This document shows, in pieces, positions 1-64,000 of a stretch of DNA of 64,000 nucleotides. The position numbers and the translations under genes are program-made. Numbering within the stretch: the stretch's first letter is position 1; each line of letters opens with the position of its first letter. A model generated the notes under the pieces. That model saw only the letters and a program-made list of their open reading frames with translations. It did not search any database and had not been told where the DNA came from. Source of the DNA: Candidatus Thorarchaeota archaeon (GTDB lineage: Archaea > Asgardarchaeota > Thorarchaeia > Thorarchaeales > Thorarchaeaceae). Location of the stretch: assembly GCA_048882485.1 (NCBI GenBank), contig JBHLRP010000001.1, forward strand, positions 192,001 through 256,000, written 5' to 3'.

Positions 1-10
1 TTATATTCCG

Positions 11-3000
11 ATGGAGAATGATTGGGAAGGTCATGAGCTGTTTGTAGGTGTTTATGACTTAACTGAGAATCGTACTTGGACGCAAGATCCTGACATGGAG
101 AGTAGCCCTGGGTCCTGGACGCTAGGCACAAATCCAGTCGGCACAGGAGCTCAACCCTACTCTCAGTGGTCATCGAATGGGCACGGTGCTGGAGATGACT
201 GCTTGGAGGTTGGAATCACAAGTCCCCCCACAACTGGAGGTTCAAACAACGGCGATCCGAGCGTTGATGAAAGCGCCTTTGCTAACCAGACTTTTGCTGT
301 ACCGAGAGGCGATGTCCGCTGGGCCGGGCTCCGATTAGACTATTGGGGTGACGCTCAGTTTCCATGGGCAAACAACTCCCTTAATGGCTTTGTTGCTATC
401 TATGTTTCAGTTGAAACTGCGGGTCATGCTTCACGTGTTTGGCAGAAATCATTTGGAGAGATACCACTAAACAGAACCTGGTATGATAGCGGCCTAATCC
501 CCCTTGATGATCTCTCAATATTTGATCTATCAGATGATGTGTATATTGAAGTTGGAATTTTCAGCCAAATCACGGTCAACTACATTCCTGATTTAGAGCC
601 TGTGGCGAGAGTGGACAACGTAGAGCTTTATTTGGAAACTCTAGCCGATCCAAGCGATGTCAACCTTCAAGTAAACGGATTGGATGTTAATGATTACAGC
701 GTTGGACCAACAACTATTCCTGGACTTGGCAATGTGACCCATCTTCCTGACCCGACATGGGCCTCAGGACCGGTAATGGTTAATTTCTCATGGACTCCGA
801 CGCCATCAACACCTGACCCTGACAGGGAAATTCAAGTCGATTTCAATATTGAAACAAACCTGTACGCACGAGGAGATGAAACCTCAGTCTATACGCAAGA
901 TCCCAATGCGTTTGGCGAAGTCTTTGAAGTCGAGAACGCAACAGAAGTCGATTATCTTACATGGTTCAACGCTGATATTCCAATGGGATACGACAACAGA
1001 TACTTCTTCAACATGACGCTTCCCGAGGGCCGCGACGTCTACTATGTAGGATCACCTCTCTTGACATCGGAGAATATAACTGACTGGAATGAGGGTCATG
1101 GCCCGACCTGGTTTGCAAATATCTCTGCATTCAACTACCCCGATAGATGGGGCTACTGGCTAATTAAGAGCACTGGACCCAATATGATATCTGACGTCTT
1201 GATGTTTGATCCATCCACACGCTCGAACTCGAGGTTTGTTGACTTACGTGCTGGCGATTCTGCGAAGCTAGTCACACAGTTGGACTCAGGTTTTGCTGGT
1301 GTCGATGTTAATCTAACAGTCTATTCACCATCCGGCGCAATTTGGTACACGACTCTGGCAACAGTGAATAGCACTGGATATGCAGAAACCCCTGTATTGA
1401 CCTTCGGACAGAACGCTACCGCTGGTAGCTATGTCCTTGAGGCCTTCTGTGGCAATTCAATAGGTATGACCGCATGGAATGAAACTGGCTTCTTCAGACG
1501 TGCATTCAAAGTTGTTCATGCTTCAAATTCAGAGCTTCTCAACCCTATTGATGCACAGATTACATGGATAGCAAATGTGACATATCCCGATCTATTCCTC
1601 GTCAGAATACGTATCAATGACAGCGATATGCCCGTAGTGACTGTGCCAGGAGGGCAGATGTCATCCAACTGGACAACTGGTCCACAGGCTTTTGGAGATG
1701 CTGGAAACGGGGAGTACATTATAACACTTGATTCTGGTGATCTACCTTCAAACGGAATCTGGATTATGGAAATCACATGGACTCACCCATACTTCGATTC
1801 CATAGTTGATTACTTGACAATCAATCTGAATTACGATGCAACATTCGTACTTGAAGACCCTGAATCACCTGGTATCTCAGTGCCCAAGAATTACAACTCT
1901 AGCTTCCAAGTTAGATTCGAGGATTCGATAGGGAATCCAATTGACTATGGCAGTGTAGACTGCAATTGGACAAGCTATTACACTGTCAATCCCGTCGCAG
2001 GCTCTCCGGGGAGTTACCTCGTCTGGCTGAATACAACATTTGTGGACATGGGCGAATATGTCGTGGAGGTCACTGGCAATGCCAATTTTGTGCTCCCACA
2101 GCGATATCTCATCTATGTGACTGTAAGAGAGCTAAATACTAGAGCCACATATGTCCAGAATGTGCTTGAGATTCCAGTTGGCGAAGCTAGCTCTTTCACG
2201 GTGGAGTGGATGAACGCGGATCACGATGCTCCTTTGACGGGGCTGAATGATTCAATTACCACAACTTGGGCTGGGATCTATTCGGTGGATGAAGTTTCAC
2301 CTGGCCTCTACAACATCACAATCTATACCTTGGATAGCGATGCTCCAGGGAACTATTCAGTTTCAGTCAGCCTTTCTGGATACCTGATGAGAAATCAGAC
2401 ATTCACCATATCTGTAATCATCAGATCTCATAGCACACTATTCACTCTAGACGAACCAATCCAGCAGACTCAATTCAATGAACAGGTGATGGTTCTAGTA
2501 TTCTTCCAGGACACTGACTTGCAGGTTGGTATCACGAACATCACTGGAAACGTGCACATTACTATCACATCGCCGGAGATTGGAAATGTCCAGTTTGCAT
2601 TAGTAGCCTCTTCATTGGGTGATGGACATTACAACATCAGCATTCCTAGCACTCAATGGGGTAGCGTGGGATGGAAGAATCTGACAATATCAGTTTCATG
2701 GACCGGAACCAAATACACAGGTCAATCCTTTACCACTCGCGTGCGTCTCACTGGGACGACGACAGACATATTTCTGGACCAAGCTCCTAGTGCGGTCTAT
2801 TTCCTGAATGAATTCAGCTTCACTGTTGTCTACTATGATGTGACGAATACAACGAACATATCGAATAACACTCTCAATGTCCTGTTGACAATTGATCCAC
2901 TAACAGCAGGACATCCCGTTACTCAGAGTGACTTTGTTGTGGCGGAAACAGGTCTTGGAACAGGGATATATGAATTCAGGTTGGACAGCACCCAACTGGA

Positions 3001-6000
3001 CGCTACTGGCTCATTCATATTCCGCATCGGGTTCATGTGGCCGAAGGGAGTATCACCTCTCTATGAAAACCAGACCATGACTGTTACCTTAGTCGTGCTT
3101 CAGAGACCCACCTACATCGATTATATACCAGTGCCCTCAACACCCTATGGTGAGCTTGCTGACCTGGAGTTCAGCTACATAGACTTCCTCACCACTACCC
3201 GCATCGGTGACTCTCCTCAGATGTCGATATCTCTACTCAATGGAACTGTAGGCTATTCCTATTCATATGATTCAGGAGCGGTGTCTTTCCTTCTGCAAGT
3301 GAATACTTCAACATTGCCTGGAATTGGAAGTCACATGCTTGTTCTGAATGTCACCTGGGTAGGATCCCCATACTACACAACTAGTGTGACCTTGGCGTAC
3401 ACTGTGACTGTAATCCAAAGAACTACACAGTTGACCCATGATTCATTCGCTCCTGGTCAGTGGGGCAATAATGTAACAATCGAATTCACCTATACAGACC
3501 TGGTGGCTGGATCTTCTGTCGGAATGACTGGAACCCTCTCATTGAATGCTTCCCTAGCTGGATGGTATACAGTTGTCTATGCAGGAAATGGACACTATCT
3601 TGTGACCGTGAATACCTCGGGCGTCGGATCAGATGGCCTCTATACGATAGTAGCTAGTATTGATCACACTCAGCCAACGTTTGCCAGTGCTATTGACACA
3701 TTTGGCTTTTCAGTTCTTAAACGGTCCACGCAATTTGGATATGAGAGTCCAGACCCGGTCCCCTATTTGGAAAATGTCACTTTTGTAATCACCTATATTG
3801 ATGACAGCACAGGGAGAGGTGTCAGTGGAGCCTCAGTCATTGTTGATTGCAGCAACTCCACCTTTGCACTAGCGCTGAATACAAACTACTGGGTGACATA
3901 CCTCGGATTAGGGCAATATCTCATAGAAGTAGAAAGCACTGCTCTAGGGAATCTTGGAACCTATATCCTGGGTGTATCTGTTTCATATTCTGGAGCGCCG
4001 TACTACCTTCCTGCGAATAATGACATCACCTCTAGAGTGATTGAGAGAACAACCCAGATCCTCATTATTCAGACTCCGGGCGATACACCGTTCCTCGAGA
4101 ATGTGACATTCCAGTTCAAGTTTGAGGATTATATCACTGGAATGATCATTCCTATTGACAAGTCACACATTTCCCTGTCGCATGGAGTGGCAGAGACTCC
4201 TATTTCAATAGGTGAATACGCCCTTTACGACTTTGGCACATACTATGAGATAAGCTTCAATTCGACCGTCCTCAATCCTTCATCCCTTGTTGTTGGTGAA
4301 GAGATTCAGCTGGAGATCGATGTAACTGGTGCTCCTCCCTACTATGCACTGCGAAGCACCAAAGCAATAGCCACTACGACTGAAAGATCCACGCAGATTC
4401 TCTTCCCGCTAATTGAAGAAGTGCCCTACACAGACAACTTTACGATTGAGCTCGACTATATTGACTTCTTGTCGGGACAAGGCATAGAGAATGCAGTGAT
4501 AACACTTTCAAGCACTAATTGGTCTGGTCCTGCGTATCAAGTCGCAGAACTGGGCGGCGGCTCATATAGAGTCTATGTTAATTCAACCGTCTTTGGCGGT
4601 ATTGGCACTGTCTACTTTGATATCTCAGCTAGCAAGGGAGGAGTCCCATTCTACTCCTCGAGACTCGCTACTGGTGTGCCTGCAAGCATACGAGCAATCA
4701 TCACATCTCTAGTTGCAGAAGCACCTCCGCCTGGTTCGACAGCAGTAGGTGTTCCAATCAATGTCACACTGACTCTCATGGACTTCGATCATGATGTACC
4801 TCTATCTGGTGCTGTTATCACAACGGATTGGACATCTCTATATGGGACAAGCTATCAGCTTGTTGAGAAAGGCGGTGGTGTCTACACCCTAACACTCAAC
4901 ATGACAGGGCTAATAGCACAGGACTACCCGTTTGCGGTCACCGCCCAGAAGTCACTCTATCAAGACTCAAACATCGTTGTATCGGTTACTCCTGGAGCCT
5001 CAACTTTCACATTAGTTCTTCATAAAACAGCAGTCTATGCACTCTGGGGTGAAGTTCATGACATCCGCATTGATGTTAGGGAGAGCTATTACTATAGTCT
5101 GATCCCTGGGGCGAATGTGACTCTGCTTTGGAATAGCACCATCTACTACTTCACCGATTTAGCAAATGGTACATATTCGCTAATGCTTGACACATCCAAC
5201 GAGAACTTCGGCGTTTATAATCTGCAGATATCTGTGTCACGGCAATACTACCAGACACGTCAGACTAGTCTTACTCTCGTAGTATCAAAGGCACCAGGTC
5301 AAATTCTTAGCGAGCAAACAGTGTTTGATGTGGTTGTCAACACAACTCAAGTATTCACCATCTATCTTAACGACACCATCACAGGTTCTCATGTTGTTGC
5401 CTCCTCAATAACTATGGAGTGGAACAATACTGTCTATCCTCTTGTAACAAATGGCACTCCTGGATTCTACTTGGCAAGCATTGATGCCACAGGATTCGCC
5501 TTGGGTCAGTATGAGGCGGTTATTACTGCGGCTTCCTTGAATCATGTTTTCCTAGATGCGATTGTAGACATCAACATCGTCCCAATTCCAACGAATATCG
5601 GACTAGCAAGCGGTGCAGCAGCTCTGTTTGTGGTTCGAGGGGCAATGCTCTCGATTCTCGTTGAGTACAATGATACATACTATGGTGGATATGTTACTGG
5701 CGCAAATGTCACATATGTTCTTGGTAGCCTAAGAGGAAGTCTTACCGAGCATGCAAATGGTACATACAATGCGACAATTGATACCAGTAATCTGCCTGCA
5801 CAAACCATATTCCTTAGAATCATAGGTTCCAAAACTGGAATGGCAACAGCCACGAGGACTCTGGTTGTAACAATACAACCTGTGCCCACTGAAGTGACTG
5901 TAGACACACTTCTGCGCGAAGGATATCATGGCGATCTCGTGGAGTTCACCTTCTACTACAATGACACATACAATCTCCAACCAATTGCAGGAGCCTTTGC

Positions 6001-7411
6001 GGATGTTAGTTGGGAAGGCGGCACAGGAGATGTAACTGACCAAGGTAATGGATATTATCTTGTTGAGATTACTCTGACTCCAACTTCACCTAGACTCTAT
6101 GATATTGTGGCAAGCTTCAGTCTCCAGAACTATTCCTTGTCATCACTCACAGTGAGAATTCTCATTAGAGCTACTCCAGCACATATTGAAGGCCCAACGG
6201 CCTACGATGTCCCTGTCAATCATACTGGCTCTGTCGTATTCAATGTAATCAATGATTTAACAAACGAAACCATTGAAGGTCTTCAGGGATTGGCATATTG
6301 GGAAGGCGGACTGATAATGGAACTATTCCAGATGGACAATGGGAGCTATGAATTGAGAGTGCCGGACTATCTCATCATGACAAGCTATCGAATTGAGATT
6401 GGATTCTCTACGTCGATTTACAGCCTATCGTCGCAGTTCCTTGACCTGACTGTTCGTCCAGTGCTCACCATGATTGATACACTTGGAATAAACACAACAA
6501 TATTGACATTCCCAGGAGCTCAGGATTCCATAGTAGTACTTCTTCGAGACCTAGACCATAATATGGGCATCAGCGATGCCAATGCAACCGTCTATTATGA
6601 TCCCGCACAAATCTCATTTCCAGAGGACAGAAGGCCGCCTGTCATTGATGGTGTATACACATTCCCATTTGTAGTACGCACTGGCGGCACAATCAATGTG
6701 ACTATCACCTTCACAAAGGATCTGTACTTCTCCCAGCAAATTACCTTCACTCTGAAATCAGACTTTTCAGATGAGCAGATTCTTGCCCAGAACCTAGCAT
6801 TGACCGGAGGCTTCCTCTTTATCTTCGTGGCAATTGGGATTGTCGCCTATGTCAAGCACTTTGCCATCCCATGGATTATTCGACAGCTGAATAAGATGAT
6901 AGCTGCACTGGCCAAAGGAAGAGTTCCGAGTGCTCCAAAGGTGCGTGCCAGAGAGGATTTGGTCCTTGAGATCATCAATGAGGAACTGAAGCCATCTGGA
7001 CTTGGCAAAGAGCTAGAGGATGTCCCAGGTCCAAGCATTGAAGCAGTCATTCCTGAGATAGAAGACCTATTGGAGCGTCTAGCTGAAATCACGGGACTTG
7101 GAAAATTGGAGCTTGAGGCATTCAGACAGGACCTTGCCAGAATGCGTGCCAGTGAGCGACCTGGATTCATTCGTGAGGTAATTGAGCAGGAGGAGGCTCG
7201 CCGTGCAGAGGCATTGGCCGAAGCTGAACCAATTCCCGCAGAGGCCAAGGAGATTCTAGAGGAGAAGCCCGAGGAGCTTGAAGAGCTTCGCTTGAAATTG
7301 AAGCGCAAGGGCATGTCTGACGATGAGATTGAGATCATCATTGATCAGGCAAAGGGTCTCTCAAAGGCTGACCTAGAAGCACTGCTTGATAGTCTTGGAA
7401 TAAAGCTCTGA
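11..7411 (+). CDS. Giant membrane-anchored surface protein with repeated beta-sandwich (Ig-like) modules; partial, reading frame open to the window's left edge
   Basis: 2466 aa. Repeated ~100-aa Thr/Tyr/Val-rich beta modules (e.g. GxGxYxIxxNTT, YxDxD) and very many NxT/S sequons. One TM segment (LALTGGFLFIFVAIGIVAYV) precedes a ~190-aa charged helical tail. No stop upstream of the ATG within the window and no signal peptide here, so the true start is probably outside the window. Confidence 0.85.
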   Translation: MENDWEGHELFVGVYDLTENRTWTQDPDMESSPGSWTLGTNPVGTGAQPYSQWSSNGHGAGDDCLEVGITSPPTTGGSNNGDPSVDESAFANQTFAVPRGDVRWAGLRLDYWGDAQFPWANNSLNGFVAIYVSVETAGHASRVWQKSFGEIPLNRTWYDSGLIPLDDLSIFDLSDDVYIEVGIFSQITVNYIPDLEPVARVDNVELYLETLADPSDVNLQVNGLDVNDYSVGPTTIPGLGNVTHLPDPTWASGPVMVNFSWTPTPSTPDPDREIQVDFNIETNLYARGDETSVYTQDPNAFGEVFEVENATEVDYLTWFNADIPMGYDNRYFFNMTLPEGRDVYYVGSPLLTSENITDWNEGHGPTWFANISAFNYPDRWGYWLIKSTGPNMISDVLMFDPSTRSNSRFVDLRAGDSAKLVTQLDSGFAGVDVNLTVYSPSGAIWYTTLATVNSTGYAETPVLTFGQNATAGSYVLEAFCGNSIGMTAWNETGFFRRAFKVVHASNSELLNPIDAQITWIANVTYPDLFLVRIRINDSDMPVVTVPGGQMSSNWTTGPQAFGDAGNGEYIITLDSGDLPSNGIWIMEITWTHPYFDSIVDYLTINLNYDATFVLEDPESPGISVPKNYNSSFQVRFEDSIGNPIDYGSVDCNWTSYYTVNPVAGSPGSYLVWLNTTFVDMGEYVVEVTGNANFVLPQRYLIYVTVRELNTRATYVQNVLEIPVGEASSFTVEWMNADHDAPLTGLNDSITTTWAGIYSVDEVSPGLYNITIYTLDSDAPGNYSVSVSLSGYLMRNQTFTISVIIRSHSTLFTLDEPIQQTQFNEQVMVLVFFQDTDLQVGITNITGNVHITITSPEIGNVQFALVASSLGDGHYNISIPSTQWGSVGWKNLTISVSWTGTKYTGQSFTTRVRLTGTTTDIFLDQAPSAVYFLNEFSFTVVYYDVTNTTNISNNTLNVLLTIDPLTAGHPVTQSDFVVAETGLGTGIYEFRLDSTQLDATGSFIFRIGFMWPKGVSPLYENQTMTVTLVVLQRPTYIDYIPVPSTPYGELADLEFSYIDFLTTTRIGDSPQMSISLLNGTVGYSYSYDSGAVSFLLQVNTSTLPGIGSHMLVLNVTWVGSPYYTTSVTLAYTVTVIQRTTQLTHDSFAPGQWGNNVTIEFTYTDLVAGSSVGMTGTLSLNASLAGWYTVVYAGNGHYLVTVNTSGVGSDGLYTIVASIDHTQPTFASAIDTFGFSVLKRSTQFGYESPDPVPYLENVTFVITYIDDSTGRGVSGASVIVDCSNSTFALALNTNYWVTYLGLGQYLIEVESTALGNLGTYILGVSVSYSGAPYYLPANNDITSRVIERTTQILIIQTPGDTPFLENVTFQFKFEDYITGMIIPIDKSHISLSHGVAETPISIGEYALYDFGTYYEISFNSTVLNPSSLVVGEEIQLEIDVTGAPPYYALRSTKAIATTTERSTQILFPLIEEVPYTDNFTIELDYIDFLSGQGIENAVITLSSTNWSGPAYQVAELGGGSYRVYVNSTVFGGIGTVYFDISASKGGVPFYSSRLATGVPASIRAIITSLVAEAPPPGSTAVGVPINVTLTLMDFDHDVPLSGAVITTDWTSLYGTSYQLVEKGGGVYTLTLNMTGLIAQDYPFAVTAQKSLYQDSNIVVSVTPGASTFTLVLHKTAVYALWGEVHDIRIDVRESYYYSLIPGANVTLLWNSTIYYFTDLANGTYSLMLDTSNENFGVYNLQISVSRQYYQTRQTSLTLVVSKAPGQILSEQTVFDVVVNTTQVFTIYLNDTITGSHVVASSITMEWNNTVYPLVTNGTPGFYLASIDATGFALGQYEAVITAASLNHVFLDAIVDINIVPIPTNIGLASGAAALFVVRGAMLSILVEYNDTYYGGYVTGANVTYVLGSLRGSLTEHANGTYNATIDTSNLPAQTIFLRIIGSKTGMATATRTLVVTIQPVPTEVTVDTLLREGYHGDLVEFTFYYNDTYNLQPIAGAFADVSWEGGTGDVTDQGNGYYLVEITLTPTSPRLYDIVASFSLQNYSLSSLTVRILIRATPAHIEGPTAYDVPVNHTGSVVFNVINDLTNETIEGLQGLAYWEGGLIMELFQMDNGSYELRVPDYLIMTSYRIEIGFSTSIYSLSSQFLDLTVRPVLTMIDTLGINTTILTFPGAQDSIVVLLRDLDHNMGISDANATVYYDPAQISFPEDRRPPVIDGVYTFPFVVRTGGTINVTITFTKDLYFSQQITFTLKSDFSDEQILAQNLALTGGFLFIFVAIGIVAYVKHFAIPWIIRQLNKMIAALAKGRVPSAPKVRAREDLVLEIINEELKPSGLGKELEDVPGPSIEAVIPEIEDLLERLAEITGLGKLELEAFRQDLARMRASERPGFIREVIEQEEARRAEALAEAEPIPAEAKEILEEKPEELEELRLKLKRKGMSDDEIEIIIDQAKGLSKADLEALLDSLGIKL

Positions 7412-7447
7412 TGTGTAATGACTGAGTGAGAAGAGCAACTTCTTCTC

Positions 7448-8509
7448 TCACTTCGCCCTATTTCGTCGTCTGGTGACAATGCCAAGTGCTATGAATCCAA
7501 CAATCACACTGAACCACAGCGTGACGAATCGGATGATGATGGTCGCCGCTCCGGTGATAGCTTGGCCAATTTCCCCAGTTAGACCGAGTAAAGCTGGAAT
7601 TAGAATGAGGGCGGTCGCCTCATACCCTCCTAGTCCACCTGGCGTAAAGACAAGAGCACCAATAACTGAGGCTGCACTATGAATGAAGGTGGAGATTAGA
7701 AGTAGGTTTAGAGAACTCGGCTCCAGTGAGGGAAATCCCGCTCCGGTGAGCAGGGACAATAAGAGCCAGAGCTCGACACATTCCATGAACCAGCCTGGAA
7801 TGCTGACTCCTGTACTGACCATCATTGGCTTTGGTGAAAGAGTTGAAGATAATGTGTCCTCAATAAGATCTGTACTGCTCTGGAATCGTTTTAGAGGACC
7901 AAACGATGTCATCTTTTTCAGGAATTTATTATAGAACCTAGGTTGACTCAGGAAAATGGCACCTACCAAGACAACTCCACCAAGAAGGATAAGGGTGAGG
8001 ATTTGATCTGCCGCTGATACACCCAGTGCGAATCCAACAAGGGCCAGTAGTATCATAGCAAGCAAATCAGTGACTCTCTCTGACACCACCACTGGGACTG
8101 TCTTTGCAATAGGTGTGCCATCGAGTTCGTTAATGAAATAGCCTTTGATGGCTTCACCGATTTTACCTGGACTCGCAGTAAGTGTGAAGCCCGCCAAGAA
8201 GATACTGAAACTGTCGGCATGAGAAAGGCTTACTCCGATTCTTCCCAAATAGTATTGCCACTTGAAATAGCGAAAGATGTAATTCAGAAAAGATAACACC
8301 ATCATCGCTGGGAATACCCACCACCATTCGATTGTAGCAATAGCTGCGGCCACCTCATCATATTTGCTGTAGAAGAAAATAGCAAGATAGATGATGATAG
8401 CAACCATCACGAAAACCACGAGGTGCCGAAGATTGATGAAGGACGACTCTTTTTGCTGGCTTGCCTCATTGTTCTCGATCATGGTGGCCACTTCCTCAGC
8501 CTCTGCCAT
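7448..8509 (-). CDS. UPF0104 / lysylphosphatidylglycerol-synthase TM-domain (flippase-like) membrane protein
   Basis: Multi-TM protein with family motifs RYFKWQYYL, PGKIGEAIK, SERVTDL, TPGGLGGYEA, IIRFVTLW. Confidence 0.85.
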   Translation of the reverse strand: MAEAEEVATMIENNEASQQKESSFINLRHLVVFVMVAIIIYLAIFFYSKYDEVAAAIATIEWWWVFPAMMVLSFLNYIFRYFKWQYYLGRIGVSLSHADSFSIFLAGFTLTASPGKIGEAIKGYFINELDGTPIAKTVPVVVSERVTDLLAMILLALVGFALGVSAADQILTLILLGGVVLVGAIFLSQPRFYNKFLKKMTSFGPLKRFQSSTDLIEDTLSSTLSPKPMMVSTGVSIPGWFMECVELWLLLSLLTGAGFPSLEPSSLNLLLISTFIHSAASVIGALVFTPGGLGGYEATALILIPALLGLTGEIGQAITGAATIIIRFVTLWFSVIVGFIALGIVTRRRNRAK

Positions 8510-9159
8510 ATGAAACCAGGAATATGAACATAGAAGAAAGATACATGCCCTGTGATCTGAGTCCTCCCCCTACGAAGCTCCTCATAGATGTCGTCAGCAG
8601 TCTCTATGTCCTGCAGCCAAGTTTTGCCATGGCCTACTTCTCTACCAAAATGCCCGTCACTTCCAGCTGTCATTGGTTTGCCAAGCCGCCTAGCCAGACG
8701 CTGAGCTTTTGTGTTGTGGATGGGGAGAAGACAACGGGAATTTATGCCCTCAATGAGATCCACATGCTCGCTGATTAGGTCCTCAGGGAGCATCTTTCGA
8801 ACAGCAGTTTGCTTCCGAAAGGGATCCTTTGGATGAGGCAGAATTGTCAGAGCGTTCTGATCGTGGATGTCATCTGCTATTTCTTCAAACGTTCGATTCT
8901 CAATCGGTTCAGTGACGAACAGACCAATCAGCTCGCCGTGGTCAGAGGATTTGTACTCACAACCGTTGATGAGAAACTTATCATTCCTGACAATAGGCTT
9001 GAAGATGGACGGCTGCCAATGCTCAGTAAGTGCCATGCCCCTTAGCCCTTTCTTCCTCATCAGCTTGAACAGATTCGCCGGCCTATTCAACCCATCCTTC
9101 GAGAATAGGGTGTGCGTATGAAGGTCAAAGGCTGAGAGGCGCGTGCTCATCTGCAACAC
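8479..9159 (-). CDS. PHP-domain metal-dependent phosphoesterase
   Basis: DLHTHT, LTEH, NGCE, LPHP, EGINSR, AGSDGH motifs. Confidence 0.9.
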   Translation of the reverse strand: MLQMSTRLSAFDLHTHTLFSKDGLNRPANLFKLMRKKGLRGMALTEHWQPSIFKPIVRNDKFLINGCEYKSSDHGELIGLFVTEPIENRTFEEIADDIHDQNALTILPHPKDPFRKQTAVRKMLPEDLISEHVDLIEGINSRCLLPIHNTKAQRLARRLGKPMTAGSDGHFGREVGHGKTWLQDIETADDIYEELRRGRTQITGHVSFFYVHIPGFIWQRLRKWPP

Positions 9160-10155
9160 CTATGGAAGCGCTTCAGGGGGCGGGAAAATAACCTGAATGA
9201 ATTCGAATACAGGCTGCCAGAAGAACATCGTGAATAGTAATGTTCCAAGGAAAATTATGCTTCCGACAAGAATCCCCAGGTCTTTGAAGGCTAGATGTGG
9301 CTTTCGGCCCACTGGACTTCCTGATTGGATGAGGTACACATATCTCATTATAAGTCCTGCAGCTATTGGAACTGTCATCATGACAGGCTGAGCGACTGGG
9401 TTTGGAAAGTTATTGTATACATAGAGCGCGTAGAAGAGCACAAACCAAGTGGCTGACATAGTAATTCCTTGGTCCAGCATTCTGTCCGTATACTGATCAA
9501 ACACCTCTTTGTGAGCCTCAGCATCTTCACCTAGGAGTTGTAACTCGTTCTTTCGCTTCCCGAATCCCAGAATCAGTGCGAAGAAGAATATACCCACTAC
9601 CAGCCAGGATGTGAATGGAACGCCGATGAGAAAAGTGCCTCCAATTGCTCTGAGGATGAATCCCACTGCGAGGATGACTACATCAACAACAGCCCATTGG
9701 CGAAGGAAGTGGTTGTATAGTTGAGCATTGACAATATACAGGATGACAATGAGTAGGAAGAGACCTCCCACAGCTCCCACTCGATAATACGCTCCGAGCA
9801 TTCCTACACCATAGTATGACAACAAGAGCCCTGCAGCCATGAGGACAGCAGCCAGAATATAGGCTGTCCTCTTCGATGCCCCGCCAGAAGGAAGGGGGCG
9901 ATTCTTTTTCTCAGGATGGGCTGAGTCCTTTTCCATGTCTGAAATGTCATTAATGATGTATCCCGCACTTGATACAAAGCAAAGTGCAACGAATCCAAGA
10001 ATAAGTAGGGGATAGTTCGCCCAGTCGAATATTGCTGGTAGCTTCTCCCATGGCCATTGCTGTGGAATCTCCACGAAAATCACTGCAATGAAGACAAGCA
10101 AGTTCTTGTACCACTGCCATGGGCGCATTAATTTGATGTAGTCCTTAGCTGCCAT
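9160..10155 (-). CDS. UbiA-family prenyltransferase, decaprenyl-phosphate phosphoribosyltransferase (DPPR synthase) subfamily
   Basis: RPWQWYKNLLVF, YIINDISDMEKDSAHPEKKNRPLPSG, GFILRAIGG and FGKRKNEL match the DPPR-synthase (Rv3806c-like) branch; multiple TM helices. Confidence 0.85.
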   Translation of the reverse strand: MAAKDYIKLMRPWQWYKNLLVFIAVIFVEIPQQWPWEKLPAIFDWANYPLLILGFVALCFVSSAGYIINDISDMEKDSAHPEKKNRPLPSGGASKRTAYILAAVLMAAGLLLSYYGVGMLGAYYRVGAVGGLFLLIVILYIVNAQLYNHFLRQWAVVDVVILAVGFILRAIGGTFLIGVPFTSWLVVGIFFFALILGFGKRKNELQLLGEDAEAHKEVFDQYTDRMLDQGITMSATWFVLFYALYVYNNFPNPVAQPVMMTVPIAAGLIMRYVYLIQSGSPVGRKPHLAFKDLGILVGSIIFLGTLLFTMFFWQPVFEFIQVIFPPPEALP

Positions 10156-10170
10156 TTCTGATCCTCCATC

Positions 10171-11250
10171 CTATTCTGAATATGATTTCCAAAGTTCTCC
10201 CCATTCGGTTTCCTCAAGGAACCAGTTTACCCATTTCTTGCCCTTTAGTGGAAGCCAGATGCCATCATGATACAGTCCGGAGAGCTGTGTGGGAAGCCAC
10301 ATTAGGGGCGAGCGGAAAAGGAATTGCTCCATGCCCGGAAATCGTAGGAATCCTCTATTCCAAGCGATTACTGGCGATTTGCCTGGACTCATATGGAAAT
10401 TGGGCAAATCCTTCCATGACTCGTAGTCACCAACAATCTCAATGTCCTCAGGATCTGCGCTCCCCAGTCCTAGGCTGTCAGCAATCTGAAGCTTATGAAC
10501 ACAATTTAGATCTAATCCCATGATTCTGGATTGTACCGTATCAGCAGCTACCATGTCGTTTGTAGCGATTAGCAGATTCCCAATCTTTGGAATCATTGTT
10601 CGTGGTCCTGCCCCGTCCCCCATGACAGTCCCATCAGTAAGAACAAACTCAGAGTTGGAGATCGTCTGCTGAAGCAAAAGCAGATCAACCAGCACCTCAT
10701 GGATCTTGAGATGGGCAAGGTGTCTCTTTTTGGTCAAATAAAGCCCAAATGAGTCCTTGAGAGCCCCTGTCATCTGAGTATGCCCATGAGTCTTCACAGT
10801 TGGAAGATGAATAATGTTGGTCCCAAAGATTTCTTTCGGAGCGATTATCTCACCAAAGACATCCTCAAGAACTAGGGTCTTCTGAGGGAGCTTCACGTCA
10901 ACATAGGTTGCCTCAATGAGTGGGAGGAACTTGATTCGATGTTTCTTTATCACAGGATACCAGTTATTCCCCCTAGTGCCAGCATAAATGTTTGTGACAA
11001 CGGTTTCATTCTCGACCGCTTGAATGTTGCGCGGTGAATAGCCATCGGCTATCATTTTTCTCAGAAGGCCATCGAATACATAGGGATTAGTTGAGCAGGC
11101 AGGATAGAACTTTGACCAAGATAGATTGAGCTTGATGGTAGTTGCGACATTCTTTGAAACATGTTTCTGATATTCAGCCTCATCGAGGAGGCGACCAATG
11201 TCGTCAAAGATTGTCTTTGGAGTGGTGTTTACAACAGCTACCTTGGGCAT
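10171..11250 (-). CDS. DUF362-family protein
   Basis: IKLNLSW, HLPTVKTHGHTQMTGALKDSFG, DGTVMGDGAGP and DMVAAD motifs typical of DUF362. Confidence 0.85.
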   Translation of the reverse strand: MPKVAVVNTTPKTIFDDIGRLLDEAEYQKHVSKNVATTIKLNLSWSKFYPACSTNPYVFDGLLRKMIADGYSPRNIQAVENETVVTNIYAGTRGNNWYPVIKKHRIKFLPLIEATYVDVKLPQKTLVLEDVFGEIIAPKEIFGTNIIHLPTVKTHGHTQMTGALKDSFGLYLTKKRHLAHLKIHEVLVDLLLLQQTISNSEFVLTDGTVMGDGAGPRTMIPKIGNLLIATNDMVAADTVQSRIMGLDLNCVHKLQIADSLGLGSADPEDIEIVGDYESWKDLPNFHMSPGKSPVIAWNRGFLRFPGMEQFLFRSPLMWLPTQLSGLYHDGIWLPLKGKKWVNWFLEETEWGELWKSYSE

Positions 11251-11345
11251 ATGATTCTCCCTCGAGGCGATTTAATCTCCCGCTATTGAGTCTTTTCGAG
11301 TTGATGGATTGGTCGAATGGGGTGCCCTTAAGAACTTCTCTCTAA

Positions 11346-11504
11346 TTGCAGTTTTGTACCAAGAAGGATGCTCTTAATGCAGCAAATGAAGCTGGAAAGA
11401 GCATTGAAGACTTCTTTATTCGTCTGCAGGAAATAACTACAAGTTCTCTTGAATCACTATATCCTGACCAAGAGAGAAATAGAGTCAAGGAGTTGTTCAA
11501 ATAA
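11346..11504 (+). CDS. Possible small hypothetical protein (52 aa, TTG start; not in the ORF track)
   Basis: Reads LQFCTKKDALNAANEAGKSIEDFFIRLQEITTSSLESLYPDQERNRVKELFK*; its stop overlaps the next ATG (TAATG). Confidence 0.3.
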   Translation: MQFCTKKDALNAANEAGKSIEDFFIRLQEITTSSLESLYPDQERNRVKELFK

Positions 11505-11616
11505 TGGATACTTTCCCTAATCCTTGGATTTCCCTAGGAATACCTTTGCTAAACACTCTTCTTCTTTTATTGTTGTGCTATTGGTATAACTCCAATAGGA
11601 GAAAGCCAGACAACGA

Positions 11617-12474
11617 TCATTGGCCCGCGTCAATCCCTACTTGTATCACATCTGTCTTCAATCTGTCCTTGAGATGCACAATCTTTGGCTTCACTCGGTT
11701 GTTATATGACGCACTGAACACACTGACTAATTTTCCATCAAAGAACGTCTGAACGCCATCTGGAAAAACTTGGTGCGCTCTGAACATCAAAGCGAGGTCC
11801 AAGGATTCAGCAAATTCATTGAATGCTAGCCGCCCATAGATCCTTGAGCCGCCTCCCCTCCAATTGGGACTGAATCTGAAATCCCCCTCCGCTGGGTCGT
11901 TCCATGTCAATTGGAGCGCAATTGGGTCTTGGAAATCTTCATGGAATCGGTCTACTCTTTGAATCTGCTCAAGCGTATCTACTCCTTCTGGTATTCCTCC
12001 ATGACAGGAGAACACGCCGTTAGAACTCAAGCCTCCCAATGGTAGCACCTTGAATCCTGAGCAATAGATATCAAATACATCTGGTGAGTACCTGGCTGTC
12101 ACCGCATTGTAGAATCCATATGACCTGGCGATACTGTTGGCCTCATGATTGCCCCTTAATGCCATCACTCTGTATGGATATTCAATTGCCACCGAAAACA
12201 CAAGATTGACAGTTTCGATTTGTTGTGGTCCCCTATCCGCATAGTCACCAAGAAATACCATTGTTGCATCCTTACGATTCTGTACAAGTTGTTGAGCAAC
12301 CAGAGCGCTTTGAAGCTCTCCATGCAGATCACCAACGTAGTAAACGTCTCTTCGTGGTGTTTCGACAATATTAGGGAACCCCCTATATTGATCACTCAAG
12401 GTTCCAACCAACTGCTCTATTTCCTCTGCAGTGAGGTCAACTTTACCCTCTAGGACTCGCTTTGCAAGATGCAT
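11617..12474 (-). CDS. PPP-family Ser/Thr protein phosphatase (PP1/PP2A-like metallophosphoesterase)
   Basis: GDLHG, GDYADRG, LRGNHE, CHGG, LTWNDP, RAHQ, SVFSA motifs. Start set at the ATG of MHLAKR; the ORF track start at 12531 overlaps the upstream gene. Confidence 0.92.
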   Translation of the reverse strand: MHLAKRVLEGKVDLTAEEIEQLVGTLSDQYRGFPNIVETPRRDVYYVGDLHGELQSALVAQQLVQNRKDATMVFLGDYADRGPQQIETVNLVFSVAIEYPYRVMALRGNHEANSIARSYGFYNAVTARYSPDVFDIYCSGFKVLPLGGLSSNGVFSCHGGIPEGVDTLEQIQRVDRFHEDFQDPIALQLTWNDPAEGDFRFSPNWRGGGSRIYGRLAFNEFAESLDLALMFRAHQVFPDGVQTFFDGKLVSVFSASYNNRVKPKIVHLKDRLKTDVIQVGIDAGQ

Positions 12475-12521
12475 CTCAAATAAATACTCATGAGGTGTCC
12501 TAAAGAACTTGGCTCTTGGCG

Positions 12522-13022
12522 CTAATCCCACCCCAGGGCATTGAATGCCTTTTCAACAGCATCTTGTGGAGATTCAGCGGGCAGGACCACATCATCCCTT
12601 CTCTCATCTATCTTTGTTCCAGCCAAGCGCTTTGCCCATCCGCCTGACGGCACTAGTGCAATGACTGGTCTGTCAGAAAACCAAGCAATTGCCATCTCGC
12701 TCAATGTTCCAGCGGATCCTGCAATTGCTATAACCGCATCCCCTGTCTTGGCAACCAAGAAGTTCCTAGCATATCCCATTCCCGTGGGAACAGCAATGTC
12801 CACATACTTGTTGGCATGTTCTTTGAAGTCAGTAGGAAGAATTCCAATGGTAGTGCCTCCATGCCTCTTTGCTCCTCTGCAAGCGGCTTCCATCACGCCA
12901 CCTAGTCCACCGCAGACAACAGCGGCACCACGTTTTGCTATCTCTTCACCTACCGCTTCAGCTAAGTCTAGGACACTCTCATCGCTATCGGATCCACCTA
13001 TCACGGAAATACTCCTTATCAT
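12522..13022 (-). CDS. TIGR00725-family (SLOG/LOG superfamily) Rossmann-fold protein
   Basis: SVIGG, CGGLGGVMEAACRGAK, GTTIGILP, TGMGYARN, GSAGTLSE. Start set at MIRSISV. Confidence 0.9.
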   Translation of the reverse strand: MIRSISVIGGSDSDESVLDLAEAVGEEIAKRGAAVVCGGLGGVMEAACRGAKRHGGTTIGILPTDFKEHANKYVDIAVPTGMGYARNFLVAKTGDAVIAIAGSAGTLSEMAIAWFSDRPVIALVPSGGWAKRLAGTKIDERRDDVVLPAESPQDAVEKAFNALGWD

Positions 13023-13032
13023 AGGATTCACA

Positions 13033-14154
13033 CTACTGGTCTTGTTCTTGAGATTGAATTCTTCTAGCAATAGACTCGTAATCAATCTCGGAAAGCCTGC
13101 CGTCTTGCAATCTACGGTTGGCTTCATCCAGTAGTGTCCAGGAAACTCCCTTCTTGATATATCCTAGCCTCGTGAGTCTTTCCTCAAGGAGTGGCTTGCT
13201 GCTCAGGTCATGGGGCAGGTCAATTTTTGAACATCTTGATGCTCGGTATAGCTGCTTCTCAACGTGGTCTGGAATCTCTCGAGTTGCTAGTGCGTAGATT
13301 TTGGCCAAGGTCAATAACGCTCTTGTACTAAGGTCTTCTGATGACCATCCTGCATCTGTTCCTACTATGCAGATCTTCGACCTCCGCACGCATTTCTTGA
13401 GACAATACTGGCATATCACTGGTTCAAGAATGGCATCTCCCATTGAAAGCTCAATCCTCATAGTTCCTTCATCAAGTTCCAAGATACAATGTGTACTTGT
13501 TGAGCTGATACCAAATGCCTCCGCGTTCTTCTTGATTATCATTATCTCTTCATTCGAATTCGGAGGCAATTGATTAGGACTGGAAATCGGTTGCTGTGCG
13601 GGACATGCATCTTCAGTCAATAGTGCTACGAACGGGAGGTTTCTATTGGAATCGCCACTTCGCAGCATCGAAGCCAGAGAGCCTATGGTTTCTCCAACGC
13701 TTTCCAAATGGCGAATTAGGGGCTGAACTCCCATTACATTTGCAATGTGCTTAACCGCCTCTTCAGTTCCTTGACTGTTTCCTACAATGACCACAATCAG
13801 GAATGCTCTAGACTTCTCAGTGAGAGTCCTATACAAATCAAGGAATGAGTCTGCTTCTTCCGGTCTTAACACAATTATCGCCCCCCTGTGCCCTCTCATG
13901 AATGTTTGAGTGAGGCCTGGAAACCTCTCCGTTATGGGCAATGCCCACAATTGGAGTACAGCTTCTCCACCATCGTCTAGCCTACTCCTAGATACTCCAA
14001 TGCCTACTCCAACTGTGGAGTGCAGCTGATATGCTACGACACCTTCCGAAGCAATATTGAGAAATCCTGTTTGCAGAGCGGAATTCACTCCAAGAACCAA
14101 AGCCTTGTACATGACCCTGGCTCCGTCAGGGATTTCTTCTGAAGGACGATACAC
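13033..14154 (-). CDS. Degenerate Rab-like GTPase-fold domain fused to a Cys-rich C-terminal domain
   Basis: YKALVLG, STVGV, LQLWALPITERF, TFMRGHRGAIIV and VIVGN align with the Rab G1-G4 regions but lack GKT, DxxG and NKxD. C-terminal part has CQYCLKKC...C. Confidence 0.6.
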   Translation of the reverse strand: MYRPSEEIPDGARVMYKALVLGVNSALQTGFLNIASEGVVAYQLHSTVGVGIGVSRSRLDDGGEAVLQLWALPITERFPGLTQTFMRGHRGAIIVLRPEEADSFLDLYRTLTEKSRAFLIVVIVGNSQGTEEAVKHIANVMGVQPLIRHLESVGETIGSLASMLRSGDSNRNLPFVALLTEDACPAQQPISSPNQLPPNSNEEIMIIKKNAEAFGISSTSTHCILELDEGTMRIELSMGDAILEPVICQYCLKKCVRRSKICIVGTDAGWSSEDLSTRALLTLAKIYALATREIPDHVEKQLYRASRCSKIDLPHDLSSKPLLEERLTRLGYIKKGVSWTLLDEANRRLQDGRLSEIDYESIARRIQSQEQDQ

Positions 14155-14449
14155 GGGTTCTCCTTCTCATAGACGAAAAAATAGCTATGGGTCATGGATG
14201 TCATGCTTGTAGGTGGCTAAATACGCTCAAACGTAACAGGAAAGTGAGTCCCAAGGTTTAGGAGATGGAATCTTGCGAAGCTCACGGTTCAACAGGCGTT
14301 ATCTGAAGAAATCAAGTCAGATGCCTATGCGGCAATATGCAGATTTTCCAAGGGTAATTCCGCAGAGCATGATATACAAGAAAGATGCCTGAGTTTCATG
14401 CAATAGGATAACCTTATTCAGCCGAATCATTACTTTCTCCCTGATTAGG

Positions 14450-14809
14450 ATGGTCAAAGTATATAGAGCGTCTGAGGTCGATCTGAAGGGTCGAGCCGGC
14501 TATGGGGTTAAATACGTTGCAGACATTGGCTTCACAAGCCCAATCGAGAATGCTGGTTTCATTCTTGTTAAGATTCCACCCGACAAGAAGACTACTCCTC
14601 ATGCGCATGGATATCTCGAAGAAGCCTTTGTGATCATGAATCCCACAAGGATGGGAGTTGATGAAACACTCTATGACCTGAATGAGGGAGATGTGGTCTT
14701 GGTCCAGCCAGGTGAGCGACATTGGTTTGAAACGCCTGATGGTGAAGATGTTACCATAATCGCAGTGAAATTGCCAAACTTGAAAAATGACAAGATAGAA
14801 ACTGATTGA
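14450..14809 (+). CDS. Cupin-domain protein
   Basis: PHAHGYLEEAF and EGDVVLVQPGERHWF cupin motifs. Confidence 0.9.
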   Translation: MVKVYRASEVDLKGRAGYGVKYVADIGFTSPIENAGFILVKIPPDKKTTPHAHGYLEEAFVIMNPTRMGVDETLYDLNEGDVVLVQPGERHWFETPDGEDVTIIAVKLPNLKNDKIETD

Positions 14810-14814
14810 ATCTT

Positions 14815-15225
14815 CTAGTAGTCTTCTTCCTCATAATCCCTGAACATCATATCTAGGCGGTCCCTTCTTGCGGGATTGCGTGATTCAGGAAAAGACCTCT
14901 TGAGAATGCCATCAAGCTCCCTCCAGTCCTCCTGCCGTTTCTTCCTACCATACACACCTGCCAGAGTAATCACAATATATGATATGGCGCCCACGATGTA
15001 GAGATCCGTCCTTGAATCAAAGATCGATGACATTATTGCCATCGCAAGCACGGCGATACCCCCCACAATCATTGTGTTGATGAAGCAGTCGCATCTTAAT
15101 TCCATTTCCGGAGGTCCAATAAGGAAATCATCAGGGTCCGATCCAGGAGCACGATTGAGGATATAATTGAACCAAGAAGCAAACAGCACTCCACCAAGAA
15201 TGCCTAACGCTACGACTGGGTTCAC
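14815..15225 (-). CDS. Small membrane protein (3 TM), hypothetical
   Basis: Three hydrophobic segments and a charged C-terminus; GTG start 25 nt downstream of the PIN gene. Confidence 0.7.
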   Translation of the reverse strand: MNPVVALGILGGVLFASWFNYILNRAPGSDPDDFLIGPPEMELRCDCFINTMIVGGIAVLAMAIMSSIFDSRTDLYIVGAISYIVITLAGVYGRKKRQEDWRELDGILKRSFPESRNPARRDRLDMMFRDYEEEDY

Positions 15226-15250
15226 TTTTCACACATCCAATTTGCACAAA

Positions 15251-17065
15251 TTATATTTCAGGTTCAGGTTCTGCGATTTTGAGCCAGCTGAAACCATACT
15301 CGCCTTCATAAGAAATCTCTGAATCATCGCCAGGAGTTATTATAAGCATAACAGAGTATTTGTCCACCACCTCTGGATCTGCATTCGCTAGGCTGAATTT
15401 CCCACCAATCAGCGCTACCTTGTGGCCTGTCTTCAAGTTTGCAAGCTCAGGATGTTTCATGATATCTATCCCGATTCTGACCTGAAGCTGCTCATTCCTA
15501 ACAACAAGTGTTGTATTGTCGCTTATTGTTTCCACTGATAAGACATCCATCCAACTGCAAACTTCATCGGGCAGCTCCTCCAAATCTACTGGCTCTTTTG
15601 TAGTCATATCTTCAATGGGCGGCAAATTGCCTTGAATCTCGTTCAGAATCGGAGTTATTTTTGATGTGTCCCAGCCCTTCTTCACAAACATCTTGAGCGC
15701 ATGCTCGGCAATCTTCTCCAAAGCTGGCTTGAATCTATCGTGCGATGAGGATGAGATCTTATAGAGCATAAGGAAGGATGCAAGAGCCCCTTCTTCCTTG
15801 CCATAAGCCACACCGACCTTATATGAAGTCACGACCAATTGCCAAGCATTATCGTGCTCATCAAATTGAATTGCATGTTTTGCGATATCACTCAACAAGG
15901 CAAGAGTTGCAGATGGATATTGGAGCTTGCTCTTTGTGAGAGAGAAGCCACCCATGAACTCTCTCAAGACCTGCATGATGACGTATAGGCCTTCTGAGGT
16001 CTCAATCATATCCTCGAGTCCCACCCTTCGAATCATTGAGTCGTAAAGGGAGTAATAGTAGTCAATCTCTTCGTAGTCCTCACGGATCATTGCTAGAACA
16101 ATGCGAACAAAGAACACGCTTGCTTTGAGTTCATCATTGGACACCCCAGCGAACATTAGGAGCCTGAATGCCTCATCGGAGATGACCAATGCCTCTTCAA
16201 TGCCCTCCCTGGTTCCACGATAAAGGTGACAAATCATTTCCAAGTAATAGAGAAACAGCGTCAAGTCCGATGCATGTTGAACAAGCTTCGAATGAGTGTC
16301 TGAATCGTTGGTGAGTGTGGAAACTATGAGTAGTCGTTCAATCTCGTTTTGAATGGCTTCGATCTCAAGGGCTAGTGTGTTATACTTGCCATTTCTGAAG
16401 TCCTCAAACATCGTGGGAATTCCTGCTTTGATGTCTTCGAGGAAATCAAGAATAAAGAGCGGCTGTCCCCTTGAAAGCTGCCTATCCAACCCTTCTGCAG
16501 GTGCCTTGACTGCCCTAAGTACTCGGAGCGCATGTTCCTCTATGAGTCTAATTCTTGTGACGGGATCATAGGCCTCTTGGCGCGAGATACTATATCTCAC
16601 TTCCTCGCCATAGATTCTCTCACGCAGCACTGATAGCTTATTCTTTAGTCCCTCATCATCAATGGATTCCATGAGCTCAAGAACAAACGCCGAACCAACT
16701 ATTCCTTCCACGTCCACCTGGATGTCTTGAATGGTATTGAGTAGCTTCAGGTCACTAGTGACAATCTTAGACTTCTTGACCCTCATTGCCCCAAGAATGA
16801 GGGACATGTCATTGTGCTGAGGAAGAGAACTCTCAGGCTTATTGATACTCTCCATCAGTTCCTTGATGTCCTTTGTGAGGGTTTCATCAATCTGGACTAC
16901 TTGCTCTGCCTCCCTTCTCAGGTACCATCTGAGTTCCTGAAAAACCTGGCGAGTGACCCAGAGTTCCATTCCTGCCCTTTTGGCTGCCTCCTTCACTATG
17001 AAGACATCTTTCGGTCGGTTGCTGAAACCGCTGATGAAGAAGTTTGCATCTAGATATACGCGCAT
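15251..17065 (-). CDS. PIN-domain protein with a long helical (TPR-like) middle and a beta-rich C-terminus
   Basis: N-terminal VYLDAN, VFQEL, NDMSL and VTSD give the acidic PIN active-site pattern; 604 aa. Confidence 0.75.
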   Translation of the reverse strand: MRVYLDANFFISGFSNRPKDVFIVKEAAKRAGMELWVTRQVFQELRWYLRREAEQVVQIDETLTKDIKELMESINKPESSLPQHNDMSLILGAMRVKKSKIVTSDLKLLNTIQDIQVDVEGIVGSAFVLELMESIDDEGLKNKLSVLRERIYGEEVRYSISRQEAYDPVTRIRLIEEHALRVLRAVKAPAEGLDRQLSRGQPLFILDFLEDIKAGIPTMFEDFRNGKYNTLALEIEAIQNEIERLLIVSTLTNDSDTHSKLVQHASDLTLFLYYLEMICHLYRGTREGIEEALVISDEAFRLLMFAGVSNDELKASVFFVRIVLAMIREDYEEIDYYYSLYDSMIRRVGLEDMIETSEGLYVIMQVLREFMGGFSLTKSKLQYPSATLALLSDIAKHAIQFDEHDNAWQLVVTSYKVGVAYGKEEGALASFLMLYKISSSSHDRFKPALEKIAEHALKMFVKKGWDTSKITPILNEIQGNLPPIEDMTTKEPVDLEELPDEVCSWMDVLSVETISDNTTLVVRNEQLQVRIGIDIMKHPELANLKTGHKVALIGGKFSLANADPEVVDKYSVMLIITPGDDSEISYEGEYGFSWLKIAEPEPEI

Positions 17066-17298
17066 CTAATCTGACTCCATGACTTGCCATCCCAAGTGGG
17101 GGTGGAGACTCCCTCGACTGCGAATGCTTGTCGTCTGGATTGAATTTCGACCTACATTAAGGTCTTTCGCTGGGGATGTAACTTGGATAAGCAGTAAGGA
17201 GCACGGAAAAACGTTTTGCTCCATTCCCTGCTTCCTTTTAATTCACTCACATTGCCCTGAAACGATTTGGTGAGAAATGTTTCCTGAAGATGTTCAAC

Positions 17299-17592
17299 TT
17301 AGATTTCAATATCTTCGATTCCATTATCTAATGCGTAGTTTAGTGCTTCAGCTTCGGTTTCGAATCGTCTGACGATATCAAATTCGTAATATGAGGTGTC
17401 TCCATCCCTCGACAGCTCCATTATTGGTCCTGCAAACTGTCCTGGATCACGATATACTCTGACCAAACAAATGAATTTGGTTTTAACCGCCTCCGCGCAT
17501 GCATCACATCTGTTGGGCCCTCGTGCACAATGCGGCGGCGAGATGACTCTAATCATCTCCTCATATGGCCTTTCGTTTTCTGAGAAGTCCAT
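17299..17592 (-). CDS. Small hypothetical protein with a putative metal-binding Cys cluster
   Basis: HCARGPNRCDAC...C; 97 aa. Confidence 0.65.
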   Translation of the reverse strand: MDFSENERPYEEMIRVISPPHCARGPNRCDACAEAVKTKFICLVRVYRDPGQFAGPIMELSRDGDTSYYEFDIVRRFETEAEALNYALDNGIEDIEI

Positions 17593-17641
17593 ACTTTAAG
17601 CAATACATTTTGTGCTTTGAGTCTATCTTGCTCAGACTCAT

Positions 17642-18817
17642 TCATCCTCTTACAAGTCCTAGCACCTTGCTTTTGAGTCCCAAGGAAACTTTTGATGCAT
17701 AGATGTCGCTTTGCCCTCTTCTCGCGTGCTTGACCTTTAGATGGTAGCCTAGTTCCTCGATAGACTCCCGAACCTTTCCAAATCCGCTAATCCATGTTTC
17801 GCACTTCATTCCAAGTGCCTTTAATACTTAAAAGCCATAGACAGTCATCCACAGTGGTCTTAAACTTATTCGGTCCCCCCGAATGTAGAGGACTGTTTTC
17901 TGAATCTCTTCCTCTCGCCTCCTTAGTATGAGCGGAATGAGAACCGAGGCAGGAGTAGCTGCTAATCTATCAACTTCCAGAAAAAGCGTAGAGCCACCGT
18001 TTTTGAGTGGCTTCTCAATCAACCTGTTGAGTCCCATATAGATGGAATGTCGCTCTTCCTCAATAGTCATCTCCTCCTTTGGAGTGAGCATCGCTATATT
18101 CGCCGGATTGCCATCATACGCAGCCAGTTCCCCCATACCGATTGCTTCAATCAACTCATTTGCCAAAGCATAATGATTCTTCTGATCAGTGGCATTTGAG
18201 GCTTTAATAACAAGTCTTCTAACTCCATCTCGCCCTAGAGTTTCAAGTACGCGTTCGAACCTTGGGGGCTTAGGATTTCTGATATATGCCCAATGTGGTA
18301 TTCCTCTGCTTCTATGGAAATTGAGAACAGCGATAATCATTCCTTCGAGGAAAATCTTCTTCTCCGGAATCAATGGTGCATGTTCATGATGGTCATACAG
18401 ACCTGGCAGCATCAGCCGCTCCAAATTCAAACAGAAATGTAATGGTAAGGTGTCAAGGTCATCGAGCGGATTTCCGGAGAGATTTAACTGTTCCAGTTTC
18501 CTGCAATGCAGGAGCGGGTATAAATCAATGGATGAAAGGTCATTGCGGCTGAGGTCCAAATACCTTAGATGCCTGCAATTGGACAGTGGTTGAAGATTAA
18601 TCGTCTTTAATCTGTTCTCACACAGAACAATGAAATTTAGGTTCTTGAGTTCTGCCGCTTGGCTGAGGTCTATTCTCTCAGTTCGTCTGTGATGGAGAAT
18701 AATCCTATCAGAGTCTTTCCTAAGAATCAGACTTCTCTCGTCGTTCCAGTCATCTGAATATCGCAATTCAACACGTGAATCAGACACCCTCTTGCACTCC
18801 CCATAGTGAACCCGCAT
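17642..18817 (-). pseudogene. Leucine-rich-repeat protein interrupted by an in-frame TAA at 17828-17830
   Basis: LRR units (LxxLxLxxNxLxxIDLxPL). After ...LWMTVYGF-TAA the same frame continues for 61 codons (VLKALGMKCETWISGFGKVRESIEELGYHLKV...) to a TGA at 17642-17644. Confidence 0.65.
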
Positions 18818-19229
18818 GCTCCTTCAAGCATGGTTCATCCTCTTAGTTGTACAATACGAACTCTTTTGAACACCACTTAACTCGATGTGCGATGGCATCA
18901 TATTCGATGGTGAAGCTGATATGCGGCTGATCAAGCATAATGAGGATATATTGGTGCAGGTGGTTCTCCGTCAGATAAGCACGTAATGATGGCGCCAAAT
19001 CAAATCTAGGTCTTGTTCACCTTCCATTCGCTAACGAAAAATAGGGAAGTATTATATCAGCGATAAACCTGTTTTTGCAAGTTCGCTGGGCGGCCGAGAA
19101 TGGAGAGAGAGGTCGCAGGCACACGCCAGCATTATTGGTTGTAAGATTCGCTGGGGATGCCACCACGGCCTTTGCGTGCTAGACCCTTGTTCCTGATGTC
19201 GGACGTCTTGAGAGGAGGCATACGCACAC

Positions 19230-22200
19230 ATGAGCCGGAAACTAATGAAAGTCCGACTGCTATCTCTAGTTTTCATGACAATGATGCTTGTTGGGTATAT
19301 CCCACAGGCTGCTTGGGCTGGACAGGTTTTGAAACAGGAAGAGCCCCTGTTTGAAGATCCGTTGGCCAAGTATGATATTGAGCCTGTGTATATCATCTAT
19401 GACCCTTCACACGATTTAATGAAGGCCATATCTGAAGATGTGCATGAGGTTCTTGATTTTAGGCTTGAGCAAATCCGAATGATACCAATCACGGACTGGA
19501 GAAGCCTTGAGAACACTCTGATGGACGAACCTTGGATTGCCATTTACGCTTTGCAGTCACATCTTGAGGGTGTTCAATTCGCCGAAATGAATGTGACGTG
19601 GGCTCAATTCTATGAGCTGTTATCGAAGCATCCAATGACGCAGCATATTGTAGGTATGGGGAATACGCGGTCATTGGAACCGCTCATCCCAGAGTCTAAC
19701 TCAAACATCCGAACCAGCGAAGCGGAGCAAATTGATGGTTTGCTCCTAGCTTTCTTTGACATGTGGACATTGCATGAAGCTATTTCCACCAAATCTCATG
19801 TTAGCAGCGATTATGAGAATGCAGCTGGAGACCTTCGAACCATAGCACTGAAAATCTATGGCGACAATTTCAATGCGTTCTTTAAGCGGAGCATAGAGCC
19901 AATAAATCCCATTGGTGAGATAGATACCGATGATCTGAACCGGCGAACAGAGGAGATGTGGGCCAGACATGCACCAACCATTGAGCCCGCATTCTATCAT
20001 ATGGATGAGGATGGGAAGTTAATTGAGCTGCCTGAGGATGAGCTTCCCGAAGACTTCTCCCCTGCGATTAAGATTAGTACCGCTGAGGAGGTTGCATCTA
20101 GTGATTATATTCTGGGTGAGATTCCGCTTCTCTCTGCCCTCAGAGGACCCATTGGAGAGATTATTGATGTTCTGCTAAGCGTGCTTGGAGATTCCGGTTC
20201 AACGGTCATCTCCATCCCAACTGATCTCATCGAAACCATAAAGGAACTCTTCGAAGTTCTGGAACCAATTATCGGAATTGTGAAAGACTTCGACCTAGAG
20301 TCTCCCTTGAAATCAATTGTGCAGGCCATCGCTAGTGAGTTCCCATTTCTAGCTGAATTCAAAGATTATCTGAATATCATTTTGAAAGCTCTGTTCAATT
20401 TCAGAGGCGATATAGAGAGTATCCTTGGAATTGTCGGAGAACTAGTCACAGCGCTTCTACCAGACTCAGTTCCTGACATCGTAAAGGACTTCATTGGACA
20501 GATTCTTGGCACCGAGAATGGTCTTTGGGACCTGATCAGCAATGTCGTTTCGGAGGGCAAGGGTGTATTCGATACAATCTTCAGCTTCTTCACGAAGAAC
20601 ACTCTCCAAGCATTCCTCAATAAGACCCTTGCCGCCACGCTAGGAATGACCTCTGGACAGGTTTCCACACTACTTCCGCGAATCATCAGCTTCGTGGAAG
20701 GGACAATCGACTTTTTGACTACCAAAGACTTTGTGAAATTCATCGAGTCCATTGGCACTGACCTGCTGGGCTCAATCCTCTCAGTGACTGGCTTGGATGA
20801 TGCCGTGGATAAGGTGATGTCCATAGTCAAAATGGGCATGTCCGCTTTCGATTTATTGGATGAGTTCGACACGACCTCATTCCTGCAATTTGGTATGGAT
20901 ATGTTAAATGAGATAATTGGGCCTTCTAATATCCCTGATGGGGCTGAAGACCTTGCTCAACAGATCATGGGTGTAGTCAAGTCATTTCAGGAAGGCTCTT
21001 TCAGTGACATAAATGGTTTCAAATCACAGATATCAAGCATCCTTAATTCAGAAACTAGTGGTGTCACTCAAGCCATTAAAGATGTCATAACTGACACAAT
21101 GGCTATGCTGACAGGCTTCTTTAATGAGGGCTTCGACAAGAATCAGCTACCTGATCTCTTTGATATTGCCGCAGACCTGATTAATGAGGTCATAGGAGGA
21201 GGAGACGCTGCTCAAGTCATTGATGCGCTCAACAATGCTGTAAAGCCACTCATGGGCCTAATTGCCATCGTATCTGACAGTGATGCTTTGAAGAACATGG
21301 TAAGCAAGACAGTCAGTAATTTCGTATCCGAGCTCAGCGATGCTCCCACGATGATAAAGAACGTCCTCTCATATCTGGATGTGGAGAACATCATTAGTGG
21401 CTTGCCTGGTTCGGATGATGTGCTGGATACTGCTGGACAAATAGTCGGCGGTATCATCACCATGATTCAGAGTATCAAGGGGCAATCATTCCAGGGCATC
21501 ATGCAAGCCGTTCTGATGGCCGCTGGCTCGTTGGTTGGGTCACTGCCCGCCCTTGATGATGTTCCAATAGATGCTTTCCTGAAACTTCTGCAGTCATTCT
21601 TCCCAGATGCCTTCGGTTTCAGCAAGGACGACCTACCAAGTACGAACGAGATCATTGGTGACATAATGGATTATGCTGAAGGACTCCTCGGACCAGGCTT
21701 TGACGAGTCCATGCTTCAGGACACCCTTGAATTCTTCATGGACATCAAGGACATATTCACCAATGGTGTAAAGTGGCTGCTGGGGAAGGTGTTCGACTGG
21801 TTGAGTGGATTGATCAACCCCGTCCTAGAGGACATTGAGAACACAATCGAGGGATTGTTTGCAGGCCTCGATGACCTCTTAGGATTCTCAGGTAGCTTCC
21901 CGATAGGTCTTGGTGACTGGTCACTGTTCACCCTGGAATACTCTCTCGGGATTCGGGCGAACTTCGCCATCGACCTGAACCCCATCTTCGACATGATTGT
22001 GAGCATGATCTTCGATGCTCGCGAGGTCTTCTCCACGGACAATATTGGAGACTTCTTCAAGACCATATTCAGCTTCTTTGAGATCTCGCCACAGTTCTAT
22101 GCTGAGCTCGGCATTGGAGGTTTCGACACTGAGAAGAATCAGCTCATGAAGACCATGCTCACCACTCTCGGGCTGAAACTCTCCTTTGAGGGATCAGCCA

Positions 22201-25200
22201 AATTCGTCGTGAACCTCTTCACCTTCAGAGGTGGGATGTTTGAGTGGGACAACTTCTTCAAGATTATTGAATGGGGTCTTCACATTAAGATACACATCGG
22301 CAAGGTCTTCACACTCCTAGACTTCCTCACAGCAGGCGTAGGAGGCGGCGCTCTCAACGCAATTGCGGAGTTTCTGGGACTTGACTCCATAACAGTCGAG
22401 GTCTACTTTGAGATAGCTATCGACATTGTGAAGAAGGCAGCCACGGCTGTTGCTGCCGAGGTCTCTAGCATGACGCTCACCATCACATTCGGGGTGGCCA
22501 TACATATACCAATAGAACTGATCATCGTGGCCATCATCATAGATGGGTCGCTGGAGATCATATTGACGTTCTTCCAGGACTTCGCAGATCCGGCTCCAAT
22601 GAAGATCACATTGCGGCTGATTTTCACGCTCAAGGTGAAGTTCCGATTCCTGATGTTCGATGACTCTTCCACCTTCACTTGGGAGCCTGGCGGTCCATGG
22701 GACCTGTCACCACACCAGGGAGATACGGAATATAACACATCGGGAGTGGGATTTGACCAGGACGGGGATGGCTTAGGCGACTCGTTCGAGGACGAGACAC
22801 CCGGCCTGGACAAGACGAAGGCCGACACCGACAATGATGGAGCAAATGATAAACTCGAGTTCCAGACAATGGGAACGGACCATGCAAATCCTGATTCGGA
22901 TGGGGACGGGCTGTTGGACGGCGAGGAATGGGACCTCGGTACCAATCCGATGCGCGAAGACACTGATTGGGACGACGTGGACGATTACAAGGAAGTCAAG
23001 GTCTACAAGACCAATCCTCTCGAGCAGGACTCAGATGGAGACGGCTTAACAGATGCGTATGAGATCTACACGAAACTCGACATCTCTAATGTCACTCCGA
23101 CTGTCACTGAGGTCGTCATCGGTGGTCAGTCTTTCAATGATCGCACAGATCCTCTGAATCCCGATACAGATGGAGACGGTTTGCTCGACGGCGATGAAGG
23201 ACCAATGGGCGCCTACTATGGAGACCCCTCCCTCTACAATGATACAGAGGACACAAGCTCATCTACTGGGTGGGCAATGGACCCGAACCCACTCATTTTC
23301 AACGGTGGTTTCACTCATCCTCTCGACGCAGACACCGACGACGACTCTGCACTGCAGCTCTACAACGGAGTTGTTGACTCTCAGGCCTACCTGTTCCTAA
23401 AGGACATGAATGACGGAGCGGAGGTTGCAGGATTCACGATAATCATCTATGATGAGGAAGGGGAGCCGGAGAACAAGCATGTCTTCACGAACCCGTGTAA
23501 TCCGGACACTGATGGAGACACAGGCATCACAGACCGTACTCCGCTACCCGGAATGTGGATCAACAGTGATGGCTACGAACTTGCTCAGACTCCGCCCACG
23601 GACCCAACTGATGGAGACTCCGACGATGATGGGCTATTAGATGGGCTAGAAGGTGTCCTGAACCCATACAGCAACCATACCAATCCAAACGATGCTGACA
23701 CCGACGACGATGGTCTGTTTGACCTCCAAGAGATTCTCCTAGGAGCTGATCCTCGAGAGCAAGACACCGACGGAGATATGATCTCTGATGGCGATGAGTT
23801 CTACAGGTTCTTCACCAATCCTAATGTCTGGGACAGTGATTTCGACGGGCTAGGAGACGGAGAGGAAGTCTACATATGGCACTCCAATCCGCTCATCGAT
23901 GACAGTGACGCAGACAAAATCTATGATGGCGACGAAGTGCTGATGTATGGCTCGGACCCCATGGATGAGGATTCGGACAACGACGGTCTCACAGATTATG
24001 AAGAGATCTTCATCTACGGAACTGATCCCTTTGATTATGATAGCGACGATGATCTCTTGAGCGACGGCGAAGAGATCGAGGTCTATAACTGCGACCCCTT
24101 GTCTTGGGATACTGATCACGACTCGATAACAGAACCTAACGAGTATGGGGAGATGACATTCCCACTCAATGACTACCAGGAGGCCCATGGATTCTACATC
24201 TACCGTTTGATGGAAAACGGCACCATGTACAGGGAGTGGGTCTACACCAATATCACGGAGAGCGACACTGACGAAGATGGTCTCTCAGATGCCATGGAGC
24301 TTTATCTCGCTTCAGACCTGATTCCGTGGTTGGACCCCATACCTCTGGACCCGACAAATGCAGACACAGACCACGACTTCATCCCAGATGGTACTGAGCT
24401 AGCCATAGTGAACGTTTCAGGGCTCATTTATCCGTATAGAGCAATGACAGTGTTCTATAGATACAATACTTCGCCAGTCTTACGTGATTCAGACAATGAT
24501 ACCTTGATAGATTATCAAGAAGTGCTGGTATTCAATACCAACCCGGCGAACAATGATACTGACAATGACACCATCGCGGACTGGTGGGAGGTCTGGGTCT
24601 ACAATACATCTGCAATCTATAACGACACAGATGGTGATGGGCTCTTTGATTTTGAAGAGACCTTGGTGGAGGTGTGGCCTTATGGACCATGGCCGCCAGC
24701 CAACTGGTCCACAGGACTGGGAACTGAAGGGGGCTTTGCCTTGGCAGAGGACACACCGTTTGGATTGGCTAAGGACTTGCCAGCAAGGTGGTTGCAGCCC
24801 GCGGCGCCTATCTATAGCACTTTGGCGACGGATCCAGACTGCGACGATGATTGGTTGCCTGACGGAGCCGAAGTCAATTTCTATCATACCGACCCATTAG
24901 ACGAGGACTCAGATGGGGACGGCACTCTGGACACGATGGAATTCGATACTGATTTTGATGGGCTTGAAGACGGGCTTGAATTCAAGCTCCAGCTGTATAA
25001 GACAGGAGGCGGAATATTCGATCAAGATTCAGATGGCGATGGAATCTCAGATGGCTCTGAATACTATCTCTATCACACTGATCCCGGCTCGATTGATTCC
25101 GATGGTGACGGCTATCCCGACGGGCTTGAGGTAGCCATTGGCACAAATCCTGGATCCAACACGACTATCTACGAATATGAGTATGCAATCTCTGCAGCTC

Positions 25201-25781
25201 GGGGAGAAGCATCGATGGACATCCTGATGCCATTGGCCGTTGTGAATAATGCTCAAACTGTTGACGTGAATGTCTTGAACTTTACCTCATTCAAGTCCAT
25301 GGAGTTCCGATATAACACAACCAGTGGGGGATGGAGTGACAACATAACAATGACCTATAATCCCGCAACCATGACATGGATCTACGCCAATATGCAGTGG
25401 GAGATTGGCGGCTACCGGATTCAGGTATTCGCAATGGACTACGAAGACAACCTTCACTCAGCAACTAGGGATTTCACCGTCGCTGCAGCACCAACCTATC
25501 CAGAGCCCATCAATCCGCTTGTCTATCTTGGAATAGGAGTAGGAGTAGGAATCTTCGTTATCCTGTTCCTCTTGTATGGATTACCGATGATTGTCAGGTA
25601 CATGCGCAAGAGGCGAGAAACGGACACAGGGGGCGTGCCTCCAGAGCTGGAGGCGCTCACGGCGGATAGTGCTGAAGAAGAACCCGAGAAGCCAAAGAAG
25701 AGTGCCTCCAAGACGAAAAGCAAGGGAACTTCAACGAAGAGAAAATCCAGCTCGAAGACGAGCAAAAAGGGAGGTGCATAG
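19230..25781 (+). CDS. Giant single-pass surface protein: signal peptide, alpha/beta domain, long amphipathic helical region, amphipathic beta region, bacterial-type TSP3 Ca-binding repeats, Ig-like domain, TM anchor, Lys/Ser-rich tail
   Basis: 2183 aa. GGAGG SD before the ATG and an N-terminal hydrophobic signal. More than 20 DxDxDGLxDxxE...TxP repeats (~22750-25160). TM LVYLGIGVGVGIFVILFLLYGL. Confidence 0.88.
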   Translation: MSRKLMKVRLLSLVFMTMMLVGYIPQAAWAGQVLKQEEPLFEDPLAKYDIEPVYIIYDPSHDLMKAISEDVHEVLDFRLEQIRMIPITDWRSLENTLMDEPWIAIYALQSHLEGVQFAEMNVTWAQFYELLSKHPMTQHIVGMGNTRSLEPLIPESNSNIRTSEAEQIDGLLLAFFDMWTLHEAISTKSHVSSDYENAAGDLRTIALKIYGDNFNAFFKRSIEPINPIGEIDTDDLNRRTEEMWARHAPTIEPAFYHMDEDGKLIELPEDELPEDFSPAIKISTAEEVASSDYILGEIPLLSALRGPIGEIIDVLLSVLGDSGSTVISIPTDLIETIKELFEVLEPIIGIVKDFDLESPLKSIVQAIASEFPFLAEFKDYLNIILKALFNFRGDIESILGIVGELVTALLPDSVPDIVKDFIGQILGTENGLWDLISNVVSEGKGVFDTIFSFFTKNTLQAFLNKTLAATLGMTSGQVSTLLPRIISFVEGTIDFLTTKDFVKFIESIGTDLLGSILSVTGLDDAVDKVMSIVKMGMSAFDLLDEFDTTSFLQFGMDMLNEIIGPSNIPDGAEDLAQQIMGVVKSFQEGSFSDINGFKSQISSILNSETSGVTQAIKDVITDTMAMLTGFFNEGFDKNQLPDLFDIAADLINEVIGGGDAAQVIDALNNAVKPLMGLIAIVSDSDALKNMVSKTVSNFVSELSDAPTMIKNVLSYLDVENIISGLPGSDDVLDTAGQIVGGIITMIQSIKGQSFQGIMQAVLMAAGSLVGSLPALDDVPIDAFLKLLQSFFPDAFGFSKDDLPSTNEIIGDIMDYAEGLLGPGFDESMLQDTLEFFMDIKDIFTNGVKWLLGKVFDWLSGLINPVLEDIENTIEGLFAGLDDLLGFSGSFPIGLGDWSLFTLEYSLGIRANFAIDLNPIFDMIVSMIFDAREVFSTDNIGDFFKTIFSFFEISPQFYAELGIGGFDTEKNQLMKTMLTTLGLKLSFEGSAKFVVNLFTFRGGMFEWDNFFKIIEWGLHIKIHIGKVFTLLDFLTAGVGGGALNAIAEFLGLDSITVEVYFEIAIDIVKKAATAVAAEVSSMTLTITFGVAIHIPIELIIVAIIIDGSLEIILTFFQDFADPAPMKITLRLIFTLKVKFRFLMFDDSSTFTWEPGGPWDLSPHQGDTEYNTSGVGFDQDGDGLGDSFEDETPGLDKTKADTDNDGANDKLEFQTMGTDHANPDSDGDGLLDGEEWDLGTNPMREDTDWDDVDDYKEVKVYKTNPLEQDSDGDGLTDAYEIYTKLDISNVTPTVTEVVIGGQSFNDRTDPLNPDTDGDGLLDGDEGPMGAYYGDPSLYNDTEDTSSSTGWAMDPNPLIFNGGFTHPLDADTDDDSALQLYNGVVDSQAYLFLKDMNDGAEVAGFTIIIYDEEGEPENKHVFTNPCNPDTDGDTGITDRTPLPGMWINSDGYELAQTPPTDPTDGDSDDDGLLDGLEGVLNPYSNHTNPNDADTDDDGLFDLQEILLGADPREQDTDGDMISDGDEFYRFFTNPNVWDSDFDGLGDGEEVYIWHSNPLIDDSDADKIYDGDEVLMYGSDPMDEDSDNDGLTDYEEIFIYGTDPFDYDSDDDLLSDGEEIEVYNCDPLSWDTDHDSITEPNEYGEMTFPLNDYQEAHGFYIYRLMENGTMYREWVYTNITESDTDEDGLSDAMELYLASDLIPWLDPIPLDPTNADTDHDFIPDGTELAIVNVSGLIYPYRAMTVFYRYNTSPVLRDSDNDTLIDYQEVLVFNTNPANNDTDNDTIADWWEVWVYNTSAIYNDTDGDGLFDFEETLVEVWPYGPWPPANWSTGLGTEGGFALAEDTPFGLAKDLPARWLQPAAPIYSTLATDPDCDDDWLPDGAEVNFYHTDPLDEDSDGDGTLDTMEFDTDFDGLEDGLEFKLQLYKTGGGIFDQDSDGDGISDGSEYYLYHTDPGSIDSDGDGYPDGLEVAIGTNPGSNTTIYEYEYAISAARGEASMDILMPLAVVNNAQTVDVNVLNFTSFKSMEFRYNTTSGGWSDNITMTYNPATMTWIYANMQWEIGGYRIQVFAMDYEDNLHSATRDFTVAAAPTYPEPINPLVYLGIGVGVGIFVILFLLYGLPMIVRYMRKRRETDTGGVPPELEALTADSAEEEPEKPKKSASKTKSKGTSTKRKSSSKTSKKGGA

Positions 25782-25782
25782 A

Positions 25783-28700
25783 GTGAAGCTGAAGCTATTA
25801 ACAGTATCAATCATTGCGCTCTTTGTTGTAAGCGCTTTCAGTGTCATCCCGAGTACACCACTGTTGGGTACACATACAATGCCAACAGCAGCCGATGAAA
25901 CCCCTATTGGCTGGGAAGACCTCACTCCTGATATCCAAGCAAAGGTCTCTGAGATGTTCGCACCCACTGTTCAGACTATGCCATCTGACCAGGACATTGG
26001 TCAGGTTCTTGGCGACCGCGTGAACGACTATAAGCTGAATTATGAACCTTGGCGTTCCAAAGCTGCAATCCATGCGATTGCATATGATGAAGGGACAGGC
26101 TTTCTAGCAATGGGTGGAGGCTATTTGTATGACAACCAGATTCACATCTTCCGGCTCAATACTGAGACTCAGCTCTGGGACAAGGTCTGGGATACTGGAG
26201 ACAGTGTCTTCCAAAGCGATGTGATGGCTCTCGACTTTGCTGATACTGACCTTAACAACTTCATCGAAATCATTGCTGGATGCTCCGACGGATTTGTATA
26301 TGTCTTTGAACAGCGCCATCTGTACGATCCCTACGCCAACACTGAGAACCAATTTGACCATGTTTGGACATCTCCCGACATGTTCCGAGTCTTCGCCCTA
26401 AAGGTCGATGATGTCGACAGGGACTACAGACCTGACATCATAGCAGGTGGATGGGATGGCAAACTGCACCTGTTTGAATACGACAATCACTCTGGCTATC
26501 CATTTGTAGAAGAACACTGGATAACCTATGATGAAGTAGCGACGCTTGAAGTTGGCGAGAAGATATACAGCTTGGAGACCGGTGATACAAATTACAACGG
26601 TCTTCCTGAGATCGTCTGTGGTTCGAGAGATGGGACTGTCTACGTCTTTGAGAACGATGGGATCACCATCATGATCAATGGGCAGCCCTTCCCTCTGATT
26701 TATGACAATCACTACTATCTCAACTGGACCTCTGAGAACTATACCTGGACACCGATACAATCTATGGCTGTTGGTGAGCTTGATGGTACTCCGGGCGATG
26801 AGATTGTCATGGTCGCTCAGGGCCAAGGAGTCTTTACTCTTGAGTGGAATCCATTGAGGAAGACCTACGACTACCAAAAGGTCTACCGTGGCTTCAAACC
26901 TTGGGAGACATTTGGGTTCTGGCAGCTTGACAATTATGTCGACAGAATGATCTATGCACATAATGTCACTTATCACGACCCAGTGAATCCTGGCATTATA
27001 GAGAATGAACCTATCCAGTATGTCTGGAATGAGATTCTCGAGATATTTGAGCCAGATGCGAGCGTCTATCCATACAACTCAGGAATGGCTGGTCCTGTGC
27101 ATCTGCCAGGAGGAGGGATAGATGCCAACTTCTCTAGATTCAATGCCTTTTTGGTTGGGGTTGACAACGCAACAGCAATTCTCGACTTCGGCCTCGACGA
27201 GGAGGGAACTGGTGGGGCGAATAGCTATGATGACATGCTCGTCTATTTCAAATCAGGGACGGATATGAGTCATCTCCAGTATGACTTCTGGCTATACATC
27301 TCGCAAGATGGCACAGACTGGGAACTCGTTTCCTCAGAATACTACAATCCTGTTGGAAACATCCTCGGCGTGGATGTGGATGATGTGCTATCACCTAGGA
27401 AATGGGATTGGTTTAGATATGTCAAGATAATGGTGAATAATTCTGCATATTATGAGGTGAATGGAATAGAGCTTGTGCAAGTATACAATACGCTGACTGA
27501 TGCATTGAGTGTGACCGTCGGTCCGCTTCGGTTGGATGGCTTAAGCTATCTTCAGGGTCTTGAGGAGCCAATCAAAGTCTTAGTAGGCAGCGTGACTGGC
27601 GAAATCAATGCAATCATGTATAATGACACCACCCATGAGTACGAAGTAATATACGACTCAGGGGATGACTCGTTCTATACATTTGGTGCCAACATATGGG
27701 ATATGGTCTATGTTGGGAATGAGCCTGATGTGCCAACATGGAACTGGCAATATGGGATGGCGTGGCCCTCCGATTTTGGTACAACCTACAACTCATGGAG
27801 CTATGCGAATCTTGATCCTTGGCTCTGGGGTAGCTCCACATTCAACTACCTCATGGGAACAAATGAGGGCCAGGTCCGTGCATTTACAGTCCCTGATGTT
27901 GTCCCAATTGCATCTGAGCCAGTCATTGATGTCACGACACAGTCATACTTCAACAACATCAACGTTGAGCTCCCTCTGGATGGATGGGTGAACGTATCAG
28001 TTGAAGCACCTCTCTTCGTGAATGAATTGGAGGTTGCCAATCCCTATAGCATATGGCCATTCATCGCGATGGGCGTTCTCAATCCTTCAATTCCTATTGA
28101 GAGTATTCCCCTCACTGCTGAGGAGGGCTCTCCCTCAAGAGCTTCGATCGTGTTCTATTATAGGGATTCAGAGATATCGAATTTCAACCACCGTATTGAC
28201 CTCTACGAGGTAGATACCACTGGGGAACTCACCGAGTTAATCAATCTGGCAAAAGCTGAGCCTAAGCTAGACTTTGCAGACTTCGATAATGATGGTGATC
28301 TCGATTTTGCTGTATCCAACGGATATGTCTACATGGCTAGAAACATGTGGTATGAAACGGGAGTGATGAATTTCACCTATGTCAGGGGGTACTTTGATAA
28401 GATCAATTCCAAGGAAACTAGCAAGGTCTGGGGTCAACCTGAAATGGTGGACATCGATTCAGATGGCGATCTTGATATAATCATGAGCTATGCGAACAGC
28501 ATGGGGGCAACATGCTGGATCAATGATGGCACCTCGGAGGTTCCAATCTGGGTGGAAGACAAGAAGATCATGTCCAATCCACTCCCTGAAACCAACATGA
28601 AATATCAGAACTTCACTGATGTTCGAATCGTGCCCAAGATTGGAGGATACACCAGTGGCTATACCCTCGAGAGATGGTATGAATTCTGGGGATGGGACAT

Positions 28701-31700
28701 GGACTTTGATTGGACGCTAGCTGGTTATCGAGAATACAACCAAAGGATAGCATGGGCAGCGCCTGAATTCGATACAACAGAGAGCTACATTGTTGCTAGC
28801 TACCCAAGGGTAGCCCAACTCGACCTGTCTCTCATGAGTGGCGGAATAGATGGACTCGAGCTTTATAGTAACATTGGGTTCCACGTGCATGAATCATGGA
28901 GTAATGATGCAGATCTTGAGGAGTGGACACTCTCAATAACCACTGGGGATATCGATGGAGATGGGAATGGAGAGCTGATAGTCGGAGACTATGACAACAA
29001 TGTCTATGCTTTCGAGCACTTGGCGAATAATACCTACAAACGCATGTTCCGGTCTTTCGACCTCAATCACAGTGAGGTAACGGACATCTCTCCGTATCTC
29101 TATGAGGAGTTGGAAGGAATCTCAGGTGAATTCAATAGAAAGATCTGGGACCACGCCAAACACCTGGTTGCCGATGTTGACCTCGACCAAGATGGGTACA
29201 AGGAGATAATTGTGGCATCGAATCTCCAAATCTATGTCTTTGAAGATGAGGGTCTCTATGGAGGCGACCTCCTGACCTTCCAATACTCTATTGATCTTCG
29301 GGAATCAAACTGGGCAACGAGAACTCCATTTGTAAACGACGTGACTGAAATAACTGCAATGGCTGCGGGAGATGATTTGGACTATAATGGAGAACTCGAA
29401 TTGGCTGTCGCTGCTGGCCCATATCTCCTGATTTATAACATCCCGGTCGGTTCCTTTGAGGGATTCGAGGACAAGGAGTACTTCGTAACATCACCTGGAC
29501 TAGAAGGCCGATACTTCCTCGTAGGCAATCCGGAGTTCTCAGACTTCAGGTACTATTACATAAATGCGATGGTCCTCTGTGACACCGACAAGGATGGCTA
29601 TAGAGAGGTCTTGATAGGAGGAATCAACGATACTCGTCTTGTTCGTCAGAACGGTTTTGTTACTCTCTATGAGTGTCAGGGTGGCACTTTCTATGAAGCT
29701 TGGCATGCACCGCCAGAGGTGACCTATTGGAATCCAGTAAGTGTTTTGGCACTCGATGACCAGGATATGGACGGGTCACAAGAGATTGTAATTGGGCACA
29801 CCAACGGATTCGACTTGTGGGAGTGGATACCTGGAACAGATTCTCAGTACCAGAAGGTGGAATACGTGACAGCATCGCCAAACTATCCGAAAGTTCCATT
29901 GCGAACGAGCTACCATTCCTCGGATTCGTTGCTCAATTCAGCATTAACAAACCGTTCCATCAATGACTTGGCTCATGGTGTATATGGGATTCAAGAGAAT
30001 TGGACACTTATGGTATATGAGAATGGGCAAGAGATTTGGTGGAAATGGTACTCGGAGGTTGATGATGTATGGACTCCAGGCGCAAAATGGATGGATTTGG
30101 CTGGCCTCGCGTATACAGGCAATCTCAGCAACATAGTTTCAGAAATTCGTCCAAGTGTCCTGATTCCAGGCAATGGAGACATCTACGCTTCGTGGGAAGC
30201 GTATGATTCTGGCGGTCAGCACTATATCGCCTTGAGTTGGGGTGATGTGTCAGCAGGCGTCTGGCATGGCCCTATCCTTTGGCCTGATACTTATGGAATT
30301 CAGCCTATCGGTACCACATTCTATGATCGATACTACCCGAGCCTCTTTGAGTATGACTCAACCCATATTGGAATTGTTTTCATGTACGATGCATGGAATA
30401 TATTCACTGGAAATGTCTATGGACGTGTTGGAGCTGCATACATCAATGAGGACCTGTCAGGCGGTTGGGCAAACAATCATCCCAACTTCAATGACAGGAC
30501 CTACTATCAAGTGCACGATGTCGATGTCGTTGAGCTTAATGATGGTGATTTTGCCATTGCAATGTCAGCAGTCTATACACGGGCCGGAAAGGCTGACCAT
30601 GATATATGGGTAGTTGTGGGTAACAATGAATTCAACTTCACGGAAACGAATCCTCACCAGGCAACAACATCCTATGACGATGAGATGTTCGCATCGATTG
30701 ATGAGCTGAAATCTGAAGAGCATGCAATAGTCGTTGCGTACGAATCAATAGGAGTGGAGCTGGAAGATAGGCTCGGTATGGTTTCAAGCAAAACAAAGGG
30801 CAGAGAATGGAGCTATCAAGAAACACTCAACACTATCCCTGAATACATTGAGAGAACTGAGATGCCGGGAGGCTATGTCTACTATTCGCTCAAGGGATCT
30901 CCCATCAAGATATATCAGCTCTCAATATTCTCTCCCTCCGTGTTGGCGAGTGATGGAGCAGGATTCATGTATACGGCGACCTTCAGCTATAGACTGTACC
31001 TCCCACCGGGAATGGTTTCAGACAAGGGCTTCTGGATCGCTGTGCACGACATTGTCTACGGACGAAATCCACAGTCTGACTGGGCTCTGAACCACCTCCG
31101 AGATGTCATTGACCTTGATGTCGGCGATACAGATTCCGATGGCAGACGTGAAGTCGTGGTTGGATTTGAGAACCAGGTGGGTGTCTACGAGATGAAGCGC
31201 TCTACCAATGGCACCGACTTCATGAGCCATGAGGAGGCCTGGTTGTCCAATCCATTCGATAATCCCGTAACTGGCGTCACTGTATATGACACCAATGGCA
31301 ATGGGTGGGAGGAAATTGGAGTATCTTCGGAAAGAGGAGATGTATATATCTACGAGTATCTCGATCCGTCAGAAGGAGCAGTCAATCTGAAATACTCACA
31401 GCAGGCTTGGACCTATTCCACATACGGCGATCAGGATCCGCTTTTTGATGGTCTCCTATATCCGGACCTGATGCAAGCCTACGACCTGGATCAGGATGGA
31501 AGAGATGAGATAATTCTCGCGTCGTATCAACTCGGCATTATCCAGGCAATAGACGAGTTTGGGAGTCAAATCTGGGAGAATGCAGATGATGTATTCGATG
31601 GATTCTCAAGCATAATTCTGAGCGACCTATATGCTGATGGACTGCCTGAGATAATAGCTACATCGAAAGACGGCAACCTCTATGTCTTCAACATCCAAAC

Positions 31701-33882
31701 AGGGACTCTAAATTGGAGCTACAGCTCCACTGACCCGTTGTACTCCGTCACTACAGGTGATCTGACTGGTGATAGTATTCCAGAGATTGTATTCACGGAT
31801 GAGCTGGGATTCATCTACGTGATTAATACCACTGCTGATTTGTTGAACACCATCTCAACAGCTGGCACCATCATCTTTTCACCGTTGATTGGGAACTTCA
31901 CAGAAGCCCCGGACCCACAACTTGCATTTCTGACCGTAAATGAAACAATAGTAGTGATGAATCCGTTAAATGGAAGCTTATACTACAAGAGTCTCGATAA
32001 TACAGCCACTCCCTATGCATCGATTGTGGCTCATGACTTCAATAATGACGGCTATGAGGATCTTGTGTATGTCTGGGAAGAAGTCCACATCCTAGATGTG
32101 AACAATGGCTCTGTCTATTATAATGGAACGACCGACATAGGCTTCGCTCACGAGTTCTATGTCTATGACTTCGATGGAGACAATTCCACAGAGATACTGA
32201 CGTTGACGCTCGATCAAGGTCTTTACCTAGAGGAGGTCGAATCTGGAAGTCTCCAATGGCACTACAATATTGAAACAGAGAATCATGTCATATGGGATCT
32301 GGGATTCGGAGATGCAGGCGGTAGCGGAGAGCTTGACATCTTTGCGGTCGCCTCTGAATACCTAGGTGACGTGGGATTTGCTGTTGCGATAGACGGAAAG
32401 AATGGCATACCGATTTGGTTCAACTTCACTGGCGGTGATTTAGGTGAGGTGGTTGGAGCGAAGCTACAGTTAGGAGGTTATGACTCACTCGTGGCTTGGG
32501 ATATGCAGAATGAGAAGCTTATAGCTGTTTCCGCAGTAGAGCCAATAGGTCTCATCGTTCCTCCTGCCTATGAAAACCACGAGAAGTACTGGGAAATGGG
32601 AGTCAATGGGATTTACGGTGTCTGGGTTGATGACATCTACGGCGATTCTCTCGAAGAGATTATCGTGACAGGACGAGCCACGGACGGAACCTATAATCTA
32701 GCACTAATTGATGGGTCGACAATGGCAGTCAGATGGAACATCACATTAGGCTCCAAGATACTGGATGTCCAGATAGGCCATATCAGCAATTGGGCCACCA
32801 AAGATTTGGCGGTTCAATCGGGCCTGAAAGAGGTCTACATAATTGATGGGCAAAGTGGAGGAATCTTGCTTCAGTATAACACCCCTGATACTCATGAAGT
32901 GAGAGGAATTCGTGTTGCTGATTTCAGCGACGCAGCAGGCAATGACTATGAGGAGTTAGCAATCTTACTCCGCCAGTGGTCCGGAGGAAGTGACGTGCAC
33001 ATAGAATGGTATGATGAGGTTGGCAATTTGCTTTACAAAACGACGGACGGATTCACATCCACAACTGCTTCGTATCATATTGCGGTAGGCAACTTTCAAG
33101 GAGCATCAACAGCGGACATAGCTATGGGCGGTTCAACATTTCCAGCTCGAATCTACAGAGGAGATACGGGCGGGTTCTTCACGGCCATGCCAGGAACATC
33201 AACCTATGGCCTTGCGGCGGGAGATTTCAATGGAGATGGAGCAGGTGATTTGGCTGTCATGGATTCCGGATCTGACATCCGCATGTTCGAGTTTGTAGGA
33301 GGAGGAAGCTTCAATCTAGCTTTCGATACTGGGACAGTAAGGGAATTCTTTGCAGCAGATCTCTATAACAATGATAGCGTGGATGAAGTGGTTGTCAATC
33401 TCGAGAGGGAAGGTGCAATCGCCTTTAGCTTCACTGGAAATGAGGTTTGGAGGTATGATGCACCGCTCGTCATCGGTGGAAAGGACACACACATCGTTGG
33501 AAAGGATATGAATGCAGATGGATGGACCGATTTGGTGTTGACCAACAGAGAATACATCAACGTTGTAGATGGATCAACAGAGCGTCTTCTGTGGCATTAT
33601 TGGAAGAGCGATCTCACTACAAATTGGAATCCAAGTGTTGGGTACATGTACAGCACAAAAAGCCGTGATGTTGTCTGCTTTGGTTCGGACATCTTGTACA
33701 CTGTCGCTCACGATACAAATGCTCCAGCGTTACCACCTCTGTTACTCTCTCAAGCAGATGCTGGACTCGAAATGCTTGAAGCCGCTTTACTTGCGGGTTT
33801 CATATGTCTGCCCATTCTAATGGCCATAACCCCGCCTGCAAGAGTGTCTTGGGCTCGTCGGAAGCGAAAGGAAATAGAATAG
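25783..33882 (+). CDS. Giant FG-GAP/VCBS-repeat (integrin-alpha-like) multi-beta-propeller surface protein with a C-terminal TM anchor
   Basis: True start is likely the GTG at 25783: SD GGAGGTG at 25770-25776, 1 nt after the upstream stop, followed by signal peptide KLKLLTVSIIALFVVSAF. About 20 or more D-x-D/N-x-D-G-x-x-D/E-hydrophobic motifs (e.g. GDIDGDGNGELIVG, GDFNGDGAGDLAV). C-terminal TM followed by RRKRK. Confidence 0.88.
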   Translation: MKLKLLTVSIIALFVVSAFSVIPSTPLLGTHTMPTAADETPIGWEDLTPDIQAKVSEMFAPTVQTMPSDQDIGQVLGDRVNDYKLNYEPWRSKAAIHAIAYDEGTGFLAMGGGYLYDNQIHIFRLNTETQLWDKVWDTGDSVFQSDVMALDFADTDLNNFIEIIAGCSDGFVYVFEQRHLYDPYANTENQFDHVWTSPDMFRVFALKVDDVDRDYRPDIIAGGWDGKLHLFEYDNHSGYPFVEEHWITYDEVATLEVGEKIYSLETGDTNYNGLPEIVCGSRDGTVYVFENDGITIMINGQPFPLIYDNHYYLNWTSENYTWTPIQSMAVGELDGTPGDEIVMVAQGQGVFTLEWNPLRKTYDYQKVYRGFKPWETFGFWQLDNYVDRMIYAHNVTYHDPVNPGIIENEPIQYVWNEILEIFEPDASVYPYNSGMAGPVHLPGGGIDANFSRFNAFLVGVDNATAILDFGLDEEGTGGANSYDDMLVYFKSGTDMSHLQYDFWLYISQDGTDWELVSSEYYNPVGNILGVDVDDVLSPRKWDWFRYVKIMVNNSAYYEVNGIELVQVYNTLTDALSVTVGPLRLDGLSYLQGLEEPIKVLVGSVTGEINAIMYNDTTHEYEVIYDSGDDSFYTFGANIWDMVYVGNEPDVPTWNWQYGMAWPSDFGTTYNSWSYANLDPWLWGSSTFNYLMGTNEGQVRAFTVPDVVPIASEPVIDVTTQSYFNNINVELPLDGWVNVSVEAPLFVNELEVANPYSIWPFIAMGVLNPSIPIESIPLTAEEGSPSRASIVFYYRDSEISNFNHRIDLYEVDTTGELTELINLAKAEPKLDFADFDNDGDLDFAVSNGYVYMARNMWYETGVMNFTYVRGYFDKINSKETSKVWGQPEMVDIDSDGDLDIIMSYANSMGATCWINDGTSEVPIWVEDKKIMSNPLPETNMKYQNFTDVRIVPKIGGYTSGYTLERWYEFWGWDMDFDWTLAGYREYNQRIAWAAPEFDTTESYIVASYPRVAQLDLSLMSGGIDGLELYSNIGFHVHESWSNDADLEEWTLSITTGDIDGDGNGELIVGDYDNNVYAFEHLANNTYKRMFRSFDLNHSEVTDISPYLYEELEGISGEFNRKIWDHAKHLVADVDLDQDGYKEIIVASNLQIYVFEDEGLYGGDLLTFQYSIDLRESNWATRTPFVNDVTEITAMAAGDDLDYNGELELAVAAGPYLLIYNIPVGSFEGFEDKEYFVTSPGLEGRYFLVGNPEFSDFRYYYINAMVLCDTDKDGYREVLIGGINDTRLVRQNGFVTLYECQGGTFYEAWHAPPEVTYWNPVSVLALDDQDMDGSQEIVIGHTNGFDLWEWIPGTDSQYQKVEYVTASPNYPKVPLRTSYHSSDSLLNSALTNRSINDLAHGVYGIQENWTLMVYENGQEIWWKWYSEVDDVWTPGAKWMDLAGLAYTGNLSNIVSEIRPSVLIPGNGDIYASWEAYDSGGQHYIALSWGDVSAGVWHGPILWPDTYGIQPIGTTFYDRYYPSLFEYDSTHIGIVFMYDAWNIFTGNVYGRVGAAYINEDLSGGWANNHPNFNDRTYYQVHDVDVVELNDGDFAIAMSAVYTRAGKADHDIWVVVGNNEFNFTETNPHQATTSYDDEMFASIDELKSEEHAIVVAYESIGVELEDRLGMVSSKTKGREWSYQETLNTIPEYIERTEMPGGYVYYSLKGSPIKIYQLSIFSPSVLASDGAGFMYTATFSYRLYLPPGMVSDKGFWIAVHDIVYGRNPQSDWALNHLRDVIDLDVGDTDSDGRREVVVGFENQVGVYEMKRSTNGTDFMSHEEAWLSNPFDNPVTGVTVYDTNGNGWEEIGVSSERGDVYIYEYLDPSEGAVNLKYSQQAWTYSTYGDQDPLFDGLLYPDLMQAYDLDQDGRDEIILASYQLGIIQAIDEFGSQIWENADDVFDGFSSIILSDLYADGLPEIIATSKDGNLYVFNIQTGTLNWSYSSTDPLYSVTTGDLTGDSIPEIVFTDELGFIYVINTTADLLNTISTAGTIIFSPLIGNFTEAPDPQLAFLTVNETIVVMNPLNGSLYYKSLDNTATPYASIVAHDFNNDGYEDLVYVWEEVHILDVNNGSVYYNGTTDIGFAHEFYVYDFDGDNSTEILTLTLDQGLYLEEVESGSLQWHYNIETENHVIWDLGFGDAGGSGELDIFAVASEYLGDVGFAVAIDGKNGIPIWFNFTGGDLGEVVGAKLQLGGYDSLVAWDMQNEKLIAVSAVEPIGLIVPPAYENHEKYWEMGVNGIYGVWVDDIYGDSLEEIIVTGRATDGTYNLALIDGSTMAVRWNITLGSKILDVQIGHISNWATKDLAVQSGLKEVYIIDGQSGGILLQYNTPDTHEVRGIRVADFSDAAGNDYEELAILLRQWSGGSDVHIEWYDEVGNLLYKTTDGFTSTTASYHIAVGNFQGASTADIAMGGSTFPARIYRGDTGGFFTAMPGTSTYGLAAGDFNGDGAGDLAVMDSGSDIRMFEFVGGGSFNLAFDTGTVREFFAADLYNNDSVDEVVVNLEREGAIAFSFTGNEVWRYDAPLVIGGKDTHIVGKDMNADGWTDLVLTNREYINVVDGSTERLLWHYWKSDLTTNWNPSVGYMYSTKSRDVVCFGSDILYTVAHDTNAPALPPLLLSQADAGLEMLEAALLAGFICLPILMAITPPARVSWARRKRKEIE

Positions 33883-33958
33883 GTGTGCTCGGAAATTGGC
33901 CTTGCCATAGGGTGATGGCGAGGCCACTGTTCTTTTGAAAATGAACACGCCCGCTCCT

Positions 33959-34636
33959 TCAATCCAATTCTAAATTAGCGAGCTCAGCCTTGGCCCTCTC
34001 ATTACCCGGGTCAACGGCCAGCGCCGCCTTGTAGAACCTGATTGCATCTTCTTCTTTGCCTAGCTCCATCAGGCAAATGCCTGAATTGAGCAATGGGAAT
34101 GGGTCTCTGGGGCTATAATCGGATGCCTTTCTATAATAGACCAGTGCGTTGTCATAGTCTTCCATCATATGATAGCAGAGACCTATGTTGTTCCATATCT
34201 GTGGGTAGTCTGGCTCGAGTTTCGCTGCTTTCCTATAGTACCTGATGGCATCGTCATACTTCTCCATCTTCCGTAGCGCATTGGCAAGATTGAACCAGGG
34301 CTCGGTGTATTCAGGATCGGCCCGGCAAGCCTGCATGTAGCATTCTGCCGCCTCTTTGAGCTTGCCAGCTGCTTCCAAGGCCTGGCCTTTGTTATTATTT
34401 GCATACTTGTGATTCGGCTCCAGCTCCAAAGCCATGTTACAGCTGTGAACTGCTTCAAGATATCTCCCAAGAGCGATTAGACATGCACCATGGTTGTTCC
34501 AACCCATAGGGTCGCCTGGGCATATTGTGGTATATCTATTGTAACAGGTTAGCGCCTCTTGGAATTCCTGATTTTCAAACAAGCTATTGCATTCTCTGAA
34601 GACTGCTTCACATGACTCAGTCCTCTCATATGGCAA
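33959..34636 (-). CDS. TPR-repeat protein
   Basis: About six 34-aa TPR units (WNNHG, WFNLA, WNNIG); TTG start with a GAGGTGA SD. Confidence 0.92.
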   Translation of the reverse strand: MPYERTESCEAVFRECNSLFENQEFQEALTCYNRYTTICPGDPMGWNNHGACLIALGRYLEAVHSCNMALELEPNHKYANNNKGQALEAAGKLKEAAECYMQACRADPEYTEPWFNLANALRKMEKYDDAIRYYRKAAKLEPDYPQIWNNIGLCYHMMEDYDNALVYYRKASDYSPRDPFPLLNSGICLMELGKEEDAIRFYKAALAVDPGNERAKAELANLELD

Positions 34637-34865
34637 ACACTCTCACCTCAGTCGAGTCTTATCTTGACAACAGCGTATTTGTACATTCCCCTAGTCGTGC
34701 CCACTGACCTGCATGATGAGGCTATGCTGCCGCACAAGCCCCTACCATAGGTGCCTCTGGTGTTGTCCTGTGCCTAGACTTGCTAAAATCTCAAATCACA
34801 ACCTGGCAATTCCAATCCAGCAACTATTATATACTACTATACCGTATTATACATGCAATGCTTAG

Positions 34866-35150
34866 AGTGCGCCACGACTGACACGTATGTTAAGTGGGGG
34901 TTGGGGCGCAGACCAAAACCTTAATGCGGTTACGTGACCAGTTAAGGTGGAGCCACCATACTGTTTATGTAACACATTATGGCTGACTCTATAGCAAGGG
35001 CGCAGCACAACTAATGTGGGTCGGTCTCGGATTCTGGCGTGCGATCCGGACCTCGCATATTGCTCCAAAATGAGCTCTATGGAATGTGACGCACAAATCA
35101 TTAGGTGGTGGCGCGGCAAGCGTCATATTGCCCACTTGGGCTGTGCCCAC
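34866..35150 (+). ncRNA. Candidate structured non-coding RNA of unknown family
   Basis: At least six stems in a stretch with no credible ORF. G-U pairs favour the + strand. TATA-like TTATATA and TATTATAC lie just upstream. See findings for pairings. Confidence 0.5.
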
Positions 35151-35235
35151 CTCATTCTTCTTATTGAGTAGAACAAAATGCTAGCTCTTATTAGGGCGAC
35201 CTATGATTAGGCAAGACAACTAGGGGGCCGGGTTT

Positions 35236-36582
35236 ATGGATGATGATATGAACGGCGTTCTTCCTTCCGAGTCAGAGAAGCTGATTGAAGAGGCAAAGAC
35301 AGCGCTTTCGCGCGATCAGTATGCTGTCGCCTACAAGAAAGCTGAGGAGGCAATAGAGATTGAACCTAGTTCGGCAGTTGCTTGGAAAATCCTTGCACAG
35401 GTTGAGGTAGGCCGGAAGAATCTCAATGCAGCGATTAAGGCGTTCAAGAAATCTGTTGAACTGGACTCCGATGACTGGGAGAATTGGAATAACCTCGGTG
35501 CATTATTACTGCATGATGGAAAATCTCAAGAAGCGAAAGGTGCACTTGAAAAAGCTGCGCGACTCAATCCGGGAGATACTGGAGTCACAAACAATCTTTC
35601 CTTTCTCTATGAAAAACTAGGTGAATTAGATAAAGCTGAGAAATTACATCAGGAACTGGTTGAGAGGCGTCCTATGGAATGGACTGCATGGAGCAACATG
35701 GGTGCCTTTTTGATGAAGGTTGGAAGATATGACGAATCTGAGAGTGCCTTAAGAAAAGCTATTGAACTAGGCCCCAAGGAAGACAGTCCTAGAACGAATC
35801 TTGGGTCATTGCAGTATCTTAGAGGCGATACAAGAGGTGCGATTGAAACCCTTACTGCAGCAACGAAGATGAATCCGAAGAGTCAATCAGCAATCTTGCA
35901 GCTTGCCAAAGTCTTGGCCGAAATGCGGAGACTCACTGAAGCTGAGAATCTTTTAACTAGGGCTGAAGAACTTGGCCCTGTGGATCCAGAATTCAAGTTC
36001 TATGTAAGGATGGCTCTTGGACAGCTAATTATGCAGGAAGAGCAGCTGCGAAAGAAAACGAAGCGACATAGCGAAGCATCAACACCATGGATTGAATTGG
36101 GGTGGAATCTTGTTCAGCAAGGGAAGCTAAAGGATGCTGAAAAGATTCTGAAGAAAGCCACGAAGAAGGTTCCACCGAGTGCGGCTGCTTGGTATTATCT
36201 TGCAGGAACTCAGAGTGAGATGGACAAATTGAATGAGTCGGTAATTTCTTTTCGCAAATCATTAGAGCTTGACCCTTCCTTGAACCAAGCACGATTCGAA
36301 TGCGCCAAGGTTCTTACTCGCATGAAGGAAGATGAACAAGCGACGACTCTTCTTCAGGAGGCAGTGAAACTTCAACCAGGCTGGGCTGATGCATGGGGAT
36401 TGTTGGGGACCACACTAGGTGCTCTGGAAAAGTATCAGGATGCACTTGAAGCCTTTGAGAGGCTAAGCAAATTGACGCCTGATGATCCATTTGTCTGGAA
36501 TATGATTTCACTCTCTTATGAGAAGCTTGGGAAGACCAATGAAGCCAAAGAGGCTTCTGCGAAAGCCAGGAAATTGAGATAG
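35236..36582 (+). CDS. TPR-repeat protein
   Basis: About 12 TPR units across 448 aa. Confidence 0.92.
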   Translation: MDDDMNGVLPSESEKLIEEAKTALSRDQYAVAYKKAEEAIEIEPSSAVAWKILAQVEVGRKNLNAAIKAFKKSVELDSDDWENWNNLGALLLHDGKSQEAKGALEKAARLNPGDTGVTNNLSFLYEKLGELDKAEKLHQELVERRPMEWTAWSNMGAFLMKVGRYDESESALRKAIELGPKEDSPRTNLGSLQYLRGDTRGAIETLTAATKMNPKSQSAILQLAKVLAEMRRLTEAENLLTRAEELGPVDPEFKFYVRMALGQLIMQEEQLRKKTKRHSEASTPWIELGWNLVQQGKLKDAEKILKKATKKVPPSAAAWYYLAGTQSEMDKLNESVISFRKSLELDPSLNQARFECAKVLTRMKEDEQATTLLQEAVKLQPGWADAWGLLGTTLGALEKYQDALEAFERLSKLTPDDPFVWNMISLSYEKLGKTNEAKEASAKARKLR

Positions 36583-36840
36583 TTGATTGGATTTCTCAGC
36601 TATGCCCAGCAAAGCAAATCAGGAGAGTAGGCATTCTTGGTGTGAGGGACGCTTATCCCAACCTGAAGAACGCAATTGATGGATGGCAGCAGCGATTTAT
36701 TGAAGAATCAGAAGAATGCAAGTACATTTCAAAATCGCGGAACTAGCCTGCCAGATCTTGGTTTTTCTGCATCCATACATTGATGGAAGTGCTTTTGTAT
36801 AGGCTATGCATCAGCGATTGTTAATGGAGGAGAGATTGCA

Positions 36841-37926
36841 TTGGAAGATGATGTATACAGAGCCCTTCAAGAACACCTGGATAGAACACCTATGGGATTT
36901 CCTCCGGCTGAATCTGGTGCTGACATCCGACTTCTGAAGCGTCTATTTACCCCGGAGGAGGCACGAATTGCCACCTATCTGACCTACTCAACCTACGCTG
37001 TTGACGAATTGGACACAATCTATCGCAGGATGGACCCTGCTAAGACTTCAATCGAGGACCTTGAGGTGGTCTTGGATGGGATGGCAAGTAAGGGACTTCT
37101 ACACTTCAAGTCCGAAGGAGGAAAGAAGTTCTACAACAATGCAAATTGGGTTGTTGGCATTTACGAGTTTCAGGTCAATAGACTGTCAAAGGAACTCCTC
37201 CAGGCAATTGGAGAATACAACGCCGAAGCATATGGCAAGGCATTCTTTAGTGCGCAGCCGACCCAGCTAAGAGTGATTCCTGTCCAGAAGAGCTATACGC
37301 CTGAGAGCCCCGTGGCTCAGTATGACGATGTACGAAGGCTCATTGAAGGCGCAGATGGGCCGTTCATGGTCACTAATTGCATCTGTAGACAATCGCATGC
37401 ACTCAGAGATGATCCATGCAAGGTCACTCAGAGAGAGGAAACATGCATTGGTGCTGGTCCGTTTGCTGAAATGTATCTCAGCTTGGGATGGGGACGGGAG
37501 ATATCCAAGGAAGAGTTGGTTCAGATTATCGATCAGAATGAACAAGAAGGTCTTGTGCTTCAACCCAGCAACTCAGAGAAGATGGAGTTCATGTGTAGCT
37601 GCTGTGGATGCTGCTGTGGACTCCTACGGGGCAAAGGGGCTATGCCAAAACCCATAGAATTCTTCACGACCAACTTCTATTCGGATGTAGACCATGACCT
37701 CTGTTCTCAATGTGGAACCTGTGTTGATCTTTGTCAGATGAAGGCACTGAGTTTCCAAGATGACTTGTTGATGGTCAACCTCGACAGATGCATTGGGTGC
37801 GGTGTCTGTGTCGCAAACTGCCCAGAAGGAGCCATCACTCTAGTAAAACGTGACATGGAATTAAAACCACCAGAAAGCATGGATGAAACATATGTGAAAA
37901 TCTTGAGAAATAGAGCCAGCACATAG
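36841..37926 (+). CDS. Multi-Fe-S protein with an N-terminal wHTH-like domain, a Cys-rich centre and a C-terminal 2x[4Fe-4S] ferredoxin
   Basis: CICR, CSCCGCCCG, CSQCGTCVDLC, CIGCGVCVANCP; TTG start with a GGAGG SD. Confidence 0.85.
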   Translation: MEDDVYRALQEHLDRTPMGFPPAESGADIRLLKRLFTPEEARIATYLTYSTYAVDELDTIYRRMDPAKTSIEDLEVVLDGMASKGLLHFKSEGGKKFYNNANWVVGIYEFQVNRLSKELLQAIGEYNAEAYGKAFFSAQPTQLRVIPVQKSYTPESPVAQYDDVRRLIEGADGPFMVTNCICRQSHALRDDPCKVTQREETCIGAGPFAEMYLSLGWGREISKEELVQIIDQNEQEGLVLQPSNSEKMEFMCSCCGCCCGLLRGKGAMPKPIEFFTTNFYSDVDHDLCSQCGTCVDLCQMKALSFQDDLLMVNLDRCIGCGVCVANCPEGAITLVKRDMELKPPESMDETYVKILRNRAST

Positions 37927-38094
37927 AAGTCATTTTCAGGATGCTTTTGAGCTGTTCAATACATGCAGCATGATGATTGTAACATCCTGTTTATATCTCT
38001 AGATTGCCTTTCCAAGATCTGAGAATTCCAGAGAGTTCCAATGATTGGCTTCCAAAGAGCTATTCTCGGAACCGATGAATTAACCAATATCTTT

Positions 38095-38142
38095 ATATCG
38101 CATTCGATATCACATTCAATATCATATCCGATATTAGATGTC
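38095..38142. promoter_or_regulatory. 12-bp tandem repeat array (putative operator) overlapping the TATA box of the ABC operon
   Basis: ATATCGCATTCG / ATATCACATTCA / ATATCATATCCG / ATATTAGATGTC, directly at TTTATA (38092-38097). Confidence 0.6.
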
Positions 38143-38183
38143 ACCTAGGCAATAGTTGAGAAATCCCTCGGAGGTCTGAAGGC

Positions 38184-40973
38184 TTGTTTCGATATGCGTT
38201 CAAGAGAGTCATCAGAGGATATCGCCTCTTCATTGCGCTTACTATCGGGGTTCTGGTTGCGACTACTTTCTTCTCTGCGATGGTGGTGGCCGCTGACGTA
38301 AACTCCCGAATTGCCCTAATGAACAGTCTTGACAACGTTGACTACGATCTGCGAGTGGAAGCGAACAATGTAACTTGGACTAACGCCGAAATGCTGGAGT
38401 TGAGGACTGAGCTGGAAAATCTACCTGAAATGAAATCTGCAGATGTTTACTCAAAATTGCGATATACCTACAACCTGACCACCAGGAATTCATACAATAT
38501 TATTGGAATGGATATTTCAAGTACTGCGTGGTCTAGTATTGAATACATCAATGGGTCAGCAACTCTAGGCATAAATGAAACCTATGTCGTTGCAAGCTCA
38601 GAAAACGCTTCCGCATTATCTCTGGGCCAGATTCTTCAAGTGCCTGTGACAGTGCAGACGACAGAGTTCCCCTATATTGAAACACTTGCACTCAATCTCA
38701 CTGTTGCTGGATTCGTTGATATTCCTGAACGTACTGCACGTCTCCTAAATCCTCCAACAACCATTAGCTTCGGCTTCATTCAGTTTCAGCTGGGTGACTG
38801 GCAGGACTACAATCTCCTTCTCGTTGATTGGGCATCCACAGTATCTCCACTTCTAGATTGGTATTCTGCTAACGAGAATGCTACAGGAATCATGATGACT
38901 ACTGGTTTTGCGTGTCAACTCGATCGTGATATTGTCATTAATCCCTATGATATCGGGAGTTCATCCTCAATAATTGACAACATTGTTTCCAGAATAGAGG
39001 ACAGAACCGCACTCTTCAACACTGATGTTACCAACCTTGTTGGTTCAACCCTCGCAGCAATTACATTACTGTCCACAATAATGATAGTTGCATTTGTGAG
39101 CCTAGCTGCTCCTATCATCTTCATGAGTTGGTATTCCTCAACCATGCTGAGTGATGTAAGCTATAATCTGCGACGTCGTGAGTTTGGACTGCTTTCAACG
39201 AAGGGATTGGGGCCCAGAACCATAAAGAGGATGCTTGTTTTTGAGGCACTGATCATAGGCTTAATCGGAGGGATTGTGGGCCTTTTTCTCGGCACAGTTT
39301 TGGGTCATCTTGTTGTAGATGTTGCTATCGATAATCTTCTGTTGGCAATGATAGGTAATCCCATGACCTCCATTTTTGTGGTTGCTTTCGCTCTTATTCT
39401 CTCATATTGGGCGATACGGGGACCTGCGAATCGTGCATCAAAGCTTGATCCTCTTGACGCCCTTAAACAGTATGTATACATTGAGGAGCAAAGAGAATAC
39501 AAAAGACTGCTGCCAACAATCGCTCTTATCCTTGGAACATACAAAATAATAGCATGGATATTGGGATTGAACATGCAGAGCCTAATCACAGGAGCGCTCT
39601 CAACGAATTTCATTCTCCTGATTCTCACCGCACTTCTATCTCCAATTGATGCTTTCCTGAATTATACGGGTCCCATACTCTTCCTCTACGGAGTCACAAA
39701 GATTCTCTTGAGGGGATCGCAGAAGTTTCAAGAAGCTATTGTTCAAGCAGGAAGCAGATTCTTTGATGCTTTTGGAAGACTGGCAACCAGGAATGTAAAA
39801 CGCAATCCTGCTAGGAACGCGGCTCTGGTGTTTGTTGTCGCACTCATTGTTTCCTATGGCATCTTCAGTGTTGGTGGGCTTTTCTCTGAAGCAGATCGTG
39901 TGTGGCGCACTGCACAATATGATGTGGGATCTGACGTGAGTGTGACATTCAATGCTGGAACTAATCTATCAGATACCCTTGATGATATATCCGGGCTTGA
40001 GGGTGTGGACGCTATAACCTTGGAGTATCATCTTACGATGAGCAGCACGAGGGGTAGCTTGGAAGTGAGAGGTATATCTCCTGAAAACTGGACTGATGCG
40101 GCATTCTACGAAACTATCTGGTTTAGTGGTCCCAGTCTTGATGAGGTTTTCTCGAATTTCACTGGAAACAAGATTTTGCTCTCAGTATCCGTCGCTAGGC
40201 AACTAGAACTAAGGATTGGAAACTATGTCACACTTCGAGGTACAAGTGCCAGCGACATTCATAGACTGGAAATCGTTGGCTTGGTTGGTTTTGTGAGCCC
40301 AATTGAGCAGTTCCTAGGCGACGTAGGTGGGCCAATTGGGCAATTCGCATTTGGAGGAACTTATCCTTCCTTCGTTCCTCGAAACTTCCTTAACTCAACC
40401 GGTCTTGTCGAATATGCAGAAGGTCATGTCTTAATCAAGACGGAAGATAACATAAATGGAACAATCCTCGAGGAGGAAATCTTCGCAAGCTTTGAAGATG
40501 TCAAGAATACTGATTCAGTGACATCGAACTTGAAAGCCCTTGAAGAGAATACTTTCCAGGCAGGAGGTACTAGGGCTCGATGGGTTGGTATCGCTTTTGC
40601 TGTAGTGCTCGCGATAGTGGGCACGGCATTAGTTGTGGGATTGACACTTAGAGAGAAGGAATACGAAACAACACTGCTCAGGGTTCGTGGATTCACTCGC
40701 GGGCAAGTGTTGAAGGTCCTAATTGCTGAGATTATGGTGATGATTATGTTCTCGCTCATTCTGGGTGTGGGAACGGGCCTAATCCAGCTGTTCGGAGACC
40801 TATCGAACCAAAGTCAGAATCTGCAGGCGCTAGTCCGACCGGTTGTGATTCTATCAGGTCCTGCCCTGTTAGGAATGATAGGGATGGTCGCTGCTGTTCT
40901 GGCTGCAGCTCTGATTCCAATTGGATTGACATCTAGGTTTACAGAAGGAAAGGTTGACATACTCAGGGAATAG
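38184..40973 (+). CDS. ABC transporter permease, FtsX/MacB family (two FtsX domains)
   Basis: RRREFGLLSTKGL and REKEYETTLLRVRGFTRGQV FtsX motifs; large extracellular loops. Confidence 0.9.
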   Translation: MFRYAFKRVIRGYRLFIALTIGVLVATTFFSAMVVAADVNSRIALMNSLDNVDYDLRVEANNVTWTNAEMLELRTELENLPEMKSADVYSKLRYTYNLTTRNSYNIIGMDISSTAWSSIEYINGSATLGINETYVVASSENASALSLGQILQVPVTVQTTEFPYIETLALNLTVAGFVDIPERTARLLNPPTTISFGFIQFQLGDWQDYNLLLVDWASTVSPLLDWYSANENATGIMMTTGFACQLDRDIVINPYDIGSSSSIIDNIVSRIEDRTALFNTDVTNLVGSTLAAITLLSTIMIVAFVSLAAPIIFMSWYSSTMLSDVSYNLRRREFGLLSTKGLGPRTIKRMLVFEALIIGLIGGIVGLFLGTVLGHLVVDVAIDNLLLAMIGNPMTSIFVVAFALILSYWAIRGPANRASKLDPLDALKQYVYIEEQREYKRLLPTIALILGTYKIIAWILGLNMQSLITGALSTNFILLILTALLSPIDAFLNYTGPILFLYGVTKILLRGSQKFQEAIVQAGSRFFDAFGRLATRNVKRNPARNAALVFVVALIVSYGIFSVGGLFSEADRVWRTAQYDVGSDVSVTFNAGTNLSDTLDDISGLEGVDAITLEYHLTMSSTRGSLEVRGISPENWTDAAFYETIWFSGPSLDEVFSNFTGNKILLSVSVARQLELRIGNYVTLRGTSASDIHRLEIVGLVGFVSPIEQFLGDVGGPIGQFAFGGTYPSFVPRNFLNSTGLVEYAEGHVLIKTEDNINGTILEEEIFASFEDVKNTDSVTSNLKALEENTFQAGGTRARWVGIAFAVVLAIVGTALVVGLTLREKEYETTLLRVRGFTRGQVLKVLIAEIMVMIMFSLILGVGTGLIQLFGDLSNQSQNLQALVRPVVILSGPALLGMIGMVAAVLAAALIPIGLTSRFTEGKVDILRE

Positions 40974-40975
40974 AG

Positions 40976-41878
40976 GTGGTAACTTTGGAAGGTGCAAGAA
41001 GCTACATAGAAACGAATGATTTGGTCAAAGTATATAGAATTGGAGATGTTGAAGTACAGGCGCTCCGTGGCCTTTCTATGAAAGTCGATCAGGGAGAGAT
41101 AATATCTATCATTGGCCCTAGTGGATCAGGCAAAACCACATTGCTCAACATCATTGGTGGGCTGACATATGCAACTGCTGGGAAGAGCTATGTCGCTGGA
41201 AATGATATCTCATCCTCAACTCCTGCTCAACTCGGTCATCTGCGACAGAGAACTGTTGGCCATATATTCCAGACGCTCAACCTTATTCCCACCTTGACGG
41301 CGTATGAGAACGTCGAGCTCCCTATGCTGGCAATTGGTGCTCCCAAGGCTGCGCGAAAGAAAAGAGTGACAGAGCTGCTGAATCAAGTCGGTCTGGGCCT
41401 TAGGATTAACCATAAACCTGACGAGTTGAGTGGAGGCGAGAAGCAGCGGGTTGCCATCGCGGCAGCTCTGGCCAACGATCCTCCAATCCTGATTGCTGAC
41501 GAACCAACAGGCGACCTCGATACTGAAACTGGAGCTAAGATTGTGGAATTCTTGCTATCTGTCAATACGGAAATGGGCAAGACAGTCCTTATTGTCACAC
41601 ACGACCCCCAAATAGCTAGACAGACTGACAGGATCTATAGGATCATGGATGGTCGAATCATATCTGTACAAACTCCTGGTGAGGCAGAAGAAGCAACCGT
41701 TGAGATCAAGATTCAGATGTATCGTGATAGACTCCGCGAAACCAATGAAGAGATCATTCAACTCCAAAAGGTGTATGAAGAACGGAGAGTCACTCCCGGG
41801 ACATTTGCTGAAAGATGGACAAATCTCCATCTTACAAAAGAGTTCCTTGAACGTGAATTGAATCGGATGGGTCTCTAG
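40976..41878 (+). CDS. ABC transporter ATP-binding protein (LolD/SalX type) with a C-terminal helical extension
   Basis: GPSGSGKTT, LSGGEKQR, IADEPTGDLD, VTHD; extra ~65 aa at the C-terminus. Confidence 0.95.
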   Translation: MVTLEGARSYIETNDLVKVYRIGDVEVQALRGLSMKVDQGEIISIIGPSGSGKTTLLNIIGGLTYATAGKSYVAGNDISSSTPAQLGHLRQRTVGHIFQTLNLIPTLTAYENVELPMLAIGAPKAARKKRVTELLNQVGLGLRINHKPDELSGGEKQRVAIAAALANDPPILIADEPTGDLDTETGAKIVEFLLSVNTEMGKTVLIVTHDPQIARQTDRIYRIMDGRIISVQTPGEAEEATVEIKIQMYRDRLRETNEEIIQLQKVYEERRVTPGTFAERWTNLHLTKEFLERELNRMGL

Positions 41879-41932
41879 CATTCTCGATACTTTTTTGTGA
41901 CTGTCTCATGCTCGAGAAGTTAGGTTCTAAAT

Positions 41933-42817
41933 TTGCCATTGCCCGTAATTGTTGTTCATGGAGGCGCAACCAAGTTCAAAGAGGAGCACATTCCAGCAAT
42001 CATCCACGCTGTAGAGTATGCTGCTGAGAATGGCATGTGGCTTCTAGAAAAGGGCGCCTCTGCAGTCGCTGCTGCTGAAACAGCGATTTGGACATTGGAA
42101 GAAACCGACCTTTTCACAGCTGGTAGAGGAGCTAGGCCAAATCGCGACGGCTATGTAGAGCTACATGCCATGATAATGGATGGTAGCAAGCTGGAGAGCG
42201 GCGCGGTGATTGCTGTGCAAGATGTTGTTCATCCAATCAGTCTTGCGAGGTATGTTCTTGAAAGAACTCCAAATTACCAAGTCACAGGTGATGGAGCAAG
42301 GAAGCTTTACTCTGAGATGATTGAAACTGGTTATCGGCAAGAGGCTGCTCCGGGAGAAACGAAGAACATGCCTATGGGTGAGGGAGAAGGTCATGATACT
42401 GTTGGCTGCGTTGTGGTCGATTCTCATGGACGCATCGCATCAGCTTCTTCAACCAGTGGTTGGCCTGGTCAATTTCCCGGAAGAGTCGGGGACTCTCCTA
42501 TCATTGGAGCTGGAGTATATGCCAATGAAGTAGCAGCAGCAAGCTGTACTGGCAAGGGCGAACAGATTTTGAGAATCGTGATGGCTCGAATGGCCGTTCT
42601 TTACGTTGAGGGCGGACTAGATGTCCAGGAGGCATCTGCCAAGGTCATGCGGCTCCTGAAGGAAAAGACAAGCGGCGAAGCCGGATTGATAATGGTTGAT
42701 AGGGACGGAAACGTTGGCCTCGGGTTTGACACACCCCACATGCCTGTCGCCGTTTCCCACCCCGGTAAAAACACCTATTCCTCTATGACTCCCAAATGGC
42801 CTCCTGACCTTGGCTAG
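41933..42817 (+). CDS. iaaA: Isoaspartyl peptidase / L-asparaginase (Ntn hydrolase)
   Basis: VVHGGA, HDTVG (nucleophile Thr), STSG, GRVGDSPIIGAG, CTGKGE. Confidence 0.9.
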   Translation: MPLPVIVVHGGATKFKEEHIPAIIHAVEYAAENGMWLLEKGASAVAAAETAIWTLEETDLFTAGRGARPNRDGYVELHAMIMDGSKLESGAVIAVQDVVHPISLARYVLERTPNYQVTGDGARKLYSEMIETGYRQEAAPGETKNMPMGEGEGHDTVGCVVVDSHGRIASASSTSGWPGQFPGRVGDSPIIGAGVYANEVAAASCTGKGEQILRIVMARMAVLYVEGGLDVQEASAKVMRLLKEKTSGEAGLIMVDRDGNVGLGFDTPHMPVAVSHPGKNTYSSMTPKWPPDLG

Positions 42818-42833
42818 CATATAGATGTCTAAT

Positions 42834-43244
42834 TCATTTTCCACTACTCAGCAGACCAATTCTATAAAGCAAGAACAATGTCACCACAGCTAGGAAGAAA
42901 TCAAACGCTGTTGAGATGACCAATGCGCCACCCATTGTTGGGGAATCCAGCATCTGCAAGTAGGTGATAATTGGCAGAACCAACCTGACACAGCTTGCTG
43001 CTATCGGAATGGCGACATATCTTGCAATATCTCTTGAGGCATGTATCTGTAGGCTGCCAAGAGCAATAGCTAGCAATCCCATCGTTCGCCAATAGAGTGG
43101 AAAAACTGGGATGGGGTATCCGCCTGAAATTGAGATCACTATGTCACCAGCGAGGAAAATCACAGCGCCCATTGCTAGTTCGAATATGCCCCCGACAAGG
43201 ATTACTACATAGAGCGCTCTTTGAGTGCGATTATGTATTTTCAA
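42834..43244 (-). CDS. Small membrane protein (4 TM), hypothetical
   Basis: Four hydrophobic segments in 136 aa. Confidence 0.7.
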   Translation of the reverse strand: MKIHNRTQRALYVVILVGGIFELAMGAVIFLAGDIVISISGGYPIPVFPLYWRTMGLLAIALGSLQIHASRDIARYVAIPIAASCVRLVLPIITYLQMLDSPTMGGALVISTAFDFFLAVVTLFLLYRIGLLSSGK

Positions 43245-43370
43245 CCTTCAAACCACAGAATGAAGTATGGTGCCAGCCTCGACATAAGCGTTGCTCCGGA
43301 TTGAGTTCCGCCTATCTTTTGAAGCGGCACCATTGGGCGAACCAAGGTTGGAAGTTGGTTCAGCGTAATC

Positions 43371-44126
43371 CTACATGACGGCTTTTATCTCGCCTTTTAC
43401 TCCAATCACATAGGTTCTAAATGGAATCTCTTTACCAGAGTTGTGAATGGCCTCCTGTGTGATCCTAGCCAGTCCAAAGCAGCATGGTACTTCCATGTGT
43501 ACAAGAGCGACATCCTTGATGTTGTGGTTCTGAAAGATAGCGCTGAGTTTCTGGAGGTTCGCCTCGTAGTCCTCAAATTTGGGACAGACCATAATAGCAG
43601 CGCGATCCTTGATGAAGTCCTGATGTAAACCAGCATAAGCAGGACCAGTACAATCCGCTAATATCGCAATTCTTGAGTCCTGGAACACTGGGTGTTGAGG
43701 GCTCAATAGTTTCAGCTTCACAGGCCATTGGTTAAGCTGGGAAGGTTTGACTTTCTCTGGCACAGTGTTGTTATGAATAGATTCTGCGTGGTCCGCAGCG
43801 TAGGTGAATGCTTCTGAGCCCGCACACCCAACATCGCCCCCGCCACCGTGAGTTGCGGCAGCAGCCACAGCTGGCTGCCCTTTGATCTTGGCAACATATG
43901 CCATAGCCGCCTCTTCATCAAACTCCACTGTATCGATTTCCCTTAGTGTTAGTGCTCCCTCGGGGCAGTGTCCGAGGCATGCGCCTAATCCGTCACAATA
44001 ACTCTCGGAGACAACCTTAGCCTTCCCATCAATTATTTCGAGCGCCCCCTCAGCGCAATTCGGGACGCATAGGCCGCATCCAGTGCACTTGTCCTCGTCA
44101 ATCATGATCATTAATCGTCTAACCAT
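43371..44126 (-). CDS. 4Fe-4S ferredoxin-domain protein with a C-terminal Cys domain
   Basis: CTGCGLCVPNCAEG, CDGLGACLGHCP, QWPVKL, ADC, CPK, MEVPCC. Confidence 0.9.
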   Translation of the reverse strand: MVRRLMIMIDEDKCTGCGLCVPNCAEGALEIIDGKAKVVSESYCDGLGACLGHCPEGALTLREIDTVEFDEEAAMAYVAKIKGQPAVAAAATHGGGGDVGCAGSEAFTYAADHAESIHNNTVPEKVKPSQLNQWPVKLKLLSPQHPVFQDSRIAILADCTGPAYAGLHQDFIKDRAAIMVCPKFEDYEANLQKLSAIFQNHNIKDVALVHMEVPCCFGLARITQEAIHNSGKEIPFRTYVIGVKGEIKAVM

Positions 44127-44173
44127 TGTCAGCCACAGAGAGTTTCCTGTCCCAAACTTATATAAAGGTAGTA

Positions 44174-44202
44174 GTTACCGTATAGTAAGTAACAAAAAGT
44201 AA
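44174..44202. promoter_or_regulatory. Putative operator in the divergent ferredoxin / HxlR promoter region
   Basis: TTAC-N6-GTAA inverted repeat (44175-44188) followed by GTAAC-AAAAA-GTAA, next to TATA TTATATAAAG (44158-44167). Confidence 0.5.
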
Positions 44203-44219
44203 TTGACTATCAGCTTGAG

Positions 44220-44645
44220 GTGATTGAGATCGAAGCAAGAAGTAAGGAAGCCGTGATGTCCTGTCCAGTATTTATCGCGTCAAACATCTTGGGGAAGCGT
44301 TGGACAATTCTAATTCTTCAAGCATTAATGACAACATCAGCCATGAACGGACTTAGATTCAATGAGATACACAAGACCTTGGATTGGATTAGTGCCAAAG
44401 TCCTCTCAGGCAGGCTAAAGGAGCTTGTGGAAGAGGGGCTCGTTACACGAGAAGTTAATCCAGAGGTCACTCCGCCAAGTGTCACCTATACACTCACCAG
44501 CAAGGGAGAGGATCTCAGGGGTGTGCTGACCCAGATGCAAGAATGGGGGAAGAAGCATGGTGGCTCCAAAGCTGCAGATTGTTTTGGGCCTGGATTTGAG
44601 AACTGTGACGGATGCAAAAAGAAGGACGTGAATATCCCCACATAA
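44220..44645 (+). CDS. HxlR/HypR-family winged-helix transcriptional regulator
   Basis: SCPV (N-terminal Cys), GKRWTILIL, RFNEI, ISAKVLSGRLKEL, PPSVTYTLT. Confidence 0.9.
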   Translation: MIEIEARSKEAVMSCPVFIASNILGKRWTILILQALMTTSAMNGLRFNEIHKTLDWISAKVLSGRLKELVEEGLVTREVNPEVTPPSVTYTLTSKGEDLRGVLTQMQEWGKKHGGSKAADCFGPGFENCDGCKKKDVNIPT

Positions 44646-44664
44646 TGTTAGGCAATTGTGTAGC

Positions 44665-45135
44665 TCAGTTGCTTGATTCTATTATCCAAATTAGCTCCTC
44701 TTCGACAGTAGACGTGTTCTTCGGACGAGTCTTTATCCTACCAACTTCTTCTCCTGACTTTCTGAAGACCACGATTGTAGGGCTGCTTCTGATATCGAAT
44801 GTTTCTACTTCCACAGGGCTTGGGGGGACTGCCCAGAACGACTTTGAGCCATACGGAGGCTTAGTCATGCCACCTAGTGCAGTTATCTTGATGTTTAGTT
44901 CCTGCTCCAAGAGTGATAGGACTGGCACAGCCTTTCTCGAGTCACCGCACCAATCTGCAAAGAAGACAATGAATTGGTAGTCATCCTTGAATGTCTTGAG
45001 GATATCCACTGCTTCCTTGTTCAGCTCGTAGGCGTTTCGTCTTCGAACGAACCCTCCCTTTTGGGAGGCACTCATCTGATCAATGTAATCTGTGACACTC
45101 ATATAATCTTGAGATACATCATTGTGTGTGGGCAT
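44665..45135 (-). CDS. Thioredoxin-family protein (WCGDS type)
   Basis: ADWCGDS active site; SPTIVVF cis-Pro region. Confidence 0.85.
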   Translation of the reverse strand: MPTHNDVSQDYMSVTDYIDQMSASQKGGFVRRRNAYELNKEAVDILKTFKDDYQFIVFFADWCGDSRKAVPVLSLLEQELNIKITALGGMTKPPYGSKSFWAVPPSPVEVETFDIRSSPTIVVFRKSGEEVGRIKTRPKNTSTVEEELIWIIESSN

Positions 45136-45238
45136 TCATTATCACCTACAGACTCCCAGCTGAGGCTTGACTATAGACAAGCTGCCTCATCATTGTGTCC
45201 GTTTTATATTATCGGTATGTACTTTGGAAAGAGAGGCC

Positions 45239-45721
45239 CTAGGTGGTCTCACAGACGACATCTGTTCCTTTCTCACCCTTTCTAGCCTGAAGAGGAGCTT
45301 GCTTGATCAACTTCACAAGCTCTACAATCTCTCCATATCGACGTTCCTCTTCTTCCTTCAGCTTCTCAAGCAGAAATGCGGCCAGGGGATCATTCACAAG
45401 GTCAAGTGCATCACTTGCTAGCTTGATCATGTCATTCTCATCGTTAAGGAGTTCCACGACGTTCCTCTCAAGCATCACCCTGCCTGCGTATCTACCAACT
45501 TTGGCAGACCATTCGTCGCAAGGAGTTGTAGTTAGCATCTCGACCATTCCCTCAAGGAACTTCTGATGTTTCCATGTGTCAAGGCGCATATTCATCAGGG
45601 CAAGACGCACAGCGGTTTCTCTGGCCTCGTTCTCTGCCTCAGCCAGCGTAATCAGGTTTCGCTTCTCAACCCCGATCTGTCGTTTCAATAGGTCGATTAG
45701 CTTCTCATCTGTATCAGTCAT
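45239..45721 (-). CDS. Ferritin-like / rubrerythrin-domain protein
   Basis: Four-helix-bundle pattern with E...DTWKH and E...EEERR. Start set at MTDTDEK. Confidence 0.7.
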   Translation of the reverse strand: MTDTDEKLIDLLKRQIGVEKRNLITLAEAENEARETAVRLALMNMRLDTWKHQKFLEGMVEMLTTTPCDEWSAKVGRYAGRVMLERNVVELLNDENDMIKLASDALDLVNDPLAAFLLEKLKEEEERRYGEIVELVKLIKQAPLQARKGEKGTDVVCETT

Positions 45722-45808
45722 TACAACTCCCTTACATGATGTAGCTAACAATTGTTAATATTAGCTATATTTAACCCTTTGCACGCTGGCCCTTCGCTCA
45801 TTGCCAAG

Positions 45809-45836
45809 TGTTCAACGGATTGAACAGAGTGTTCAA
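45809..45836. promoter_or_regulatory. Triple TGTTCAA/TTGAACA inverted-repeat operator
   Basis: TGTTCAA-cgga-TTGAACA-gag-TGTTCAA, upstream of the 45870 gene. Confidence 0.6.
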
Positions 45837-45869
45837 TGCGTAGCATATTATCAAAACTCGTTCTAGCAT

Positions 45870-46655
45870 TTGGTGAGTGAAAAGACTATGAGAAAGTACG
45901 ATTCCAGTCTTGGACAATCCATGCTTGCACCAATCTTAGTAGCGGTAATAATTGTAGCAGGATTTGCCGCTGCGATGTTCTGGTTCCCAGGGGGAATTGG
46001 GCCAACTACAACTACTACGACTGATACGACCACTACCACAACTGATACGACCACTACCACAACAACAACGGGCGGGGGAGGGGGTTACGGCCGCCTCGCA
46101 GCAGACTATCTAAACAGTCGCAGAGAGGATGTCAACTTCTTCTGGATCTACAATTGCACGTTGGTGAATGAGGATCTATCACTATATTACGATGGGCAGC
46201 AACCCAACGCTTTCGTAGATGGAGTCTTCATGTGGAGGAACGACACCGATTTCTGCATGATTGAAGTCTTCTTCTCTCCATATTCAAGCGATATAGTTGG
46301 CCGTGGAGAGATCATTCCAGACCAGTGGTTTGCGCTGAGCGGCTCACTCATTGACAACGGTCTTGGAAGGATGTCCGATGCAACTAGCTATCCATCCGAT
46401 TTTCCAAACACGTGGCCAGTTGAGTTGTATATGATGATATTCTTTGATGACAACTCAGTCTTCCGCCTTGGTTATACTAGCAGCGATGGTTTGGTAAATA
46501 TCCAAAATGGTACCTGGAGTGGAGATTGGGATGATAATGGGGTACCGGTTACGTCGAATTGGCAGCCAGGGTACTGGCTCAATGAAGATGGATATCTCGT
46601 AACCCCGATTAATGACTTCTACACAACCATTACGGGTGCAGTAGATTACCCATAG
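45870..46655 (+). CDS. N-terminally anchored extracellular protein with a Thr-rich linker
   Basis: TM segment, then poly-Thr / GGGGG linker and a Trp/Asp-rich domain; start could be 45888. Confidence 0.8.
   Translation: MVSEKTMRKYDSSLGQSMLAPILVAVIIVAGFAAAMFWFPGGIGPTTTTTTDTTTTTTDTTTTTTTTGGGGGYGRLAADYLNSRREDVNFFWIYNCTLVNEDLSLYYDGQQPNAFVDGVFMWRNDTDFCMIEVFFSPYSSDIVGRGEIIPDQWFALSGSLIDNGLGRMSDATSYPSDFPNTWPVELYMMIFFDDNSVFRLGYTSSDGLVNIQNGTWSGDWDDNGVPVTSNWQPGYWLNEDGYLVTPINDFYTTITGAVDYP
46020..46061 (+). repeat. Perfect 21-bp tandem duplication in the Thr linker
   Basis: ACTGATACGACCACTACCACA twice. Confidence 0.9.
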
Positions 46656-46684
46656 CTACCACGCAGAACGATAATTAGAATAGC

Positions 46685-46705
46685 GGGGGGGTTCTTTTTC
46701 CCCCC
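46685..46705. terminator. G7/C6 hairpin with a T-rich loop (possible terminator or attenuator)
   Basis: GGGGGGG-TTCTTTTT-CCCCCC between the 46655 stop and the 46728 start. Confidence 0.35.
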
Positions 46706-46727
46706 ATCATCTTGTCGAGGAAATGTA

Positions 46728-47174
46728 ATGAGACACGAGGTGGAAGACAAGGATATCGAGGAGCTTCTGAAAGGAAGAACCATGTCTGTCTATTCTCTCT
46801 TGCTCACCCGTGACCAGATGGGAGTCCGTGAGATTCAGAGGGAGCTTGGTTTTTCAAGTCCGAGCCTGTCAAAACACCATCTTCAGAAACTGGAGGCTGC
46901 TGGCCTTGTTTCGAAGAATGCTCATGGAGAATATTCTGTCGCTAGAACCGTTCGCGTTGGTTCACTAACATTGTTTGTGAGGATTGGAAAGCGATTTCTT
47001 CCAAGATTTGCCTTCTTGGCAACTCTATTCTCAGGAATGATTGTAGTCTATCTTGCATTCTTTTGTGAATGGCCGCCTCGTGGAGAGGACCTGATGTTCA
47101 TCACAATGGGCCTCATTGCAGTTGTGATGTCTCTCTATGAAGGCTACCGATTGCTGATGTTGAAGCCAGCCTAG
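46728..47174 (+). CDS. Membrane-anchored winged-HTH (ArsR-like) regulator
   Basis: MGVREIQRELGFSSPSLSKHHLQKLEAAGLV HTH followed by two TM helices. Confidence 0.85.
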   Translation: MRHEVEDKDIEELLKGRTMSVYSLLLTRDQMGVREIQRELGFSSPSLSKHHLQKLEAAGLVSKNAHGEYSVARTVRVGSLTLFVRIGKRFLPRFAFLATLFSGMIVVYLAFFCEWPPRGEDLMFITMGLIAVVMSLYEGYRLLMLKPA

Positions 47175-48184
47175 CCCATGTGCATAGGAGCACGATGGTC
47201 AGGATGGTCAAACTCCTCTTCTATCTCATAATCGTTGCCAAGGAATTGATTCATCATGAGACCAGCATAATTCCCTGTGCCAATGGCCATGGCTATCTGT
47301 TGAGTTATGGGTCTACAGTCTCCCGCCGCCCAGACTCCCTCGACATTTGTCTTTCCTCTATGATCAGTGATGATATTTCCTCTGCTGTCAACCTGCACAC
47401 CGATTTGCTGTGCTAGTTCTGATCTTGGCTCTGCCACAAAAGCGACGAAGAACACCTCAGCCTTTATCTTCGAGCCGTTTGTAAGTGTGATAGACTGCAA
47501 CTTCCCAGGAACTGGAAAATCCACAGCTTTTATTGTGCCACGAATCCACTCAAATGGTGATTCATCCAATTTTGCTAAGTCCTGTTCTTCAATAGGCATG
47601 TACGCATCTTCGGTCATGAGGATTCTGATTCTATCTGTAAAGCGCGTCAGTGAGTTTGCGGTGTGAAGCGCACTTCCGACGGTTCCGGCATTGACAACAA
47701 GAACATCCTTGTCTTTACAGAGAGGAGCCTCACAATCGGGACAATAGAAAGCCGCGTTGCCTGCATTGGCGACTGGTAACCAACCTCTCCACATCCCATT
47801 AACTTTCGGATGTTTCCTAGCGGTGCCCGTCGCGAAAAGGAGTATCCTTGCCTGATATTCGGATATGTCTTTGGTTCGATAGCTCCTGTCTGTGCGTACA
47901 ACGAAACGAGGATACCTGCCAGATACTTCAACGACATTGGCTTCTTTCATCTCAGCTCCAGCTGCCCTTGCAATCCCCTGCAGATTTCTTAGAAGAGGAC
48001 GACCCTCATGATACGCCTCACCAGACGCAAAGTTGACAATGGTGTTGTGATGGAAACTCATTGGACTAGTTCCCCGATCCAAGACCAAAACTTTGCGTTT
48101 ATGGTATGCTAGGTGCAGTGCGGCAGAACATCCAGCTGGACCTCCGCCAATTATTATCGCATCGTACAGTTCTGGCTCATCCAA
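47171..48184 (-). CDS. FAD/NAD(P)-dependent oxidoreductase, thioredoxin-reductase-like
   Basis: IIGGGPAG, FATG, YCPDCE, TNVEGVWAAGD; the second (NADPH) Rossmann motif is degenerate (NAGTVGSA). Confidence 0.85.
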   Translation of the reverse strand: MDEPELYDAIIIGGGPAGCSAALHLAYHKRKVLVLDRGTSPMSFHHNTIVNFASGEAYHEGRPLLRNLQGIARAAGAEMKEANVVEVSGRYPRFVVRTDRSYRTKDISEYQARILLFATGTARKHPKVNGMWRGWLPVANAGNAAFYCPDCEAPLCKDKDVLVVNAGTVGSALHTANSLTRFTDRIRILMTEDAYMPIEEQDLAKLDESPFEWIRGTIKAVDFPVPGKLQSITLTNGSKIKAEVFFVAFVAEPRSELAQQIGVQVDSRGNIITDHRGKTNVEGVWAAGDCRPITQQIAMAIGTGNYAGLMMNQFLGNDYEIEEEFDHPDHRAPMHMG

Positions 48185-48334
48185 AGCTTCCTCGCCTCCA
48201 ATTTGTAGACTTCACTATGGTTAATAACTTTACTGATTTGGTTGTGCGAATATCCAACTAATGAGGTTACGATTTGTTTTTAACGCTAGATGTGAATGTG
48301 CTTAATGAGCAAATTTCCTATAGGGGACAGTAGA

Positions 48335-49342
48335 ATGATTCGCGGAAAATTACTGATCTTAGCTATGTTATTATCGGCCATGCTTTTGGCTCCACCAGCA
48401 CTAGCTCAGACGAATCAGGGGCTTGAGTGGGGTTTCAACCCTGAGGATGAGTTTCATTTTATGATGCATCTCGATGCCGAAGATATGCTGATTGATGAGG
48501 AGATTTATGTAAACAGTAGCGAAACCCTTCCTGCAATTCCGGACTCACTGACCAACTGGTCTGATATTCCATATGCTTCGCTTGATGCCTATTACGCCAA
48601 CGGAACAGACTTAGGAATAATCGTGCTGACTTTCGTGACAGCTCTTAATTTCCATCTGCCCATAGGCAACTGGACATTGATGAGTTTCCTCTACTCAACC
48701 ACACTGAATGTCGATCACTTCGCCCTCGATGCTGACGACCCCTATTTTTGGGGATACAGTTGGGATGATGACAACTTCACATATGGTGTAATCAGCGTCG
48801 AAGAAGGAATTACAATCTTTGTACATGTGGATTACTTCAAACAAGATGGATACCTATCTCACTACTTCCTTGAGAGCTATAATACCACAACCATGGAGAA
48901 GACTGGCGAGGTAGAACTGAATCGAATAGGCATGGAGAAATATAGGGACAAGACAGCACCTGTCCTGAATCACCCCGATGACATCACTTATTCCGAGGAC
49001 GAAGGTCCCTTATTTCGAGCGAGTATAATATGGACCCCCAGCGATGACTATCCTTTGAGCTACGAAGTATTTGTTGATGGAACGACCCTGATGTCAGGAG
49101 ATTGGAATTCATCATCTGAATCCATAACGGTGCCAGTATGGGGTCTTGATGCTGGAGAATACAACTACACAATCGAGGTAAGCGATTTCGCTGGGAATAC
49201 TGCATCTGATACGGTCATAGTGTCCGTTCAGCCGCCGGATGTTGTCCCAAACCCATGGCTTCTATTCTCTATTCTGATAGCGGGCGCTGGGGTTATCATT
49301 ATTGTAGTAGTAGTTGTCTTTCGAAAGCTGTCATCGCGCTAG
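48335..49342 (+). CDS. Secreted, membrane-anchored surface protein with a C-terminal Ig-like domain
   Basis: Signal peptide from MIRGKLL; DKTAPVLNHPDD...GEYNYTIEVSDFAGN Ig module; C-terminal TM. Confidence 0.8.
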   Translation: MIRGKLLILAMLLSAMLLAPPALAQTNQGLEWGFNPEDEFHFMMHLDAEDMLIDEEIYVNSSETLPAIPDSLTNWSDIPYASLDAYYANGTDLGIIVLTFVTALNFHLPIGNWTLMSFLYSTTLNVDHFALDADDPYFWGYSWDDDNFTYGVISVEEGITIFVHVDYFKQDGYLSHYFLESYNTTTMEKTGEVELNRIGMEKYRDKTAPVLNHPDDITYSEDEGPLFRASIIWTPSDDYPLSYEVFVDGTTLMSGDWNSSSESITVPVWGLDAGEYNYTIEVSDFAGNTASDTVIVSVQPPDVVPNPWLLFSILIAGAGVIIIVVVVVFRKLSSR

Positions 49343-49605
49343 GTTCCCAAGTATGAACCACCAGTGGAATGCATTAGGCAAAGAGGCACAAATTACCGCG
49401 AAATAGATATATGAAGGTGGTACAATAGAGGGCCTTGGAGGGCACTCTATGAAGATCGCTGGAGCTAGGTTGGCAATTCTATTCGTGAGAATTGTCCTTT
49501 TTCCCAGTGTATCCTATCTGGATTCTAGCCATCAGACTGGGGTTCCAGAATCAGCGAGGATTCCGAGGGACTACGAACGAATTTTCCAATCCAAGGGGTG
49601 GCACA

Positions 49606-52600
49606 ATGAGAGCTAGCGGCGTATCAATTGGTCTTATTCTAGTTATTGGATTCTTATATATAGCAAACAGTGCTCAGATTGTTGAGCCAAGTAGTTTCAA
49701 TGCACTAGAACCAATTTCATCAAATAACATCGACCAATTCATCAAAAGCTTGGATAGTCAATTAATATGGCAAAACCTGGGTCAAATTGGAAATCTTGAA
49801 ACTGAATTCTATTGTGAATTCGAATCCGGTTTTGTCTGCTTTAATGTGGGCCAAGTTGAAATCTGGACTGTGAATGACAGATCTCCAATCCTTTTAGATT
49901 TTACAAGATTACAGCAAACGCATCCAATTGGTGTCCGCGAAGCTATTCCTCTTTCTCACTTCTTTCTTGGTGATAGAGGAACCTTCACGGGAGTGAAGTC
50001 TTACCATGCTGTTGAATACCGTAATTCAGAGATAGGCTGCTATATCGGATTTATCCTAATTGCTTCTGGTCTTCGATTGGAAGTTACTTCAGATGCAAGT
50101 TTGGAGGAACTCGTAACAGTATCTAATCCAACTGAACTAGATATTCAATTCAGGTCGAGTAAATTGAACAGAATAGACCCATTGATTTCAGATGAAGATT
50201 CTGAGAATTTTATGATGCTGGAATACGAGCTTATAGTCGATTCCGGTGATTCTTCTCCTGCACCTATTACTCAACCAGAAACAGACTTTACACCTAGTCA
50301 ACCAGGGGTTAACTACACATACTCCACATATTTCGGCGGAAGTAGCACTGAGTATTCATTCGATATAGATGTGGATTCTGATGACAATGTGTATTTCTGT
50401 GGTCGAACTCATTCATCCGATTTTCCGATTCTAAATGGATTCGATTCTTCAATGGGAGGCGATAGAGACTGCTTTGTCGCGAAATTCAGTCCGAATGGAG
50501 ATTTGCTATATAGTACATATATCGGAGGTTCTTCTTATGAAGCAGGCGGGGGATCTTCGATAGCTGTTGATAACCAAGGTAATGTCTATTTGGCAACTGA
50601 TACTCACTCCTCAGATTTTCCAACAGTCAACGCAATCGACCCAAGTTACAATGGAGACTATGATGTCGTTGTGTGTAAATTGAATAGTACTGGCGATTCT
50701 CTTATCTATTCGACCTATCTCGGATCATCAAGAAGAGATCTGCCAGAATCAATAGCAGTTCATTCCGATGGAAGTGCCGTAATAGTAGGCTACACTTGGG
50801 GTAGCTATCCTACTGCGAATAATGGTGTGTTGGATGCATTTGGAAATGATCCCGGTTTCGTCACTCGTCTAAGTCCCAATGGCACTGAATTCATTTTCTC
50901 TGGATTGATTGATGCAAATGATGATGTACAATGTCAAGGAGTTGCATTTGATGATGAAGGATACATCTATGTTGTCAGTAGAACCTTTGCAACAGATTTC
51001 CCTGTTGTCAATGCCTATGATAACACATCCAACGGTAGAGCAGATGCCACTGTAATGAAATTACACCCCAATGCGTCTTCAATTGAATATTCAACATACA
51101 TTGGTGGTTCGGAAGACGAGGATTTAGCCTACATTGACATTGATGGCGACGGTAATGCCTATGTATGTGGACGTACATATTCTGATGATTTTCCAATGGT
51201 TAGGGCATTTGACACCACTTATGGATGGGGTGACATCTTTGTGGTAAGATTGAATGCAAGCGGTGAATCTCTTGATTTTTCATCCTATCTTGGTGGAGAT
51301 ATAATCAATGACAACGAATTTCCATATGGTATCGTTGTAAATGATTATGGCTACGCATATGTAGCTGCAATGAGCTCTGCTATCGATTTTCAGGTCGTCC
51401 ATCCAATTGATGATACAATCAGTGGTGACGAAGTCATAATATCAAAGATTGACACTAACCAAGGTAGAATTGTGTACAGCACTTATCTTGGGGGATCTGG
51501 TAATGAGGTGGAAGCCGGCGGTATTGCATTAGATTCTATGGAAAATGCAGTTGTATGTTCTTCCACCTTTTCTACAGACTTTCCAACTGTCAATGCCTAT
51601 GACTCATCTCTAGGTGGAGTAGTAGATGCTACACTCACTAAGATTCCGCCTCTCGGCGATAGTGATAATGATACTATCTTTGATTTAGATGAAGAGATCT
51701 ATGGAACTAATCCCTACGACTATGATAGTGATAATGATTCAATGGATGATGGATTTGAAATCCAGTATGGACTTGATCCCCTCTTGAACGACACTATGGA
51801 TGATCTGGACAATGACACACTCACAAATCTGGAGGAGTTTAATCTGGGAACAAATCCCAGTTCTGCTGATAGCGACAATGATACCCTTGATGATGCCTAC
51901 GAAGTCCTGAATGGACTCAATCCTCTTTCGCCTGACAGTGACAATGATACCCTTGATGATGCCTACGAAGTTTCGAATGGACTCAATCCTCTTTCGCCTG
52001 ACAGTGACAATGATACCTTGGGTGATGCCTATGAGGTGCTGTCTGGACTCAATCCTCTCGTGAATGACACGATGGATGATTTGGACAATGACACACTCAC
52101 AAATCTAGAAGAGTTCAATCTGGGAACCAATCCTAGTTCTCCCGATAGTGATAATGACACCTTCGGTGATGCCTACGAAGTGCTGTATGGACTAAATCCT
52201 CTCGTGAATGACACAATGGATGATCTGGACAATGATACACTCACAAATCTGGAGGAGTTTAATCTTGGAACCAATCCCAGTTCTCCTGATAGTGACAATG
52301 ATACCCTTGATGATGCCTACGAAGTCCTGAATGGACTCAATCCTCTTTCTTCTGATAGCGACAATGATACTCTGGACGATGCCTACGAAATCCTCTATGG
52401 ATTAAATCCACTTTCCTCGGATAGTGACAATGATACCTTAGACGATGCTTATGAAATCAATGTGCTTGGGACGAACCCGTTAAGTTCCGATTCTGATGCT
52501 GATGGTTATTCCGATGCATATGAAGTTGAACATGGGTTTGATCCCTTAGATCCAAATAATCCTCCTGCTACGACAGAAACACCGCACACGACAACAACAG

Positions 52601-52713
52601 ACACAGGAGGCACAACAGACACAATAGATCTTGTTACTGTTTTAATCATCAGTGGCGGCATTATTGTTGCAGTATTTGCTGTCTGGGTTGTCCTTATCAG
52701 AGGAAAGCGTTGA
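49606..52713 (+). CDS. SBBP-repeat beta-propeller plus TSP3-repeat surface protein with a C-terminal TM anchor
   Basis: Repeated YSTYxGGS..E....IAVD..GN.Y..G.T.S.DFP units; DSDNDTLDDAYE...GLNPL repeats; Thr linker and TM. Start set at MRASG. Confidence 0.9.
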   Translation: MRASGVSIGLILVIGFLYIANSAQIVEPSSFNALEPISSNNIDQFIKSLDSQLIWQNLGQIGNLETEFYCEFESGFVCFNVGQVEIWTVNDRSPILLDFTRLQQTHPIGVREAIPLSHFFLGDRGTFTGVKSYHAVEYRNSEIGCYIGFILIASGLRLEVTSDASLEELVTVSNPTELDIQFRSSKLNRIDPLISDEDSENFMMLEYELIVDSGDSSPAPITQPETDFTPSQPGVNYTYSTYFGGSSTEYSFDIDVDSDDNVYFCGRTHSSDFPILNGFDSSMGGDRDCFVAKFSPNGDLLYSTYIGGSSYEAGGGSSIAVDNQGNVYLATDTHSSDFPTVNAIDPSYNGDYDVVVCKLNSTGDSLIYSTYLGSSRRDLPESIAVHSDGSAVIVGYTWGSYPTANNGVLDAFGNDPGFVTRLSPNGTEFIFSGLIDANDDVQCQGVAFDDEGYIYVVSRTFATDFPVVNAYDNTSNGRADATVMKLHPNASSIEYSTYIGGSEDEDLAYIDIDGDGNAYVCGRTYSDDFPMVRAFDTTYGWGDIFVVRLNASGESLDFSSYLGGDIINDNEFPYGIVVNDYGYAYVAAMSSAIDFQVVHPIDDTISGDEVIISKIDTNQGRIVYSTYLGGSGNEVEAGGIALDSMENAVVCSSTFSTDFPTVNAYDSSLGGVVDATLTKIPPLGDSDNDTIFDLDEEIYGTNPYDYDSDNDSMDDGFEIQYGLDPLLNDTMDDLDNDTLTNLEEFNLGTNPSSADSDNDTLDDAYEVLNGLNPLSPDSDNDTLDDAYEVSNGLNPLSPDSDNDTLGDAYEVLSGLNPLVNDTMDDLDNDTLTNLEEFNLGTNPSSPDSDNDTFGDAYEVLYGLNPLVNDTMDDLDNDTLTNLEEFNLGTNPSSPDSDNDTLDDAYEVLNGLNPLSSDSDNDTLDDAYEILYGLNPLSSDSDNDTLDDAYEINVLGTNPLSSDSDADGYSDAYEVEHGFDPLDPNNPPATTETPHTTTTDTGGTTDTIDLVTVLIISGGIIVAVFAVWVVLIRGKR
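51660..52560 (+). repeat. Near-identical intragenic tandem repeats (66-bp and 144-bp units) encoding TSP3-like motifs
   Basis: The block AA(C/T)GACACxATGGATGATxTGGACAATGA... starts at ~51787, ~52063 and ~52207; GA(C/T)AG(T/C)GACAATGATACC units recur. Confidence 0.9.
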
Positions 52714-52783
52714 AGTGAATATTCTGGAGAGGGCCTTTGATTGAGAGGTCTTGACTACTAACTATGTTCAGTGGTCAAGAACT

Positions 52784-53416
52784 CTAGGATTGAAGACAAG
52801 CACTTCCAGCCTCTTGTCCTAAATCAAAAGCTCTGGAATTTGCATCAACTGTCTTAGGCGGGACAAGTGCAAGCACAGCTTTCCTAACCTCTTCTGCTGG
52901 AATTGGGAAGTCTTCACAAGCTGCCGTGGCTCCGATGAGAACAGAGTTCTCTGTTCGAGCATTCCCTGCCTCTATTGCCAGATCAAGAGAGTCCAGCAGA
53001 ATTACATTCTCTGTGACATGTCGTATCTGCTTTTCAATGTCTTCAACAGTGAGGTATTTTGTCTTCTTCTCCTTGTCAAGAGCCACCTCCTCGGTTTCAG
53101 TAACGGAGGCCATTCTTCGATTACTCATGATGACAACCCCGCCTTCCTTAAGATACTCGATGTAGCGAAGTACTTCGCTGGCCTCCATCGCAATGACCAT
53201 ATCCGCTTTTCCATAGGGTATCAACGGAGAGATTGGCTTGCCTATTCTGAAATGAACATAGATTGATCCCTGTCTTTGAGAGAGGCCATGCTGTTCACCT
53301 GTCTTCACCTCCAGACCTGAATCGACTGCAGCTTTGCCAAGGATTGCGGAAAGAAGCATGAGACCTTGACCACCAACACCTGCGAACATTATGTTAAACG
53401 TATCAGAGTCCCTCAT
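52784..53416 (-). CDS. iorB: Indolepyruvate:ferredoxin oxidoreductase subunit beta
   Basis: AGVGGQG, EQHGLSQRQGS, SPLIPYGKAD; overlaps the iorA stop (ATGA). Confidence 0.93.
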   Translation of the reverse strand: MRDSDTFNIMFAGVGGQGLMLLSAILGKAAVDSGLEVKTGEQHGLSQRQGSIYVHFRIGKPISPLIPYGKADMVIAMEASEVLRYIEYLKEGGVVIMSNRRMASVTETEEVALDKEKKTKYLTVEDIEKQIRHVTENVILLDSLDLAIEAGNARTENSVLIGATAACEDFPIPAEEVRKAVLALVPPKTVDANSRAFDLGQEAGSACLQS

Positions 53417-55329
53417 GTCTTCACCTCCATTTGACGGGGTGCATCAACGGGACAGACCTGCCTACATTCCAGACATCCGTCGCATAAATCCGCTTGAATC
53501 ATCATTTTGTGGTCGCTCTCATCAACTGCTATAGCGGGGCAGTAGAATTCGCGTATACACGCGTAGATTCCTCTGCAGGTTTCTTTGTCATTCTCACCTG
53601 GGATGATCTTCTGACCAGCGCTCTTCTTGAGACGGTCTCCGTAAAGAGCACATTCTCGTCTGGAGATAATCACATTGAATCCATCCGCCTCTATCGCCTT
53701 CTTGATAGATCCAATGCAATCTCGAGTTTCATAAGGATCAATGATGGTGACGCTTTCAGCTCCCAGCGCTTCAAGCATCTTTTCCATGTCGATTTTCTTC
53801 GCTGGCTGGCCTCCAGCATTGTATGGCGAGTTTGGATTGTACTGCTGGCCAGTCATAGCAGTCACTGCATTATCCAGTACAAAGAGCGTCACATTCGAGT
53901 TGTGATGTATGAGATTAACTATGCCAGGCAACGCGGCATGGTACAGTGTAGAGTCTCCGACCATCGCTATCACCTTGTCTTCGAGAGCCAGCTCCATACC
54001 AGCTGAAACTCCCAGAGACGCTCCCATGGCAAGCATAGAATCAGAGAAATCGTTTGGAGGTAGGAAGGCCATGCTATAGCAGCCTATGTCGTTATTGAAG
54101 ACAATCTTATCGCGGATTCTAAGTTGCTGCAATGCTTGTCGAAAAGCCCAGAGTGTTCCACGGTGCGGACATCCGGGACAGAAGATTGGAGGTCTCTCAG
54201 GAAGGACACCCTTCAGTCGATTTGCCTTCTCTAGGACAGCATCATAGTCTATGCTTGGCTTGGTGTTCAACACCTCGGCGAGAACCTTCTCAACAATTGG
54301 CACATTGTATTCCAGCATTTCCGAGAAGTGCCCTGACTTCTTCCCAACAATGTATAGTGAAGGGTTCACATCTTTCGCTATGGCTGTAATCTTGGTTTCT
54401 AGATATGGAGTCAGCTCCTCAACAACAATGAGCGTTTGAAGAGGTTTGATGAATCCTGCTAGCTTCTTCTCAGGCAATGGATAGATAGTACCAAGCTTAA
54501 ACACGGGGAGCTCGAGGCCGAGATTCATCATTGCCTCCTTTGAGTGAAGGTAGCAGACACCGGCAGTAAGTATACCGACTTCTCCTTCTCCTTTGTCAAT
54601 GAAGTTGAAAGGAGTCTTCTCAAAGTCTTCCTTGATTGCCTTAGCCTTATCAAGCAGGTTTGCCTTCAATCGACGAGCGACTGCTCCGACTGTGAAATAC
54701 TGACCCTTAACATCTGCCCATCGGTTCTTCTTGAAGGGGGTTCTGTTTAACTCTCCGAGATTGACCATGCCTCTCTGGTGATTGACTCTTGTTGTTGTCC
54801 TGATGATTACTAGCGATTTGTGTTTCTCTGACACCTCAAAGGCCCACTTGACCATATCATGAGCCTCCTGTGGTGTGGAGGGTTCTATCATCGGCACATA
54901 TGCAGATTCACCGTAATACCTTCCATCTTGCTCGCTCTGAGATGAATGAGCATAAGGATCGTCAGCAATGAGGCAAACGCATCCAGCGTTTACTCCAACA
55001 TATCCGAGGCTGTACATGGAATCACTAGCAACATTCATTCCTACACTTTTCATTGAGGTGAATGCGCGTTGTCCAGCCATTGAGGCCCCCGCAACAGTTT
55101 CCAGAGCCACTTTCTCATTGGCTGCGATATGCATCTTATAATCGCCGAAATGGTCAAGCACCTCGCCAAATGTATCTAGAATCTCACTGACGGGAGAACC
55201 GGGATAAAATGCAACAATCTTTACGTCGGCTTCTAGCGCTCCTCTTACGACGGCTTCATTCGAAAGCATGAGTGCAGGTCCTTTATCTGTCCGCTTCACA
55301 TCCTCAACAGTCATCAATTCTCTCTCCAA
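53413..55329 (-). CDS. iorA: Indolepyruvate:ferredoxin oxidoreductase subunit alpha
   Basis: YPGSPVSE, NEKVALE, MKSVGMNVA, SSQSEQD, RPPIFCPGCPHR, DIGCY, GDS, TAMTGQQ; C-terminal ferredoxin. Confidence 0.95.
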   Translation of the reverse strand: MERELMTVEDVKRTDKGPALMLSNEAVVRGALEADVKIVAFYPGSPVSEILDTFGEVLDHFGDYKMHIAANEKVALETVAGASMAGQRAFTSMKSVGMNVASDSMYSLGYVGVNAGCVCLIADDPYAHSSQSEQDGRYYGESAYVPMIEPSTPQEAHDMVKWAFEVSEKHKSLVIIRTTTRVNHQRGMVNLGELNRTPFKKNRWADVKGQYFTVGAVARRLKANLLDKAKAIKEDFEKTPFNFIDKGEGEVGILTAGVCYLHSKEAMMNLGLELPVFKLGTIYPLPEKKLAGFIKPLQTLIVVEELTPYLETKITAIAKDVNPSLYIVGKKSGHFSEMLEYNVPIVEKVLAEVLNTKPSIDYDAVLEKANRLKGVLPERPPIFCPGCPHRGTLWAFRQALQQLRIRDKIVFNNDIGCYSMAFLPPNDFSDSMLAMGASLGVSAGMELALEDKVIAMVGDSTLYHAALPGIVNLIHHNSNVTLFVLDNAVTAMTGQQYNPNSPYNAGGQPAKKIDMEKMLEALGAESVTIIDPYETRDCIGSIKKAIEADGFNVIISRRECALYGDRLKKSAGQKIIPGENDKETCRGIYACIREFYCPAIAVDESDHKMMIQADLCDGCLECRQVCPVDAPRQMEVKT

Positions 55330-55446
55330 AGCAAACCCGATTGTCGGGTTACAGTTCAGATGTGAATAATCAACATAAGCGTTCGGCTATGGCAATCAAA
55401 TTCAGACCATGTTTGGGAGTTGCTTTTTGTAGCATAATTATGTAGC

Positions 55447-55470
55447 CATTATTGTGTGTACATAATAATG
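55447..55470. promoter_or_regulatory. Imperfect 24-bp palindrome abutting a TATA box in the iorA / HTH divergent region
   Basis: CATTATTgTGT-gt-ACAtAATAATG followed by TATAAAT (55471-55477). Confidence 0.5.
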
Positions 55471-55510
55471 TATAAATAGCAAAAGTGCATGAATTGTATC
55501 TTGAATTGCG

Positions 55511-55810
55511 ATGTCATCATCACTGTCTGCGACTCGTGTTGATTTTCCCCAAGCCATTGTTGAAGTGCTTGCCGCGTTGAAGGAGGTTCCCTCGGCCTCG
55601 ATATCAGGTTTGGCAAGAGCAACGGGAATCGACCGTCGTACCGTATCAAAAGCTATAGACCTTATTATGAGTGTTCAAGATTCACTAGCCACCAGAAAGA
55701 TAGACCGAAGGAAGGAGGGTAAAATGTGGGTAGTTACAATGAGAACCAGGACAGTAGAGTTCTTCCAGAATGCAATAGGCAGGCTACGGTCAAGAGGAGA
55801 GAAAGGCTGA
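55511..55810 (+). CDS. Small winged-HTH protein
   Basis: SISGLARATGIDRRTVSKAI helix-turn-helix. Confidence 0.75.
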   Translation: MSSSLSATRVDFPQAIVEVLAALKEVPSASISGLARATGIDRRTVSKAIDLIMSVQDSLATRKIDRRKEGKMWVVTMRTRTVEFFQNAIGRLRSRGEKG

Positions 55811-56382
55811 ACCTATCCTTTCCCAATTTTGACCATGTTGTGAATCGGGCTACCGTTAGAGCCCGATATCTGCGATTTTTGACGATATTCACAATTCTTG
55901 CCGCTATCTCAACATATTGGATGTATCAATATGTTGGCTGGAGTGCACTAGCACAGCTTGCAGGAATAGTTCTCGTCGCAGCGATAGGCGAAAGCTATGT
56001 GTCATCACAAGGATACTATGAATACCCCAAGAATGACAGTAATGGTCCCTTCATAAGGAATGTCCCAATTTGGATCCCATTTCTCTGGATTTTCTCAATT
56101 CAGGCTGCTTTTCTTACTGGATTGATATTTGGCTTATCCGGCTTAGAAGCATGTCTGTTGTCTGGATTACTAGCTGTCGTATTTGATCTTCTTTTCCTTG
56201 AACCATACTTTAGCCGCCAGAAAGAGCTCTGGATATGGTATTCTGTTGACAATGGCTATTTCAGGTTCATTCCTTCACAATTGGATAGGTTTACAGCCCC
56301 ACCCGGCAACTATGTCGTTTGGCTGATATTTCCCATTTTGATGAATTATGGGACAATCCTCTTGTCAATGATTCTGCTGTAA
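55726..56382 (+). CDS. CruF / DUF422-like (carotenoid-biosynthesis family) membrane protein; true start probably near 55807-55840
   Basis: E...GYYEY, GPFIRNVPIWIPFLW, FDLLFLEP, W.W and APPGNY match the CruF-type hydratase pattern. Confidence 0.7.
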   Translation: MGSYNENQDSRVLPECNRQATVKRRERLNLSFPNFDHVVNRATVRARYLRFLTIFTILAAISTYWMYQYVGWSALAQLAGIVLVAAIGESYVSSQGYYEYPKNDSNGPFIRNVPIWIPFLWIFSIQAAFLTGLIFGLSGLEACLLSGLLAVVFDLLFLEPYFSRQKELWIWYSVDNGYFRFIPSQLDRFTAPPGNYVVWLIFPILMNYGTILLSMILL

Positions 56383-56453
56383 TTTTTCCCTATATCAGGG
56401 CAATAGGTCAAGCTTCAAATCCGTCCAAAGGCTCTTTCATCCAGGTGCACTCT

Positions 56454-57380
56454 TTGGCGACGATTCGCGACCTTGAACAATCAGATATGGAGCAGGTCAT
56501 GACAATCTGCTCAACAACTTGGGGCGGCAATGACTACATACCTGAAGTCTTACCAAATTGGATCGATAGTCCGGATTACATCGCTAGAGGTCTCTTTGAA
56601 GCCGATGAACTCATGTCAGTATGCACTCTCCAAGTAGTGCCATCATCCAAAACTGGGTATATTTCTGGTCTGAGAACCAAGGAGGAACATCGTCGGAAGG
56701 GACATGGCAAAGAGATCACCGAGGATTTGATAGCAACAGCACAGGAGATTGGTGTGAAACATCTTCTATACCTGACGATGAACTTCAACGAACCATCCAA
56801 GAAGCTCGCGGAGCAGCTTGGATTCTCCCTAAGAGACCAGTATGGTTCCTTTCATCTTTACACGCCATTTCCTTCTCATCCAACTCCAAGCCCTGATTTA
56901 ATTCCAATAAATGCAAGTCCTGAACGAGTCACTGAGGTTACTAGATCGTTTGCCTCTCTTGTCCCAAATCATTACATCCCATTTGATTTTCATTTCTATG
57001 GGAAGTCGCTCGATAATTTCAGGCATATATCAGCTAGCTCAGATTTTCATCTTGTGACGGACGAGAATGGGCATCCAGGTGGCCTATATTATAGCGCTCC
57101 GTTGCGGGATGACCGAGGAGAACGCGCCACCTCCTACATCGTCTATACAACGAATCAAAGCATATTTGTCGATATGATGGCCAGGATATTGGATGAGATA
57201 CCAGAAAGGGGAGCTACCCGAGTAACCTTCCTTATGGGCCCTAATGCAACTGAATGGGTGACGGGATTGAGGTACACAGACTCTGAGATGGGCGCCTGGC
57301 CTGGCGTTTACTCGGAACGTCGTCTCCTTCTTTACGAGCTCGAGCTTTGGAAGAGAGGAATTAATACGTGTGCGGACTGA
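56454..57380 (+). CDS. GNAT-family N-acetyltransferase
   Basis: TIRD, WGGNDYI, GLRTKEEHRRKGHG, NEPSKKLAEQLGF. Start set at the TTG after a GGTG SD. Confidence 0.85.
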   Translation: MATIRDLEQSDMEQVMTICSTTWGGNDYIPEVLPNWIDSPDYIARGLFEADELMSVCTLQVVPSSKTGYISGLRTKEEHRRKGHGKEITEDLIATAQEIGVKHLLYLTMNFNEPSKKLAEQLGFSLRDQYGSFHLYTPFPSHPTPSPDLIPINASPERVTEVTRSFASLVPNHYIPFDFHFYGKSLDNFRHISASSDFHLVTDENGHPGGLYYSAPLRDDRGERATSYIVYTTNQSIFVDMMARILDEIPERGATRVTFLMGPNATEWVTGLRYTDSEMGAWPGVYSERRLLLYELELWKRGINTCAD

Positions 57381-57389
57381 ATAATTTTC

Positions 57390-57554
57390 ATGACAAGGCG
57401 ACTATCTGTGAAGATTCCAAAGGATTACAAGATTCAGTTTGAGCGAAAAAACAAAGAATACGACCTGGGCTATGCTTCCTTTCCCGAATTTATAAGGGAT
57501 TGTATGCGAAGACGCTTCAATGAATTGGATGCGGCTCATAAAAGAAATGATTAG
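57390..57554 (+). CDS. Ribbon-helix-helix (CopG/Arc/MetJ-like) small protein, 54 aa; not in the ORF track
   Basis: MTRRLSVKIPKDYKIQFERKNKEYDLGYASFPEFIRDCMRRRFNELDAAHKRND*: an SVKIP strand and a GYxSxxEFIRD helix. Confidence 0.75.
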   Translation: MTRRLSVKIPKDYKIQFERKNKEYDLGYASFPEFIRDCMRRRFNELDAAHKRND

Positions 57555-57666
57555 TCAATTTCCTGTTCATTTTATGGCTCATAGCTTTTGATAAACGGAA
57601 CAAGTTTCATATGCGGTTTTCATTTTCTGCCGACTAGACGCGAACTAAAAGGAGCTCCAAAGATCA

Positions 57667-57966
57667 TTGGGGGCCTTCAATGCCTATATTGGGAGTGGTG
57701 ACTTGGAAATTGTGTTCAAATGCCCTGAATGCAGTGGGGAAACCAATATTGAGATATCTGAGAAAGAGGCTGCAAAAATTAGACGAGTTATACTGAGCGA
57801 AGGACGGGCCCCTCTGTTTATTGTTCGTTGTGAGAATGAGCATGAGCTTGTCGTCACCTTTTACAATCTTAGGACCGGTGAAGGCATAGGAGTGCGGGAT
57901 GTTGTCATTGCTTATCGTATAGCAGAAAAGAGTCCCTCCAAAAAGAAAGCACGAAAAAGGAAATGA
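57667..57966 (+). CDS. Small zinc-ribbon protein (start may be the TTG at 57703)
   Basis: FKCPECS...RCENEH; basic tail. Confidence 0.7.
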   Translation: MGAFNAYIGSGDLEIVFKCPECSGETNIEISEKEAAKIRRVILSEGRAPLFIVRCENEHELVVTFYNLRTGEGIGVRDVVIAYRIAEKSPSKKKARKRK

Positions 57967-58099
57967 GTTCTGATGATATATCCCCAATATGCTTGGAGAT
58001 TATGGATTCATCCACCTAATCCTTTAATTAACTTACACCGCGAATTACCCGCGGACGAATATCAGACCAGTGACATGGACACCTAGGGATGGGATTGGC

Positions 58100-58642
58100 A
58101 TGCCAATAGTGAAAGCGGTGATTCTGGGGGACTCTGAATGCGGCAAAACGTCCTTTACGTCACGCTGGACTAATGGCACTTTTCCTAATCCTGAAACCCT
58201 GCAAACGACGATTGGTGCCAGTTTCGCCACCAAAAGGGTTGAAGATTCTAACGGGGACAGCACCGTGCTTTCTCTATGGGATTTCGGCGGACAAATGAGA
58301 TTCATTGAGCATTTGAAGACCATGATAAAGGGATGTACAATCGGGCTCCTCTTCTTTGACGTAACCCTTTTGCAGAGCTTGGACAATCTAATCACTTACT
58401 GGGTGCCAATGATAGAGGAGAACGCTGGATTTGACTTCAACAAGAATGATGGCTCCAGATTTATTCTAGTGGGCAACAAGATTGACCTCTTGGATGGTAC
58501 ATTTGACAATATCCACAGAGAGATGATACAGTTCGCAGAAGATACTGGTACTGGATTGCAGCTGATTTCGGCAAAGACCGGAATTGGTATTGAGCAGCTA
58601 GACTTCAAGATTAGAGAGTTGGTCCAGAAGTATAGCCACTAG
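58100..58642 (+). CDS. Rab/Ras-like small GTPase
   Basis: G1 GDSECGKT, G2 TTIGASF, G3 WDFGGQ, G4 NKID, G5 SAK; no C-terminal Cys prenylation motif. Confidence 0.93.
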   Translation: MPIVKAVILGDSECGKTSFTSRWTNGTFPNPETLQTTIGASFATKRVEDSNGDSTVLSLWDFGGQMRFIEHLKTMIKGCTIGLLFFDVTLLQSLDNLITYWVPMIEENAGFDFNKNDGSRFILVGNKIDLLDGTFDNIHREMIQFAEDTGTGLQLISAKTGIGIEQLDFKIRELVQKYSH

Positions 58643-58655
58643 CTGTTTCTGATCC

Positions 58656-59138
58656 TCAACCGCCGGGACTACCGTGCCAAGGTGAGTCTTTCCAAAGAAT
58701 GTCCCATATGTCGTTCTCTGTCAATGTTTCAGGCTCAACCACAGCCTTGTGGAGTTCCTTCAAGAGTGCGTGATGTCGCACTTCGTCTTCACGAATCATC
58801 AATGCTATTGTCTTGACCTGTTCACTGTCATTCTTGTCAGCTAGTTCTTGATAGGTTTCGATTGCTTTTGCTTCGATCTCAATATGTTTTGCTATGCCCC
58901 TAGCAATCTTGTCCCGTTCTTTCTCACTGATAAAGGGAGTTGGGCCCTCCACAGCTTTTCTCAGAGCTTTCAACAACGTGGCGTGCTTCTTTGAGTCCAT
59001 AGAAACTCCTAGAAGCAGCTCCTTGATGAAGACATTACCCAGCTGAGAAACATTCTCTTCCACTATCTTGATAATATTGTATTCCATCTCAATCTGCTTG
59101 TCGATAAAGTCTAGCGTTTCTTCCTTATTCACTCTCAT
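58656..59138 (-). CDS. Ferritin-like / rubrerythrin-domain protein
   Basis: E...DSKKH and E...DEVRHH pairs; C-terminal WKDSPWHGSPGG. Confidence 0.8.
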   Translation of the reverse strand: MRVNKEETLDFIDKQIEMEYNIIKIVEENVSQLGNVFIKELLLGVSMDSKKHATLLKALRKAVEGPTPFISEKERDKIARGIAKHIEIEAKAIETYQELADKNDSEQVKTIALMIREDEVRHHALLKELHKAVVEPETLTENDIWDILWKDSPWHGSPGG

Positions 59139-59302
59139 ACCACTCCTTGTTGAAGATTGACCTGTTTGGAGCATTTGTCACTTAAGACTCTTCACACATG
59201 ACTGTCGCTAACAACCTCTTCACAACTTATATCAGCATTGCCGCACCACCCGAGAATTGAACTAGGAATTCCAAAGACTTGATGCGAGGAGGTACGTCAA
59301 GG

Positions 59303-59545
59303 ATGGCGAAGGTGACGATTTACACAGCACCAGATTGTCCTCATTCGAAGAAGCTAAAACAGTTCCTCTCGGAGGCAGGAACTGAAATTGAGGAGAAATG
59401 TATTCTTACAAATCCAGAAATCCTAGCTGAACTAATTGAAGTCAGTGCCCAGAGAGCCATTCCAACAGCGGTTCTTGGAGAAGACGTGTATGTGGGCTTC
59501 GACAGACGAACCGAGCGCAGATTAAGGCGCAAATTGGAGGGATAA
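59303..59545 (+). CDS. Glutaredoxin / NrdH-like redoxin (CPHS)
   Basis: TIYTAPDCPHS, AIPT, VGFD. Confidence 0.85.
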   Translation: MAKVTIYTAPDCPHSKKLKQFLSEAGTEIEEKCILTNPEILAELIEVSAQRAIPTAVLGEDVYVGFDRRTERRLRRKLEG

Positions 59546-59549
59546 CGAG

Positions 59550-60479
59550 ATGTACGACCTAGTTGTAATTGGATCGGGAGTAACAGGATATGGCACGGCT
59601 ATGTATGCAGCTCGTCTTGATCTCTCTGTTGCGGTCATAGGCGATGTAGATGGTGGTACAATCACTTTGACCGATGATGTTGCCAATTATCCTGGTTTCA
59701 TCCAACTCACTGGCAAGGAACTTGCAGACAATCTCAAGGCTCATGCCTTGGATTATCCAGTGGCAATCGAAAATGGCAAGGTCGAAGACATCTTCAGGGA
59801 TGACCAGGACTTCTTCTATGTTATTACATCCAACAAGACATTTCTAGCCAAGTCTGTTGTTTTTGCCACAGGCATGAAAGAGCGCGAGTTGGAGGTTCCA
59901 GGGCATGATGAATTGCGAAATAAAGGAGTTTCGTACTGCGCCTTATGCGACGCTCCTCTATTCAAGGACAAGACTGTAGCCGTTGTGGGTGGAAGTGACA
60001 GTTCTGCAAAGGAAGCATTGCTCCTAGCAAAGTACTGCCCAAGGGTCTACATCATCTATCGGAGAGAGAAGATAAGACCCGAGCCTATTAACGCCAGAAG
60101 AATAGAGAATGAGCCAAAGATAGAGGTTATCACGGAAACCAATGTAACTGAGATTCTTGGAGACTCTAGAGTCACAGGTGTGAAGCTTGACAAACCTTTC
60201 AATGGATCTGACACTCTACCTCTTGATGCATTATTCATCGCAATTGGCGGTATCCCATTCTCAGATCTCGCTAGGAAACTTGGTGTTGAAACGAATGAGA
60301 AGGGAGAGATAATCATCGACCGCTCAAGCCGCACAAACATTGAGGGTGTTTTTGCCGCTGGAGACGTTGTTGATACTGAGTTCAAGCAAGCGATCACTGG
60401 AGTTGCAGAGGGAGTTCATGCTGCATATCAGGCATACAAGTATGTTAACGAGAAGGATTTCGCCTTCCATTGTGATTAA
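59550..60479 (+). CDS. trxB: Thioredoxin reductase
   Basis: VIGSG, NYPG, FATG, GVSYCALCD, VVGGSDS, YRR, TNIEGVFAAGD, KQAITG. Confidence 0.92.
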   Translation: MYDLVVIGSGVTGYGTAMYAARLDLSVAVIGDVDGGTITLTDDVANYPGFIQLTGKELADNLKAHALDYPVAIENGKVEDIFRDDQDFFYVITSNKTFLAKSVVFATGMKERELEVPGHDELRNKGVSYCALCDAPLFKDKTVAVVGGSDSSAKEALLLAKYCPRVYIIYRREKIRPEPINARRIENEPKIEVITETNVTEILGDSRVTGVKLDKPFNGSDTLPLDALFIAIGGIPFSDLARKLGVETNEKGEIIIDRSSRTNIEGVFAAGDVVDTEFKQAITGVAEGVHAAYQAYKYVNEKDFAFHCD

Positions 60480-60494
60480 AACGGCTACAGGTGT

Positions 60495-60776
60495 CTAATT
60501 TCCAAGTGCAATTCGCCATGGATATAGCTCTGCGTGGAATATCCCTGCCTTAACAGCTGGGTCCCCCCTCATAATCTCAATCGCTCGTTCCTTTGTTTCG
60601 ACCTGAATGATTGAGAGGCCGATTAAGACCTCACTGAATCTCCCTGCCATTATCAGGTCTCCTTTCTTTTGCAGCTCTTGCAGGTAGCTGAAATGTTCAC
60701 CAACTATTTCTTCAGTGCCGTCTTCTCCATATGCAGGTGCAGGTCGCAGCATAATAACATAGGATTGCTTTTCCAC
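60495..60776 (-). CDS. YCII-family protein
   Basis: EHFSYL, AGRF, DPAVKAG. Confidence 0.8.
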   Translation of the reverse strand: MEKQSYVIMLRPAPAYGEDGTEEIVGEHFSYLQELQKKGDLIMAGRFSEVLIGLSIIQVETKERAIEIMRGDPAVKAGIFHAELYPWRIALGN

Positions 60777-60810
60777 AATTCTCTCCTCCTCTCATGAAAC
60801 AATGATTTCT

Positions 60811-61458
60811 CTATTCACCAATGGCTTCATACAGCTTCTCAATGAACATAACTGGTGGAGTTAGTCCCTCGACTGATACATCTTCATTGAAAATCGTCTT
60901 CGGGACGCCGAAGACCTCGTACTTCTGTGCTAGCTCCTGGAATTCAAGTGATTCAATCATGTCTGACTCTATTAGTGGATTGATAATTGCCGCCTGATTT
61001 GCGAGACGTACCATTCCTGGACAATAGGGACATTGGGGTGTGGTGAAGACCTGAATGTGGATTGGCTTGTCGATTGCATTGATGTCTTCAACAATGTCTG
61101 GAGGTAGCTGGGTGGCTCCCATAGAAACATCAACAATGGAACCTATTAAAGCACCAAATTCGTGACCTGCAGCTATGCCATAGAACTTGATTTTGTAAGG
61201 ATCTTTGCCATGAAGAACAGTGGCTGGAACATGTTCAACACCGAACTCCGCTGCCTTTCCTTCTCCTAGCGAGCCTTCGTGAATCTCAAGAGTGATCTTG
61301 TCAGATAATTCTGCTATCTGCTCCGCCATGCTCTTTACATCATTGCAGTACAGGCACTTCTCCTGCTCAATGAAGACATGCATAGTTACATCATTAACCA
61401 TAGGCTCGAAAAGCTCTCGTACTTGCGCCTGAGTATCTTCATCAATTTCAACAACCAT
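60811..61458 (-). CDS. Protein disulfide oxidoreductase (two thioredoxin folds, PDO / AhpF-N type)
   Basis: CLYC and CPYC sites; GHEF, VPKT. Confidence 0.9.
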   Translation of the reverse strand: MVVEIDEDTQAQVRELFEPMVNDVTMHVFIEQEKCLYCNDVKSMAEQIAELSDKITLEIHEGSLGEGKAAEFGVEHVPATVLHGKDPYKIKFYGIAAGHEFGALIGSIVDVSMGATQLPPDIVEDINAIDKPIHIQVFTTPQCPYCPGMVRLANQAAIINPLIESDMIESLEFQELAQKYEVFGVPKTIFNEDVSVEGLTPPVMFIEKLYEAIGE

Positions 61459-61537
61459 TATGAACAGGCCTCTGTGGAAATCTGGTTGCATTTCTTGAAT
61501 ATAATCGCTTTGTTCCAGCAGAAACAGGAATGCCCAA

Positions 61538-61801
61538 TCAAGGCGTCAGTTTCTTGACAATGTCAACAATGGCCTTCCCTTTGACCTTTGTTACTCGCAG
61601 CAAATATTGAGAGGTCTGTAGCTCAAAACTATCACCATCTTCCACATTATCCATGACATTTCTACCCATCGGGCCATTAAGATAATTGGAGTACCGCTGG
61701 ACAACACTGTCCTTGTTGTTGTCCTTTTGATCATTATATGGCACCGGTATACCATCCTTGTCATGTTTTAGAGTTCTTGGTGGATCTGTAGACCTGAGCA
61801 C
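61538..61801 (-). CDS. Small hypothetical protein
   Basis: 87-aa ORF filling the intergenic space. Confidence 0.55.
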   Translation of the reverse strand: MLRSTDPPRTLKHDKDGIPVPYNDQKDNNKDSVVQRYSNYLNGPMGRNVMDNVEDGDSFELQTSQYLLRVTKVKGKAIVDIVKKLTP

Positions 61802-61876
61802 TATACACAGATTTTGAGTGCATAAATATTGTCTGTGTATTGGTGGTTATATTCTGCTAGCAGCCCTCTGAAAGCT

Positions 61877-62950
61877 TCACTCACTCCAAGATATCCTGCC
61901 ATCTTCAATTAGCTCATCCAGTGCGAATGGTTTCTCCTTTTTCTTTTTCAACGACGAGTCTGCGAAGAGTTCACAAGAATCGGGAACACCAAGATCCTCT
62001 AGTTCAGGACATGAAAAAAGGGGAGTCAGATTCAATTCAGAAAAGTCATTCTCCTGCGGATGGTTACTGTGTAGGTATAGCTCTTCAAGGGCAACACATT
62101 CCGAGAGTGGACTGAGGTCTATAGAATCAAGCTGGTTGCCGGCGATATCAAGGGCTCTGAGGTCCACACAACTTGACAGAGGTCCTAAGTCCAATTCAGT
62201 AATTGCATTCATTGCAAGCTCCAGTCTTCTCAGATTCGTGCAACGAGAGAGTGGCTCAAGGTCTATAGTAGTAATCTCGTTACCGCCTAGGCGAAGTATT
62301 CGGAAATCTCTAGCGTTTGAGAGAGGACTCAGATCCACAGAAGCGATTGCATTTTGGTGCAGATATAGGAATTTCAAATTAGTACAAGCCGATAGCGGGA
62401 TTAGATCGATCTCTGTTAGAGAATTATACATGAGGTTTAGCTGAGAGAGGCTTGCGCATCTCTCTAGAGGTGTCAAATCGACAGATTCTAGCCCATTGGT
62501 TTCAAGCTCCAAACTGGTCAGCTTCTCACATGCTGAGAGTGGGCTAAGATCAATCTCTGTGATCTTGTTGTTGAATAGTCTCAATCTCTCCAACTGGGTA
62601 CACTTTGATAGAGGGGTCAGATCTACTGAGGATAATTCGTTTGTTCCAAGGTTGAGCTCTCTGAGATTGGTGCAGCTTACTAGAGGAGATATGTCAACAA
62701 CCGGAATCTGATTTTTGAAGAGATTGATGACCCTTAATTTCTTCAATACACCAAGAGGGGAAAGGTCGATCTCAGTCAGTTTATTGGCGCCCAGCAACAA
62801 CTCCTCAATATCAGGAGAGTCCTTGAGCACTTCAAGACTGATGTCGAGAATGCCTTTCTTACTCAAGTCTAGAACACTGTTTTCAAGGTCGAACTCAATT
62901 CGTTTGGTGCCATCCTTGTCGGTATATTCAATGTCAATCTCGTACAACAA
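61877..62950 (-). CDS. Leucine-rich-repeat protein
   Basis: About 12 units of 22 aa (LxxLxLxxNxLxxIDLxPLxxC). Confidence 0.93.
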   Translation of the reverse strand: MLYEIDIEYTDKDGTKRIEFDLENSVLDLSKKGILDISLEVLKDSPDIEELLLGANKLTEIDLSPLGVLKKLRVINLFKNQIPVVDISPLVSCTNLRELNLGTNELSSVDLTPLSKCTQLERLRLFNNKITEIDLSPLSACEKLTSLELETNGLESVDLTPLERCASLSQLNLMYNSLTEIDLIPLSACTNLKFLYLHQNAIASVDLSPLSNARDFRILRLGGNEITTIDLEPLSRCTNLRRLELAMNAITELDLGPLSSCVDLRALDIAGNQLDSIDLSPLSECVALEELYLHSNHPQENDFSELNLTPLFSCPELEDLGVPDSCELFADSSLKKKKEKPFALDELIEDGRISWSE

Positions 62951-63123
62951 ATCACTCCCTTCTTAGTCCTGCTATAATTGAGTCGAGGCTGCAATTGGTC
63001 TTTTCAATGTTGGCCTTATTTCCTGTGAATTTTCACAATGATTGAAAGCAAAACACTGCTTCAGAGTTAACGTTTTAAATGGCACATGCTCCGGCCAGAG
63101 AAAGCTTTGGGAGCTGTATAGGC

Positions 63124-63489
63124 TTGGAGAAAAAGACTCTTGGAATTCTACTCCTGACTTCACCGTACACATATCAGAACAGTCACACATTCTATGACCT
63201 TACCAAAGCCGCTCTTGAGAAGGGCTATGCCGTCAAGGTGTTCTTGTTTGTGGATGGTGTGAACAATGCGAAACTGGGACAAGATCCCGACCCTGACATT
63301 CCAATGAATTACAAACTTCAAGAACTGGCTGACGCGGGAGCTGAGTTCCAGGCTTGTGGTCTATGCACATCCGCTCGCGGTTTTGACCAGAGAGGAACTG
63401 ATTTTATTGAAGGTGTGGAGGTTTCGGGCCTCACCGAGTTTGCAGAATACATAGGCGAGGCCGACCGTTTCATCACGTTTGGAATGTAG
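63124..63489 (+). CDS. DsrE/TusD-family sulfur-relay protein
   Basis: LTSPY, VFLFVDGV, ACGLCTSARG, GLTEF. Start set at the TTG of LEKKTL. Confidence 0.85.
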   Translation: MEKKTLGILLLTSPYTYQNSHTFYDLTKAALEKGYAVKVFLFVDGVNNAKLGQDPDPDIPMNYKLQELADAGAEFQACGLCTSARGFDQRGTDFIEGVEVSGLTEFAEYIGEADRFITFGM

Positions 63490-63500
63490 GAGGAACAAGG

Positions 63501-63851
63501 ATGGAGTTTACAGAACGCAAAGTACTCATACTCGTGAAGAGCCGCCCCTATGGTGAGATTATCAACTTTGAGGGTTGGAGGGCAGCAGTGGGGATGTTCG
63601 GGATGGACCATGAGCCGTTGCTCTTGTTTATAGGTGATGGAGTCTTCTCCCTTTTGAAGTCCGCTGATGTGATGCCTTTCCGGATGTTCAAAGCAACCTA
63701 CCTTGATTTCGACGGGAGAATCCTTGCCAGTAGAAAGTCGCTTGAAGTGCGAAACATCAGTGCAGAGGAGATCTTTGAAGAGGTCGAGCTGGCTGATGAA
63801 TCAATGATTGCAGAGGCATTGACTGAAAATGAAATCATCATTACATTCTGA
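63501..63851 (+). CDS. DsrF/TusC-family protein
   Basis: SRPYG, EGWRAA, LLFIGDGV, SLEVRNI. Confidence 0.85.
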   Translation: MEFTERKVLILVKSRPYGEIINFEGWRAAVGMFGMDHEPLLLFIGDGVFSLLKSADVMPFRMFKATYLDFDGRILASRKSLEVRNISAEEIFEEVELADESMIAEALTENEIIITF

Positions 63852-63862
63852 GGTGGATATGG

Positions 63863-64000
63863 TTGAAGTTTCTAATCTGGATTACAAGTGATTGTCCTGA
63901 CATTAGTGAGGTCGTAGATGCTCTGAAAGCTGGTGGACATGAGATTGGAATTCTAGTAGCTCAGGATGGAGTCTATAGCATAGATAAAGGCTGTGCCACA
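63863..64000 (+). CDS. DsrH/TusB-family protein, truncated by the window edge; not in the ORF track
   Basis: TTG start after GAGGTG; MKFLIWITSD...GILVAQDGVY carries the QDGVY motif. Confidence 0.7.
   Translation, partial: MKFLIWITSDCPDISEVVDALKAGGHEIGILVAQDGVYSIDKGCAT

Follow-up and report, generated by a model that had tools for sequence, protein, structure and literature searches.

In the window (the whole 64,000-nt stretch of Thorarchaeota DNA analysed), two divergent TPR genes (33959-34636 on the - strand and 35236-36582 on the + strand) leave a gap of 600 nt, which holds an RNA gene that extends over positions 34860-35152 of the + strand. This conserved and structured transcription unit does not code for protein and possesses both a promoter of its own and a T/C-rich tail, its expression being inferred in the absence of transcript data. 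The original prediction had placed a stand-alone and novel + strand ncRNA between divergent TPR genes at 34866-35150. Its sequence and coordinates proved exact, the flanking genes are TPR genes as stated, and the proposal itself is upheld by a conserved promoter proper to the RNA, covariation, the lack of coding signal, a single copy and the absence of any corresponding Rfam family. Three further properties were missing from that prediction: the RNA is composed of two domains, its 3' 157 nt form the conserved core, and its gene displays a layout similar to that of tRNA genes. The features of the locus are:

34860-35152, + strand: structured ncRNA gene, supported by folding, covariation and conservation among relatives
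34820-34835, + strand: upstream promoter with a BRE-like stretch and TATA box, GCAACTATTATATAC, conserved genus-wide (promoter role inferred)
34844-34854, + strand: AT-rich promoter-proximal box GTATTATACAT, invariant within the genus, with a similar AT-rich box in other genera
34860-34995, + strand: 5' domain, from the minimum-energy fold and compensatory changes in the genus
34860-34868 with 34986-34995, + strand: closing helix P0 of the 5' domain fold
34869-34909, + strand: hairpin HP1 of the 5' domain fold
34911-34927, + strand: internal box AGACCAAAACCTTAATG, a motif kept across genera
34919-34982, + strand: long hairpin HP2 of the 5' domain fold, with double changes
34996-35152, + strand: 3' domain and conserved core, a 157-nt four-way junction (alignment A3, consensus fold, model R1)
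35149-35167, + strand: ACC tail at 35149-35151, single-stranded, then the T/C-rich tract TCATTCTTCTTATTGA, from invariance and comparison with tRNA genes

Folding, promoter and 5' domain

The + strand of 34866-35150 folded at -112.1 kcal/mol, better than its dinucleotide shuffles (z -3.96, with 1 of 200 shuffles equally good), and the - strand gave a z-score of -2.0. Folded alone, the 3' domain reached a z-score of -3.3 and the 5' domain a z-score of -3.9 (minimum free energy of -52.7 kcal/mol). Among the seven pairings initially listed, five are present in the minimum-energy fold and two short ones are unsupported. The hairpin joining 34868-34878 to 34900-34910, the closing stem (34998-35020 with 35131-35148) and the hairpins that it encloses (35023-35052, 35062-35075 and 35083-35092 with 35120-35129) are all formed in this fold, with strong covariation of the closing stem and of the enclosed hairpins over the 25 distinct sequences available for the 3' domain. 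By contrast, the pairings 34918-34924 with 34942-34948 and 34951-34955 with 34980-34984 are replaced by the longer hairpin 34919-34982, which shows compensatory changes within the genus. A small protein gene was ruled out: variable sites were evenly distributed among codon phases (53/54/53), revealing no codon periodicity, and no conserved ORF was kept among the relatives.

The limits of the transcription unit are drawn by conservation. When 13 genomes from the genus are aligned, conservation sets in abruptly at the TATA box ACTATTATATAC (34823-34834), for which a TTTTATA-type box is found at the matching place in every other genus. It stops at GCCCACC, followed by a T/C-rich tract, and both flanks are unalignable in these 13 genomes. 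The TATA-like boxes and the pyrimidine tract that had been noticed in the single sequence are conserved among relatives. Considering the usual archaeal promoter-to-start spacing of about 26 nt, transcription is predicted to start at ~ 34857 ± 4, a position inferred from this spacing without end mapping. At the other extremity, CCCACC was present in 52/52 distinct sequences, with T (41 sequences) or C (11 sequences), and never A or G, as the following base.

The 5' domain is itself structured, with 75% of the cells pairing in 12 genomes of the genus versus 31-44% in slid controls, and 11 pairs changed on both sides, including 3 in P0 and 7 in HP2. Between genera, it varies in length, sequence and architecture. 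It contains the internal box, whose family consensus (ACC-RAAAG-YTATA) resembles the tRNA-gene promoters of the source genome. The distance from this box to the GGGC that opens the core is 30-46 nt in most genera, and 81 nt in the source genus, where the box is located inside HP2. Since the tRNA-type box is there embedded in a covarying hairpin, the upstream promoter must yield a long transcript in the source genus, and the 290-nt RNA may be the working form in these organisms.

Conserved core, tRNA-gene-like layout and intron-like inserts

The conserved core was characterized with alignment A3, composed of 26 sequences from 12 genera, of which the 25 distinct ones were used for covariation counts, whereas the invariance of loops and ends was counted over 52 distinct sequences. 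The core folds into a four-way junction, with an internal loop separating P1 and P2, and contains, on the + strand:

34998-35006 with 35140-35148, + strand: P1, 9 bp, 5' strand GGGCGCAGC, 97.8% paired, 4 double-change pairs
35017-35021 with 35130-35134, + strand: P2, 5 bp, 5' strand UGGGU, 92% paired, 3 double-change pairs
35023-35052, + strand: hairpin A, 8 of 10 pairs with double changes
35035-35043, + strand: loop A UGGCGUGCG, with GGCGUGC invariant over the 52 distinct sequences
35056-35081, + strand: hairpin B, with the A-rich loop CAAAAU at 35066-35071 and 6 of 7 pairs with double changes
35083-35129, + strand: hairpin C, a 10-bp stem and a large loop, 98% paired, 8 double-change pairs
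35104-35119, + strand: loop C core GGUGGUGGCGCGGCAA, nearly invariant over the 52 distinct sequences

Within this core, 95.5% of the cells pair, compared with 30-46% when partners are slid, and compensatory changes on both sides affect 29 of the 41 pairs, values that none of 500 shuffles reached. Among the 52 distinct sequences, hardly any departs from the G-rich loops UGGCGUGC and GGUGGUGGCGCGGCA or from the end GGGC...GCCC-ACC, with GGUGGUGGCGCGGCA of loop C kept at 90% or more. In P1, the first pairs (GGG/CCC) are unchanged, and at least 90% of the sequences retain the fourth one (C-G). Further near-invariant sites include the CG before hairpin A, the GC after it, and A.AA in loop B. That the loops remain constant while every stem varies points to a conserved partner outside of the RNA.

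The gene carrying this core is organised like a tRNA gene. In the source genome, tRNA genes encode the CCA, downstream of which tracts like cttcttct or ttctccttc are found, and are preceded by CCGAAAG-CTTTAWA or CTTAAG boxes located 35-40 nt before the mature 5' end. The GGGC...GCCC-ACC of the core resembles the ends of tRNA-Val and tRNA-Met from the same genome, and is directly followed by tcattcttctt. The RNA gene thus combines all the elements that define this layout, namely a tRNA-type promoter box, a G1-C72-type closing stem with a single-stranded NCC(A), and a T/C-rich tail. In addition to these elements, it shares with archaeal tRNA genes a four-way junction and, in some relatives, inserts sized and built like the tRNA introns of the source genome. 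However, the RNA differs from a tRNA by its length (157 nt instead of ~ 76), by a closing stem of 9 bp + 5 bp instead of 7 bp, by the lack of D, anticodon and T loops, and by the final A of CCA, which is never encoded. The RNA is probably processed in a tRNA-style manner, although the processing steps and the RNA ends are only inferred.

The inserts were found in loop C of three relatives, after the positions matching 35105 and 35108, and are absent from the source copy. G016, which belongs to the source genus, carries a 30-nt insert after UUAGG, and G026, from another genus, a 29-nt insert after UUAGGUGG. G174, from the same genus as G026, carries both (30 + 30 nt), leaving between them an exon of 3 nt, UGG. 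In the three genomes, insert removal restores UUAGGUGGUGGCGCGGC exactly as observed in about 50 intron-less copies. All four inserts follow the same build (1+9+5+8 or 9+4+2), i.e. one base, a 9-nt strand of an inner helix, a 5-nt loop (AUUUC, AAUCC, UUAAA or AGAUC), an 8-9-nt return strand, then four and two bases, the four bases pairing with the four exon bases that precede the 5' site. Between the first-site inserts of G016 and G174, the inner helices differ by three compensatory double changes.

In archaeal bulge-helix-bulge motifs, a helix of 4 bp lies between two 3-nt bulges, one on each strand, and splicing takes place within the bulges. The geometry of the inserts corresponds to this scheme, with 3-nt bulges GG|N and AN|U on both sides of a central helix (AUUA/UAAG or AGGU/GCCG). 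Each of these central helices is nevertheless made of three pairs and one A.G mismatch, and the unconstrained fold of the G016 copy prefers a neighbouring 4-bp helix. The intron of tRNA-Ala(UGC) in the source genome (30 nt, loop AAUUC) is parsed identically, with a 1+9+5+9+4+2 build and a perfect 4-bp central helix. Furthermore, the 16S rRNA gene of another relative, G034, contains three similar tandem 30-nt hairpin inserts near its 3' end, with the loop AUUUC. The inserts of the RNA are intron-like, and would represent tRNA-type bulge-helix-bulge introns, an assignment based on their sequence and geometry in which both cleavage and ligation are inferred, without junction reads or enzyme data.

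Repeated gains of such introns at splicing-competent sites have been described in Asgard tRNA genes (10.64898/2026.10.13.758758), in a preprint that covered neither Thorarchaeota nor non-tRNA hosts. Other archaeal stable RNAs are processed at bulge-helix-bulge motifs, such as rRNA precursors and the permuted SRP RNA of Thermoproteus (PMC4731332). The Thorarchaeota RNA is likewise a non-tRNA stable RNA apparently cut by the tRNA splicing endonuclease. Unlike in these examples, however, the motif corresponds here to ordinary loop introns instead of circularisation or permutation, and the host RNA belongs to no known family.

Novelty, distribution and gene neighbourhood

No match was found in Rfam 15 for the whole window at gathering thresholds, nor in E-value mode for 34600-35300, nor across 16 homologous loci, and no paper describing this RNA was found in the literature. 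The absence of tRNA, SRP and RNase P hallmarks already noticed in the original prediction agrees with ARAGORN and with the Rfam models, none of which matched the element. A tRNA is a ~ 76-nt cloverleaf with a 7-bp acceptor stem and D, anticodon and T arms bearing conserved loop residues; ARAGORN detected none in the window and the Rfam tRNA model (RF00005) gave no match. A tmRNA contains a tRNA-like domain, with a T arm near its 3' end, and a tag-peptide reading frame; ARAGORN found none, and the element has neither a T arm nor a conserved ORF. The model of archaeal SRP RNA (RF01857), which features helices 5, 6 and 8, detected the copy of the source genome at C58:5972-6282 (90.3 bits), and that of archaeal RNase P RNA (RF00373), which features the conserved regions CR-I to CR-V, detected its copy at C110:45-382 (162.7 bits); neither matched the element itself. 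The RNA is an uncatalogued folded ncRNA and represents a new family of a known general kind, i.e. a stable structured RNA with tRNA-like processing, the latter being inferred.

A DNA search recovered the element in 27 of 36 genomes from the same family and in none of the 24 genomes taken from 17 further families of the phylum. Genomes were then searched with the covariance model R1, built from the 3' domain, bearing in mind that the genome sets are samples containing many incomplete genomes, for which an absence means that the RNA was not found among those searched. R1 gave one match in the source genome (169.6 bits), in which the element is single-copy; of the 26 other family genomes sampled, 24 gave one match each. 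At the scale of the whole family, exactly one match was obtained in 68 of 86 genomes, covering 16/16 genera and 21 of 23 high-quality genomes. By contrast, no match was obtained in 124 genomes of 26 other Asgard families. Even at E-values up to 10, R1 recovered nothing in the nearly complete family members G024 (97%) and G025 (93%), in the only sister-family genome (G037) or in two other Asgard genomes, and motif searches in G024, G025, G037, G173, G179 and G181 returned nothing but chance matches within coding regions. Scanning GTDB with a pattern, at one genome per species, yielded 33 model-confirmed loci, whose record titles mention Thorarchaeota, Promethearchaeota, 'uncultured archaeon' or 'archaeon'. 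Bacterial GTDB matches to the pattern were rejected as chance occurrences in GC-rich DNA, none of them scoring with R1. The RNA, whose homologues display the strong covariation described above, is restricted to one Asgard family, recorded as Thorarchaeota in public databases, and was not found elsewhere among the genomes searched.

This distribution bears on the possibility, evoked in the original prediction, of an RNA relic of a mobile element. A relic, or a guide RNA such as a transposon-associated omega RNA or a retron-type RNA, could be highly structured and limited to one lineage, as observed here. The element is not a repeat, however, since it occurs as a single copy in the source genome; one copy was likewise found in each of 68 genomes, the neighbourhood is conserved, no transposase, reverse transcriptase or nuclease gene adjoins the RNA, and no flanking repeats were noticed. 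For a gene both single-copy and syntenic, we regard a mobile origin as barely credible.

The identity of the neighbouring genes similarly bears on a role as switch or leader. The gene directly downstream encodes a TPR protein in the source genome and in G005, an Fe-S protein in six genomes of the source genus, and an FtsX-type permease in four genomes. In most genera, this position is occupied by a gene for a signal-peptide/membrane protein of ~ 190 aa, followed by the FtsX-type permease, and in genus g5 by a gene for a 222-aa membrane protein. The source genome retains both the permease (38184-40973) and its ATPase (40976-41878) downstream, behind two inserted genes. The downstream gene was on the same strand at every locus examined, and an ABC operon lies downstream in most genera (within 3 kb in the source genome), so that the RNA could be conceived as a cis leader, riboswitch or attenuator of these genes, ancestrally of a small membrane protein and FtsX/ABC transporter operon. 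Riboswitches and leaders are, however, characterized by a constant tie to one downstream gene or pathway and by an expression platform overlapping a terminator or a start site. Because the adjacent gene differs between relatives (TPR, Fe-S protein, permease, ~ 190-aa membrane protein or 222-aa protein), the RNA is not the leader of one particular gene, and the switch allowed by the original prediction is not supported. A riboswitch or cis leader was rejected with five different genes directly downstream among relatives and no Rfam riboswitch match. The tRNA-gene-like tail, the endonuclease-type introns and the acceptor-like end are also not leader features, and we consider this role very unlikely.

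Potential mode of action and partners

We lean, with limited assurance, towards a stable trans-acting RNA that would be matured by the tRNA machinery and act via its loops, its processing, its partner and its function being inferred. In this scenario, transcription would start from the archaeal promoter of the gene, near 34857, and the second, tRNA-type box within the 5' domain may also fire. The acceptor-like stem GGGC.../...GCCC with its single-stranded ACC closes the four-way junction, which keeps the two almost unchanging loops open. The tRNA machinery is inferred to cleave the RNA before G34998, thereby removing or separating the structured 5' domain, and to trim the 3' end at ACC. In some relatives, the tRNA splicing endonuclease would remove the 29-30-nt bulge-helix-bulge introns from loop C, with UUAGG|UGG and UUAGGUGG|UGGCGCGG as predicted spliced junctions. 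The mature RNA may then recognise a conserved partner through its two loops, most likely a C-rich single strand, such as an anti-Shine-Dalgarno-like sequence, the NCCA 3' end of tRNAs or mRNA leaders, a protein being also possible. Several points weigh against this scenario: ends, processing and even expression are inferred without transcript data; no partner was found; the nearly complete genomes G024 and G025 show no copy; and each central helix of the introns contains an A.G mismatch, with another local pairing favoured by the free fold of G016.

Loop A contains a UGGC motif and loop C contains UGGU and UGGC, together with the Shine-Dalgarno-like AGGUGGU. By base complementarity only, AGGUGGU could pair with the tail AUCACCU of the G034 16S rRNA, and the UGGN motifs of both loops could pair with NCCA ends; both are leads only.

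Partners were searched among available sequences. Base-pairing trans-acting sRNAs are recognised by a conserved seed that matches conserved sites in their targets; for such a role, the element offers its invariant unpaired loops. In the source genome, loop complements of at least 10 nt were not above chance, those of 10 and 11 nt being below uniform expectation, and a single 10-nt complementary site, located in a hairpin on contig C78, was at chance level. Pairing of the loops with 23S rRNA, SRP RNA and RNase P RNA was no better than that of shuffled loops, and the same result was obtained with the 16S rRNA of G034. This lack of RNA target (among source-genome complements and the 23S, SRP, RNase P and G034 16S RNAs) would be expected from a lineage-specific RNP scaffold, in which the invariant loops bind a protein instead of an RNA. 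Such a scaffold would also account for invariant loops carried by freely covarying stems, and for a single-copy gene nearly universal in the family, like housekeeping RNAs. Conversely, no conserved neighbouring protein gene stands out as a partner, as the RNA neighbours genes for a membrane protein and an ABC transporter, from which other genes separate it in the source genus, and neither a K-turn nor any other known protein-binding motif was recognized by eye. A scaffold of this type therefore appears improbable to us, without being negligible.

The loops may alternatively find their partner within the RNA, the full 290-nt transcript being the working form, with a 5' domain whose pseudoknots with the 3' loops would shape a compact core, RNP-type or catalytic. 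The loop complementarities on which the original prediction based its possible pseudoknot do exist in the sequence, but a loop without variation leaves nothing for covariation to test. The 5' domain has a structure of its own, backed by compensatory changes in the genus, and C-rich 5' motifs (GUGCGCCA, GCACGCC, CUAUCACC and GCGCCGCCAUC) are found opposite loops A and C in many genera. The duplex between the 5' region and loop C reached a z-score of -6.5, against -1.6 for the reversed-loop control; for loop A, the z-score of -6.1 was almost matched by the control (-4.7), so that pairing with the 5' region is suggestive for loop C only. Moreover, the length, sequence and architecture of the 5' domain differ between genera while the loops stay constant, although a purely internal pairing would allow covariation, and neither the positions nor the registers of the complementary motifs are constant. 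We retain an internal pseudoknot as a minority possibility that deserves consideration; no evidence was found in favour of a ribozyme, also evoked in the original prediction.

A more ambitious version of the trans-acting RNA can be formulated, in which a mature 155-nt RNA would constitute a new tRNA-like class following the whole tRNA maturation pathway, potentially including RNase P cleavage, 3' trimming, CCA completion and intron splicing, down to the 3-nt micro-exon. Its loops would dock C-rich strands of the translation apparatus, the putative candidates being tRNA NCCA ends and the 16S anti-Shine-Dalgarno tail, making it a global translation regulator or sponge. We consider it as speculative and doubtful.

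The trans-acting RNA that we favour can be compared with documented archaeal and orphan RNAs. Like sRNA154 and sRNA162 of Methanosarcina mazei, the Thorarchaeota RNA is intergenic, has a promoter of its own and carries conserved loops, unpaired and potentially able to bind targets by base pairing. It is, however, far more elaborately folded, with tRNA-like ends, and its loops are G-rich and Shine-Dalgarno-like instead of complementary to ribosome-binding sites, without target found in the source genome. Like the orphan structured ncRNA candidates of the Weinberg/Breaker type, which comparative genomics brought to light, it owes its definition to conservation and covariation alone, within one lineage and with unknown function. 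It differs from these candidates by being archaeal and limited to one Asgard family, by its tRNA-gene layout and endonuclease-type introns, and by its absence from Rfam 15.

To our knowledge, few stable RNAs beyond tRNAs and rRNAs are known as substrates of the tRNA-processing and splicing machinery. The Thorarchaeota RNA is a possible new substrate of tRNA processing, with mini-introns inserted inside its most conserved loop and, in one relative, an exon of only 3 nt between two of them. Because mini-introns of the same kind also occur in tRNA genes and in a 16S rRNA gene of the lineage, this locus offers a clean test case for the spread and tolerance of introns. In addition, the covariance model can be used to annotate the RNA in new Asgard genomes. 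Finally, being nearly universal and single-copy in the family, this RNA probably plays a central role there.

Genes following the RNA gene

Downstream of the structured non-coding RNA gene, a TPR gene (window 35236-36582) encodes a protein of 448 aa and separates the RNA gene from a gene for an Fe-S protein (36841-37926) only in the genome of the window (G000) and in one relative (G005). In the other genomes of the genus, the Fe-S gene directly follows the RNA gene with no TPR gene in between and, because the rest of the genus shares this uninterrupted order, we infer from the sequence comparison that the TPR gene was inserted recently. Most genera encode a conserved ~190-aa protein between the RNA gene and the downstream FtsX/ABC operon of permease and ATPase genes (e.g. 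L026:798-1409, minus strand). This protein, for which no Pfam match was found, has a signal peptide as well as a membrane anchor at its C terminus.

An incomplete RNA copy and a complement of loop C

The RNA copy of another relative (L014, G010:C268, ~1518-1640) lacks the stretch from loop C, one of two nearly invariant G-rich loops in the 3' domain of the RNA, through the 3' end. Its breakpoint lies between two TCATTA repeats, one located in loop C and the other in the 3' tail. Either the gene is truncated or the assembly is at fault, this MAG being 73% complete.

In G000:C78 (minus strand ~8971; plus-strand coordinates ~2058-2337), a 10-nt sequence perfectly complementary to loop C (GCCACCACCU) was detected within a hairpin loop, downstream of a TATA-like box and immediately 5' of a short ORF. 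Such an occurrence is at chance level for a 10-mer.

Stable RNA genes and short hairpin inserts

The SRP RNA of G000 (C58:5972-6282) scored 90.3 bits, slightly below the Rfam cut-off of 96.5. The G000 assembly contains a 23S rRNA gene (C34:29135-32216) and no 16S rRNA gene. Throughout this genome, CCA is encoded in every tRNA gene for which no intron was called. Thirteen tRNA genes are interrupted by short introns (11-58 nt), several of which occupy non-canonical positions; ARAGORN predictions that include 300-1000-nt introns appear unreliable.

At the 3' end of a further relative's 16S rRNA gene (L213, G034:C2:61808-63345, minus strand), ~95 nt separate ...CCGTAGCGG from CTGCGGATGGATCACCTCCT. 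This stretch consists of three tandem hairpins of ~30 nt apiece, each with an ATTTC loop, and shares its build with the G000 tRNA introns and with the 29-30-nt intron-like inserts in loop C of three relatives' RNA copies. These hairpins may represent mini-introns located in 16S rRNA helix 45.
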